A DNA stretch of 64,000 nt from Patellaria atrata CBS 101060 (taxonomy: Eukaryota): positions 3,312,061-3,376,060 of the forward strand of contig MU006089.1 in assembly GCA_010093705.1 (NCBI GenBank), in the 5' to 3' direction. Under the pieces are notes generated by a model that worked only from the letters and a program-made list of their open reading frames with translations, did not search any database and was not told the DNA's origin. Both the position numbers and the translations under genes were made by a program. Each line of letters begins with the position of its first letter. The first letter of the stretch is position 1. Below, one piece after another: positions 1 to 64,000 of the stretch.

Positions 1-1729
1 CCCTCATACGCTCCGCGACGCTCCCCTGGCGCGCCACCTCCTCATAGCTCGGAATAGGTGGCTCATCCGGGCCCGGTGTCCTCGTCCTCTGCCTCTCGAC
101 ATCCCTCTCCCTATCCTCGTCCACAGAGTCCCGATGGAAGCGCAGGAGTCTTTCCCTCTCCGGCGTGCCGTCCGGGGACTCGTACTCAGGCGGGGGAACA
201 TTGAGGCTTTCGAACTGGACGCCCAAACCCGGCGGTTGACGCTGGTGTGAGGGTGACAGCGAGTGTGTCCGAGGCGGATAGTGTTGCTGCAAGCCGGGAT
301 GCGGTTCCACAACGGCGCTAGTGCCCTCGCCGACGTCGATGACAGACTCCTCTGTATCGACGAGAGAGAGTTGCGCGAGCGAGATGTCGGTCGGGCTCCT
401 CTGCGGGCCGGGGGATGTGGGTTGGTTCCTCCCGGTGCGCATCTGGGCGCTGGCGCTCCTCCCGTGGTTGGGCTGCCAGCCTTGCGGGAAGTAGCTTGTA
501 AAGCCTGCGCCTTCTCTTATGCCTTCGCGGCCGCCTTCGAGGAGGATGCTTCCTTGTTCGCTGCCGTAGGGGGGTGGTGGTGCGAGGGAGCCGGTCATAG
601 GTGCCAGGCCCCACTTCTTGACGTTCGCTTCGATGAAGACGAAACCCATTTGGCCGAAGTTGACGTGGACTTGGCAAGGACCGTTGGCGCCGACGGTGGG
701 GAAGAGGTTCTGGGTTTTCAGACCGTGGGCGACGTCTTCGAGTTTCTTACCGTTGCGGGTGAAGAAGACGGTTCCGGTTCGCGGTCGGTAACCTACACCG
801 ATAACGTCACCTTGAACGAACGCGGGTCCATAGGGAGTGGAATAGAATGGTTGATTATATCGGCGAGCGCCGTGGGATGTGTATGCGACGGAAGTCTTAT
901 GCCAGCCTGTATTGAAAGTCAGATATCGTTCCCACGTGCTATCGGATGGTCCTCGATTGTGGAAACTTACCAGGTAATCGAAATAGGGGGTACGGTTTCG
1001 TTGACATTCCTATTGATATCATAGTCGATTCCGGCTTCTCGTATATCTTGGCTTCCCAGTAATAGACTTCATTTTGCTTTGGTACCGGTAGATTACTCTG
1101 AACACTGCATTCCGAATCAAAGAATTCTATTTCTGTTCTTCCCTCGACGAAGCAATTCGCAATCTCCAACTCGGGCTCGAACTCCCAAGCTGAAACGCCC
1201 TTCTCTTGTATCGCTAAGAACTGTGATAAGGATATATCTGTCGGTGCGGACTCCGGGGGATTTGCTTGTATAAATGCTATATCGCGTTAGTAATCCATGT
1301 TTAATCAGAGTAACGTATGCCAAGTCCACATATGTGTAGCTGTATGTGCCTACCTTTCGCCCTCAAATATTCCGCCTTTGACATTTCATCCATCTCCTCC
1401 AACGCCTCCGCCTCCTCTTTCGCAAACTGCTGCTCATCATCATATTCCCCAGGTCTCCCAATACTATCCAAAAATATGCGCCCGGGTCGTGTGCATCGGA
1501 AGAACCAAACGAGCGCGAATATTAGGACTACGATGCCCGCGGACCCAAACGCCGATAACATGCCAATCAGTATCCCTCTCCCCGTCCCACCCATATCAAC
1601 CTGTGATATCCTCATTTTATCTGCCGCTGCCAAATTCTGCTGGATGATTATTCTTCTCGCGGTCTGTTGTGGCGATAACGTTGATATGGTGGACAGAGTG
1701 GTTGGGAGGATGACGGCTTGCCGTCCCAT
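1..1729 (-). CDS. SSH4: SSH4-like SPRY-domain single-pass membrane protein (Rsp5 adaptor); 3' end runs off the window
   Basis: TM segment GILIGMLSAFGSAGIVVLIFALVWFF. Splicing introns 1277-1353 and 907-970 joins ...AEYLRAK-AFIQANPP...WEFEPELEIANCFVEGRTEIEFFD...PYPLFRLPG-WHKTSVAY...GDVIGVGY...NFGQMGFVFIEANVKKWGLAP. PY-type motifs PPPPY and PPEY follow. No stop before position 1. Start is ATG 1729 or 1615. Confidence 0.88.
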
Positions 1730-1878
1730 GGTGTGTAGCTCCTTCCACCTCCGCAAACGTCGAGTTGGTGATCTATCTTCCTGTCGGGTTCTAGTATTGT
1801 GTTGAATCGAGGTCGGAAAGAGGTTTGGTTTCGTTGCTCCGAGTGCTTTGGTGCGGTGTTTCTGTTGTTCGCCGAGGG

Positions 1879-1978
1879 NNNNNNNNNNNNNNNNNNNNNN
1901 NNNNNNNNNNNNNNNNNNNNNNNNNNNNNNNNNNNNNNNNNNNNNNNNNNNNNNNNNNNNNNNNNNNNNNNNNNNNNN
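1879..1978. other. Assembly gap (100 N)
   Basis: Run of exactly 100 N, probably a placeholder of unknown true size. Confidence 0.99.
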
Positions 1979-2798
1979 GGGTGGTGTTAGGTGACGTTTA
2001 GGGCTTGTAGATCCGGATGCGTGAGCTTGGAGGGAGATGTGCTGGGTTGACAACGCTTCAGACAAGCTCTTTCCCTTCAATTCGTTATACAGCGGGCAGT
2101 TGAAATGATAATGTTATTGTTGCTGTGGTAGTGCAGTGAGGTCAGTAGTGTCGTTGTACAAGTGTAGGTCCGGTGTGAAGATGTATGAGGTGGTGTAGTT
2201 GTGATGATAAGGTCGGGTTGTTCTATGTGTTTCGGTTGTATGATACCTCACTTCTCGTCTGACTACTGAAACCCGCTGTGTGGCAAATTATGTCCACTCA
2301 CTACACCTTGGCAAAGCTCTGAATTTAATGGAAATGATTCTACTGTTCTTTCAAAACCTAGGTACGGATTCTATTGTATCACCAGAGCAAACACGACCAA
2401 TCACCAAGTCACCTGCTGTCACTACCATATCGAAAACAGGTGCGTCGGGAAGATGCTGCAACTTGAATATGATTATGTCTCTATACCGGAACGGTCTCAA
2501 AAGGACCCTACACGAATTACTTTCCAGTGATTCGAACTGTCGTACTGTACAGCTACCGTCTGGAGTCGAGGCTCATTTCTGCCCAATCAAAATTTGCACA
2601 GGACATTGGGGAATTATAGCCGCTTGGGTGTCAGGGAAGCTAGAGCTGCAGTGCATTGCACTATCTACAGCAGCGGCGTAAATGAAGGATACTTGTATGC
2701 CAGTTCTCCACTGCGAGGGTAAGACTTTCGAGGAGATGTTGTGGGTTTATTCGGGAGCACGAGAGCATATTCAATGGTCTCACATGATTCCCATAACC

Positions 2799-4088
2799 TC
2801 AAATGTCCATTTCATCGACAGCAGCACCTTTCTTATTGCGTTCTTTGATCCTAGCCTTTGTCTTGTCCTTCGCATCCGCGATCCACTTCTCATATGCCCC
2901 ATTGCCCTCGGTCAGTTTCGCAGCGACAACTCCTTTCATAAGCTCTCCCACAAAGTTGACAAAGTTATGCTTCCGCAGCTCATTTTCCCATAGCCATCCC
3001 GCTCTCTTCTTCTCTTCCCTTTCCAACCATTCCTCGTCACCAATCTCCCTTGCCCTAATCCTCAGGTCTTTTACCATTGCCAATAGATTGAACCTGATTT
3101 CATGCGCGGGATAGCGTTCGATACGGCGCTGAAGAACTGGTATGACCATGTCAGGAAACTCTTCGAAGGTACACGGACCGTGCGTGATTGGGGCGGGTTG
3201 TAGGCCGTCTAGCTCGTACAGGACGCCATTGATGGGGGTGTAGGCGATGAAGTGGTAAACATCATCGTCCTCGGTCGCAGTTCGCTGAGTCTCGTCGATG
3301 AAAGGCGATGAGCGGGCAAAGGAGTTGTGGGCTTCACGGATGAGATCTGAATTGGATAAAGCGTCGCCCCGGAACTATCCGCAGATACAATTGTCAGTAC
3401 ATGCTTCTGGATTCGATTCTCTCCTGAACCTAGGAAGCGCTTTACCGTGGGTTGAGGGGAGGAGGAGAGTTGCCTTACCTCGGCAGGAAAGCAAGTAGTG
3501 AATTCCTTGAACTCGCGTAGTTGAGGTCCAATGTCAACCTCGCCTTCCTTATTCAGAAGCACGGATAATAGGGCTTGCGTCCCGCATGCATTTTGAATTG
3601 TCTGAGCTGCAAAGAAGATGTTCTGTGCAGCCTCGTAGTCGAATCTGCCATCCTTTGGCGTCTCCGACGGTTTCTCTCCCGTGGGGTATTTGAAAAGGAA
3701 TATTACGCCATATACAGGACTGTGAAGGCGTGGTAAAACTTTCGTCAGCGAGGCTGTGTCTTCATATCGCTCAAGCGATTCCATTCCGTCCATCGGAAAT
3801 TACTTGCTGCATGGAGCAAATGGTAAAACAATGGTTTGTGCATACCTCAGCTGCCTGAGAAGGCAGGCGTCAAGCGAGATGAGCTCTTCGAACTGAACGT
3901 CTTTGCTGCCGAGACTTTGCAGAAGATATGTAAACACACCCTGGATAGATCACCCCGCGTTAGCTTCCTCATTAGAAATATCTTTAGCCTCGGCGATGAT
4001 GATGCTGATGCTGATGATGATGATGATGATGCTGCGAGGGTAATGCACTAACCGCGTCAGATTCGATGGTGTTCCATCCTCCGGACAT
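2799..4088 (-). CDS. UCH37: Ubiquitin C-terminal hydrolase UCH37/UCHL5 (peptidase C12), 4 exons
   Basis: Begins MSGGWNTIESDAG (ATG 4088). Catalytic regions QTIQNACGTQA (Cys), YHFIAY (His) and LYELDGL. C-terminal ULD WLWENELRKHNFVNFVGEL. Three GT-AG introns. Confidence 0.93.
3995..4034. repeat. (GAT/GCT)n microsatellite in UCH37 intron 1
   Basis: gatgatgatgctgatgctgatgatgatgatgatgatgctg. Confidence 0.9.
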
Positions 4089-5882
4089 GTTTCTGTAAAA
4101 CAAATCACAAGATCAATATCGGACTGGGATGGGAGGATGAGGCAGAGAGCAAGGCGAAAATCCAAAGGTAGGCTGCACACGTTCCTCTCAAAAAATGATC
4201 GGTTCGCCGTTGTTCTCGGATCGGAGTGTGCTTTCGAAAAGGTGCGAACCGCAGACCGAATGGTTCGCTTGCCACTTGACAAGTTAGAACTAACCTGTTC
4301 CGCGGCTTCCGCGTTTTCCGCTAGACCTTAGGATTCTCTTGGCGATCGTTCCGCATCTCTGCCGCATTTCGGCCTGCTGGGTTGAGGTCATCTCATCACC
4401 CTCACCTCCACTTACTGAGCGGGATTCTCATCCTAGACGACTTTTTGGCGAGTTGAAAGATTGTTCAAATACTGTACAGTAGTAGCAATCCTCCCGTCGC
4501 ATGAAACACAGCAAAGAATGCCCTACTTGAAGACTAAATAGAAAGGTAGTAATGAGGTAGTCGAGAAACGGGCTAGTTCCATACTGTAGAGTGAGGTATG
4601 GGTTGAAAGACTTGAGGGCTCTGGTCAGGAACAGGCAGAGATGATCGCAACCTGCGATACCCAAGTAGTTCACCAGTTTCACCCACAACAACAGGCCCGA
4701 CGGCCATCATCTTGAACCATTGATGTTCAGGGCAGACTTTTGATGAGACGGTAAGGAACGCCAGCAGTCCCAAGTACTGCAAGCTGGGGACAAGGTCATA
4801 CGGTTACCAGTAGTCGCTCAGAACCGCTCAGGACATGAATAACCACATGGCACATGCAAAGCATACAAGGCCAGTAGGATCTGAAAGTGTGTGGTGGACG
4901 AGTTGTGGTACTGTAGATGAAAGAGAAGAAAAAATAGAGCCATCATACAGGAACCGTACACCGTCTACCTTGGAAACGGAAATGTTATACTGCGGCTGAA
5001 AGTGGTCGCTTCAACTTCCTTTGACCGCCCGGGAAAAAAAAAAAAAAAGTTTTCGTCTCACAGGACTTCGATTAATCCAAACTACTGCAGTGATGCAAGG
5101 CAAAGTTACGGGCACTGACGCTATTATAAACAAAACATCGATCAAATGTTTCTAACTAGAGGGTGCTGTTCCACACGCAGATTTTCGCGCTGCAACGCTA
5201 CAAAGCCACCATGACGCCGGAATATGCAAGTCGCTGAATTGTGCACCTGAGTTTCTTCCATACCCTGCCGCCCGATTTTTCCAGAAAAACTTTCGAAAAT
5301 CCCATGTACGCCCCCTGCGATGTTGGAGAAGGAGCGTCTTTGCCGGTCAGCTGGGAAAAAGCAAATATTGGAAAAATAAAAACGCCATTCTTATAGCAAA
5401 CAAAACCCCACAAGCTAAATAAACTATGATGACAGTAAACAAACAGACGCCAAGAGGGGAATTACCGTATGATGTATAAAGTAAGATGACAAACTCGAAA
5501 GATGCGCGCTGGGATATTACAAAATAATAAAATTCGTACCGTATCGGTCGTTAAATGGAATTCGTAAGGAGAGACGATGAAAATTAGGCGGAAATTCGTT
5601 TCAAAATGAGATTCGTCACATCATAACAAAGCAAGAGCATAGTAACCGCAGCTCTTGCGCATTAGAGTGCATGGGATAAAGGATGCGAAGGATGAGGTTC
5701 GGATGCTCATGAAATCGGATGTGTGCGTGCACGGGCGCGGAGAAAGCCATGCAGCGTCTTAATTGCTTCCAAGGCGGTCTTTGCCTTTGCTATCAGGGTC
5801 GTGGAGGTGGAACTGGGTGGACTGCTGTTGCTGTTGCTGCTGTAGAGACTGGAGCCTGGACACAATTTTCTTCAGCCTCTTT

Positions 5883-7774
5883 CTATGTCCAGATGGTCGG
5901 GGTGGCCACGAACCCGCCCGAGAACCCGAACGCCATCCCATGCCCGTACATCTGCTCCTCCTGTGCATAACCCAGTGCCGGTATCGATGGCGAAGTGAGC
6001 GGTGTAGAGTAGGCGCTGACTTGGAATGCATCTATAGTCGAATAAGGCACCTCAAGATACGGAGATCTTTGTCCGGAAACCATGTTTGTACTTGGTGTCA
6101 GCTGCAACGGTGAAGGGGCAAATGCTGGACTTAGACTCGGCCCGTAGTTGTAATCTTGCATCGGAAGACTGCTGAAATCAATGTTGATGGAGTCCAGGCC
6201 GTATGGTGCTTGTGGAATAGCCGGTATGCTCTGTATTTGTTGTACTGACCACTCCTTGCGACTTCGGAAATTGATTGCGGATTCGCGTGGGAATTCCATG
6301 AGCATAATAGATGCCGGATTGGATTGACCGAAGCCAGCGGTAGCTTGTAGAGAACTATCAAGGATGTTGATTACTTCCTCTAGCGGTGTGAGCGCTACGT
6401 TTGCGCAGAAAGCAGTTCCAACATCTGGGAACAGGGGCTCCAATGCAAGTGCAACAGCGTAGAAGTGAGCGAGGACGATGAGTACATTGATGTCGTTTCT
6501 GGAAGATGAGAGTAAGGAGATTGGTACCCAGAACAACCATTTGCGAAGAGGATAGAGTTGGTTGAATTGTTCCATGGAAGTCTGTGGTGGGTTAGAACTT
6601 CTCAGGCGTTCCACATAAGACTTCAACTGTTCCAACCATCGACCTTCTTGACCTTGATTGGAAACATAAGGTTTCAGACGCTGGATCGCTTCAAGCACAT
6701 GCTGAAGAGTATTCTGGTGCTCCCGATGAGTTTCAGGAGTGGTAGGGTGACTGTTGACGTTGGTAAAGTTCTGAGTTGGGATTGCCGCGTGCTCCGTAAC
6801 GTATTTTGCGAAGATGGACTCATGTCGCCATTGTTGCATTGCAGTAATAATCTAGTTCGTTATTAGCAAAGATCGAGAAGGTGAAGCTGACAATGTAGCA
6901 CTGACCGTCTTTGTTGTTGCCATCAGAGGTGCCCATGCGCGCCTATAATAGAGAGGTCGTCAGGTCAATCTTCGCTGAATAAGACGGCAAATTTGTCGGT
7001 ACTTACCAGTCCGTGGCCTGCCACGACAGAAGCATGGAAGCAGCCAGTGCAGCATCAGAATTTGCTCTAGAGAAGGATGCAATTGCATCTTGGAGTCCTT
7101 TGAAGGCCACAGAACCGTGCTGTTGGCCGAGTTGCTTCGTTTCAGGGGAAGTTGCAACCCAGGAAAGATGAGAAGCAGAAAACGCGAGAAGAGCATGCAT
7201 AACAAAAGGATGTGAAGCTGCCAAACTTAAAAACCTGTGTGCTGTTAGTAAGTTCCCTGCGCAGGATTACGAGAGGTAGACAGCTCGTATTCGGGAGGGG
7301 CTTACTTCGGTAAGCAGTCAGTCCAGATCGTAAGTCTTGAAGTTTTACTTCTGATCATTCCATTGGATATGGAAGCCAGATTATGGATTAAACGAAGGTC
7401 GGTTTTCTGATAAGACTGCCAGTGAGGTTGTGGATAAACCACCAACTCAGGAAAGGGGAATTCTCCTGTTTGCTGCCAGCGATCAATAGACCTCTCGATC
7501 TCAGGGGTCCACAAAAGATTGGCGGACTGTGACCCTTTCGGGCTGTCTGGTGCGGCTGCTGTTGGGTTATCCATATAATCGCAACGGACTTGATGCTTTG
7601 TGCAGTTTCGACTTCAAATTGTTAGTATCGTCGTATATACTGAGATTCGACAAGACTATGGTACCATTGAGGGAATGTCTCATCACAACGAATGTGTCTT
7701 TTCTTGCAAGTCTTGCAACCCTTTCGGGATTTGGTGTGGCTACGCCTTGAAGGACCACCACCTGGACCAGCCAT
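5883..7774 (-). CDS. Zn(II)2Cys6 transcription factor, Upc2/Ecm22 (sterol-uptake-control)-like, multi-exon
   Basis: ATG 7774 gives MAGPGGGPSRRSHTKSRKGCKTCKKRHIRCDETFPQC; intron 7612-7664 joins it to RNCTKHQVRC, completing the six-Cys cluster. Downstream HPFVMHALLAFSASHL...NSDAALAASMLLSWQ is the fungal-specific TF domain typical of Upc2-like proteins. Stop TAG at 5883. Confidence 0.88.
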
Positions 7775-8597
7775 TTGGACAAGTGAAAGGATAACTTCTC
7801 GAGTGGTGGAAGGTGGAGATGGTGTAACAGTCAGAGTTCGTCGTTAGATCACAGCAACCAGATAATCAGTTAGGGGTGGGCTTTCTGTAAAGTGAAGTGA
7901 GTATGTCGATCACAGACTGTGCTTGCGGCTCGGAGGGAGTTGATATATGAATCTGGGCGCAAATGTAATATGGACGACGGGTGCTAGGGTGCTTAGTCAA
8001 GGCTGATGGATAAAAGCGAGAGTGATAGTAATGATATATAGACAAGATGAAGTGCCCAGCAATAACGATTGTATATCTAAGTAAGGCTGATAGAGGCGGA
8101 TGGCCCGTGGAATTGTTATTTCTTGTGGCTACCGCCAGCTAAACAGCCAGACCGTTGAATTAACGAGTGTCACGGTGTGAAAAAATAAAGCGAATGTGGT
8201 GTAGTTTCCCTGCAAAAGCATGCAAAGCTGCAAGAGGCTGATGAGTCTTTAAGACTCTGTGAGAGTCTCCTACTCACGGTCCCTTTGGTGAGTAGCTTTA
8301 GCTTGGTGACAGTAGCAGTGAAAGAAGCGGGCCAAGGGTGCGGCTGCAGTGGAGAGACATACCGGAAATAGAACCCAGCTATTACCTAAATTGCCTAGTC
8401 GGGTCGTGGAGGGAAAATGTTCGGAAGCTTGAGCACATCAGGAAGCGAATGAAGCGAAAGAAGCGTGGAATGGCAGGGTTACTACATTTGCATATTGGCT
8501 CGTATGACATAGCCGCAGTGTAACTTTCGTTCCTAAACTCTTTCCACTTGAATACACTTACTTATTCATCATCATTGGCTGATGATTTATATAGGTA

Positions 8598-8752
8598 CCT
8601 AAGTTGATATATCGTCGGTCATGAGGGTTTACACCACAAGTTCATGTATCGTGGATTGAAGGTTTATGTCTAGATTAGTATATCCGCTGACTGAGAGTTC
8701 ATACCTGATAATTTCATGTATCGGCGACTGAGGGTTTATGATGTAGGGTTCT
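8598..8752. repeat. Degenerate tandem repeat, about 4 units of 34-38 bp
   Basis: Units start at about 8604, 8641, 8675 and 8713; compare ttcatgtatcgtggattgaaggtttatg with ttcatgtatcggcgactgagggtttatg. Confidence 0.65.
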
Positions 8753-11700
8753 AAACCTACTATCACATTCCCTCACTCTTCCCGTTGAAGGGGTCAAGCT
8801 CTTCCCAGGCCCATGGTCCGTCCGCTTATAATCTTCTGCCATGCATCATCTGTTTACAGGCATTCAGAGAACCCCCTCTTTACTGGTTTGCTACCTGCGT
8901 CTACTGTTAACCCAAGCATATCCAGACGGATCTGTAGATCGCCGCTTCTCTTCGACTTGCAGCATTTGCATTTGCATTTGCATGTAGCATTAGTACAGTA
9001 TACCCATTCGTCCTCGCCTAGCAACAATCAATAATCGAAAACCCCGTATCGAGCGGAGGCTATTGATCGCCGTTCACCCCACTAAAGACTACAATAATGA
9101 AGCTGAAACGCATATAGCGGGTGAATTTTTGCTAACCGTGTAGATAAAGCCTTTTCGTGGCTTAACCTCTCCTCAACCTCAGGTAATGCCTTCGACGATG
9201 CACTGTAATGTACAGTACCCGTCCGTCCCCTTGACCGAGTCTGGTATCTTTAGACGTCTTTTGTCTCGCCCTGACATGCCGGGGACGTGCTTCTTTGCAG
9301 GAAGACAGACCGCCACTACACTTTAATGCTCTGTTTGGGACGGAATGACGAGGGGTTTCCATTCGTCATTAGGGTTGACAAACATGCAGCACGAGACATC
9401 TGAATCGGCGGGCTCTATGCCTAAGCTTTCGGAGATCCGGTTGCGGCAAAGGTCAGTATTATTGGTCTTAACGGTACGTACTATATACCGCCTCCGTTTA
9501 ATTTGAGAGGTAACAAAAGAAGGCTCAAGGAGGTATCATCCTTCCTCCCACCTCACAGCCCGTTCTTTGACCCCCATTAGGAGATTAGGGAACGTCAGAG
9601 AGCTGAAGTAGAGGCCGGGAGACAAATGAAATTATCGGCCAAATGTAGAGCACCTGCTAGTAGAGGCAACGGAATGGCGGTGCTGAGTGGGTGACAATGG
9701 GGGGAACACGAGAGGGAAGAAACGACCAAGTAGGTCCTAGTATTAGGTTGGAAGTAAAGTAAAGGTGAAGGGGAAAAAAAAAAGGGCACGGGCTGGCGTT
9801 TGCGGAGGATCTTCTGAAGCATGTCTTTTGATTCGCACTAAAAGCTCGCTAAAGCGGGTTACAGGGATCTGGTTAGCCTCGAGGACTAAGAATAGCCTGT
9901 ACCAAAGGTGGCCCAAAGGTGTTAGGTGTAGCATCACCCAACCTTGCACCTTGCTGTCATGCTGGGCTCCTTTCTCTCATTATTATTGATTCATTCAATT
10001 CATTTTACCAATTTTGTCAAGTCACCAGACTTGCCAGTTCAATAAGTAGCGGCAGACTCTGGATCCCATCCTATTTTCCATTGTGCATCCGCTTCCATTC
10101 GCAACACGTTCCCAATGTAGGTCAACTTACATGCCTCATCACTCGCCCTTGAATCTCATTGCAGCACAGACCAAGGATGGATACGAATTCATTGACACTG
10201 CCATGATGTTTCTTGTGCTACATCTGATACCTTACTTGCTCTTTTACTTAGACATCCTCGTGGGTAGATGATCCAGTTCACAACTCATGAACAATCGGAA
10301 AAAAACCAAAAGGGACAGACAGGTTCAAAACCCCACTTTGGTCGCCGTGCGCACCGACTACCCGTGATGATCATCACTTTGTAACAGGTAGAGCAGTCAA
10401 GATTGGTAGACTGGGTCAGGCAGCACAGTCCGGGGTGCGGAAAAGGTTGTTTGAAGAGGCATGGCCTCAAGCATGCAAGCTCATGCCCACTTCTACTTCT
10501 GCCAAATGCAAGAAATCGTGTTACCGAGGGACACACACATGTGGATAACGGGAAGAGTCAACATGCTTCTAAGAAGAGTTAGGTTTACGGTGCTACTGTA
10601 ATATGATATTGTTAGCGCATTTGATAGTTCTCCCTTCTAATCATACTTGACCGCGTTGCATCACAGATCTCGGTTCGTCGCCCGCCATGTAAGGCTGACT
10701 GATGACGTCCATACTTACGTCCTTACAGTTCCCTTAGCCATCGAAACCATTACCTTAGGTAAGGTACGACTCAAAACACCGTGGTTGAAACCCGGAATGT
10801 ATGCAACTGTTTCTCGCAGCTGTGAACTAGGGCCAGTATGAAGGGAAATCATGACTGGAAATGGTTTAAGTGGAGAGGTGAGAAATGCAATAGTATCTTG
10901 ACCGATGGTGATAATCAAACGATAAAACGGTGCGGCTGCACGAGAAGGCGTTCGAGAAGGGCTTCAGTCAGACAAGGTGACAAGCAGGTGCAAGCAGGTG
11001 CAAGCGACAAGCTGGTCTCTTTATTGAAATTCCGCCGTTCATTTGTGATATTTTGTGATCAGGCTTTCGGCGGAGTCTCGTAGGCGCAGTCTCGTCATGA
11101 AGGATGAGTGGAGGTGAAAGGAAGGGTGGCAGGAAGAAGCGGTCATGCACCGTTTAACTGAAAAAGCTATTTTTGGTCTTCATCCCCTCATCCATGGGTA
11201 AACCCTTGAACCGAGGAACCTTGACGATTAAAAAGAACGATGACAGGACCATTGATGCTTGTTTCTAGAACCAGTTTGACCAGCAGAAGCGAGGCCAAGA
11301 TGTATCCTAAAGGTACAAGTATACTACAGGACGTCGGCACCATGGGGATCCATCTGCAAGGAGATTGATTGTAGTTCAAGACGATATAAGCTTGCTTTCA
11401 AAGACATATATAAATCCACCGGAGGTGTACAACTTCAAGTAATGTGTTACTACTTTATATCAGTAGCCTGGACCCCAGGTATAGTAGCAAGACGGCAGCA
11501 AGACTGCAAAAGGGTTAATAGCCTGTTCTTCTTTGGTGCTTCATCTCCAGGAATCTGCAACTGTTCTATTATATCTTGGCAGTCGTTCGTTTCAAAACCT
11601 GAAGCTTCTATTTCAACCCGGCTTCCATTCCCGAGCCATCGCCGTCTTGACTCTGTTTGCGGCTGTACACCCTGATGTGGTCATCGATCCAATGAGTTTC

Positions 11701-12682
11701 GGTAAACCGTTACATGCCACTTGTTACGCCTCCATAATTATTACGTTTTGATTTTGTACTCCACTAGGTAATCAGACGAGCCGTTTAACTTGTTGCCTCC
11801 TGTTCCAGCTCTGGTAGAAAGCACTCCGAGGGGATGTGGTGAGCGGAAGTGTTTATACTAGGCATTGCTCGATGAAACCCGAGAGAGACACGAATTTGAC
11901 CCATATTCACCGAAGTGATGAGCAACCACGGTTATGATATGTCATGGTGAGTGACCCCTGTGACTTGTGGACGTTCGCATTGCTTGAAGATGCATCGAAC
12001 AGCCAGTAAGATGCGAGAAATACAATCTCAAATAGCCCATGCTTCGTCAATAAGCTTGGGGTTGCATCACCTCTGTGGACGGAAAGGGTATTTATAGATG
12101 GCCGAATAAACCCCCCGGCAATACTTGCTTACATCTGGGCCGACCTTTTCATTAAAGAACAAAAATATTGCTGCCAGATTGAAGTTTTAAAGAGTGCGGA
12201 GTGCGAAGCGAACGGTAGGATATGCATGGAGCAAATTTTTAATTTCTGTTGACGACTCCGTTCTCAAACATCCGCCATCGCCAGTATGCTTGCCGCACGA
12301 AGAAACGCCCTCAATTGCTATAGTAACAATCAATAGTAAAATAACGTAGTAAGAGCAACTACCTACGAGTGTTTGACAACACGAAGAAGCTGAACGCCTA
12401 GCAATGTATGCATGTGAAGCATCTCGAAATAGAAAAACGCTAAGCACAAAGTTGAGCAGATTGACAACTGAAAACGTGTCAGAGACTGATGTATACGGGA
12501 AGATCAAACGCTCAAGATTTCTATATGCCAAACTAGTCAGTGACGTGCAAGTTACTGTACGCATAATGCTTGCAGAACGGCACTGATACCCCCATAGCCC
12601 AACCCTTATCATGACATCGTAGTCTCATGCCCCACTCACGATGAACCCTTGCGCCGTAAGACCTAGAGTCAAAAATAGATAT

Positions 12683-15653
12683 TCACAGATTGTTATAAGT
12701 GGTCCGTAAAGCTTGCTGCTGTTTCGGCGGTAGGTTCTGGAGGAATGCGTCAAAATCCGGTATTAAATTCTTGTACTCAGCAAGGACCTGCGATAGTGTT
12801 AGCTAGGCTTCACCAACGGCGGGGTAGAGTATCATCCTCACCCTTCCGAAGACTTCGAACGGCCCGTCCTTGTTAGGTCCCGTAAGAAACGAGTAGGGAG
12901 CACTTGAGATCTCCGTGAGGAATTCCACAATGCAGGACTCCATAGCCTTCGGGTTACACAGAACGATATTTGCGAAGCCCTTCAACGCATTGCCTTTTTC
13001 GTCTGTCCAATCCACATTCCTGATAGACGATATAAATGGCGGCGCAAATGTTGCCAAGTGAGGTGCTAATGCTTGCGAGCACCCGATTCCTAACCTTCCG
13101 AGCGCAATTGCTGCATTTTCGTTAAGTGATACTGGAACTTTAGAGTTGAAAAGGATCGTAGCCAATTTCTGCAAGAGTTGCTCCACATAGGGTGCCATTC
13201 CCTCCTTGTGCCGCATCGCAATCTCTCCAACAGACCAGCAAGCATTGTTGATTACGGAGTAGCCAGTCTCTTCCCCATCTTGAAGCACTTGCGTCACGTC
13301 TAATTGCTCAATTAAAATCTCGAGTATAGAGGGAAGGTATGGTTGAAGCTGCTGGAAGACATAGATCGCGCAATCTCCGAGAAGAGCATAAGCAGACTGG
13401 CGGACGTCGTTGTTGACGTCCTTCATACAGTAAGCCAACAGTTCGAACAAGTTGGGTTGTGAGGTAGCGACAAGTTCTGCGCTCTTCCGTTCTTCAAGAG
13501 CTTGAATTATCGCACTCAGCAGGTCGAGACTTGTTACGAGAAAGTCTTTATCTGGCTCATCAATGGAGGGATTGGTGGAAGCGATCCAGTATTCCTCCAG
13601 ATTCTGATGGATAATGGTGATACACCGAGTGAAGATCGGTTTTGCGAATGGTGAGAAAGAATCCCCGAGAGCTGTTGCGACATAGGAGAGACACTCGAGC
13701 AACGGAAACATTTCCCTTGACTGGTCGGATACCTTGTTCCAGCGATGGAACAAAGCTGGCATGAGAATTTCAACAAGATCTGGACTGGAGAGTGCTGGGC
13801 CGACATGCTCGGCCAAAGTTTGTACGCAATCGTACAAAATGAACATGTTGCGCTCCTTGTACATGGCGAAACACTTTACAAACTGACGGACGATGACGGG
13901 ACAATAGTCAATCAGCTGGGTGTTTGCTTTCTCTTCAAGGTTTGCAAATGCAGACGCTGCGGCCTCTTGAACACGCTTATTTGAATCAAGCATCCGTCGC
14001 AAGATGCCGTCCATTATAGGCTCGAAGTATTGTTGTTTACCGGCTGGATCCAATTGAGAAGCCCACGCGGAGTATCGTCCTAATGACCAGCAAGTTATTT
14101 GTCTTACTACCGGTTCTTTGTCGTGAAGCAGAGAGATAAGGTATCGGGTAAGGTCTGGTAAGTGCGGCTGCACAACGTCCATACAACCATCCGCTATCGC
14201 GCCGAGAGCTAACACGGCAGCTTCGCGGTTGGGCCATTCATCATGATTTAGATTCTTCTCGAGATACGGCAGCGTGACCTCAAAGACCGGTTGATGGAAT
14301 ATTGAGGCCAATACATCCAAAGCGGCCGCAGAGCATTTCCGGAGATTCCACTGCTCCTCTGGATTGCCACCATCATCTTCTTCGTCGTCATAGTCATCCG
14401 AATCAATCTCGCCCTCCTCCAAATCGTGAGGAGCCGAAGAGGAGTTGTTATTGTATCCGTTAGAGTCATTTGGAGCCGTGTTCCCGTTTGCACCTACAGC
14501 TAATCGTGCCGATTTGGAGGTTGCGAAAGTCGGCTTGATATCTTCCTCTCGATCATCTTCCTCGGCGTCCTCATTCTCCCCTTCTAGACGGAGGATATCG
14601 TCTTCCGAATAAACCATGCTCTCCAACAACACTGGAACAATTTTTGGTAGATATGGGCCAAGTCCTGCGCGAAGATTTTCATCCTCACCCACGCAAAGCC
14701 AGAATTCCGCCGCATCTAGTGCAAGTTCTGCATCGTCGACGTTGCGTTGTTGCGTTACCATATACTCGACCAACCCCTCCATATGAGGGGCAATCCTTTC
14801 AGGACTGATGTCGGAGATATGAATAAACGCGCGACAAACATGTTTCCGTACCTCTTCACTTTGATCACCAGCCAACCGAAATAATTGAAGTAGGAGCGTA
14901 TCCAGGTTCATCATTACAGCTTGCGGTTTCTCCGGGATGAAGATGTTGATACTTGCTAATGCGTTCGCCCTCACTTTATCCAAGGGGCTTGTAGTGAACT
15001 CCATGAGTTTTGGAAAAATGAAATCAAGTGGCTTTTGGCCCTCATACTCCTTATCCAGAGCGCGCTTGCTGTCTTCGCAGATTTTGAGCAGGGCACTCAT
15101 AGCACCTTCTTGGGTCTGTGGGGCAACATTTACAGATTCGTTACTGACCAGTCGAATTAAATCGGCCAGGATTTGCGGCCAGCCCATGATGCCTCCCTGT
15201 CGCACGACTTCTGTTATGACGTTTCCAGCATAATTCCTTATTTGCGCGTTTGGATCTTGGAGACCTAGAACGACGATAGAGCGGATATACTTCTTACTGT
15301 CCTCTGGTATACCCTTGTATGATGTTTTAATATCATTCTTGAGCATGATAGCGGCCGCGCTTCTTGCGGCATGATAATTCTCGGGGCCTATATCAAGGTT
15401 CGCGGGTATATTTGTGGTTGAGAAGAGGTAGGCCAGGTAATTATTGATGTCGGGGGAAGTTTTTGCATGTTTAAGCATCTGTAGCAAAAGTACTCAGCGC
15501 ATGAGTCCATGAATGAGGATTGGAAAGTATTCAGCAGTTTTTTACACTAACCAATTCGGCATTCTTTTGGGCTACCTTATCATGGCCGCTCAACGAATCT
15601 TTCAAGTAAACGGCGAGTTGCCGTAATGGCTCCTCCTGTGGTTGCCAGTCCAT
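12683..15653 (-). CDS. KAP104: Transportin-1 / importin beta-2 (HEAT repeats), 3 exons
   Basis: Start MDWQPQEEPLRQLAVYLKDSLSG; ARSAAAIMLKN; acidic H8 loop followed by WNLRKCSAAALDVLA; NKRVQEAAASAFANLEE; SVINNACWSVGEI; ENAAIALGRL. The last exon ends ...RTTYNNL-TGA at 12683. Confidence 0.95.
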
Positions 15654-17941
15654 GGTGGCGATAGTATATGCGCAGCGTTGAGAGAGGTTGAAGTCGTCGT
15701 AAGATAAAGAAGGAAGATTCAATGAAGGACGGGATGAAAGGGAGCACTGGGAGGAGGTGGGCTGAGTATTCCAGTGAATAGAAAGTCTAATCTAGATTTA
15801 TGTCTACGCTCATAAATGATGGTTAGCAATAAAGAACTTCGGAACTTTTCAGGCTCTGCAGTTGCTGTTTGGGGCCACGAGCGTTACCTATTCGTAATTC
15901 CTGAAGCTCGGTTGCTTTTCAACCCCCCTGTGTTACAACCATCTCTCCATGGAAGTCAGAAGGTGTTGTTTTTGAGTATGTCTTTGCGAAGTAGAACCAA
16001 TGGTTGGTCGTAAGAGCTGAGGGGAACTACTTTACTGCGTAGGTGGCAGCAACGTCCTAAAAGCGTTATGTGGGCGAAAGCTGGAGAAGGGGAAGTCTGA
16101 TAGAGTGGTACAAGGGATAGAATATCAAGGGCTGGAAATAATCGTTGGATTGTTCGAAGGACTGACAAAAAAATTGACGCTGTACTCGCAACGAAGCCGG
16201 GCTGCAAGCAAGAATTCGTAACGTGAAGTCCTGCTTGGTTGACCTGGGATGGATTTGCAAGTGGGCGGGTCGGTAAGCCAAGGAGCCCTCCTGCGGGGAG
16301 GAGGTCTAGCCGAGACTCCATACCGCCTTCAACTGCCAAACCTTTCAACTTCAGATATCTGTACGAAAGCGATACCTTAAGAGTCACCTCGACACAATGA
16401 ACCCGATCTTCACATTCTTTATCTTGTGAACTAAATAATTTATATATAGGGAGGTTTTCGCTATCGTCGTTTGAACTAGCTGTTAACATTCCAATTCCCT
16501 CTATATAGCAGTCACCCTTCACTCTAGAGCTTGTTCTTGTGTACATGTACTGCCTAAAAGGATAAGGCTTTGAATTTATTCCATTCTCTTAAGGCTCTAT
16601 ACTCACCTACAATTTGTGAGTGACCATATATATTTAGGGAAAAGCTGCTTTGATCGAAGTTTGTACGAAGGTAACCAACAGGGTCATTTCCCTTCGAAGG
16701 AACCTGAATACTGGCTTTAGTACAGTTCAACCCCTTTTCTTTATGATGTCCAAACATTCTCAAGTATTTTGTTCCTAGACCTTCGTCACCTTGGCCATCT
16801 TGATCGAGACTTTTACTTCTCTTTGACTATCTGGCTCAAGTTGGGAAAAAGCCTCCTTGGCAGGATTTACATCTGATTTGTGTAGTACCAGTTAGCCACC
16901 ATTGTACGATATGGAACGGTCTGTGAAAGCGTTTTAAGTACCTAACCGCAACTGGCGGTAAGGTGGGTGGCACACGAGGGCAGCACCTAGCTCACCCGTG
17001 TAATCGATTAATTTCTACGGGACCCTATCCGCAATATCGCTTTTTAGATCTCCGCTAAGGAAGGAGAGGTACGGTAAGACTTAAGTCCTTTGTATCTCTT
17101 GAGGTCTGTTCATCTTGTCCGGTCTCTGACTTTACGTCTGTTATTTCTATTGGTGCTTCCTAATATCCTTCTGTCATCGTTTTCACATATTCATATCCAT
17201 ATTAACCAGCAAACTGACAAACATAACACTGATCAAGGGCGGTGAATGATACACTATACCCCATCAATCATTACCTTGTTGCCTACAGCATTTAAGTAAT
17301 GTAGACTACCGTTCGTTGACATTGAACTGTACAAACTCACCACTCAAGTCTTTCGTACAACATGCTGAAGTTTGGGAGTTGTTGATTATTAATTTTTCCT
17401 GTAGATCCCAAATGAAAGTAGTCTTGGTATCATGTTCAAGCTAGCGCATGTCACAGCCCGCTTCTTCATATTGAGAATTCTAAAATCTGAGTGGAATTTT
17501 TTAACTGCGGTCCCCTTATTTGATCCGGTGTAATTCAATGTCCTAAATTCGTATCGAGACTCCTCGATGGAGAAATCTTTATCCATGCTCAGTGGAGTTT
17601 AATACACGTTGGTCTGGCGGAACTTCCATTAGGACACCTGAGATCGTCCACGTATTGCGCAATCAGTAGTCGGAGGAATACAAGACCCTGGTTGAAACTT
17701 TGAAGATATTCAACACTGATGTCTTGAGACTCTTTGACTACCTATCTACATTATCATAACCAACTCATCATGCCTTTTCATATACGCTAAACTACCGACC
17801 AGATCGGGGACTATTGCTCAAATTACAGGAGACATCACTGATTCGCTTACAAAGGGAACCGTTAAGGTATAACCCAAAGGAAAATCATCGCTATCATTGT
17901 TATCATCCAAATGAACCCTGATCACATCTTGATTGTATACG

Positions 17942-20032
17942 TTATGAAACCATCTTCGTAACCGCATTCTCTACGAGGTGCCCTTGAAGAGTTGGACACA
18001 TCTGCTCTTCACCTTCCGCGTCATCTGTTACGGCTGGTCCCTCTGTATTAGGCGCCTTGTTTGCTTGTTCGGCTTGGTGCACAACATTCTCCGGCTCTGG
18101 TGGCTCCTCTAATAATTGGGTTTCAATAGACGGAATGACTAATTCTTCAATTGTTGTAAGATCAACGCTTGGGGTTGGGTTTTCCGCAAGTGACGATGGG
18201 ACAGATGACGATATTTCAGGTAAGACAGCGGATACAGTTGAAATTATTGTCGCAATTGACGTCGAAACCGATGTTGTAATCAGAGTCGAAACCAAGGTTT
18301 CGGTGGATGTCACAAAGGAAAAGATAGTAGTTGGTGGGTACTGAGGAACCACCTCAAGAGCCGTTGATGATGCTTCGACAAGGACTGAGGATGGGACTAT
18401 CTCAAATATAGATGATGCTTCTTCGACGATTGGGATAGGTATCTCGTTGATCACTGACACAGATAGATGTTCGTCAAGAGAGGGATACTCCTCTTCCAGA
18501 TTCCGTGGAGAGTTACTCACCTGGACTCGGGGAGAAATGGTCTCTGGAATTGACGGAGAGACCTGCTCGTGGACTTGTATAGGACCCATTTGAGAGGGTA
18601 TCATTTCGATGTGAACTATAGGTTTCCGCCCGAAAACTAAAGATAGTACTAAAGTGCCGAGAACGACGATGAAAATATTTCGACGGTCTTGAGCGACTAG
18701 GTACAGGTAATTGGCTAGCAACGTCGTGAGTGGTATGTCCTCTTTTCTTCTTGCTTTGGGAGTTCGTAGCCCATCGGCAGAGGAAGAATGTCTCGAATGC
18801 GTATGTTTGGTATTCTCTCGCTCGGGATCTCTGATAGCTACGGAGTTCATTTGAGCATCTTCAATCGCTTTTTGTTGTGCTTCTTCGATCTCCTTTTTCT
18901 TCATCTCCTCCGCTTCTGATGCCATCCGCATGAATTCATTTTCTTTCTCTTCCTCGATTCTCCTACGATCCAGTTCGGCTTCCTCGATTGCGCGAATTTC
19001 CTCCTCACGACGTATGTCCAGTTCTCTTCTTATCTCCTCGGGGACCCAAGGTCCGATCTCGACATCAACTCGTTCCATTTCGCTCCAAGCTGCGGCCCAC
19101 GCGCCGGCCCGCATCAACCCATTAGCAGCATAGAACTTGACGTCCCACCTTTTCTTTCCAGATCCTGCACCTACTCCTGGGTATTTCATTGGTTGATGAC
19201 AATCGACGCACAACCGCATATCGGCGTCATCCTCGAAAACCTCTTCATATTCACTCGCTTGCACTGTACCCTCACTTCCAAAACTATTTCTCCTGCCTAA
19301 AGACCTTGACACATCCCACTCTTCGTCCTCCAAGTGGAAGTGCCCACACTTCAATATTCTCGGTGTCTTTAGTTCCAAGCTCTCCAGCAGTCTCTCCTCA
19401 AGCAACTCATACTCGTCCCTGGGGTGCGGAATTAGGATACCACGCTGTAGAACCGTATCCCTTAACTTCTCCTCTAACAATTTGAAGTTCTCGATGATAT
19501 GTTCCGGTAGTACTGCTCGCATGCTCTCAGCGCTCCAATGATAACTCGTCGGTAATACCGTGACATGCAGCAGCACGAGCGGATTATCCCGCCTGTCTTT
19601 CTCCCTCTTAGGTGTCATCGCCCTCGACCCTCCAGTCAAGAGGCTTCCACTTCTTCCACTTCTAGTACTCCGCGGCGTCTCACTCCTCCTCGCTCCAAAC
19701 CGCTCCCGTGCGCCTGGTGACTCTAGCTCCATCAGCGCCAGCGGCGGCGGGCTCGACATTTGGAGCGCGCGCACGGAGGCTGGGCTGCGGAATACAGGTC
19801 TGTCCTTCATGGGGGTGTAAGGTGAGTTCTTGTGCAGGTAAATGTTTGAAGGGATTGAGGAGGGTATAGAGGAGATTGTGGAGGGAGCCGTGAGGGCAGA
19901 GACGCGACGAGCGGAGGGCTCGATAGGATCGAAGACGGGACCGCCATTGGGATGCGGCTCAATTGAAGGAAGGATATCATCTTCCCCAGCGTGGTCGTCG
20001 TGGTCTTCGTAGATCGAGAAGGAGGGAGCCAT
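17942..20032 (-). CDS. Conserved Pezizomycotina hypothetical protein (family often labelled 'pathway-specific nitrogen regulator') with coiled coil, one TM segment and a Ser/Thr-rich C-terminus
   Basis: 696-aa single ORF. Conserved blocks PLVLLHVTVLP, RGILIPHPRDEYELLEERLLESLEL, CGHF...CVDC and WDVKFYAANGLMRAGAWAAAWSEMERVDVEI; TM segment IFIVVLGTLVLSLVF. Function not established. Confidence 0.75.
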   Translation of the reverse strand: MAPSFSIYEDHDDHAGEDDILPSIEPHPNGGPVFDPIEPSARRVSALTAPSTISSIPSSIPSNIYLHKNSPYTPMKDRPVFRSPASVRALQMSSPPPLALMELESPGARERFGARRSETPRSTRSGRSGSLLTGGSRAMTPKREKDRRDNPLVLLHVTVLPTSYHWSAESMRAVLPEHIIENFKLLEEKLRDTVLQRGILIPHPRDEYELLEERLLESLELKTPRILKCGHFHLEDEEWDVSRSLGRRNSFGSEGTVQASEYEEVFEDDADMRLCVDCHQPMKYPGVGAGSGKKRWDVKFYAANGLMRAGAWAAAWSEMERVDVEIGPWVPEEIRRELDIRREEEIRAIEEAELDRRRIEEEKENEFMRMASEAEEMKKKEIEEAQQKAIEDAQMNSVAIRDPERENTKHTHSRHSSSADGLRTPKARRKEDIPLTTLLANYLYLVAQDRRNIFIVVLGTLVLSLVFGRKPIVHIEMIPSQMGPIQVHEQVSPSIPETISPRVQVSNSPRNLEEEYPSLDEHLSVSVINEIPIPIVEEASSIFEIVPSSVLVEASSTALEVVPQYPPTTIFSFVTSTETLVSTLITTSVSTSIATIISTVSAVLPEISSSVPSSLAENPTPSVDLTTIEELVIPSIETQLLEEPPEPENVVHQAEQANKAPNTEGPAVTDDAEGEEQMCPTLQGHLVENAVTKMVS

Positions 20033-20483
20033 TGCGGACGGTGATCTGGAGTGGTGGAGAGGTAGTGGGTTATGAGGGAGGTTTTGGTTCCCTTTGTGGG
20101 AGAAATTTTACTGGGGCGAGTTTTGGAAGCGCAGGATTCTTAGGACTTATTTTCTAGGGTGGTTGAGGTGGGTCTTGAGCGGTGAGAGAGTGAGTTGGCA
20201 TACATTAGTTTGTTTATTTCGATTGTTGGCCCGGTGATTATCAATCTTCACCAACCACCTTGAACCGACGACTATCGTCACCCACAATTATCATTGACAC
20301 ACTGTAACAAGCAACGAGGTTAAGTAATGATACTTGACATTATCTTAAGGTGCTGAAAGTTTGTTATATCCACAAATACAATTGATCCCGGATGAAGTAT
20401 TACAAGAACATATGGTATAGATCTATGCTCTGAGTGATTCCCGTCTCTCCTACTATACAATCGTAAAACTAGCGGCCAAATCC

Positions 20484-23474
20484 TTAATTATTCCTTTTTG
20501 TCTTTGCTTTCTTCACCTTGCCACCTTTCTCTGTATTAATTTTTGTCCCATCATCTGTCATCAACATGCCCACCTTATCCTCTTTAGTTGCATCCCACTC
20601 GAATAACTTCAGCAATGCCGGGGTAAACTTCTCCATCTCAGCAATCTCGCCAACTTGGACTCGCATATAGTCGAATGCGACGCAAACTTTCATGTCCTTA
20701 TTCTTAATCTTGACAGTCGCCTTTGCAGGACTGTGTATCACAGCATCTGAAGGGTTTGCACTTTCAGTGTTGATATTGAGCCCATCATCAGCGGCAGTGC
20801 CCTCAGGGTCTACTGCTTCTTGCTTTTCATCCGACTCCGCTTCTATCTCTGTCGCTGGATTAACATCTATCATCTCTTCATCGCTCGCCACTTCCATGAC
20901 AGGTACCTTCTGGTATCGCTGACTGAAGTGCGTCAAAACGACTGCCCGGGCCCCCATGGCCTCTGCTATCATGAGTGCCTCGCTCGTCGTACTGTGTTTC
21001 TTCGCTTTAGCGTCTGATTTCAACTCATCATCAAATGTTGCCTCGTGGATGAGCACGGTAGATCCTTTTCCAATCATTGCGAACTTACGCGAAGGGCGAC
21101 AATCACCGGAATAGCTTGCTTTGAATCCGTTGGCGAAGGTCAGTGAGACCGCTTTAGCACCGTGACAATGTACTACGCCGACAGCTTGGATATCTTCTAA
21201 ATTCAAGGATGCCGGAGTTGCAGGTTGAACGCCGTAATCGGCGTGTTTGAAGGTCAGGGTGGACCTAAGATCCTCACTATCATCGGGTAGGTTCTCATTC
21301 ATCACAGGCTTTGCATTCGTGAGATGGAGAGGAAGGAGGTGTGAGTATCCGTAGTCGTCAACATCACTATATTCGGCAAGCCAGTTCAACATGGCCACAT
21401 CGCTCACAACGGCGAGGCGTTTCTCTGATGATACATTGGATGTCAGACACGCTGGGTCTAAAGAACTGCTTGGTTTCGCATTGTGAACAGCTTTATACCA
21501 TGCTCTAATGACAGATACTGTTCCTAAATGATGATCGGCGTGCAAGTGGCTCACCCATATCATCCGGAGGTCTTTGAAGACTGTCTTGAGCTCATCTGCG
21601 GGAAAGACTCGTTTGAGTTGACCAAGAGTATTTTCACCACAGTCGAATAAATAGTTGCCGAAGCCAGGTACCCGCATTAATGTCGCTGAAACATTACGAT
21701 ACTTTGAAGGTATTGCAGAGCCAGTACCGAGAGTGATAATTTCAGCATTCGGGCAAGGAGTGTTCCCCCTCCACTCTTGAAGTGCATCCTGGTCTTTGGC
21801 GATCTCATTCCGAGCTTCATCTCCAAGCTCAAAGATCCTTTTAGGTACGTCATTGAGAACAGCATCAATATCAAGGGGTTTGATAATTCGCTCGGACTGG
21901 ATCTGGTAGACTGGTTCTAAGGAGACAATTTGACCGCGCTGCGCTGGAACAGCATTGATGATAGCCATATCAGGAGAGGAATTTGAAAGAGGACCACCTT
22001 GCGGTAATGCCTCATTGTCAAATATAGGAATTGGATAGCGTCTAGGATCAACCTTATTCAAGCGTAGTGTTGAAGATGCAGAGGAGTCTAAAGATAGACG
22101 ATTAACACAATGTTCTGTCGAAGATATTATATGCTGGATGTGCGAGAAATTTTTCATGAAGCGCTGTAGAGATGGATGGTTTGCGACTTCAGGGCCGAGT
22201 ATCCAAATGATAGCCCCAACACCCTCCATCACGTCCAAGGAGTTCCATTCATCCCTAGATACTAAAGGTTCAACATAGTCATCAGAAGGTAGATCAACAA
22301 CTGCAAATCCACGTGCAGTCTTAGGTGGATCCATAACCATTTCAGGGGTCACAAGAATACCCCCATCGGTTAGTATACTCTGACCCTGTGTTAAGAGAGC
22401 ATATTTCGCAGGGTGTATCTTATATTGTTTCGCCTTCTCTACTATAAATTTCCCACGGGGAGGATGGCAGCGGAAAACGTAGGATGTTGCTTCCTTTGAC
22501 GGTTTTGTAGGAGGTAACGCTTGAATCAGTGCTCCGGGCCAAGGTCTTCTTACCATGACTTCGATTTCAGGTAGATCCTCAGCGCCTCCTGGCAGGGGCC
22601 CTGTATATTTTTCCGTTTGTTTCGTTTCTGGGTTCTTTACGAATATTTCGGCAGGAATCTGAACATCTTTGAGGGGCATCTCAACCAGAGCATCCAGTCG
22701 CCAGTCAGAGTTGAACATCGAGGCCACAACGCCTCTTCTTAGCTGATCATAACGATCCAGTCTCTCTTGTTCCGTTTCGGCCAAGTGCAAATTGTCCTCA
22801 TTTTGCATTGCCTCATTTTCGAGTTGGCTCCTTTTCGGCGCTACGGCATGTGGGCCTGGTGTACTGGTTTGTTTTAGGGGTACAATGGACATAGCCCAGA
22901 CTCGCACATTCTCATCTGCCCAAGTTGGAGCCCAAGTCTCGTTACTGTCTCTTTGAGAACCTTCATTCTTAAGCTCGTGTATTGTTATTGGCGCACCCGT
23001 ACGAAATATAAATCTTCGCGCGGTGGCTATAGTATGATTGAGATTAGAAGCTCCGAAGATACTGAACCCATTTTTCGATCCTTCCGGCTCAGGAGGGGTC
23101 TTTTTATCTCCCTTGCTTCTATATTCTTTTCCTTTTGTGGAACTCTCTTGAACTTCAGTAGTCTGGTGGATATCCTTTCTCTTCTTAAGCTGCTGCTGCT
23201 TTTCTGTCTCAGCAATTGCGCTCTGCGCACTTTTCCAAGAATCCGCGACGGTCAAAATCATACCCAGGAGCCCTCCCGTTGTGGCCCAGTCGGTTCTTCC
23301 AGTAATGAATATCTCGCTCATCTTCAGCATTTTAACACCCATCTGCACACAAGCCCTCTGTGTCCCCTCACTGATATTGCCAATCAAATATCTCTTATTG
23401 TCAAAGTGTAACAGGAGGGTAGTACCAGGTGTGTCCGCTGTTGGGGTTGTCAAGATCTGTACAAAGCACTTCAT
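20484..23474 (-). CDS. TRZ1: tRNase Z, long form (ELAC2/Trz1), metallo-beta-lactamase fold
   Basis: First ATG 23474 gives MKCFVQILTTPTADTPGTTLLLHFDNKRYLIGNISEGTQR. Motifs LGTGSAIPSKYRNVS, DCGENTLGQL, SHLHADHHLG, YSGDCRP, HEATF, HST and LTHFSQRY; C-terminal basic NLS-like KVKKAKTKR. The frame is open for 160 more codons upstream (see findings). Confidence 0.96.
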   Translation of the reverse strand: MKCFVQILTTPTADTPGTTLLLHFDNKRYLIGNISEGTQRACVQMGVKMLKMSEIFITGRTDWATTGGLLGMILTVADSWKSAQSAIAETEKQQQLKKRKDIHQTTEVQESSTKGKEYRSKGDKKTPPEPEGSKNGFSIFGASNLNHTIATARRFIFRTGAPITIHELKNEGSQRDSNETWAPTWADENVRVWAMSIVPLKQTSTPGPHAVAPKRSQLENEAMQNEDNLHLAETEQERLDRYDQLRRGVVASMFNSDWRLDALVEMPLKDVQIPAEIFVKNPETKQTEKYTGPLPGGAEDLPEIEVMVRRPWPGALIQALPPTKPSKEATSYVFRCHPPRGKFIVEKAKQYKIHPAKYALLTQGQSILTDGGILVTPEMVMDPPKTARGFAVVDLPSDDYVEPLVSRDEWNSLDVMEGVGAIIWILGPEVANHPSLQRFMKNFSHIQHIISSTEHCVNRLSLDSSASSTLRLNKVDPRRYPIPIFDNEALPQGGPLSNSSPDMAIINAVPAQRGQIVSLEPVYQIQSERIIKPLDIDAVLNDVPKRIFELGDEARNEIAKDQDALQEWRGNTPCPNAEIITLGTGSAIPSKYRNVSATLMRVPGFGNYLFDCGENTLGQLKRVFPADELKTVFKDLRMIWVSHLHADHHLGTVSVIRAWYKAVHNAKPSSSLDPACLTSNVSSEKRLAVVSDVAMLNWLAEYSDVDDYGYSHLLPLHLTNAKPVMNENLPDDSEDLRSTLTFKHADYGVQPATPASLNLEDIQAVGVVHCHGAKAVSLTFANGFKASYSGDCRPSRKFAMIGKGSTVLIHEATFDDELKSDAKAKKHSTTSEALMIAEAMGARAVVLTHFSQRYQKVPVMEVASDEEMIDVNPATEIEAESDEKQEAVDPEGTAADDGLNINTESANPSDAVIHSPAKATVKIKNKDMKVCVAFDYMRVQVGEIAEMEKFTPALLKLFEWDATKEDKVGMLMTDDGTKINTEKGGKVKKAKTKRNN

Positions 23475-24690
23475 GGCGGGCCAGAGCTTTTGTTCCGATA
23501 TCCACCGCCTAAGCTTTGATGAGATTAACTTTGGCTGGGAGTTAGCGTGAGATCTGTACAGAATGTGGTAGGGGGCCTGGGTTTCTCGAAGTTTAGGAGT
23601 CGAGAAGATTCGAGTTAGACCCGGTTCGACTGAAACCTGGGATCTTGACCCAAACTTCAGCTGGAGTCGTCGCTGACGCTTTTGGGGAAATTGAGTAGAC
23701 GTTCGAGACTTGTTCAGAGGCTTCAGAGCCTCTGATTTCGCTTTATTCTTTGCGCGGTGAGAACGTAGTAGAGTTTTGAGCGAAAGTATCACTGCACGAG
23801 TACTTATTTGATGACCCCTAGACGACGAGTGTACTTGTCTGCACTGCTGGTGAATTCCATCGAGGAGCGCAGTCCGTGCAAATCGAGAAAATAAGCTATG
23901 ACTCTGAGCTGCAGTAATAAGGATCTGCCCTGTTAGAGGAGTGAGCGGCGCCAATGCGAATCACAGTAGAAGAGAACTAAGGTATCTTGAGGTTATCGCA
24001 TTTAGCTCGGAGTAGAACCTTTAGTTGATGATAATGGCATTGGGGAACTGTTGAGTTGAAGGCATGTACAGTCCCAAGAATTTTCTACTGTAATAACATA
24101 GTTCGCGGCTCTCATGCTTGGCAAACGGAGAACTTCTTGAGCCACTACCTTACAGCAACGTCCTCTCACAGTTACTTCGGTTATCTGTTATTAATCTTCA
24201 AATCATTATCCCATACCTTTTAGCTTTAACTCAAGCAGTCCAAAAGAGTAGTTTTACTGCTACTGTAACGTCATTCTCACCAAAACCTTGGTTTATCACC
24301 CTTCATCCCGACAAACCCACAGGGAGTTATTGGTACTGTATAGTACAAGAGTACCTTAGTTCCAAATGTAACCTACGATTGGATGCGATCCATATAAGAC
24401 CAGGTATTAGACTTCAGGAGAAGAGATATCCATTCATGACTAAGGTATGCAGAGTCCTTCAGTCACATTCTACTTTAAAAATTGTTGATTTTCAGTTTTC
24501 AATAACGATATAAGACTTCTAATAGAACCTAGATTGGAATGCATCTATTCTCTCATGGCATTCCCATTTCTTCCATTCATTCTCATTCTCTGCTGTAACT
24601 TCCTCAATCTCAAACATCGTATGCGTACCGAAACAGGTAACTGTTTTATCAACATGTTAATTTTACCTCTCATTTCCCAAAAGAGATACC

Positions 24691-25432
24691 TCAAATCGAT
24701 AGCCTACCTGAAAGACATTCTTCTTTTGTATTGCAACTCCCACAGGTTTGGTACGAGATTCCGTCATAGAGCCACGGCGCTTCGGTAGTGTAATTATCCC
24801 ACATCGTTCCTATGCTCAACCACCTATTGCCGGTATACCTCGTTCTTGTGGAGTATCCATCGACCATTTTATTGAATCCTAGTACAGTCCGATTATAGTA
24901 ATCTTTCTCGATGGTCCAACGGTCGACGTTCCACAGCGGTTTAACGTCCTTCGGATCCGCTAAGAAGAGTGTGGACAGCTCCCAGAGGGCAAAGTTATAG
25001 GGGTTATCTTTCAAGGCCCAATTGAAAATGACAGCAAGGACTTTATTATCCACATGTAAAGTATATGTCTCATCAGTGGGGTGTGCCTCTGCTGTGAAGG
25101 TAAGAGGGGGTTGTGCCAGCACCTCCTCCCGCGCCCTCCAGTACAAGACGTCAGGGTAGCTCGTATTTTGGCGGAAATAACCACCGAAATAGCCACAATC
25201 GAGATCAGGCTTGACATTCTTCATAGGGCTGGTATCGATCAGTGAAGATATCAGAAAGGTTATGATTCACTCAGGTGCTTCCGTACTCTACAGGCCGTAT
25301 CCTGTATTTCGTAGAGGCATCTACTCGTACTCGTACCCCTGCTGTATCTCTTGTAGAGACGGGGGACGTCCATCCTAACTGTGGGAAAGCTGCAACAAGA
25401 GATAAGAGCTGAACAAGCATCTTGTCTAGCAT
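24691..25432 (-). CDS. Putative secreted protein of unknown function (about 225 aa, 2 exons)
   Basis: Exon 1 (ATG 25432 or 25420) MLVQLLSLVAAFPQLGWTSPV... is signal-peptide-like. A 58-nt intron at 25229-25286 (GTACGG...CTGAT...CAG) joins it in frame (PV-D-PMKN) to the 177-aa ORF, which has N-glycosylation sequons (NTS, NRT, NYT) and C-terminal cysteines. Confidence 0.7.
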
Positions 25433-26406
25433 GTAATGAGGTTTTCGAGGGAAGCCAGCAAGACCAAAAAGAGCTAATAACCTGAAGAGGGACCTTCGAC
25501 ATTTTAAGCGGTTTCAAGAAATCTTTAATTATTTTCAAGTACAAGCTCTACAAGACGGTAGTTTTGGCGACCTCATAATTCCCCGCCACCTGTATACACA
25601 ATATGCGTTCGGTAACTCGGTACGGGGGGCTCGCCCTATATTGCATATTAACCAGAGCCTAGCGTGCAAGGTTGAGTGTATTGTCCAAGGAATCATATAC
25701 TCGTGGCAAGACCAGATTAAGGGTGTGAGGTCGTTGATTATTAGTATCTAGTGCGGGGCAATGTCGAAAATTAATATACCTATACTTATATCTGGGTTTG
25801 AATTGGCACAGTTGGGAACATATATTGGTGAGGAAGACGTCGCTCCCACCAGAAAGCACTTTGCGATATATTTCCGCAATAACTAGCATTCAGGCAACCC
25901 AGATGATATACCTAGGGTGTAAGGGATTCCACGGGTGTGACACCTAGTCTTTATTCCTCCATTAAACATCTTCATGGGCTCCAACTTCCCAAATAAGTTG
26001 TTATAAAAGATCACATGTTACCTTCAAAGTTAACCTGGAGCTCATGCTACGCTCCAGCTTGCTGAAAAAAGTGCTTTGGATAAAGCGAACAAGAATTATT
26101 GTCCGCTTCCCCTTGATTGTAGACAAAGGGAACAAATGTTATTGTCTACCTTACTTTCCTTTGACTATATCTTCATTCTTTATCACCTGTTATAATGACA
26201 TTGTCGAACTATTAGAGAAAACAAAGAGCAAACGTGGATGCAGATGGTCTAATAACGCATATGAATCCCCTATTTAAGATAGGCCCCTATCCGGAGCATA
26301 ACCATACTTCCTAGAGTCTACAAATCAATTTACTATAACAACATCAACACAAAATTGAAAACCAAGGTCAAGCAAAGCCTGACTAACAAAAAGACCCATT
26401 TCCAAC

Positions 26407-26787
26407 ATGAAGATCCCAGTTCTTATCACCCTTACCTCCCTACTTGTGGCAACCAATGGCGCCGCTATTCTTCCACGTAAGGCTCCTCCAAAGTTCATGA
26501 GTTTCTCCTTCAGAACGTATAAAGACAACAACTATCACGTCGGCCATATGAGAACTGAGTACGTTAGCAAGGAGAATTTCTGCTATCTAATCGGAGATAA
26601 TAAGGGAAAGGTCAGCTCCATCAAATTCGATAATCAGTTCAAGGGATCTTGCGTTTTCTATAAGCAAAGGGAATGTAAGGGAGACCAATCCCTGAAACTC
26701 CTAGGTAGCGTTCCTGATTTGAGTGAAGGTGATTGGAGTTTCTGGAACGACGCTATCATGAGCTTCAAATGTTTTGCAGGAAAATGA
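26407..26787 (+). CDS. Small secreted Cys-containing protein with beta/gamma-crystallin-like (Greek key) motifs; candidate effector or antimicrobial
   Basis: 126 aa, intronless. Signal peptide MKIPVLITLTSLLVATNGA; CYLIG..KGKVSSIKF...CVFYKQRECKG...VPDLS...WNDAIMSFKC with 4 Cys. Confidence 0.8.
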   Translation: MKIPVLITLTSLLVATNGAAILPRKAPPKFMSFSFRTYKDNNYHVGHMRTEYVSKENFCYLIGDNKGKVSSIKFDNQFKGSCVFYKQRECKGDQSLKLLGSVPDLSEGDWSFWNDAIMSFKCFAGK

Positions 26788-28126
26788 ACTGGCAGGCTTG
26801 ACAGCTATCGAGGATAGAAGCCTCCTGGTACGTATTGAGTCGAACATTAGCTTTGAGTTTCACGGTAGGTACACATGCACTAATTATCTTAATATATATG
26901 AACTTTTGATTTTCCTCAATCTGGTCGCCATAACTTAGGGCAGAACCATTACACAACGAGTCCTCTAAATGTTATTATTATGAACCTAATTCTATTGCAA
27001 AAAAAAAAAAGAACAACATGTCTGAGGGGAATGACTGCAGAGTATTTGCCACCACTGCTTAAAGATTGAGGTGCCATTTATTTAACGAAGACCCTCACCC
27101 CGACTTGGATAAAAGTGGTGTTATAGCCCTAGAGACTGTATATCATTCTTTTTATACTGCATTTATAAACAAACAGATGCACGTACAAATTGTATCTCAG
27201 TAAAACAGGGAACTCAGTGTAGAGTACAGCTATTGAATGATGAGTTTACTACTGGTAGTCGAGCGTAAAAGGGTTTAGAAGAGACTTTATACATTTTACG
27301 AATGATTTGAGTACGGTTGTGGTTCGCTGAAAAGAAGATGAGGTGAATCAAAGTAGGATTGAATTTTTCCTAGAAGCCATGAGATTTATGGATATGCGGT
27401 CTTCGATATGGTCCTCTTGTTCGCTCAGTTATCATCTTCCGAAGACGTTGATTCATGTGTACAGCAAGCGTATGGTTGAGAGATCGCACCCTCGCATGAG
27501 GGTATATTTGCCTCCTACAATATTTTTTTGCAGTTGTGTTTAGATGCTCGTTATGGAGAATTTTCAGTCTACTGTGGTCTAACAAATTCAATGCAAAAGA
27601 TCAATATTGGGTTTGACAAAATTAAGCTTGAGACTTCCTCATTAGAGAGAGCGGACGGAACTAAGGTCTCGGGCAGGAGAGCATGCTTGAATTAGATTGT
27701 TGAGGGACTGGGTATTAGAAGTAGTTTAATATACTAAGTCCTTCTGGGTCAATTAATCAATTCGATCAAAGTTGCTTTGTGATAGCAGTTTCTGTGTTCA
27801 GAATCGGAAAAGGAGGTCGGTGTTGAACGGATAGACTAGACGTAGGGCACAGAGGACTCTCCTGACAATCACACGCTCGGCATCCCGATGATCTGCCAAT
27901 CTCCGCTTGCCACCCCTTTCGAGCTTTACAGCTAGAAATATCCGTCTGCTTTGACATTTCCTAAAGAATTAATGTTTCCCACGCTCTTTTTACCTGATAT
28001 AAGTTGCTGATCGCGTTCAAAGACTTCGTTACACGTATCCTTTGACTGGCTTTAAAAAGTGGTGTCTGCAAACGTGCTCCAACCGTTGTGTTATCAGTCA
28101 ATCCACCTACTATACGCTTGGTCGAA

Positions 28127-29416
28127 ATGCCCGGTGTCACCTTACCTACGATTACTCTGGCGGACGTTAAGTCACGAAACACCGAAGAATGTTGCTACGT
28201 TACCATTGGGGACAAAGTCTACGATGTCACTGGATTTCTTCAGGACCATCCTGGTGGGGGCGATCTGATACTAGAGTACGGTGGACAAGATGTTGCCGCG
28301 ATTATGAACGATGAAACTTCGCATACACATTCCGAAGCTGCATATGAAGTTCTAGACGAACTTCTTATCGGATTTGTCCCCAGAGAGAAGGCCATCAATA
28401 CCGCTACCAAGAGTGATCACCCAAGCGAGATTGTTCCTCTACCCCCTTCCGTTGCAGGATTAAAAGAGCTTCAAGCAGATGGTGCTATCAATGGAGATTC
28501 TACTCGGCCAATATATGCTTCTACAGGTATGTCTTCGGCAGAAGACCTGTCAAAAGAGACGGATGCTTCATCAGATTACCGCACACACAAGTTCCTGGAC
28601 CTGAACAAACCACTTCTAATGCAGGTCTGGAACGGCGGATTTAGTAAAGACTTTTACTTAGAACAAGTTCATCGCCCACGCCATTATAAAGGGGGAGAGT
28701 CCGCTCCTCTATTCGGAAACTTCCTAGAACCCCTCAGCAAAACCCATTGGGCGGTTGTTCCCTCTATCTGGCTTCCCCCAGTTTTTTATGGAACTTACCT
28801 TGCCAGTCTAGGCCTTCAATCACCTTTCCAACTCATAGCGTATTGGGTCACAGGCTTGTGCATCTGGTCCCTCATCGAGTATGGAATGCATCGCTGTTTG
28901 TTCCATATTGATCAGTAAGATTGTGACTCATTCTACTATTACATGTTGATACTGACCACATACAGCTATCTACCAGATAATCGTGTTGGCATCACTCTCC
29001 ACTTCCTTCTCCACGGCATTCATCATTACCTTCCTATGGACAAATACAGGCTTGTCATGCCACCAACTCTGTTCATTGTTCTTGCCATACCGTTCTGGAA
29101 GCTTGCTCATACAGTGTTCTTTTATAATTGGTACGCTGCGACCGCCGTTTATTGCGGCGGCATGTTCGGATACGTTTGCTATGATCTGACGCACTACTTC
29201 CTGCATCATAAGAAGTAAGATCATATACATCGACACTACAGCATTTGCTAACATATCCCTAGCCTTCCTGCTTGGTGGCGAGCGCTAAAGAAATATCACC
29301 TAAAACATCATTTTGCCGATTACCAGAACGGATTCGGTGTTACTAGCCGGTTCTGGGACTGGGTTTTCGGTACTGAGCTCGAGATGCCAGCATCGAAGGT
29401 GCTCAAAACTAGTTAG
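28127..29416 (+). CDS. SCS7: Sphingolipid (inositolphosphorylceramide-B) fatty acid 2-hydroxylase with N-terminal cytochrome b5 domain, 3 exons
   Basis: VYDVTGFLQDHPGG heme motif; His boxes EYGMHRCLFH, HFLLHGIHH, YDLTHYFLHH and KKYHLKHHF; FGVTSRFWDWVFGT. Two GT-AG introns; stop TAG 29414-29416. Confidence 0.95.
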
Positions 29417-30012
29417 CCGTTAGAGCGCGAACGTAGCTTGAAGTTACTGTGTTTTTGCATTGGGTTTGGAGCATGGGGCGTTGGGGGATACTGTCATACC
29501 AGATACCATTATTGCATAGGTGGTGAGGGGCTCCTATATCACATTCTTCTCTTTCCCGATAATCATAGAATAATATTAATAATTAGAAACTGTATTGTGC
29601 ACGAGAATCAACCTACAAGTTTGCTGAGGCGGACATGAATAAAAACCCTTCCTGTTGAACCTCTCCATTTGCTCCCTGAAGGCAACTTGGGAGTCCTGTC
29701 GCCTTGGCGTAATTGTTTAATCAGCAACTAAGGCTCCACCAGCTCCACCCGACCTCACCACCTCAGGTGTTGAATTCACTTTAACAATCTTAACCCTCCG
29801 TTTCTTCCACGTTCACTACTCATACAATTAGCAAAATAACTTTGTAGGTTCGGTAAGCGGAAAGTTTACAACTTGTCAACTCTATAATACAACTGAAGGG
29901 TTTGTTTCACTATCCTCTAAACCTGGTTTTACTACTAACATCCCAAAGTGAAAACTCTTTCTTCCAACCAGCAAAACCACCGACGCGAGCAAAACTGACA
30001 TCTAATATCGAA

Positions 30013-32015
30013 ATGTCTTCCGGCCTCGACGTTGAGGCCTTGCTTGAGTCTACAGCGAAACCTCGCGAACCGGAATCTGCAGAGAATCACCGCTCTTCTG
30101 ACCGTGATGACCGCCATAAAAGTGAGCGAAGCGAGCGTCGTGACCGTGACCGGCTGCGTGATCCAAGTAGAGATCGAGACCGAGACAGGAAACGTCGCGA
30201 TCGTAGCCGCGAACGAGGCCGACGTGACAAAGATACTGACGGCGACGAAGTCATGAAGAGCCCAAAAAGCGAGAAAGCTAGTGTGAACGGAAGCCATAGA
30301 AGTAGACGTCGTAGCCGTAGCCGTGATAGCGGACGGCATCACTCACGTCGTGATAGACACCGAGAGTCTGTGGATCCTGACGATGCTTACCGTGCGTCAG
30401 GTGGCGATTACTATAGAGGTGGCGGACGTGCTCGGTCCCGTTCTAGGTCTCCCGAAAGTGATCGATATTGGCGACCCTCCGCCCGTACCAGGCGCGACGA
30501 TCGCGATGATGATAAGGATCGCGATCGCGACCGAGAACGAGAGCGCGACAAGGACCGCGAACGTGATCGTAACGGAGGACGTAGCGGTCGACCTCGAGAT
30601 AATCGGCGGAGATCCCCTAGTCCACGGAAGCCCCGCAAGTCTCCCACCCCGCAACCCACTGAGGATGAACGTGATCGTCGCACAGTCTTTGTTCAGCAAC
30701 TTGCAGCTCGATTGAGGACTAAAGAACTCATTGCTTTCTTCGAGAAGGTAGGCCCTGTCAAAGAAGCTCAGATTGTCAAGGACCGAGTGAGTGGTCGTTC
30801 CAAAGGGTATGTACATCTCTTCCTCGATATTCTTGACCACTGACTGAAATTTTCAGTGTTGGATATGTTGAATTCAAGGATGAAAGTTCTGTTGCTCAAG
30901 CGTTGGAGCTCACCGGTCAAAAACTTCTGGGGATCCCCATAATCGCGCAGCTAACTGAAGCGGAGAAAAATCGTCAGGCTCGTTCTAATGAGGGCACGAC
31001 TAACGCGGCGTCCGGGGTCCCCTTCCACAGATTGTACGTGGGAAACATCCACTTTAGTATAACTGAAAGCGACTTGCAGAATGTTTTCGCGCCATTCGGC
31101 GAATTAGAGTTCATTCAACTCCAAAAGGACGATCAAGGGCGAAGCAGAGGATATGGCTTTGTTCAGTAGGTTTTCCCCCTTTCTCAATGGGCTTCGGAAC
31201 TGACGATGCTCTAGGTTCCGTGACCCTGCTCAAGCCAAAGACGCCCTCGAAAAGATGAATGGTTTCGATCTAGCAGGTCGACCCATTCGAGTTGGGCTTG
31301 GTAACGATAAATTCACGAACGAGTCAACCGCAAATCTACTCCAGAAATTCCAAAGTCCGGGTAGTCAGCAACAGTTCACAGGTTCATCATTCTCAGGCCA
31401 AGGGGGCCGTGGTGCTCAAGCTGGAGGATCTGGTGGACCATTTGACCGTGCTGGAGGTCGCGATACTGACAAAGGAGCAGGCGGTGCTAGCGCTCTAGAT
31501 GATACCGACGTCGCTGGCGTAAACTTTTCGAACTTTAGTAGGGATGCCTTGATGCGGAAACTCGCCCGTACCGAAGAAGGTCCCGAAACGAATGGTGATG
31601 ACAAGCGTAACCAAGCGCGAGCTAGGCCTGAAGTCAGAGCCACCCCAGTTAATGTCTCTCAGGCAAGTCGTTGTATTGTTCTCAAGAATATGTTTAATCC
31701 CGCCGAGTAAGTTGATTATCCCAAAAATTAAAGACACGTTTTTAACACTGTAGCAGAGAAGAAGGTGAAAGCTGGATCAAAGAATTAGAAGACGATGTTA
31801 AGGCCGAATGTGAGGAGAAATATGGTCACGTCGTTCACATTCATCTAGATCCGAACACTCAAGGCGACATTTACGTCAAATTCGACCGTATAGCCGGCGG
31901 AGAGAACGCGATTAAGGGCCTTAACGGTCGTTTCTTCGGTGGCAGGATTATTACGGCGCAACCAGTTGTGGATGCAGTCTACAACAGTTTGTTCTCGCAC
32001 ACAAAGGCCTTATAG
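30013..32015 (+). CDS. RBM39: RBM39/CAPER-alpha (PAD-1/Rsd1) splicing factor: RS/RD domain, two RRMs and a UHM; 4 coding exons
   Basis: RD/RS-rich N-terminus; [17 protein letters not shown]...[51 protein letters not shown]...[20 protein letters not shown]...NGRFFGGR. Confidence 0.93.
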
Positions 32016-33158
32016 ATGGCTAATCGCATCTTCAAAAATATGTGTTAGGCAAATCGCTGGTAAGTTCCCCAGATTGAAGTTCTCCTTCGTGCTCAGCTAT
32101 GGCTACCTCATCAGAACTGACTGTTTGTAATTAGATAAGAGTATCTGAATAGTCTCGGCAACTCCCTCGAATATCTCAACACCACTTCACCCACCCTCAG
32201 CCATCGAAGAGCTTAGATTTTAGGAAACGGCACCGTAACAGGTTTCCTCCCATCCAATCGATAACAGCAAGCTTGACGATCCATTTACGGTTTATAGGTT
32301 TCACTAGTCTCATAGACCAAGATCCACTCGCCATCCTAACCCTGGATCAAGATCTCTGCATTGTTTCTAATGGCGTTCGGTATATTGTTCATTGTCACTA
32401 GATCATGATCTTGAGTCTTGCTGTTCGAATCACCATCCCCTTAGCTAATAGTCGAAAATCAATGATAGTCAAGGATATCCACCAACTTTCGGATCTTATT
32501 CGCATGTTCACGTGATTACCCTGGTCAAGATTCTCATCACCGATTATAAATCATGTATCTACCGTTGTCCCTGCAGACGGTGCCACGTTTATTTTAAATT
32601 TTACGGAAATGTCCCATGGCCCAACAGCTGATACCTCTAAATATCTAAGTGTCTCTGGATACATGTAATAGCTTCATGTGAACAGTTATATGAGAACCAG
32701 TTTTGGTATGGCTTCGATTGCAAACGGTTTATTGCTTTGCGTTTGAAGAGCTATGTAGTTCTCAGTATGCTCCTCCACTCAGCTGACACTCAACATCACA
32801 TCTTCGCTCAATATACATACTTCTATACTTGCATCATCTATTCGCGCCCTCCGCTGCTAACCTTCTCTACATGTTCAAACAGGCTCTATCTAAGAGTGAG
32901 TCACGGCGGTCGAGTTTGTCTAGACACTTCCCTACCCACGCAGGGTGATTGAACATATGTAGTTCTTTTCTCCTCGCTACCTTTCTCTCCATTACAAAAC
33001 CTTCCTCCCCATCTTCTATCTGTTAGCTGCTGCGCAGACCCACCAGAGTTCTTGTTCGCATATTGAACGGCAATCCTTGGTCACTGTAAGTGACACTAAA
33101 GTGATTCATGTACCGAAGTGTAACCTGATTATTTTTCTTTCTCTTTAGTAACGAAGTC

Positions 33159-34589
33159 ATGTCGGCGGATTCTCAAGTCTCGCCTTTGGCTTTCAAGGGC
33201 AGTCTAAGGGGTGCTAAGCAGCTCAAACAAGATGTTGATGATCAGAACAAGCTTAAAAACGCCGAACTCAAGATCTCCCAGCTTGAAAGGCACAACCAAG
33301 CTCTAAAAGAGAAATTTGACAAAGCTCAGACAGTAATTAAAGACTTAGGCGGTTCTGAGCTCTCTCCAGTAGCTTCGCCTGTTGGATCCCCCATGAGTTC
33401 ATATTCGATCCCCTCTCTAAGACCCATGAAGAAGCCAGATACATCCAACCCTTTATATAAGACTCCACCTCACCCGAGCTCATCATGGGCAAGAGCAAAT
33501 TTTCCATCAATGGGCAGTATGTTAGAGGACTTCTCCGTATCATCTCCTGGAAATACATCACAATCTCCAACCTCTACCATTCAATCACATTCTGCGATAT
33601 CACATCCAAGTTTTCGAACTGCAGCACAGGAACTCCTACGGAATTATACCCAAAACCTTGCCCAACTATCACAGCATTCAACGCAGCATTATGCTGGTCA
33701 CCACGACCGGGATTCCAATACTTCCGATCCTTTCACAGATTCTCATAGCCCAGATCCCGCTCGTGTTCATGCCTCGATCCAACGTGCAGCCGCATATATC
33801 CCACCGCAAAGCTTTTCCTGGCGCCAAAAGTTTGAACAACAATACCGTGCATTTGAGACATGGGGCGCAATGTTCGCCGATAATAGCATCACAATTGAAG
33901 ATAACCGCTTCCAGGCTTTTATTGACACCTTCACAACTACGTATATGCAAGGGAAACGCGCGACCGTGTTAGGGTTAATGGATTCTCCTCTCTCGTGTCG
34001 GGGCAAGATAGCGGCTGCTGTAGTCAATCGTGTAGTCTTCCAAAGATTGTGGTCAGATACGATCTTCGATGGCCTGGACTCATTAAAGGCCAAAAATCTC
34101 CAAAACCTTCGGTCAAAATACCAAGATGCTTTCTCTCTCGGTGACCAAAATGACTGTCAGCAATGTCTCATGAACATGGCGGAGATATTCAAGTGCTCTC
34201 CCCAATGGCCAAACTACCACGCATGGTACACTGGCCTAGTGACTGGGGTGTCGACGGAGATAATGCAACGAGTGGGATATATCATCAAGGATTACAATAA
34301 TGCTTTCTCGAATCTTCTCACCATGATCAGAGCGAGTCTCAATGTCGTTCTTGAGGCGCGATCAGAGGATGTCGATTGGAAACTCGATTTCGGTATCTCA
34401 GAGCAACTAGTCGATCCGATGGTACATAACATAGTGATATACAATAACCCGGGACCTGGTCCGAAGGAAATACAACTTTGCATTTCACCATTAGTCACAA
34501 GCTTTGAACATAGTCTCGAACTGGACTCTGGAACTACTGTTTATAAGGCCCGGATTATTGCATGTCCACAAAAAAGTCGCCTTACATGA
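33159..34589 (+). CDS. Hypothetical protein (N-terminal coiled coil, Ser/Pro-rich linker, helical C-terminal domain)
   Basis: 476-aa open frame with heptad-like KLKNAELKISQLERHNQALKEKFDKAQTVIKDL. Upstream splice signals suggest extra 5' exons. No family recognised. Confidence 0.7.
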   Translation: MSADSQVSPLAFKGSLRGAKQLKQDVDDQNKLKNAELKISQLERHNQALKEKFDKAQTVIKDLGGSELSPVASPVGSPMSSYSIPSLRPMKKPDTSNPLYKTPPHPSSSWARANFPSMGSMLEDFSVSSPGNTSQSPTSTIQSHSAISHPSFRTAAQELLRNYTQNLAQLSQHSTQHYAGHHDRDSNTSDPFTDSHSPDPARVHASIQRAAAYIPPQSFSWRQKFEQQYRAFETWGAMFADNSITIEDNRFQAFIDTFTTTYMQGKRATVLGLMDSPLSCRGKIAAAVVNRVVFQRLWSDTIFDGLDSLKAKNLQNLRSKYQDAFSLGDQNDCQQCLMNMAEIFKCSPQWPNYHAWYTGLVTGVSTEIMQRVGYIIKDYNNAFSNLLTMIRASLNVVLEARSEDVDWKLDFGISEQLVDPMVHNIVIYNNPGPGPKEIQLCISPLVTSFEHSLELDSGTTVYKARIIACPQKSRLT

Positions 34590-35852
34590 TCATTTGGTAA
34601 GGGAAACTTTCCTCGAAGGCTTATCTGGTTATTGTAAGATAATATGGGTCCGCTCTCACTCTATTAGAAAGTCATGCTTTGGTGGAGTATTATTCATTGC
34701 TTAATCATTCATTCTATCCATACATGAAATTTGAATATTCTTACACTCTGAAGCCCGGTTGACATTTAGTGATTGTGCCATTGTAGTTGTAGAAGTAGGA
34801 CGCTCCACTCTTGTCGGTGTGCTTCCTAGATCTTACTTCATTCCCACTCTGCGGATACTACTAGATATTGTGTCTTATATCAACACCCTGCGTAGCATCA
34901 TCTATGTTCACCTCAGTCGTTTCTGGCAAAGATTCTCTCTATATAACGACTTTCCGTGACTCTACCTTCTGTAGTTACACCTCGAACTAACCATGAACAC
35001 GTTTGTAGAAAGTTGGAAGACCCTGAAGGTAAATTGAGCTGTATAAATGATTGTCTCGCGCACTCAACATAAAGTCATTACCGCGAGTAGCCCTAGCTCT
35101 TAGAAATATCGGATGAAGTTCTCTTTTGCACTCCACTGAATCATGGTGATATCAATCTATTGTACTAGATCTAGTCGCATCGGTGCAACATCGTTATTAA
35201 CTGAAAAGGCATATGGATATTTGGCTGGTCAAGTCCTAATTCCCTAACCTTCAGTTACTGGTGATGATTGACCGCTTTTACTCCTTGCTCCTCACTCTTA
35301 GGTTAGTTGAACGACAGCCACCGAGAGTTTTCACACCAAGTGAAATTCAAAGTAATAGTGAGCTCGGATATCTGTGGGAAACCCTCGACTTTATTATATC
35401 TCGGGAAATGCTTCTTCCTTCTACGCGGACCTTTGGATTTTTTTTCTAATTTCTGATTTATAGTTTACGATTGGACACGTTCTAAAGAAACGTCGATAAA
35501 AGGAGAGGATAGGTGACTGATCATTGAGCGGATAGTGATAGAACTATTAGTTTACTGTACCTGACCACGGCATGTCTTAAATTCATACAATGATTCTGGA
35601 ACGTATAGTGTAACTTAATATAACAACCTAGTTGGTAGTCGTTGGACCTTATTACTGTGCAGTAATAGGAGAATTTCGGGATCGGGTAAGGTGGTGGGGA
35701 AGCGATCTTAGGATCTTGTTGTCTTGGATCTTGCATGGTGGAAATGCTCATCCTCTGCCCCGGCCACCGGGATATCATCTATCTTGCAACAAAAGCTATA
35801 GCGATGCATTGATTCTTACCAGCAACATGTGGCAACCTCCGTTCTATCCAGA

Positions 35853-37691
35853 ATGCGGATGTCACCACCTATGCGAATTTCCGGAGCGCGCAGCAAGCTC
35901 TGTATCTGCTCGACAAGATGCCATCGACGCCACTTCCACGACTACTTCGTAACTCACCTACCTTCGTCCTCTCTTCATCCTGACGCAGGATCTTCTGCTG
36001 GTCCCCACCACAAACTTCCTCGAGATAAGTCGACACCACATGTCGCGCGGGATTCAACTCGATCTCCCGCCGCCCCTCCTCCTATGGTGGGGCCGGGGCG
36101 TGAAATGACTGTGGTGAGAATTCCACTCAAGAGTGCGAAGCATCATTTTGGAGCGTTCATGTCTCGTGGAGCTCGGCCATACAATGAAGACGCATACCAA
36201 GCGGGTACTATAGAGGTACCAGCATTCGCAAAGAGGAGGCCAATCTCTTTGACACGGAACCAGAAGACCGGACTGATAGGTGAGGGCACATCCGCTGATA
36301 GTGCAAGTGGAGATCCCCAGGTATTCTACTTTGCCGTTTTTGATGGTCATGGCGGTACTGAATGTAGTGCGTTTTTAAAAGCTGAACTACATGAATACAT
36401 TGAAGAGGGGGTCAAAAAATTCCAGCTGCACAGCAGCCTTAAGAAACGTCGGAAAGAAGGCCAGGATAACCAAGGCCTCAGCAACAAAGAGCAGAACCCT
36501 GGTGATGTGGAAGATAAAATTCTAGCACAAGCGGGGAAAGAAGCGTTGAATGCAATCGAGATGAAGAAACCAGAGGGTTTAGCCCCACTGAAGCCACCCA
36601 AAGCTGGCCCTGCTGATGCACCACCAAATGGTAAAACTGAAGAGACTTCTCCACCGGAAAGCGAATCGTCTATAAACCAGTCTTATAACCTGCGAAATGC
36701 GGAGGAACTGGAACGTAATCTCGTGAACGCTTGGAAGGATCTGGTAGGTGGATATTTCAAGCGATTCAAACCTGAATACTTCTCTACCGCTGCGGGTGGC
36801 CAAGGTCATACATTGGAAAAAGAAGTTGTTAGAAGCAAACAGTTACAGCCTTTTGTTGACCCTCCGGAGGACGATGAAGGAGTTGGTATTGAGACCGTCC
36901 TAACCTACGCTTTCCTGCAAGCGGATTATGACTTCGTCACTGCTCAAGCAGTAAAGAAAGAGGAAGACCCCGTGCTTGCTGATAAAGCCATCAATGAGGA
37001 TGATATACTTGGTTCGCCGTCTAAAAGCGCTAGACCTATTGGTGGCCCGAAACGCTTTATGGGGGGAAGCACATGTAGCATTGCTATGATATCAACACCA
37101 ACGCCGACACCCTTCTGGCATCCAGCATCACCTTCAACACTTGTCGTGTCACATGTTGGGGATACCCGAATACTCCTGTGCAAGACTTCTACTGGTGTGG
37201 CTGTTCCGCTCACAACTAACCATCATCCGTCGGCACCAATTGAAGCCACACGCATGAGAAGGTATGCGGCGACGTTTGTGACCGATTCCTTTGGCGAGGA
37301 GAGGGTCTCCGGTCTGGCGAACACGCGAGCATTCGGTGATATGAGTTCGAAGCGGATAGGGGTCTCGGCTGAACCTGAAATCCGCCGCATCGACCTCTCT
37401 CCAGCAGAGTACTCTTTCCTCGTCCTGGTTTCAGATGGGGTTTCCGGAACTTTAAGTGATCAAGAGACCGTTGATATCATCAAAGAAGCGAAAACCCCCG
37501 AGCAAGGTGCTAGGGATGTCGTGAGCTTCGCCACCGAGATTGCAGAGGATGCAGACAACGCCACTGCACTCGTTGTACGACTTGGGGGGTGGGAAAGGAG
37601 GAGTGAGGGCGGGTTGGGTAGTCTTGGAACAAAAGAACTAAGAGATTGGCGAAGACAGGAGGCAGAAAATCCACGAAGTCGGAGGCAGTGA
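35853..37691 (+). CDS. PTC6: Protein phosphatase 2C, mitochondrial Ptc6-like
   Basis: PP2C motifs SRGARPYNED, FAVFDGHGG, GGSTCS, VSHVGDTR, TRAFGD, LVLVSDGV and DNATALVVRL; Arg-rich presequence-like N-terminus. First ATG is 35853 (the ORF track starts at an upstream GTG). Confidence 0.85.
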   Translation: MRMSPPMRISGARSKLCICSTRCHRRHFHDYFVTHLPSSSLHPDAGSSAGPHHKLPRDKSTPHVARDSTRSPAAPPPMVGPGREMTVVRIPLKSAKHHFGAFMSRGARPYNEDAYQAGTIEVPAFAKRRPISLTRNQKTGLIGEGTSADSASGDPQVFYFAVFDGHGGTECSAFLKAELHEYIEEGVKKFQLHSSLKKRRKEGQDNQGLSNKEQNPGDVEDKILAQAGKEALNAIEMKKPEGLAPLKPPKAGPADAPPNGKTEETSPPESESSINQSYNLRNAEELERNLVNAWKDLVGGYFKRFKPEYFSTAAGGQGHTLEKEVVRSKQLQPFVDPPEDDEGVGIETVLTYAFLQADYDFVTAQAVKKEEDPVLADKAINEDDILGSPSKSARPIGGPKRFMGGSTCSIAMISTPTPTPFWHPASPSTLVVSHVGDTRILLCKTSTGVAVPLTTNHHPSAPIEATRMRRYAATFVTDSFGEERVSGLANTRAFGDMSSKRIGVSAEPEIRRIDLSPAEYSFLVLVSDGVSGTLSDQETVDIIKEAKTPEQGARDVVSFATEIAEDADNATALVVRLGGWERRSEGGLGSLGTKELRDWRRQEAENPRSRRQ

Positions 37692-38908
37692 TCTATCTAA
37701 AGGTACAATACCTGCGTATACTGTGCCTTTCTGGAGCTTTCCGTGCAGCACTGTACCGTATGTTTGCTCATCTACGTGTCTTAAATGTACAAGCGGGGAA
37801 GGGAATAATTATACCGTGGACCTCATCATATAGAGGGTCTAGCAATGAAGGGATCAGGATCGTGGTATGGGATGGATGATGATATTTAGGAGCATCAATC
37901 GGCGTAACTTGTGGGACGTTTTTCAACATCATAGTTGGTAGGGTAAATTGGGAAAGGGTTCTTCTATCCACACATGTAACAACTGGATATTCATGATCTA
38001 TGTACCTTTAGGTACTCTCTGAGTGGTTTAAACATTCCATTCAGTGCCTCGAATCTCCTGCGTTCATCGACCTAAGGTACTTGTAATGTTCGCCTCCACA
38101 ATCGACTAAGGTACCTTACGGCATAACTAGTGGCATTTGTAGACGCAGTAAGGTATCATATGGGAATGAATGACTAAGGTGTATGACACGATGGAATATT
38201 CCATATATTCAAGATTAAACGTCAATGCGACTTGATGATCGGATATCATGTTATGATGCAGTTCTCAAATGTTAGATACAGGAAGAATGACCTAAGCGGG
38301 GAAAGAGTACGTTAAAGTTGCGGGCAGATCGGCTTGGAGTAACAGGCAGCCCAGGCACCCGACCCTTTGGAGTTTGGGCGTCACTGCCGCATCTCAACGG
38401 GCAAGACCAGGAAATTCGCACCTGCTTGGAGCCTACAACTCAGGACCAAAGGACCCAAACCCCCACTAGAACTAAGGTACTGGTTGTCCTAGCTACCCGC
38501 AAAGTCAAACCTAACGACTGCCCTTCCAGAACTTGCACTCGAAGAAAGATTTCCACTTTTTCCCTTTAAGGTGCTTTTCTACTCTTCGACAACTTCTTCA
38601 TCTCCATTTTCCATTCTCCCGAAAACATTGAAAACATCCACATTTACCTTCATCCGGCGCCACGTTATCTGACAAACGCCCTTGTGCGGTAATCCTTACT
38701 ATATTCACGTGTTGAACCCTTTTCAACCCTCGACTTTCGCTTCACACATTTCTCTGTACTGCACATACTTGAATCCTCACTAGAGCCCGGACTTCAAACA
38801 CGTCCTCTCTACCCTTTCCCTACCTCATAACACTTCTTCCTTCTACATTACGCTTTTCCAAGTTCTGTTGAACCCCACACACAAGATCGACCCCACAAGG
38901 AAAAGATC

Positions 38909-41900
38909 ATGGACGTCAACCAGGTGCTGAAGAGCACTCTGTCGCCAGGTACGCATACGTCCCCGTTCAAAGTAGCTTTGAACCTTTTATATGTCTCTGC
39001 TAACATCTTTTAGACGCTGCAATCCGTACTAATGCAGAAAATCAACTCAAACAGGCCGAGGCGGCCGACTTCGTAAGTCTCATAGCCTCGTCGATGTACA
39101 TTCCTACAAGTCTTTCCAAGCTGCTAACTCAAGCTTCTACAGTCTGGTTACCTCACGACATTAGCACAGGAGCTCGCCAACGAGCAAGCTGAAGCGGACA
39201 TCCGCTCCGCAGCAGCTCTCGCTCTTAAGAACTCACTTTCTGCGCGCGATTTTACCCGTTTACGGGAGGTACAGGAGCGATGGGTGGGACAAATAGACAA
39301 TAACATTAAGAGTTCGATCAAGGCACTTGCTTTAAAGAATTTGTCCTCTTCATCCACTCTCTTAGGGCAGAGTACCGCACAATTCATAGCCTCCATCGCG
39401 GCTATAGAACTCCCGCGGAATCTGTGGCCAGAGCTTCTACCTACCTTGGTCGAGCATGTAGGAACTGGATCTGATAATCTGAAGCAAGCGTCTCTGACGA
39501 CAATCGGATATATCTGCGAGAGCGAGGATGCAGATTTGCGTGAAAGCCTAACACAACATTCGAATGCCATTCTCACAGCGGTTGTCCAAGGCGCCAGGAA
39601 AGAGGAGACAAACTCTAAAGTTCGAGGCGCAGCTATTACAGCATTAAGTGACTCGCTTGAATTTGTGCGATCAAATTTCGAAAATGAGGGTGAACGCAAT
39701 TACATCATGCAAGTTGTGTGCGAAGCAACCCAATCTCCGGATGATAGGGTCCAGCAGGGAGCGTACGGTTGCTTGAACAGAATCATGGGGCTCTACTACG
39801 ACAAGATGCGTTTTTACATGGAAAAGGCTTTGTTTGGGCTCACCGTCCAGGGTATGAAGAGCGACGAAGAAGACGTTGCCAAACTTGCCATTGAGTTTTG
39901 GTGTTCTGTTTGTGAAGAGGAAATCTCTATCGAGGATGATAATACACAGGTATGTTCCTTGACGACGTAGTATCCTTGATTTGCGCTTCTAACAACCCAC
40001 TAGGCTCAGGCTGAAGGTTCCACGGAATTGAGAGAGTACTTCAACTTTGCCCGCATTGCTACTGGTGAGGTTCTGCCTGTACTACTGGAGATCCTCACAA
40101 AGCAAGATGAGGATGCAGCAGATGATGAATACAATGTCTCCCGTGCTGCTTATCAATGTATCCAGCTCTGGTCGCAGACGGTCGGTAGTGCTGTTGTCAG
40201 CCCTGTGCTACTCTTCGTCGAGGCAAATATCCGATCAGAAGATTGGCATCGCCGTGATGCAGCTGTATCAGCGCTGGGTGCTATCATGGAAGGACCGGAT
40301 GAATCTACACTGGACCCTATCGTGAAGCAAGGCCTTCCTGTTTTGATTAGTATGATGCAAGATCCACACGTCCAAGTACGAGACTCAACGGCCTATTCTC
40401 TTGGGCGCATCTGTGAAACTTGCTCAGAATCAATTGATCCTTCGACTCACCTTCAACCACTTATTGCATCGCTATTTACAGGGCTGTCAAGTCACCCGAA
40501 AATGGCCGGTTCGTGCTGTTGGGCACTGATGAACCTTGCAGAGCGATTCGCAGGAAACCCAGGCTGTGATGAGAATGCCTTATCTCAGCATTTCCAGGAT
40601 AGCATCACCCATCTTCTGCAAGTGACAGAGATGTTAGTGTTGAATCTTCGTCTTATGCGCCTTTGCTGACCGGTTTAGGAACGATACCGATGGGCAGTTG
40701 CGCACTGCTGCTTACGAAGTACTTAACGCTTTCATCGGAAACTCGGCAAACGACAGCGTTGGGATTGTTGCACAACTAACCCACGTTATCCTCGAACGCT
40801 TAGAGAAGACGATTCCGATGGCTCAACAAATTGTTAGCGTAGAAGATAGGTTGACCCTGGAAGAAATCCAGACAAGCTTGACCAGCGTTGTTATGGTAAG
40901 TGGCATAGTGAATGTCCAGATGTGTACTGTGCTGAAGATACTACCTAGGCCATCATCCAACGCTTGGAGGCTGAGATCCAGCCACAAGCGGACAGAATCA
41001 TGAATATCCTGCTTCAGCTTCTCAACTCTGTCGGACCGAAGTCCAGTGTACCTGATACCGTCTTTGCTACCATCGGGTCATTGGCTACATCTATTGAAGC
41101 GGACTTCGCAAAGTACATGGAGGCATTTCAACCTTATCTCTTTAATGCACTCGGTAACCAAGATGAACCCGCTATTTGTGCGATGGCCATCGGACTTGTG
41201 GGTGATATTACAAGGGCTTTAGGACCACAAGTCCAGCCTTTTTGCGACCAGTTTATGAATTATCTGCTTAACAACTTACGTGTAAGTGTTTTAAGATACT
41301 CAAGTGACTATAACTAACGCCACACTAGAGCACTAGTCTGGGCCACCAATTCAAACCCGCAATATTGCAGAGTTTTGGTGATATTGCGCAAGCTATTGGC
41401 GGGTCCTACGAGGCATATCTCACAGTCGTTGCTCAAGTTTTGCAACAGGCTCAGAACGTCAATGTTACCTCGGAGTCAAACTACGACATGTATGATTATG
41501 TTGTCTCGCTTCGCGAAGGTATCATGGATGCCTGGGCTGGTGCTATCAATGCTATGAAGGTTGGTGGCAAGCCGCAACTTTTAGCTCCTTACGTGGAATC
41601 GATTTTCCAATTACTCCATACCATATATAATGATCCCAATCGCACGGAAGGTCTGTTACGCTCTTCAATGGGTGTTATCGGGTAAGTCTCAACATTGTTC
41701 ACATTAAAACCCGTGGAGAATTTCATAGCTAACACCTTTCAAGTGATCTTGCAGATGCTTTTCCTGGTGGAGAGTTTGCCGATGCTTTCAGGCACGACTG
41801 GCTCACGTTAATGGCTAAGGAGGTCAAGCAAAATCGGGAATTCCGACAACAGACTCAGGATACAGCTCGATGGGCACGCGAGCAAATTAAACGCCAGATC

Positions 41901-42039
41901 GGTAAGCCGAGTACATTCCCATGATCGCGCAAAATGATTTTTTTACATCTATCATACATATTGTCATCTACAGTATAACAAGTATACTAATTTCCCCTCG
42001 CCTGCTACAGGCGGCAACGCTAGCCAAATGAATGCATGA
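38909..42039 (+). CDS. KAP95: Importin beta-1 (karyopherin beta), multi-exon
   Basis: MDVNQVLKSTLSP...AENQLKQA; RSAAALALKNSL; IAAIELPRNLWPELL; NFENEGERNYIMQVVCEATQ; AIEFWCSVCEEE; KPAILQSFGDIA; LREGIMDAW; TARWAREQIKRQ. Several short GT-AG introns; stop TGA 42037-42039. Confidence 0.96.
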
Positions 42040-42874
42040 TCGCCAAAACGATCTATACATTCCATGTCGTCAGTTTCTCTTAGCAAAGAAATAGAACCTA
42101 CCCCCAGGAAGAGGCGTCAAGGAAGGAGCCCAAGAGGGAGAAGAGTACGGACACTCAAACTGGTTCAGCTAAATAGCTACGAACTGACTGACAGACTCGG
42201 AAGCCACCCATCGCTTCCAGACAGACGCGCCGCCCCTGTACTGAGTCAGGACACCATATCCAACTCGACACCCGTTCTCATCATGGACCTAAACGTCTTC
42301 ATCTACAGCACCGAGCACAGTCATTGTGCGCGACCCGTTTAATCTTGTCACCCCCAACTCGTCGACATTTCTCGTCACACCCAGCACAAACCATCACACC
42401 ATCCAAATCCACCACACTCGGCATAGTATCTTTCACCCGTTTCACGCCCCGGAATGAGCACCAGAAAAAGAATCATGTATGCCCAAAAAGTCATGTAAGG
42501 GAGGAATGGAAGTCTATTTTGGCGAATCATTCACCCATGTTTCCCTTTGTCACACCGTCATAGGAAGCAGGAGTTTCTACACAATGAATCATGCATGTAA
42601 CTACCCTTCATAATGTCTTTCACCTCCATCGGTCCCTATCTTCATGCATCACAGCTCATATGTACCCATCGCAGAACTGATTTCAGGAATTGTTCTAACC
42701 TTTGATGAGTCGAACCATCGTGTGTTCTCTCACATTCGGAGTCGTGGAGCAGATTGCGTTTGAATTTGAGACCTTTGAAGCTTATTCATATTTACTCCAT
42801 GTTGTGCTACTTATCTTGACTCTACAACTACCTCTGCAATCATATTTGCGATAGATCCAGAACCAGCAAATCCA

Positions 42875-43587
42875 ATGTCGTCTCGCCTACCTCCAATATT
42901 AGGCATAAGTCACATCGGAAAGCTCACCAGCTTGGACTAACATCTGTACTTGATATTATAGATCCCTCCTATAATACCAACGCTGACCCGGATCTACCTC
43001 CCGGCTACTCCGCTTTTGACCGCGCAAAGAAGAGTTCACGCACAGAACGCAAGCTTAGGACCTCTTCCCCGCTTAAGTCTCCCGTCGAACCCTTCGATGC
43101 CACTCTCAAGCACAAAAGGCCTGGAGAGGGCTCGACTAGCGTTCACAATACGGCATATAACGAACACTTTGATAGTGATTACATGCGGCTCTGGAAGATC
43201 TCGTCTGTAGACTCAATGGAAACAGAATTAGAGCCGAAAGAATGGGATTCAGGGCAACCTACGCCGCAGAGACAGCAGATGTGTCCGGTTTGCGTTGCAA
43301 CAGCACAGGGTCCCACGGTCTGTGTGCATCTGTTGTATACGGGGGGACGGAGTGATGTAGGGGAAGAGACGGCGAGGAGAATTGGTGACGTGGTGAGGCA
43401 AAGCGTGATGGAAAGGGGGGGGAGGTTCACGGAGGTGGTACGGGCGGATGCAGAGATGGATATGGAGCAGGACGAGGGGGATATGAGTACGTATGTGCGC
43501 TGGTGGTCACTCTCACCTCCTTTCCCACGAAGCGATTTGAGATCACTTCTGAGTTTCTACGCGGTTGCTGATCTGTTTTGTAGCTGA
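42875..43587 (+). CDS. Hypothetical small protein (gene model uncertain)
   Basis: The frame of ORF 43183-43587 is open from about 42961 (DPSYNTNADPDLPPGYSAFD...), preceded by CTAAC...TAG. It can join ATG 42875 only via a weak GC-AG intron. A GTATGT...CTGAT...TAG intron near 43491-43583 is also plausible. Confidence 0.4.
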
Positions 43588-44260
43588 GGATGACATATCA
43601 GACGACATGCTGGACGACATGCTGGACGAAAATGGAGTTTGCTTTTTCTCCCCTTGGTGCTGAGGAAGGGAAAGGCGTATTCCTTTATTGTTGAGTATTG
43701 AGGTTGCTTTGGATGGTAGTACCTACTACTAGCTATAGAGCAGCAAGCGGTTATTTTAGAACTAGTTTTTTTTTTCATTCTGGTGTCCTAAGGTATATAC
43801 TCACCCCAAAAATGCAATTCATACCCTACAATAGGGCCAACAAGAGGTTTGTGATTTTATGGCACGTCCCCTATATGCATATCAAAAGGTATTAGTTTAT
43901 TTTTGGATTCAACAACTTCGCCAGTAGATGTACAGTTACAGTACAGCAAAAAGGGATAGTTCTGACTGCTAGAATATATACATATATATACTTGATTCAT
44001 AGAATCCTCCCTGCAGTATGATCCATATGTATGTGTGTTCTACTCAACATGTTGTTGTCACGCCTCGAGATGGCTCATATGGTGCTAAGCCGAAATGGGA
44101 TGCTATACCTCCGCTGTCAATGTGCCCCACCATAGAATGACTTCACCAGCCTCGGGCATTGTGGAACCATCTGGTAGCTTCCATAGGTACGATACCACGA
44201 CTTTCCACCTATGTATCACTTTCTTCCAAGATTCCAGTTTCTTCTGACTCGCCATTGCTT

Positions 44261-44268
44261 TTCTTGAA
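44261..44268. promoter_or_regulatory. Minimal heat-shock-element-like TTCnnGAA upstream of HSP104
   Basis: ttcttgaa about 130 bp upstream of the ATG, with further degenerate GAA/TTC units at 44160-44245. Only two perfect units. Confidence 0.3.
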
Positions 44269-44394
44269 AAACCTCTTCTCTCTCCCATTTCCTCAACTTC
44301 TTTCGTTAAGGATTTTGAAATAAGAACGACACAACACTAACATACTAACGGTAAATTCTATCATTCAGTTTTACAGCCTCCCCGGATTGCCATA

Positions 44395-47187
44395 ATGGCT
44401 TCAGGCATGAACTTTACAGATCGGGCGTCACAAGCTTTAAGTGCTGCCCAAGAACTCGCAACACAATACGCACATTCACAACTCCTACCTGTACATCTAG
44501 CAGTCGCCCTCATCGACCCTCCACCGGACCTCTCTAAAGATCAACAAAACAACTCCGCTCACGAAACACACGCCGCTTCTTCCGCTCCACTCTTCAAACA
44601 AGTTGTCGAGAGGGCTCATGGTGATCCTCAGCTACTAGACCGTGCCTTGAAGAAGGCATTGGTCCGTCTACCTAGCCAAGATCCTCCGCCAGAGCACGTG
44701 TCCATATCACCATCCTTCTCAAAAGTCCTAAGAGCCGCCAATGAACTCTCGAAAACACAAAAAGATAGCTACATTGCCGTGGATCACCTAATACAATGTC
44801 TCGCACAGGACTCGACCATTCAACGATGTTTGGCAGATGCAAACATTCCCAAATCAAACCTGATCGATCAGGCAATCCAACAGATCCGTGGCACAAAGAG
44901 AGTGGACTCTAAGACCGCCGATGCGGAGGCGGAGAATGAGAACCTAAAGAAATTCACAATCGACATGACCGCCATGGCACGAGAAGGCAAGATCGATCCT
45001 GTCATCGGTCGTGAAGAAGAAATCAGACGAGTTGTCCGAATCCTTTCACGACGAACGAAGAACAATCCTGTCCTCATCGGTGAACCCGGTGTCGGAAAGA
45101 CAACAGTCGTCGAAGGTCTTGCTCAACGTATCGTCAACGCTGATGTTCCGGCGAATCTAGCAGCATGTAAGCTTCTATCGTTGGATGTCGGCGCCCTCGT
45201 GGCCGGAAGCAAATACAGGGGAGAGTTCGAGGAGAGGATGAAGGGTGTCTTGAAAGAGATCGAAGACTCCAAGGAGATGATTGTTCTCTTCGTCGACGAA
45301 ATACACTTACTCATGGGCGCTGGGTCAAGTGGTGAAGGTGGCATGGACGCCGCTAATTTGCTCAAACCCATGCTTGCTAGAGGCCAGTTGCACTGCATTG
45401 GTGCTACAACCTTAGGCGAGTACCGCAAATATATCGAAAAGGACCAAGCCTTCGAACGTCGTTTCCAACAGGTCCTTGTCAAAGAGCCCACCATCCCCGA
45501 AACCGTCTCTATCCTTCGTGGCTTGAAAGACAAGTACGAGACTCATCACGGTGTCACTATCCTCGATGGTGCTATCGTCTCTGCTGCTAACCTCGCGGCT
45601 CGTTACCTCACGCAACGTCGGTTACCCGACTCGGCTGTTGATTTGATCGATGAAGCTGCAGCCGCCGTGCGAGTTACCCGTGAATCACAACCAGAAGCAT
45701 TGGATAACATGGAACGGAAGCTACGTCAGCTCCAAATTGAAATTCACGCTCTAGACAAGGAGAAGGACGAAACAGCCAAACAACGTCTCCGAGAAGCGAA
45801 AGCAGAGGCCGCTAATATCGAAGAAGAGCTGAAACCTCTTCGTGAGAAATACGAAAGCGAGAAGGAACGCAGTAAAAAGATTCAAGAACAGAAGCTGAAG
45901 CTTGAGGAGAAGAGGGTGAAGTTGGCTGATGCAGAACGTGCTCGCGACTTTGAATCAGCTTCAGACTTGAAATACTACGTCATCCCAGACATTGAGGCAC
46001 ACATAGAGCGATTGGAGGCTGAGAAAGCCCGAAGTGATGCAGAGATGTATACACGGTCTGGAGGACAAGAAGCACTCCTCACGGATGCAGTTGGCCCTGA
46101 TCAAATCAACGAGATTGTGGCCCGCTGGACCGGTATTCCGGTAACCCGTCTGAAAACGACCGAAAAGGACAAGCTCCTTCAGATGGAGAAGCATCTCAGC
46201 AATATCGTTGTCGGTCAAAGGGAGGCGGTGACATCGGTCTCTAATGCGATCCGTCTCCAACGTTCTGGCCTGGCAAATCCGAATCAACCACCTAGCTTCT
46301 TGTTTTGCGGTCCCTCGGGTACTGGTAAGACTCTCTTGACCAAGGCTCTTGCCGAGTTCTTGTTCGACGATCCGAAGTCGATGATCAGGTTCGATATGTC
46401 GGAATATCAGGAGAGGCACTCGCTTAGCAGGATGATTGGCGCTCCACCAGGATATGTTGGCCACGATGCTGGTGGGCAGTTGACAGAAGCCCTCCGCCGC
46501 CGTCCATTTTCCATCTTGTTGTTCGACGAGGTCGAGAAAGCGGCGAAAGAGGTTCTTACCGTCCTTCTACAGCTTATGGATGACGGTCGTATCACCGATG
46601 GCCAGGGAAGAATCGTCGATGCGAAGAACTGCATTGTCGTCATGACATCCAACCTTGGTGCTGAGTATCTTTCACGACCAAACGCACCGGACGGTCGAAT
46701 TGACCCAACAACAAGGGAACTCGTCATGGGTGCTCTTCGCAACTGGTTCCTTCCGGAATTTCTCAACCGTATCAACAGCATCGTAATCTTCAACCGTCTC
46801 ACCAGGCGCGAGATCAGGAAGATCGTCGATGTACGCATGGTCGAAATTCAGAAGAGGTTGAACGGCAATGGACGCAACGTCAAGATCGACATGACGGAAG
46901 AAGTGAAAGACCATCTTGGCAGCGCCGGATACTCACCTGCCTATGGTGCCAGACCGCTTGCACGGCTCATTGAAAAGGAAGTACTCAATCGTATGGCAGT
47001 ACTTATTCTTAGGGGCAGTATTCGTGACGGTGAAGTCGCTCATGTCGTTCTTGAGGATGGACATGTGCAAGTCCTACCTAATCACGGTGATAGTGATTTA
47101 GAGGCTGAAGATAGTGAGATGTATGATGAAGAGGATGCGATTGCTGATTTGGAAGATGGAGATACAGGAATGGATCTCTACGACTAG
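44395..47187 (+). CDS. HSP104: Heat shock protein Hsp104/ClpB AAA+ disaggregase, intronless
   Basis: Clp-N domain; Walker A GEPGVGKT and GPSGTGKT; Walker B LFVDEIH and LLFDEVEK; coiled-coil M domain; [14 protein letters not shown]; acidic C-terminus ...MDLYD. Confidence 0.97.
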
Positions 47188-47685
47188 AAAGAAGAAAGGT
47201 GAATGAAAAGGAATGTCGGAGAGTATACTTTATAAAAGCAAATGGGCGGCTTTAATTCTTTCTAGGCAGCATGTTAGGCGTTGGCGGATGGCTTATGGCC
47301 TCTATACAGGGACTTGATGAAAGAGCTTCCACATGATGAATGATTTTACGACAACAAGACAAATGTATATAGCAATGAAGAAGAAGTAGACCATGAATTA
47401 ATTCTCTCGATACTATTAATGCCTTAGCTGTGATTGGACTCCCGATTGATATACGACATAGCATTTGCGTAACTGATAATGTACTTTCTAGTACTCCGTA
47501 TAGTCATCCTGTACAGTAATAATGCTCCGTGAAAGCTTGTGTCTCATAGATTTAAATAGAATCGGGTAGTTTTACAGGAACAGGGACGGAGACGGGAAGG
47601 GTTGCAGATTTGTATCTTGTATGGTGATTGTCAGCACTTTATGTCTGACAGCCTGGTATGTGCAGGCGTACAAGTGCTAATAAAA

Positions 47686-47714
47686 TCGCGTGCACAAGCG
47701 TGTTGGTCTCGCGT
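47686..47714. promoter_or_regulatory. Two MCB-like (ACGCGA on minus strand) elements upstream of the RNR-inhibitor gene
   Basis: TCGCGT at 47686-47691 and 47709-47714, about 300 bp upstream of ATG 48009. Confidence 0.35.
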
Positions 47715-48008
47715 ATCCAAGCCGGGTCGCCGAGACGCAATCCTCTCCGCATTACCGTCATTTTCATTCCTTAACGATGATGCCCTTTGACGCTTCCCAC
47801 TCAGACACCTCAACTCTGACCCTCAACCTTCAATCCTTTCAACTTAACTTCACACATGCCCAATCCCGCATATTATTAGGTACTGTCTAAGACTTCCGCT
47901 CTCACCCGTGTGGACTGGACGCAAACAACTCAATCTCAGCCTCACTAATCTACTTCATACGACACCTCTTTCAAAACTCTACGGCTTGATTGAAGACACC
48001 ACACAACA

Positions 48009-48938
48009 ATGCCAAACACGGCGCATCGCTCAAAGCGGCCTGTCAATCAACACCTTATAACATCCTTTCTCACTACCTCCCCCAATGTCACAACAACCTC
48101 GACATCACACTTCTCCGGTCCCGGACCAGCCCCCACGTTGCCCGCACACGTCCAATCTTCGCTCCTGAACGTTGGGATGAGAGTAAGGAAGAGCGTGCCG
48201 GAAGGTTATAAGACACACAAGACGATGCCTACAGTAACGGTCGAGATTGATGCTCCGATAGAGGTGCGCTGCGACTCTGACGTAGAGATCGACGGGGAGG
48301 AAGTAGGAGCGGGAAGGAGGGAATTAATGCCCTTCTGCGGATTACACAAAACTGGAGGCCTAGGTGTACAGGCCAATTCCCGCACACAATATTCTGGCGT
48401 ACCCTCATTTGATGGTGACATGAGGCCGCAGAATGCATACGACATCTTCAACTCTTCGCTGCCGTCCTCCCAAGAATCTCTAGCATCCACAATTTCAACT
48501 GTCTCGGTGCCAACTCTGACGATACCGACGATCGCAACGACTCCTGCCAGACCATCTGCGAAACGAAGGTTCACAGATGAAGATGAGGAACGAACCCCTG
48601 ACAATCTACATACCTTACTCTTCCCCACACATGTCAGCTCCCATAGTGATGATGCGCCTGTCTCCCCTAAATCGGCCCATCCCACCGGAATGGCAAATTT
48701 CCTGTCCATAGGACAGACGACGCGGCCAATTGCACGACCAAGACCAAGGAGAAAACCGAGTGAGGGCAAGGAGAACGCTATGGTGGGGTTAGACGGCAAC
48801 TTGGGCCTGGTAGCAGCAAGGAGGAACGCGTTGCAGGGTAATGGATTGGGGATCGGTCTCGGGATTGACTTGGATTTTGGGGAAGCGGAGTTTCTGAGGG
48901 GTGAGTGGGAAGACGAAGGGGAGGCAATGGAGATGTGA
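48009..48938 (+). CDS. Ribonucleotide reductase inhibitor family protein (Spd1/Dif1/Sml1-like, HUG motif), intrinsically disordered
   Basis: VQSSLLNVGMRVRKSVPEGYKT signature, RELMPFCGLHKTGGL block, and C-terminal DFGEAEFL motif. Confidence 0.85.
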   Translation: MPNTAHRSKRPVNQHLITSFLTTSPNVTTTSTSHFSGPGPAPTLPAHVQSSLLNVGMRVRKSVPEGYKTHKTMPTVTVEIDAPIEVRCDSDVEIDGEEVGAGRRELMPFCGLHKTGGLGVQANSRTQYSGVPSFDGDMRPQNAYDIFNSSLPSSQESLASTISTVSVPTLTIPTIATTPARPSAKRRFTDEDEERTPDNLHTLLFPTHVSSHSDDAPVSPKSAHPTGMANFLSIGQTTRPIARPRPRRKPSEGKENAMVGLDGNLGLVAARRNALQGNGLGIGLGIDLDFGEAEFLRGEWEDEGEAMEM

Positions 48939-51429
48939 GGTGAGGAATAGTAAGGTTGGAGGTATTCTGCATTAGGTTCGCATGTTTGTGGCATTCGACT
49001 TGATGAGTTTTCGGGCAACGTTCATGACGCTTTATGAGTTTCATTCTCTTGTTGATACCACTATTTGAGCAATTCAGGGACGCACTTTATCTTTTCTGAC
49101 TTCTACGCTGCGACGCAATTGACTTTACCAAAACACTTGAATAGTCCGCCCAAACTGCTTGCCGCGAGGATTCGATTTGCACCTTTAACTGAATATAATA
49201 GTAGATATAGCCATACATCAACACACCCTTCCGACGACATTTCTTTTCCAACATACCGTCACCCGAATGATCAAATTGCACATTTATCCCAGATTACTGT
49301 TTCTCACTAATTCAGTAGATGGGTCATCGTATCCGAATATCCGCACATCGGTATTCCATATCGTCTTTTTATGTACTCAACTTTGCCATTTCTCTGTAAA
49401 AGCGTTCTCGACCCCATCTATCGCTGGAATGAAATTGTACGTACTACCGGATTGGGTACTGGTATATGTGGTACTGCTGGGGGGAATCACCCGCTGTACG
49501 TCCGCAGGAGAGTTCTGAGGTTCGTATGGAGTACGGGAAATAGTTTCGTTGTGGGGGTGTGTGAATACGGACTTAGCATGGGTGAGAGGAAGGTTAGCCC
49601 GCGTGTCTACGTGTTAGATTGTCATGTGCGAATGGTTGCTAGGAGTATAAACTGAGAGCTGAGTTGTATAGCTCGTACTATTCCCCACCCTACCTCTTTT
49701 ACTTTCTCGTCTTCGTGGGTGTTTCCGCCCAGTCCCAAAGGCCTTTCTCTTCATCGCTTTTTCCCTTATTTTAACGCGCTTTGCTGCGCGCTCCCCTGGC
49801 TTTCTCCTCCGGCTCCATATTATGGAGACGTTCCCTTCTCCATCTCCGTTTTAGATTTTTGTATGCTGTTGAATCTATTGGAGGAGGTTTTTTTTTTTTA
49901 TCGGATTTCGACTGCGTCGTGTAATTACACCCCAAGTGGTCGAGGTCACTTTGTGACCATATTGCTGTATCGATATACATGGCCGGGGCTTCACCACTGA
50001 GGCGTGGGAGTTGATGAAGGAGGAAGAGGGAGAGGAAGATGAAGAGAACGGGATAGAAAACTGAGCCTTGCGAGCTGAAAGGAAAGAAGAGATTATGATG
50101 TAGGCTCAGCTATATTCAGGAGGGCTGGGAACGAGAATGAGAATGAGGAAATCGCAGAAGGATATATGCGGTACAGGGAAAAGGAACAGATTATCGAGCT
50201 TAAGAACGTACGTTCCTGGAGGAGCTCTAGCTACCCGTTCACTGTCAATTAAGAGGACTTCTACTCCTATCATGCGGATGTGGGAAATTCCGCTGGAAGT
50301 TAAAGGAACGGTTGGCCGGTATATGTACTGCAAGGTAATGGGAACGAGCTGAAGTAGAGTTTGTAAAGGAGATGCGAATATTTGTTACTGTATGTGGGGT
50401 CTAAGGAGTTGAATTTCTCCCCCTATTTCAGATCTTTTTGCTAGTTGTGCATGGTACGGTAGAGAAAAGTGTCGACGTGGTCCGTACTACGAGTATATAC
50501 TGGCTAGGTGATTACTGTATTTATAATAGAGAAACCAGTGTTAATTGTAATATGCTGGTTCCGTGAAATATGGAGTTTGTCTGCCTATTATGGCACTTGG
50601 GATTGGTGGTTTACCATAGAGCAGAGACCTCTGACAAAGATTGTAAGCTCCAAGGGTCTCACTTATGTCGAAAATGTTTCGTATGTTGGAGCTCGTATAG
50701 CTAGTTTCAATGTTCAGCTCTCAGATTTGATAGTTTTGCGGTCGAGATAGCGGTAAACCCGTGGTCGCTCGGGAGCGTAAACGCATGAAGTCTGACAGAA
50801 CGCCGGAGGAACCGTAGTATGGGTTACATGCGCTTCTTAATGATGGTCTCGACGATGTGCGACTGATGTTCCGATTATGGGTGGGCGTCTTTCCCCAACT
50901 TCTCAGTCCCCTTGTTCCACAAGTTACAGTATCATCTCGAAAAAAAGAATTTATCGGTATTAGAGAACCGCGTAGAAATAATCGCTAGGATGTATGATCT
51001 GATGATTTGTTAGATATTTATTTATTCGTCCAAGCCATAGGTAGTTCTACAGAATGAAAACTTGGAACTGTCTAAGAGACGTAATAGAGACGTGCAACAC
51101 TTACAATTTTTGAGCGTTGGAGAAGACTTTCCGAGAAACCATTGATATCTAGAGTAAGTTTAGATCCTAAATAATGCCAAATAGATGCTTTGATCCCCAT
51201 AAATTCTGTTGTGTGTAAAGAACACCCCTGAGATAGCATGAGCTAGTATGATCCATTTTTTCAGAAAGATTATCGCAGAAGAATAGAACTGATAAAAAAG
51301 AGTTTCCTATAAGTAAAGTAACGTTCTTTTAGTCGGGTTATACTAGTTTTGGGCCGAGATTCCCCCACTCCTTTGATCTCTCTAGCGCCAAAAAACGTAA
51401 CCCCAGAAAACGCTTCGAGGCAAAAGAAT

Positions 51430-51500
51430 TGCATTCTCCGGGAATCGAACCCGGGGCCCGTCGATGGCAACGACGGATTTTACCACTAAACCAAGAATGC
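51430..51500 (-). tRNA. tRNA-Gly (anticodon GCC), intronless
   Basis: Reverse complement GCATTCTTGGTTTAGTGGTAAAATCCGTCGTTGCCATCGACGGGCCCCGGGTTCGATTCCCGGAGAATGCA: acceptor stem GCATTCT/AGAATGC, anticodon stem CGTCG/CGACG around TTGCCAT, and GGTTCGATTCC T-loop. Confidence 0.97.
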
Positions 51501-52935
51501 TATAGGCTTGTTTGATATATGAATAGCAACGCAATGGGTACTATATAAGTACAAAAAATAATTGGGGTATGGGGGAAAGCGGACAACTATCATTGGTAAG
51601 CGAGCGTCGCCAAGAGTTGGCCTCTTACAAAAGTTTGCCATGTGATAGCATATACATGCTCATAAGGGGGACTACTCGAATAAAATATTTTGCAAAAATA
51701 GAGGGCCTACGCCAGGGGCTCTGTAAGTATGCTTTTAAGGTTTTACCGCTAAGTCTTAAGATTATTTTGTATCCGAGTTGAAAATGGAAGGAAGTACTGC
51801 TCAGGTCACGTGTTGGTCGCCGTCATTTCTAGTTCTAAGTACACATCCTTTCCTCCTCTCGTCACCTCAATACTCTTTCATTTCATCAACATACGTGATT
51901 CTCGAAAATGACAACTACAGAAATAATGATTTTCGAAAGGACCAAATAGGTCTCGCAAGGAAACTCATCCCTCCTGTTATAATGGGCTCTCCTTGGTTGG
52001 TTCACGCATGCTTTTACGCTCGCAGAACGACACCCAAGCGTAGGTTTCGATGATTTTCCTAAGTTCTCAACGTTATATAAATCTATACTCCTTACAGTCG
52101 TTATTCGATCTGGTAGTTACATACGAGCCACAGATCATTTTATAGGAATAGTACAGTAGCATAGGGATCTACGACGAAGGGTAGGGTCATTGTGAATATC
52201 AGGATCTTTCTAGTAGCAAGGGATTACTCCAGCGACAAAAGTATAATTGGAACTCGAGAAATACAATTCATTTCTTCAACTAGTTAATGCTTCATTATAG
52301 TTTACTCTGAAAGAGGATACATTAGGTATCTCATGATGCACCATCTTTTGCATTGTTGCACTTCACTCTTCAAATATTTGCATTGACGAAGTCTACGTAC
52401 CTTTCAAATGACAATTTCCACACCGATTCACTTCACATAACTTTCTTTTACCGCATACTTATTGAAGCGCTCCAAACAAACGACAATGCGCAATAATCCG
52501 AGTCCAGCTGCACGTGTTAGCCCTTCCGCAAAAAAATTTTACCTTCATCACCAGCTCTTAAGAAAAAGATCTCACAACTACGCTCTCTCTTCAAACCTGT
52601 CTCACTGTTCAAGGCCAAACATAACTCACTCAGCTATCACAATTGAACCTCGAGGGTTTTATCACTCAACAGAAGTAGGTCCATTCGAAATTTTCACATT
52701 CAACCTCATCCTTAATTTGAGTCTTGATCACGAGAGATACAACATTACCGCAATTTCCACTGTGTATTCTTAAACTCTTCATCACACTTGCACTTTGGAA
52801 ATGATTCTCAACCATTCCCGCTTATTGAATTCGTAACGCCAATCTGACACATAGGAAGCCAGCCGTCCCAGTTACCAGAAATCAATCAAATTTTCCTTCT
52901 CCGCCTTTTTACCTCACTATCCATAAACCGTCATC

Positions 52936-53691
52936 ATGAATACTCAACCCACACAAGTTGTACAAGATCAAGCACAGGCCGCTCATACCACCGTTCAAGT
53001 AGTTGTACCAGTTATCATCAAGCTGGATGTACTCAACGGGAATTTTTTCACCATCACCGTCAACGCACGCCTACTGAGGGCGTATAGCTCTCGTGCCTGG
53101 GCCAGACTCACCGATGATGCTCAGTGGGCTCCCGCAAAGATCCTCAATCTCCCATACCTCTCCACGATTCCGGATGCGCTCACATGTATCGTCGGCTGGA
53201 TGAAGATGATTGGGATGCCAAATCCTGTATTGAGGGTTGCGGACGTGGGATATCCCACAGAGGGAAGGTTCGAGGAATTTGTATGGCTATACAAGACGTA
53301 TTGCCTCTTGGGGATCCCAATGCCCCAGCATGTGTACAAGCGAACCCTACAGCGCTGGATTGATGGGTCTGGTGGGAGGATCATAACTCCCGATGAACTG
53401 GACATCGCCTGGGATGCTCTGGACCCAGCGGAACCAGTGATCAAGACTATAGTCGCAAGACACGCTTGGAGAGGGTACGCGGGACGTGTACTACGTGAAT
53501 GTGGTACCACCCACCACGGAAGGGTTGAAGAATGGGTGGCCCAAACAATGCAGGAGGCACCAGAGAATGTGCGGATGGAGGAGGTGACGCTTTGGCGTCA
53601 TAAATACTATATGGAAACGGAGACGGTGGGAATGTGCAATTGGCAAAGACGCTTAACACGAGGACCCCCTACAAATGGCGAGCGGGATTAG
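52936..53691 (+). CDS. Hypothetical protein, divergent BTB/POZ-like family member A (251 aa)
   Basis: ITVNARLLRAYSSRA...ILNLP...DALTCIVGWM, then ELDIAWDAL...VARHAWRG...EEW...ETVGMCNWQRRL shared with neighbouring ORFs. Confidence 0.7.
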   Translation: MNTQPTQVVQDQAQAAHTTVQVVVPVIIKLDVLNGNFFTITVNARLLRAYSSRAWARLTDDAQWAPAKILNLPYLSTIPDALTCIVGWMKMIGMPNPVLRVADVGYPTEGRFEEFVWLYKTYCLLGIPMPQHVYKRTLQRWIDGSGGRIITPDELDIAWDALDPAEPVIKTIVARHAWRGYAGRVLRECGTTHHGRVEEWVAQTMQEAPENVRMEEVTLWRHKYYMETETVGMCNWQRRLTRGPPTNGERD

Positions 53692-54200
53692 GTACGAACT
53701 CCTTGTTTAAGGTCTATCTGTACATGTCTAACTAAAACTATCCAGGGGTACCATGGCTAAATACGGAGAGAATGTACCACTCTATACGCCGTACTCTAAT
53801 CGTGTCTAATCTTATCCTATCCTCCAATAACCATAACCTAGGACTGTGCTTAGCTGCGATTGGCTACGAATAATGTTGTACGATATGAATAATGGCGGCA
53901 TCACGACATGATCACTTTCTAGTTAACAATGGCATTGTATTGCAGAGTTTCATACCGCTTTAATTCCCGAATTTTCTCCCCTCAATTAATAACAATGTGG
54001 TTGATGTGCACAATGTCAATAGTCAACTAATGATTTAACTGATACAAATCCCAACTAGAATTTTACAAAGCAGAGAGATTGAAAACAGTAAATCTTATCA
54101 CTCTTAGCACCATATACCGCTTCTGGTAAGACTTTCAATCTATTCACATCTTCATCCCCCAAGCCTTAAACGAAAGATAATTTTTACTTCACTAACTAAT

Positions 54201-54971
54201 ATGGAAGACTTACTCCCACCTACTCGAGTCTCTACACTTTATCGCTCTAGACTGCACTTTCCAGAAGAACCCATTACTCCTCTCCCTCCAATCAGTCCAC
54301 TCATCCATCTCTCAGACACCACCCTCGTCGTACTCTCCGCCTGTCCAGACCCAGACTCGACCTTCGTCTACCGTACTACCCCCATCTCCCGCTCCCTTCT
54401 CCTTAAGCATAGTATCTATGCCGCACACCATCTCACTCCCGAAATATCAGAACTACGGCTTCCGAGTGGGTCCGCCACCCCGACATCATTAAACAATGTT
54501 CATGGATTATTCGCAATGCTTGCAGATGAGAAAGAGAATGGAAGAACTGGGATCAAGTTCAAGGAGGCAGTTTGGGCGTATCGGACCTTAAGTGTATTGG
54601 AGTGGAAGGCCATGGCGGACAAGGAGTATGAAAAGCTGAGTAAGTACATACTCGAGAAACCGGATGTCAAGGATGAGGATCTCGATATCGTGTGGGATGT
54701 TCTTGAACCAGGTGAGAGGCTGTGGTGGGATGTTGTTGATAGATTTGGGTGGAGAGGTGAGGCTGTAAAGCAACGATTCGAAACTTTAGGGGTGAGTAGA
54801 TTGGGGACAGAGAAGAGGAGGGGTATTGAGGGTTGGGTGGATGAGATGGAGGACTTCTTTGAGAGCGAGCGGTTGAGGAGTCATAAGAGGTACGTGGAGC
54901 TGGAGAAGTTTGGGGATTGTGAGTGGCAGAAGAGGTTAGTGGAGGAGGGCACTAGCGGGAGTCAGTGTTAA
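54201..54971 (+). CDS. Hypothetical protein, divergent BTB/POZ-like family member B (256 aa)
   Basis: TPISRSLLLKHSIYA...ELRLP, then DLDIVWDVL...VDRFGWRG...EGWV...EKFGDCEWQKRL. Confidence 0.7.
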   Translation: MEDLLPPTRVSTLYRSRLHFPEEPITPLPPISPLIHLSDTTLVVLSACPDPDSTFVYRTTPISRSLLLKHSIYAAHHLTPEISELRLPSGSATPTSLNNVHGLFAMLADEKENGRTGIKFKEAVWAYRTLSVLEWKAMADKEYEKLSKYILEKPDVKDEDLDIVWDVLEPGERLWWDVVDRFGWRGEAVKQRFETLGVSRLGTEKRRGIEGWVDEMEDFFESERLRSHKRYVELEKFGDCEWQKRLVEEGTSGSQC

Positions 54972-55486
54972 GTTTAGTATATCTACCTCGTTCAAAATAT
55001 ATTCAAGTTTACATATACTTAACACCTTAGAATTACTAGAAAAAGGGTCATTTTCAAAAATTGATATCATCCGCCCCCCTGAAAAAACTCTAACAAAAAA
55101 GGAGCTAAATAATAATAGATAGCGTAGTTGGGGAGAAAATAAAGAACGACACAGCAAAAAACCGAATTCAGGTGACTTTGAAGTCAACTATGACGGCATT
55201 GCAGATAGACGAAGTACCTGCCTACTCGGCCATATGCCCGCGCTCTATGGAAGGAAGAATGGTTGGAGGTGCTTATGACTTGCAGACTGTGAGGGCAGTC
55301 ACTCGTGGTTTTGTACGTGCCTTCCTTCCCTCGTGGTTTTGTACATTACATACGCGCTGTGGGATCTTGCAGTCGATTACCTAGTTCTAATATGTTGTTC
55401 CCAGTTTTCGAAAGAAACCTCTTAACAATTATAACTATGATCATGACGTTTAGGGTCACAGACGACTCAGATATGGAACACACTCC

Positions 55487-55640
55487 ATGAACATGATGCC
55501 CAATATTGGGCGAGGAAAACAAGCCACTTGTTTCAACAAATATATATACATCGGTACCGGATCCGGTGTGTCGACCAACGGGATGATGGGACGAGTGAAT
55601 CGACATTTTAGTCACACTCACAGGGCAAAAGAACTGAGGT
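55487..55640 (+). pseudogene. Possible degenerate GIY-YIG nuclease fragment
   Basis: KYIYIGTGSGVSTNGMMGRVNRHF resembles the YIG...R-x3-H core. Flanking frames are broken and no intact upstream GIY motif is visible. Confidence 0.3.
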
Positions 55641-56112
55641 ACGATACCAATCCAGTAAGATTTTTGACAATAATACTAATATGGTTCGAAGAGGACATTG
55701 ACTACGAGGGAACAAATTACACAATGCAATTGAAAACAGATATTATAAAAAATACCACCACCCCCTGGATCTGGTGGCTGTACGAGAGAGCGAGAGTAAT
55801 CATCCGTCATTCCTGCACTACTGTATCTGTCACTTATGTGTCACTTTCTTCCAATAATTCTAGTTTCTTCTGTCTAAATTGTATCTGGTGTGTACAACGT
55901 ATTTGTGCAAGTCTTAAATTGCATATCTGGCTCGAACAACGTCTTTATCCCAGTCTGAACTACTATATCCATTTCTTCCATCATTAGTCGATATAAACTC
56001 CAAGATATCTCCTTTCTACAACCAGAACCATATCTACCATCTACCAGCTACCAGCTACCATCTACTCTCTTTGAATCGCTGGTCGGTCATACATCCTATA
56101 TATACGAACGCC

Positions 56113-56835
56113 ATGAACACCCTAACCCCACAGTCACCATTTCCTCTAAACACAACTATTTCATTCGAACTAATCTACCCCGTTTGGCCCCTTTCCCCTT
56201 TCACCAACATACCCACCTACCCGACCTCCATCATCTACACCTGGCTCAGATCCCACACCTGCTCCTTCTGCCGCACGAACCCCATTCCCTCCTCCAACCT
56301 CCGCTACGCCAGCATCATCATGACTCCCTTCTGCAGCGATCCTTTCACCCTCCCTTCCGGCCCCTCCTACACCACCCTTCCCATCTGTCGCTCTCTCCTC
56401 ACGCATTTCTCACCCTACGCAACTCGGTCCCTCGACCCTACGGGACCAGCGTTCTACCTCCCTTTCCGCATCCCTGACAACGCGGACAACGCGGCCGCAT
56501 TAGAGGCGGCGCTAGACGCACTCACCTACGTCTACGAGCGACTGCAGTATCTAGGCCGCGGCGTGATACCAGTACATCCCTTCGGATCGGACTGGGTGCT
56601 CGTGTCCCTCATTGCCGTGGAGAAGCCGGATATGCTAGATAACTTCCTCGCGCGCGTGTTGGCGAAGAGGATGTTTGCCGCGCTAGATATGCGGGACGAG
56701 GAGCGCTTGATGGGGTTGTGGTTGGGGCGAAGGTGGGAGAGGGTGTTTGAGGAGGAGGGGAGTCTGAATGCGTTGCCGGAGTGTGCGCCTTTGATGGATG
56801 GAGTGGTGTGGCGGGATTGGGTGGTGGATGTTTAG
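56113..56835 (+). CDS. Hypothetical protein, divergent BTB/POZ-like family member C (about 240 aa)
   Basis: ATG 56113; TLPICRSLLTHFSPYA...AFYLP...ALDALTYVYERL matches the N-terminal motif of A, B and D. The C-terminus is more divergent and lacks the WRG block. Confidence 0.6.
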   Translation: MNTLTPQSPFPLNTTISFELIYPVWPLSPFTNIPTYPTSIIYTWLRSHTCSFCRTNPIPSSNLRYASIIMTPFCSDPFTLPSGPSYTTLPICRSLLTHFSPYATRSLDPTGPAFYLPFRIPDNADNAAALEAALDALTYVYERLQYLGRGVIPVHPFGSDWVLVSLIAVEKPDMLDNFLARVLAKRMFAALDMRDEERLMGLWLGRRWERVFEEEGSLNALPECAPLMDGVVWRDWVVDV

Positions 56836-56949
56836 GAGGGGGAAAAGAAGGGTTTGAAGAGGATGAGGGAGTATGATGATATTGAGGAGTAGTGGTAATT
56901 AAGAATGATTCTAGAATAGTATATCACAATGTCATATTTTTGTTCAGAA

Positions 56950-57255
56950 ATTATGTATATAAGGTTTATATCTTTATCCTAAGTTTATGTTTATGAATCT
57001 TATAGCTTTATTATAAGTTCATGTATGTTAGTTTTATATCTTTATCCCGACTTCGTGTATACTATTCTTATATTTATATCCTACTTTTGTGTATATTAGG
57101 TTTGCATCTTTATACAAACTTCATGTTTGTTAGCCTTGTATCTTTATCCTAAGTTCATGTTTATTAGTCTCATATCTTTATTCTAAGTTTGTGTATATCA
57201 GTTTTATATCTTTATCCTAACTTCGTGTTTGTTAGTCTTATATCTCTATCTTTAC
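56950..57255. repeat. AT-rich minisatellite, 9 x 34 bp
   Basis: Units start at 56950, 56984, 57018, 57052, 57086, 57120, 57154, 57188 and 57222 (exact 34-bp period). Approximate consensus TTCATGTATATTAGTCTTATATCTTTATCCTAAG. Confidence 0.92.
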
Positions 57256-57783
57256 TGAGACATCTTAAATAAGACTATGTGTACATTAATAGACGTCCCG
57301 GATATTCTTGTAAGGAATTACCAGTGGTTCGTGATGAACAAAGCCTCAAGCAAATGGTATGTATTATGTTGTTACCTATCTGCTGGTCCTGATTTTATCT
57401 AACGGTGAATCACCTATTACCCTTTTAATCTAGATCAATATCCAGCTTCCATTCAGCCTCCAATCATTGGATCGATTAAAGTAACAATCAATCGGACAAA
57501 TCGTGAAAATTCTTCCCTTATTTTACAGTATAATCAAAGACACGTTAACTGTGAGCGTACATTGAACAAGCAATACCACGACGAGAAGCTATATAACTCT
57601 AGTATCACGTTCGCAAAAAGCATATTGTCAACATCACGTTCACAAAAGCGCCATTTTCAACATTGTTCACAATTCCCCAAAACACAACACAAACATTGTA
57701 CCCCGAGCAACAATGTACTCGACCTAATCATAAAGGAGGGTACTCCCACATATTCGATCTCAAACACTTTGAACGACGTCAAC

Positions 57784-59028
57784 ATGCCACATCGAAACGC
57801 CTCGAAGGCGTCCCCATCCCACAGTGACATGCCACTTCGCATCATGACCGCTCTGCGCTCCGCAGCTTCAACGTGCTCATTCGCATTGAGTGAACTGACC
57901 TGCTCCACCCCTACTACACCAAGTGACATGTCTATGCTGTCTCGAGTAAAGCGGGAGGCCGCGAACGGTGGTGTGGCGAAGGGTACGAGGTTGCGGAGCG
58001 AAGTGAAGACGCATTCGAGTGTGTCCATAGGCTTGGAAAGGGGAAAGCAGCAGTCTACTATGCCAGGAGGATCTGGTCCTAAAGCGCAAAAGGAGACTCA
58101 CTACAGGACGGTGAATCCATCTCCACAACCTAGGCCAGTCCTCCCTCCAGCATCCTCGCATAATCCCGATCTGGGTCTTTCTTCGGCCTCACACACCAAC
58201 CTTTATCATCTTCACCCCCAACCTAATCCAGCTATTTTGCCCTTCCATACCCGGCAGTCCCTCCTCCACGGCCCGAAAACTACCCTTCAGCTGCGTCTCC
58301 ACAACACCTATTCAAACGACCATCCTATGCCGCATCCCGAAATCAACAACGTATCCTTAGGCATTCTCTTGTTCTTTAGCCCCGCCATCCGCACTCACCT
58401 GGGTCCAAAACCCTGGAGACTCTCACCGGAGATCAAAATCCCTGAGGACGGGTCGATCCTCTGGGGGCTGAAGTACCTGGTAGGTTGGATGTACCACGTA
58501 TCCCGGACGCACAGACCGCGCGGATTACTAGACTATCGTGGGGAAATGGGAGACAGAGTGGTATACGGAATGGTGCTCGTGTGGAAGGCGTGTAGGGCAT
58601 TGGGCATGGTCATCGAACTCGGCGTCGTGGAACGGTATATTCACAATTTGATCTCTAACCCCTCAGTGCAGATGTCAGCAGAGGGATTAGACGTGTTTTG
58701 GGATGCGCTCCCGTCTTGGCATCCGTTCATCCAGATGGTGGTGGAGAGATACGGGTGGCGAGGCTTCCTGATACAGCAGGAGGAGGAGGCGCTGGATGCG
58801 AGTGTTATGATCAGGGAGCTCGCGGTTGCGAATTGGGTGGATAGGAATGAGAAGTATGTGCTAGAACATGGTAGCTTTGAGGATGGAGAGGGTGGAGAGT
58901 TTGAGGTACAGAATTGGGACAGAAGCCATGCAGCACACATTACTTATCTTGCGAATGAAGCGAAAGGTTCAATGAGGTGGCAGTTTGGGTTGCTCCTTGT
59001 GAATCCTGAGGCCAGTGATCAATTATGA
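57784..59028 (+). CDS. Hypothetical protein, divergent BTB/POZ-like family member D (about 414 aa, disordered N-terminal extension)
   Basis: First ATG 57784; NNVSLGILLFFSPAI...EIKIP...GLKYLVGWM, then GLDVFWDAL...VVERYGWRG...ANWV...NEAKGSMRWQFGL. Confidence 0.7.
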   Translation: MPHRNASKASPSHSDMPLRIMTALRSAASTCSFALSELTCSTPTTPSDMSMLSRVKREAANGGVAKGTRLRSEVKTHSSVSIGLERGKQQSTMPGGSGPKAQKETHYRTVNPSPQPRPVLPPASSHNPDLGLSSASHTNLYHLHPQPNPAILPFHTRQSLLHGPKTTLQLRLHNTYSNDHPMPHPEINNVSLGILLFFSPAIRTHLGPKPWRLSPEIKIPEDGSILWGLKYLVGWMYHVSRTHRPRGLLDYRGEMGDRVVYGMVLVWKACRALGMVIELGVVERYIHNLISNPSVQMSAEGLDVFWDALPSWHPFIQMVVERYGWRGFLIQQEEEALDASVMIRELAVANWVDRNEKYVLEHGSFEDGEGGEFEVQNWDRSHAAHITYLANEAKGSMRWQFGLLLVNPEASDQL

Positions 59029-59567
59029 ATGTTGACGGATTGGATAGCTTAAATCAAAGCAATTCTTGGATATGGAGTGGTAATTTAGAAAATGTGACTA
59101 ATGTGGCCGTGGCTAATATAGTAATAAAACTTGAAAATATGTATAAATCCAATTGACTGAAATAGATCTGAACCAACACACGCCAGAGATCTTTGTTCAC
59201 CTCGTAATCGATACACGTACACCCCTCCGTTTTGATATACGTACACCCTCCCTTTCAACTGATCGGGACGTAATACGCTAAGAGCTGTACGGAGCAATTT
59301 ATGCTGTAGAACCACAGTACGGCGTCGAAACCAGCCCTTCACACATTCTATGGAGTAGTCTAATAGCACGAGAGAGTGGAGTGGGCAGTTGGAGGGCATC
59401 GTGAGTTTGACTATACTAGACGATTGACGATTGATCACTGGAGTGTGAAAAGGAATATGTACATGTATCAAAACGGAGGGAGTATAGCGGTATCAATTAG
59501 GAGATGTACGCAAACGAGTGGCGCTAATGTATTAATTTCTAAGTAGAGAGGAGCCATGGATTAGACT

Positions 59568-60626
59568 CTAAGGGGGAGGAGTGAGATCCAAGCCGTCAAC
59601 CCTAAGATGAAATGAATCACTTCTTGAGTAAGAGCCGGCAACATCGAGATCGAGGCGTCCGCGTTCACAATCCTCAAAGTCAACATCTACCGCCAGTAGA
59701 CCGTCTGTAACCTCCCAAAGTGGGCCCTTAAGCACTTCCCCAAAGGGTGAAATGATGCAAGACCCACCCCTAGAAGCGTATTCTTCGTCATCCTCAGTAG
59801 ACGTAGTCTTTCCCGACGCGTATGTTCCGCCAGTTTGCGTTGTGCCGCGTACCCATGCTGGAAGATGCCTCTTCTTCGTACACTGGTTAGAGGAGAGCAC
59901 GAATGCTCTGCCCTCGGTAGCGGCAGTTTGCATAAGAGGTAGCCAAGTAGGGCGGAAATCTGCGGTTGGAGCTAGGTACAGATTTACGTTTTGAGAATAG
60001 AGACTGTATCTGAGTAATGGCATGTAGTTTTCCCAGCATATTGCAGCGGCGAGCGTTAATTTAACACCTTTGATAGTCGTAGTCACGGCTCTGAGTGTCC
60101 TAGTACTCCCTTGTGCCCAAATGAGTCTTTCCGATCCAGTTGGCATGACCTTTCTTCTCTTCCCGATAACTCCTCGTTGGGGGCATACGTAAACGACCGC
60201 ACAGTACAGACTACCAGCAGCTTTTTCGACTAAACCAGTAACAATAAAGACACCGGTTTCACTCGCTATTCTTTCAAGCTGTTCCCTTGTTCCGTCGCCT
60301 CTGTATTTTGATCCTTTCGCAACGGGTAGCTTGCGCTCAATCCAGTATTCCCCACTACCCTCATCACCCTTAGGGGTATCTCCGAGGTCAACAGCATCGT
60401 GAAAGTATGCCAGAAATTGTTCGCGGCCAATGGGTTCCCGGTTACCTACAGCAGCACCGAAGCTACAAGTACGGGGATACCCGCCTAGGTATGCTTCAGG
60501 GAAGAGGATAAGGTCGACATCAGCATATGCAGCTTCCCGGGCAGTGTCTTCAAGGTCACGGAGTGTTTCGGCTGTAGTAGAGAGGGTGTGCTTTTGAGCG
60601 ACAGCGAGTTTAAGCTTCTGCGGCAT
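59568..60626 (-). CDS. Nitrilase / carbon-nitrogen hydrolase (Nit1-like), intronless
   Basis: Glu-Lys-Cys triad motifs [28 protein letters not shown] and [13 protein letters not shown]-terminal [14 protein letters not shown]. Confidence 0.93.
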
Positions 60627-61666
60627 TGTTGGTGAACCTACACTGTGCTTAGTGTAATATCTAGATATGGTCCCAGGCGAGATATTAGGACAAGAGAAGG
60701 TTAGTCAATCCTTCAATTGAGGTTGACAGAACTCTTATATTCGGTCTTCCTGCAAATATCTCCCCGCTTGGACGGACAACGGGGACTAGCGGAGGTAGGA
60801 TAAGGTACGCCCTAGGTGAATAGTATACGACACTTGCAGAACTTTTCCTCTTTTATTATCTGGTACTGTATAATTTTTGTACAGACATTGGTGTACTATC
60901 AATTCCGGTTTGTCCTGACATCTCAATACACCGCACAGTCAGGTCGGAGGTTTCCTATACTGTACAGTACGAGATACCTTAGGGGCGCCATCACAAGGGA
61001 ATTGACAGTCCTAGAATTGGTCAATTGTCTCCGAAGATCAGTCGCGTGACATGTTTCGTTGCTCACGATCAAAATGACAGGACGGGACTCAGCATAAGAA
61101 CTTCTTCTGGAGATAAGATATATTCTGTTTGTTTGAGGATTCAAACATGTTCCCCTTCTACCGTCACCGTCGCCTACGAGGATGTATCGTACCTGACTAA
61201 GCCCCTTAACCGGGACTCGGTAGCGGAACGTGCGGAAGTGGGGGAAGCGTCAAAGCCGTTGCTAAGACACTAACCACGAATGAAATAGCTCCAATGTCAT
61301 TTTGTTCGGGGGCCTTACACAGGCGTGACAAGGTTCAATCTCCCTTTTTGCGCACAGCCTCCCAAAGAACCTCGCGCGACCTCTTTCTTTCTGTACATAT
61401 CTTTTCTTGAGAGATACTCTTTTCTTCTATTCAGCACGGATGCTTTTCTTTTAGACATTCATTCTTTTAAGATACTTTGTCTGTCCTTCTCATGAGGCTT
61501 GTCCACGTCGCAAAACTACCCTAGAGCTGTACACGCGATCTCACGTTCCCCGATCCTGAAGAGGAAATTCCGTATTTCTGAGTATTGTACTCGATTCCTT
61601 TATCCACTACCGCTTCTGGGGGATCTTCTCTGCCGTCAGGTCCTCCGAAATCACTGGAGCTTCATC

Positions 61667-62953
61667 ATGGCCGACGCTCCTATAGCCAACAATGGCACGG
61701 CTGAACAACCCAGCTGGGGGAAGGGTCAGCTTGCATCTCATACATGGATGGAGCCGGTGGTGAGTGGAATTTGTCATATGACGTTAAAGATTCTTACTGA
61801 TTGTTTCTAGATGGTCGCTAGTATCCTCTTCTTCGCCATGTTCATCAATAGGAGAAAGAACTATAGCATATTCGGTTCAGAAAAGGCATACGCTTTGTTG
61901 GAAGAAGACTCCTTAGCCGCAAGACTATCAGACGATGCTCCCACATACGATCCAGAGAATAGAGACGATCCAGAATATGTATACACAGCAAGCAAACACC
62001 CGCCCAAGCGAAGGAACTGTTGCGGAACCGTCGTCCACACTCCCAACTCCTCCCGCTTCGCAAACCATTTCCACAGCCGAATCCTGCAAAAATTCCCCTT
62101 CCTGATCGAAATGTTCTACTGGATCGTGAACTTTGGCTTCTACGCCTGCACACGGGCCATGACAGAGGTCATATTCGTCAAGGAGAAAGTCTGGGACATC
62201 GCCCAAGACCATGGCACCGGCGTATTAACCATCGAACACGAATCCTTCTTCTCGATCTTCTTTCCCATACACGAAGTTAGCTTCCAGCAATGGTTTATGA
62301 ACGGTCACACCTCCCTACTCACCTTCCTCAACCGCATTTACTCGCTCATCCACATCCCCGGCACCGTCGGCTTCATCGCCTGGTACTATTACGTTGCGCC
62401 CAACCACGGTACCTTCGCCATTGCGCGAAGAACAATGACACTGACCAACTTCATTGCCTTCACCACTTTTACCCTCTGGCCCACTATGCCGCCTCGGTTG
62501 TTACCGAAGGAATACGGCTTCTACGACACCGTACACCACGAGAACGCAGAGAGCGTCTGGGTTCAAGGAAAATACGTCAACTCCCTCGGTGCAATGCCCT
62601 CTCTGCATTTCGGCTACGCCTTCTGCATCGGTGCCGGCATGATATACCACTCCGGCATCTTCCGCCGCACCTTGAAAAAAGGCGAATCCGTCAAGTCGAA
62701 AATAGGCAAAATTCTCTATGTCGCCGGTGGTATTGCGTATCCGACTATGGTCTTAGTCGTGATCATCGCGACGGCAAATCACTATTGGCTCGATGCGGTT
62801 GCCGCCACGTTTGTGGTCCTGCTGAGTTATATGTGTAATAGAGTCTTTTTGATCCTCTTACCGCTGGAGGATCTGTTGCTCTGGTGTTTGAGGCTGGAAA
62901 AGCCGATTCCGAGTACAGGGGAGAGGTTCCATAAAAGGGGCGGGAGGATATGA
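61667..62953 (+). CDS. PAP2-superfamily (AUR1/IPC-synthase-like) integral membrane protein, 2 exons
   Basis: ATG 61667, intron 61760-61810. Multiple TM helices; WPTMPPRLLP, NSLGAMPSLHFG and ATANHYWLDA motifs. Not clearly the true AUR1 orthologue. Confidence 0.85.
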
Positions 62954-63607
62954 TTTTGAAAATGCCTTGACTTCTATAGGGGATATGGGGGAATGAGCGA
63001 ACGTTCTTAATATTTTTACCATGGGAGCATAGGGGTCACAGCTGTCTTGTACTGTATATATTTAGGGGCTATCGGTACGGCGTATTCTGTTAGCCATAGA
63101 ATGTAATAAGCATCTACACCTCCCTCTCTGAAGTGGGGAAATCAGTATCTTAATCACTCTTCAGATTCCACATTATCCCGTTCGACTATGTTACATTGCC
63201 CATCCCATCTTCCCATATCGCCATCAGACATCCCAACCCAGCTAACCGCCAAACACCACATATGCTCTCTTCACGCCTTGGAAAAAGCGAAAAACCCCAC
63301 GTAGAAAATCGATGGTACTGGATAAGATTAAGCCGCCAGATGATTGTATAGACGGTGCAAAGCAAAGCCCCAACGCCACGCTCGCGAAAAGGAAGATGAG
63401 ATTGTTATCAGAAGAAAATGAAAGGAAAGGGGGTGAGAGAGTAAGCGGGAAAAAGGAGATCTAGCGACGTAAGGAAAAGACGTAGACTAAGGTAGTGTGG
63501 TATCAAACTCTGGAACAAAATGACAAGCCGATGACAAAGGAAAAATCAAGGGAGATAGGGAAAAACGTCAACCGCGGGATCCACACGACGTTTTGGGTAG
63601 AAGAAAA

Positions 63608-64000
63608 TTAATATCTCAGCTTCCCAAGCAAAGAAAAGGAATAAGCAGCCTCTCTTTCCGTCTTCGTCTGCAAAGCCGTCAGCATCTCTCACTCATATAA
63701 ATCTCCTAAAAGTAAAGAAACTCACTTGTATCATATAAACCCTTGCCCTCGCGCCACTAACGCCGCCAGTCTTGCCCACGGTGCCCACAATTCCCTCCGG
63801 CCCCATACAATCCTCCCATACAGAGACCGCGATCCCCGTCCTGGCCACTCTCTCAAAACTACTCTCCCCGAGCGTGACATCGAGCAATGTCTCTCCCTTC
63901 GTCTTACCGAGTACAACGATGCGCTTCTGGCCCTGGCTATTGGTCCCAGGGGAGCCGGGTACCACGGCGCCGGCTGTGCGTGAAGGAGTCGAGGTCGAAG
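63608..64000 (-). CDS. 3' end of a hypothetical protein gene (start outside window)
   Basis: Open frame from the window end ...KRIVVLGKTKGETLLDVTLGESSFERVARTGIAVSVWE...ARVYMIQ, intron 63668-63725 (GTGAGT...CTGAC...CAG), then TKTEREAAYSFSLLGKLRY-TAA. Confidence 0.7.

Follow-up and report, generated by a model that had tools for sequence, protein, structure and literature searches.

The window, that is, the whole 64-kb stretch of DNA that was analysed, carries four co-oriented intronless ORFs, and the question they raise is whether these form a single family, which fold the encoded proteins adopt and what they might do in the cell. An earlier note, made from the sequence, had read them as four diverged BTB/POZ-like paralogues. 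The ORF check returned all four at exactly the coordinates given there, and their exact translations are called proteins on record (NCBI/UniRef), so the intronless models agree with the deposited annotation. The loci are as follows.

52936-53691, + strand: gene A, 251 aa, an ORF with a predicted BTB-fold core and a helical C-terminal extension
54201-54971, + strand: gene B, 256 aa, a paralogue of A with identical predicted architecture
54651-54968, + strand: C-terminal module of gene B
56113-56835, + strand: gene C, 240 aa, a probable degenerate paralogue
56365-56559, + strand: family-like part of gene C (residues ~85-149), resembling B2-A1-A2-B3-A3 only
57784-59028, + strand: gene D, 414 aa, a paralogue
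start of gene D, + strand: N-terminal extension of ~150-180 residues, low-complexity and S/P/T-rich
about 58261-58650, + strand: BTB-like part of gene D
58651-59025, + strand: C-terminal module of gene D

The real start codon of gene D is uncertain. The N-terminal motifs VNARLLRAYSSRA / ISRSLLLKHSIYA / ICRSLLTHFSPYA / VSLGILLFFSPAI are all readable in the translations of the four ORFs, followed by ILNLP / ELRLP / AFYLP / EIKIP, with VGWM in A and D, and so are LD[IV]xWD[AV]L, VxR[HFY][AG]WRG, WV and HxxYxxxExxGxxxWQxxL. At 50-58% GC the ORFs stand as islands between AT-rich spacers (33-42% GC), and codon scoring ranks the annotated frame first for each of them. Searching the 64-kb window with all members by tblastn revealed neither a fifth copy nor a frameshifted remnant.

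All-vs-all alignment showed significant similarity among A, B and D, with BLASTP E-values of 7e-17 for A-B (30% over 178 aa), 7e-8 for A-D and 3e-9 for B-D, and tblastn with B as the query reached the A locus at E=3e-14 over B 57-246. The alignment of the three contains 33 invariant columns. When the profile is made up of outside relatives only, B scores 18.8 bits, a value equalled by none of 1000 shuffles, and D scores 5.8 bits, compared to 3.5 for its best shuffle. These alignments establish A, B and D as true paralogues. Gene C is tied to them weakly: BLASTP matches its N-terminal ~140 aa to B (E=2e-5), with no significance for C-A or C-D. Under the custom HMM of A/B/D, C reaches 12.8 bits and the highest of 1000 shuffles 4.4; the match is confined to C residues 85-132, and hhalign against the A/B/D profile returns a probability of 29% (E 5.9e-4). 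Membership of C is unsupported by the profile of outside relatives alone, where its score of -0.9 bits is reached by 18 of 1000 shuffles. The protein has no recognisable C-terminal module, its ESM Atlas model reaches a pLDDT of 0.30, and a word-indexed homology search with C alone returned only itself. The proposal of four BTB-like paralogues thus stands for A, B and D, and C, matched at its N-terminal part only, is probably a decayed member of the cluster.

The lack of obvious DNA similarity noticed earlier is borne out, as codons are 39-44% identical between aligned copies and a search for long DNA repeats linking the genes came back empty. At identical residues, the three pairs of A/B/D share identical codons in 22/63, 16/46 and 15/44 cases, compared to 21.4, 16.2 and 15.3, respectively, expected under random synonymous choice, which is the level of chance. 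On this codon evidence the duplication of A/B/D is old, with synonymous sites saturated and residues retained, a pattern that codon sharing at chance level at conserved residues suggests was shaped by purifying selection. Recent duplication or gene conversion is ruled out by the chance-level codon sharing. We also considered erasure of DNA similarity by RIP and rejected it, since TpA/ApT is 0.61-0.82 and (CpA+TpG)/(ApC+GpT) is 1.05-1.28 in the ORFs, judged by the usual thresholds. The description of an old, local and fast-diverging family therefore fits A, B and D, as the BLASTP scores, saturated codons and rarity of relatives indicate, with C attached only weakly.

To which fold do these proteins belong? 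Pfam at E up to 10, run on A-D whole and in halves, gave no match, BTB (PF00651), Skp1 and BACK included, and the A/B/D profile, searched against PDB sequences, gave 0 matches at E up to 10. An AlphaFold2 model of A, made from an input alignment of six sequences, has a pLDDT of 71.6 and a pTM of 0.66, with a low-confidence end at residues 200-251 (pLDDT 33-70). Residues 1-24 are disordered, and there is no long-form N-terminal β1/α1. The parts of A, from the model and, for the C-terminal module, also from the alignments, are as follows.

53008..53364, + strand: predicted core BTB fold, residues 25-143 (most fold-search alignments cover about 22..145)
strands of the core, model: B1 25-32, B2 36-43, B3 68-72
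helices of the core, model: A1 44-50, A2 52-57, A3 79-92, A4 112-125, A5 128-143
53371..53688, + strand: W-rich helical C-terminal module, residues 146-251
residues 152-189: first hairpin of the module, LDIAWDAL and VARHAWRG, helices 152-161 and 167-189
residues 194-242: distal helices of the module, WV and HxxYxxxExxGxxxWQ

In Stogios 2005, the core BTB topology is B1-B2-A1-A2-B3-A3-A4-A5, three strands and five helices; the predicted structure of A follows exactly this order and then adds five more helices. Foldseek with the A model listed exclusively BTB, Skp1, SPOP or NPR1 structures (best E 7.3e-4, probability 1.00). VIA, which is independent of Foldseek and covered 48,161 chains, gave BTB/POZ, KCTD, Skp1 or Elongin C, by title, in 48 of the 50 entries listed, with about 100-110 residues aligned. 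Its top match lies in CBF3 (Z 12.3, 108 aligned, rmsd 3.1) and is presumably Skp1, going by the title of the structure. A second fold search returned Z up to 13.1, and the KEAP1 BTB+3-box aligns to the A model with Z 13.0 (146 aligned, model 13..182). The independent ESM Atlas model leads to identical fold families. The BTB/POZ-Skp1-like fold that the sequence pattern had suggested is thus backed by both structure predictors and by all three fold searches: the modelled topology is that of BTB, and among solved structures it is BTB, Skp1 and Elongin C that match. A, B and D are predicted to be members of the BTB/POZ fold, a structural superfamily (Pfam clan POZ). As PF00651 does not match, the family is filed at the level of fold and superfamily only. 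Paralogy and BTB fold, taken jointly, we hold with high confidence.

The C-terminal block had been thought possibly to be an undescribed domain. Pfam assigned it no named domain, which leaves that part of the suggestion intact, and a free-standing unit it is not: the module of A folded alone reaches a pLDDT of 47, and the first hairpin, the LD[IV]xWD..L / ..WRG region, also occurs in ascomycete proteins outside this family (hhalign 98%, E 1.2e-13, A 23-183), only the last ~65 residues being private to A, B and D. On its modelled behaviour, the C-terminal module is not an independent domain. Identity for A-B, A-D and B-D is 38/35/38% in the hairpin, 29/22/17% in the BTB core and 17/11/0% in the A3/A4 linker, the least conserved stretch. 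The C-terminal part is therefore better conserved (35-38% versus 17-29%), the opposite of a variable substrate-binding domain; a helical tail conserved above the BTB core suggests a common partner, a point for specialists.

In the model the hairpin occupies the place taken in Cul3 adaptors by the 3-box, a two-helix hairpin immediately behind the BTB domain, and in Skp1 by the C-terminal helices. BTB+3-box chains span helices 152-161/167-189 (5nlb_A 22..173, 3htm_A 13..180, 9ety_A 13..182; rmsd 4-7 Å), and alignments of BTB+3-box/BACK proteins run on into the module, with NPR1 at 21..246 (Z 10.3, 160 aligned), vaccinia A55 BTB-BACK bound to Cul3 at 20..227 (Z 10.3, 159 aligned), KLHL3 at 20..245 and SPOP at 22..242. 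For BACK, a domain of four helical hairpins behind the BTB domain, five helices follow A5 in the model, and alignments with BTB-BACK chains reach 227-246, a comparison that extends into distal residues of pLDDT 33-70. Adding the C-terminal helices gives Z no higher than BTB-only matches and raises the rmsd to 4-6.5 Å, so equivalence to 3-box/BACK is positional and not proven.

How widely such proteins occur was addressed by a profile search of 1.84 billion protein representatives, which found three clear members, A, B and D, and nothing closer than a sparse ascomycete group; a word-indexed homology search with A alone returned only itself. The outside relatives P0006-P0010, at 215-336 aa, comprise two proteins from Cryomyces minteri and three unnamed JGI proteins, and UniRef names one of this Cryomyces minteri/ascomycete set 'BTB domain-containing protein'. 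They are of similar size to A/B/D, equally lack a Pfam match, and are homologous over the BTB core and first hairpin (hhalign 98.1%, E 1.2e-13, A 23-183), with marginal E-values of about 6e-4 against a single profile. In contrast to A/B/D, they have neither the WRG motif nor the distal WV...HxxYxxxExxGxxxWQ block. P0005 (4421 aa, E 2.5e-4, eight short stretches) was set aside as a repeat or low-complexity artefact. A metagenome scan with the C-terminal alignment matched 531 pattern stretches, 0 of which were confirmed by tblastn. The literature on fungal and ascomycete BTB families that we searched makes general statements on BTB expansion; a description of this subfamily was not found there, which is not proof of absence. 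A/B/D would thus be a branch, private to its lineage, of an ascomycete BTB-like group that is sparse and evolves fast, within the known adaptor superfamily. Fungal BTB/Skp1 subfamilies can, it appears, escape both Pfam and sequence search and be recognisable only via predicted structure.

A, B and D, with the probably decayed C, are best read as an old tandem set of genes for small intracellular proteins, each with a BTB core and an all-helical extension packed against it. As to their role, the model leads us tentatively to see A/B/D as possible adaptor subunits of a Cul3-type cullin-RING ubiquitin ligase; their binding partner, oligomeric state and part in ubiquitination are what we infer. 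The BTB core and first C-terminal hairpin, at the 3-box position, would dock onto the cullin or another common partner, which would explain why that part is best conserved, and the A3/A4 linker, distal tail and N-terminal extensions, which differ between paralogues, may give each its own client. According to Ji & Privé 2013, a φ-x-E motif just after helix α3, within the α3/β4 loop, inserts into Cul3; inspection of the aligned linker, a low-confidence region of the model, showed no φ-x-E after helix A3 common to A, B and D. BTB+3-box/BACK Cul3 adaptors (KEAP1, KLHL3/KLHL11, KBTBD2/4, SPOP, A55) resemble A in having helical hairpins directly after the core BTB. Unlike them, A/B/D carry neither Kelch nor MATH nor any further substrate domain and have no sequence match to PF00651 or PF07707, and compared to BACK their tail is shorter than the full domain, with its distal 65 residues private.

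Cullin binding is absent in many BTB proteins, and A/B/D may instead be BTB-fold scaffolds that work through self-association or by binding chromatin/transcription factors or signalling proteins, which we consider rather unlikely. Such a role would suit a supported BTB fold from which the φ-x-E contact is absent, and BTB-ZF domains match the model equally well (BCL6 Z 11.9, myoneurin Z 11.6, ZBTB8A Z 11.5); Stogios 2005 has the fold serving many unrelated interactions. Against it, Pfam detected no DNA-binding or other effector domain, the dimer-making N-terminal elements of BTB-ZF proteins are not in the model, where residues 1-24 are disordered, and the predicted helical extension occupies the place of the 3-box or the Skp1 helices. 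Divergent Skp1 paralogues have expanded in nematodes and plants, and it is also conceivable, if improbable, that A/B/D are Skp1-like adaptors whose C-terminal helices bind an F-box-like helical motif in a partner while a Cul1-type cullin or other scaffold attaches to the BTB core. Skp1/Elongin C share with A a small core BTB plus C-terminal helices, with near full-length alignment at Z about 12 and rmsd about 3: 6vcd_C aligns over 128/135 residues (model 24..217, Z 12.2, rmsd 3.1), 6byh_B over 138/150 (model 22..210) and ASK1 3ogl_A over 130/144 at 17% identity, besides the CBF3 chain heading the wide search. The A model is without the N-terminal long-form extension, and like Skp1, A/B/D have a variable, poorly ordered insertion after A3. 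However, neither PF03931 nor PF01466 matches at E up to 10, and the Skp1 motif PxPN, assigned to strand B3 in Stogios 2005, is absent from B3 of A (LNLPY), B (LRLPS) and D (IKIPE). The Z scores tie with those of the KEAP1 and NS1-BP BTB domains, so the fold search does not discriminate. A/B/D are also ~90 residues longer than Skp1, and whereas Skp1 is highly conserved across eukaryotes, this family is almost without relatives.

Could the genes be relics, annotated ORFs that have lost expression and function, with C already decayed and the others on the way? C has lost the C-terminal module, has the poorly modelled fold described above and is without relatives; orthologues of A, B and D were not found among the searched representatives. 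Two sequencing runs carry the stretch as genomic contigs of 18-24 kb with zero differences and may be the source sample, and no RNA run is among the listed holders of the stretch. Yet intact ORFs of 240-414 codons persist despite saturated synonymous sites between the copies, the invariant columns of A/B/D are retained, and GC is of coding type with frame-specific codon scores; long-dead genes would carry stop codons. We regard decay of the whole cluster as very improbable. The usual logic may also be inverted, an outside chance: A/B/D would then be a private cullin-adaptor-like class in which the W-rich module, the best conserved part, is a constant 'box' docking a lineage-specific partner. 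LD.xWD.L, WRG, WV and HxxYxxxExxGxxxWQ would be the invariant features of this box, and the BTB loops and N-terminal tails would diversify for targets. If so, a tandem, fast-diverging set of this kind could serve conflict functions, e.g. defence or allorecognition.

The array comprises three genes, A, B and D, that form a real, lineage-private branch of the BTB-fold superfamily, invisible to Pfam and bearing a helical tail that is partly private, and a fourth, C, whose status is less simple. An ORF listing (standard code) returned the four co-oriented frames at exactly the coordinates of the earlier note, and all motifs quoted there were found in the translations.

52936-53691, plus strand: ORF A, 251 aa
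54201-54971, plus strand: ORF B, 256 aa
56113-56835, plus strand: ORF C, 240 aa
57784-59028, plus strand: ORF D, 414 aa

For all four translations an identical called protein from NCBI/UniRef is recorded, so the intronless models agree with the deposited annotation; each is a singleton cluster at 90% identity, and all lie on one 3.59-Mb contig. The ORFs form GC-rich islands (50–58% GC) among AT-rich spacers (33–42%), and by codon-usage score the annotated frame outranks the other two in each of A, B, C and D. Third-position GC is markedly higher in C (0.73) than in A, B and D (0.54–0.59). The weakest codon score among the coding parts belongs to the N-terminal extension of D (57784-58320; ~180 residues, S/P/T-rich and low-complexity), which contains several in-frame Met codons. 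As the homology of D apparently begins near residue ~118–160 in alignment with B and C, its true start codon may lie downstream of the annotated one.

BLASTP connected A with B (E = 7e-17, 30% identity over 178 aa), A with D (E = 7e-8, 24% over 197 aa) and B with D (E = 3e-9), and in tblastn of B against the A locus the match reached B 57–246, N-terminal motif included. The three-way alignment has 33 invariant columns, and a profile of the outside relatives (five small ascomycete BTB-like proteins) scored A at 37.7, B at 18.8 and D at 5.8 bits, none of 1000 shuffles reaching the score in any of the three cases. These comparisons establish A, B and D as paralogues. In the 64-kb window, neither a fifth member nor a remnant with frameshifts turned up. 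The lack of DNA similarity remarked on earlier was confirmed, the aligned A/B/D codons being only 39–44% identical at the DNA level. Where residues are identical (leaving out M and W), codons coincide in 22/63 (A–B), 16/46 (A–D) and 15/44 (B–D) cases, and random synonymous choice predicts 21.4, 16.2 and 15.3, respectively. Since codon sharing is at chance level, the synonymous sites are saturated while the residues are retained, which agrees with the proposed old local amplification: the duplications are old, with purifying selection on the conserved positions. The saturation excludes recent duplication and gene conversion. RIP was ruled out as the cause of divergence, as the ORF dinucleotide indices are not RIP-like by the usual thresholds.

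Neither the whole A–D proteins nor their halves had a Pfam match at E up to 10, and the profile built from the A/B/D alignment matched no PDB sequence. We modelled A with AlphaFold2 using a six-sequence alignment (pLDDT 71.6, pTM 0.66). The model has strands at 25–32, 36–43 and 68–72, core helices at 44–50, 52–57, 79–92, 112–125 and 128–143, and further helices after the core at 152–161, 167–189, 194–206, 215–228 and 235–242. Its first eight elements follow the order B1-B2-A1-A2-B3-A3-A4-A5 (B, strands; A, helices), which is that of the core BTB fold in Stogios et al. 2005. Among the matches listed by Foldseek against the PDB there are only BTB-fold entries (KBTBD4, KEAP1, KBTBD2, NPR1, Skp1 complexes, SPOP, myoneurin, ZBTB8A and BTBD6), with a best E of 7.3e-4 at probability 1.00 and three matches at E ≤ 0.001. 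In a search of 48,161 representative chains that is independent of Foldseek, 39 chains reached Z ≥ 8, the top row having Z 12.3 and rmsd 3.1 over 108 aligned residues (model 24..145). By title, 48 of its 50 best entries are BTB/POZ, KCTD, Skp1 or Elongin C, the matched chain being inferred from the structure title in some complexes; the other two, 6sga_FQ (rank 46) and 9xou_D (rank 50), are unassigned. When Foldseek's 1000 best chains were rescored, Z reached 13.1. The leads from the separate ESM Atlas model were a feature similarity of 0.97 to ascomycete 'BTB domain-containing' clusters and TM 0.44–0.56 to BTB, BTB-BACK and Skp1 clusters. According to the model and the fold searches, the N-terminal halves adopt a BTB/POZ fold, as the earlier suggestion of a BTB/POZ or Skp1-like fold had anticipated, and by sequence A, B and D fall outside the Pfam BTB and Skp1 families.

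That BTB proteins expand in particular lineages is well established (Stogios 2005), and two fungal genomics papers mention expanded BTB groups; among the papers listed by our searches on fungal/ascomycete BTB families, none describes the A/B/D subfamily. A word-indexed search with A matched only A itself. An exhaustive HMMER search of 1.84 billion representatives with the A/B/D profile gave seven proteins at E ≤ 0.001, namely A, B, D, the 4421-aa P0005 and three small proteins (215–336 aa, E about 6e-4, profile positions about 22–176). P0005, matched at E 2.5e-4 via eight short stretches at profile positions 186–225, was set aside, since repeats or low complexity probably account for the match. 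Two further relatives came from a search with a six-sequence profile, making five; two of the five are from Cryomyces minteri, one of which UniRef names 'BTB domain-containing protein', and 0/5 match Pfam. Aligned by hhalign, A/B/D and the five share A residues 23–183 at 98.1% probability (E 1.2e-13), a value not fully independent, as 3/5 were picked by the A/B/D profile itself. When a metagenome collection was scanned for two signature motifs of the C-terminal part, 531 stretches fitted the pattern, and 0 were confirmed.

The array lies after tRNA-Gly(GCC) and before a CN-hydrolase gene, amid ordinary core genes, and no hints of a mobile element or subtelomeric island were seen around it.

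44395-47187: Hsp104/ClpB, intronless, 930 aa
48009-48938: PF08591 ribonucleotide-reductase inhibitor
51430-51500, minus strand: tRNA-Gly(GCC)
59568-60626, minus strand: CN-hydrolase (nitrilase superfamily)
61811-62953: PAP2_3 protein

In a 15-billion-protein collection, the neighbouring Hsp104 and CN-hydrolase also stand alone at 90% identity, so the collection contains no close sequenced relative of this genome. Because the genome is taxonomically isolated, the absence of A/B/D orthologues is partly a sampling effect; even Hsp104 has no relative at ≥90% identity. At ordinary evolutionary rates, relatives of the family would have surfaced in the profile search.

The W-rich C-terminal module, which follows the BTB core (residues 146–251 in A), contains 4.7–5.7% Trp in A, B and D. 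When A is modelled at full length, the module lies packed against the BTB core. The first hairpin of the module (helices 152–161 and 167–189) bears LD[IV]xWD[AV]L and VxR[HFY][AG]WRG and falls inside the stretch that A/B/D share with the outside relatives (A 23–183, hhalign). Alignments to BTB+3-box structures span this hairpin (KEAP1 9ety_A 13..182, Z 13.0; 5nlb_A 22..173; SPOP 3htm_A 13..180), those to BTB-BACK structures reach further (A55 20..227, KLHL3 20..245, NPR1 21..246), and Skp1 6vcd_C aligns nearly full-length (128/135 residues, model 24..217, Z 12.2, rmsd 3.1). With the extra helices included, Z was no higher and rmsd rose to 4–6.5 Å. On the model, the equivalence of the hairpin to the 3-box, BACK or Skp1 helices is positional. 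The part confined to A, B and D is limited to the last ~65 residues, with WV ... HxxYxxxExxGxxxWQxxL. The earlier idea of an undescribed C-terminal domain is thus upheld in part: no named domain (Pfam) covers the module and its distal part is private, but it does not fold alone (pLDDT 47, pTM 0.29) and the hairpin is shared. The hairpin (identity 38% for A–B, 35% for A–D and 38% for B–D) and the distal part (40%, 29% and 27%) are conserved above the BTB core (29%, 22% and 17%), and the linker between helices A3 and A4 is the most variable (17%, 11% and 0%).

As modelled, a BTB core followed by a helical box is an architecture of the cullin-adaptor type. Our preferred, still tentative, reading takes A, B and D as a set of Cul3-type adaptors: the conserved hairpin together with the BTB surface would dock a common partner, and the variable parts would supply specificity. 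The 3-box, which is the first BACK hairpin, contributes to Cul3 binding, and a φ-x-E motif contacts Cul3 (Ji & Privé 2013); φ-x-E was not found in the linker after A3 of A, B and D, which counts against the Cul3-type reading. A BTB scaffold working apart from cullins is a somewhat weaker candidate. A Skp1-like adaptor would suit the excellent structural alignment, but A, B and D match no Skp1 HMM and lack the PxPN motif; this reading is improbable, and that the genes are relics is more doubtful still.

The earlier note had counted four paralogues, which holds for A, B and D; C has a significant match to B only (E = 2e-5, spanning ~140 N-terminal residues), showing no significant similarity to A or D. 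The A/B/D profile scored C at 12.8 bits over C residues 85–132 only (best of 1000 composition-preserving shuffles, 4.4), and hhalign gave 29% probability (E 5.9e-4, 57 columns). With the profile from outside relatives alone, C scored -0.9 bits and 18/1000 shuffles were at least equal; the homology search found no relatives of C itself, and its Atlas model (pLDDT 0.30) gave no usable leads. Over its final 106 residues, C equals the A/B/D modules in Trp content (4.7%), without alignable motifs. Because of the local match to B and its position in the array, C is probably a degenerate family member that kept the B2-A1-A2-B3-A3 segment and lost the C-terminal module.

Several repeats were observed in the spacers. 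A minisatellite occupies 56953-57250 in the AT-rich C–D spacer (34-bp unit, 8.8 copies, 72% matches; a 102-bp period also scored), and one diverged partial copy of its unit lies upstream of A at 52041-52066. A 7-bp microsatellite (ATCTACC x 4.9, 56032-56065) lies about 50 bp upstream of the C ATG. Between D and the CN-hydrolase gene, we found a 24-bp tandem duplication at 59210-59255 and an inverted repeat of 35 nt (59223-59257 / 59446-59480), 83% complementary, with its arms 188 nt apart.
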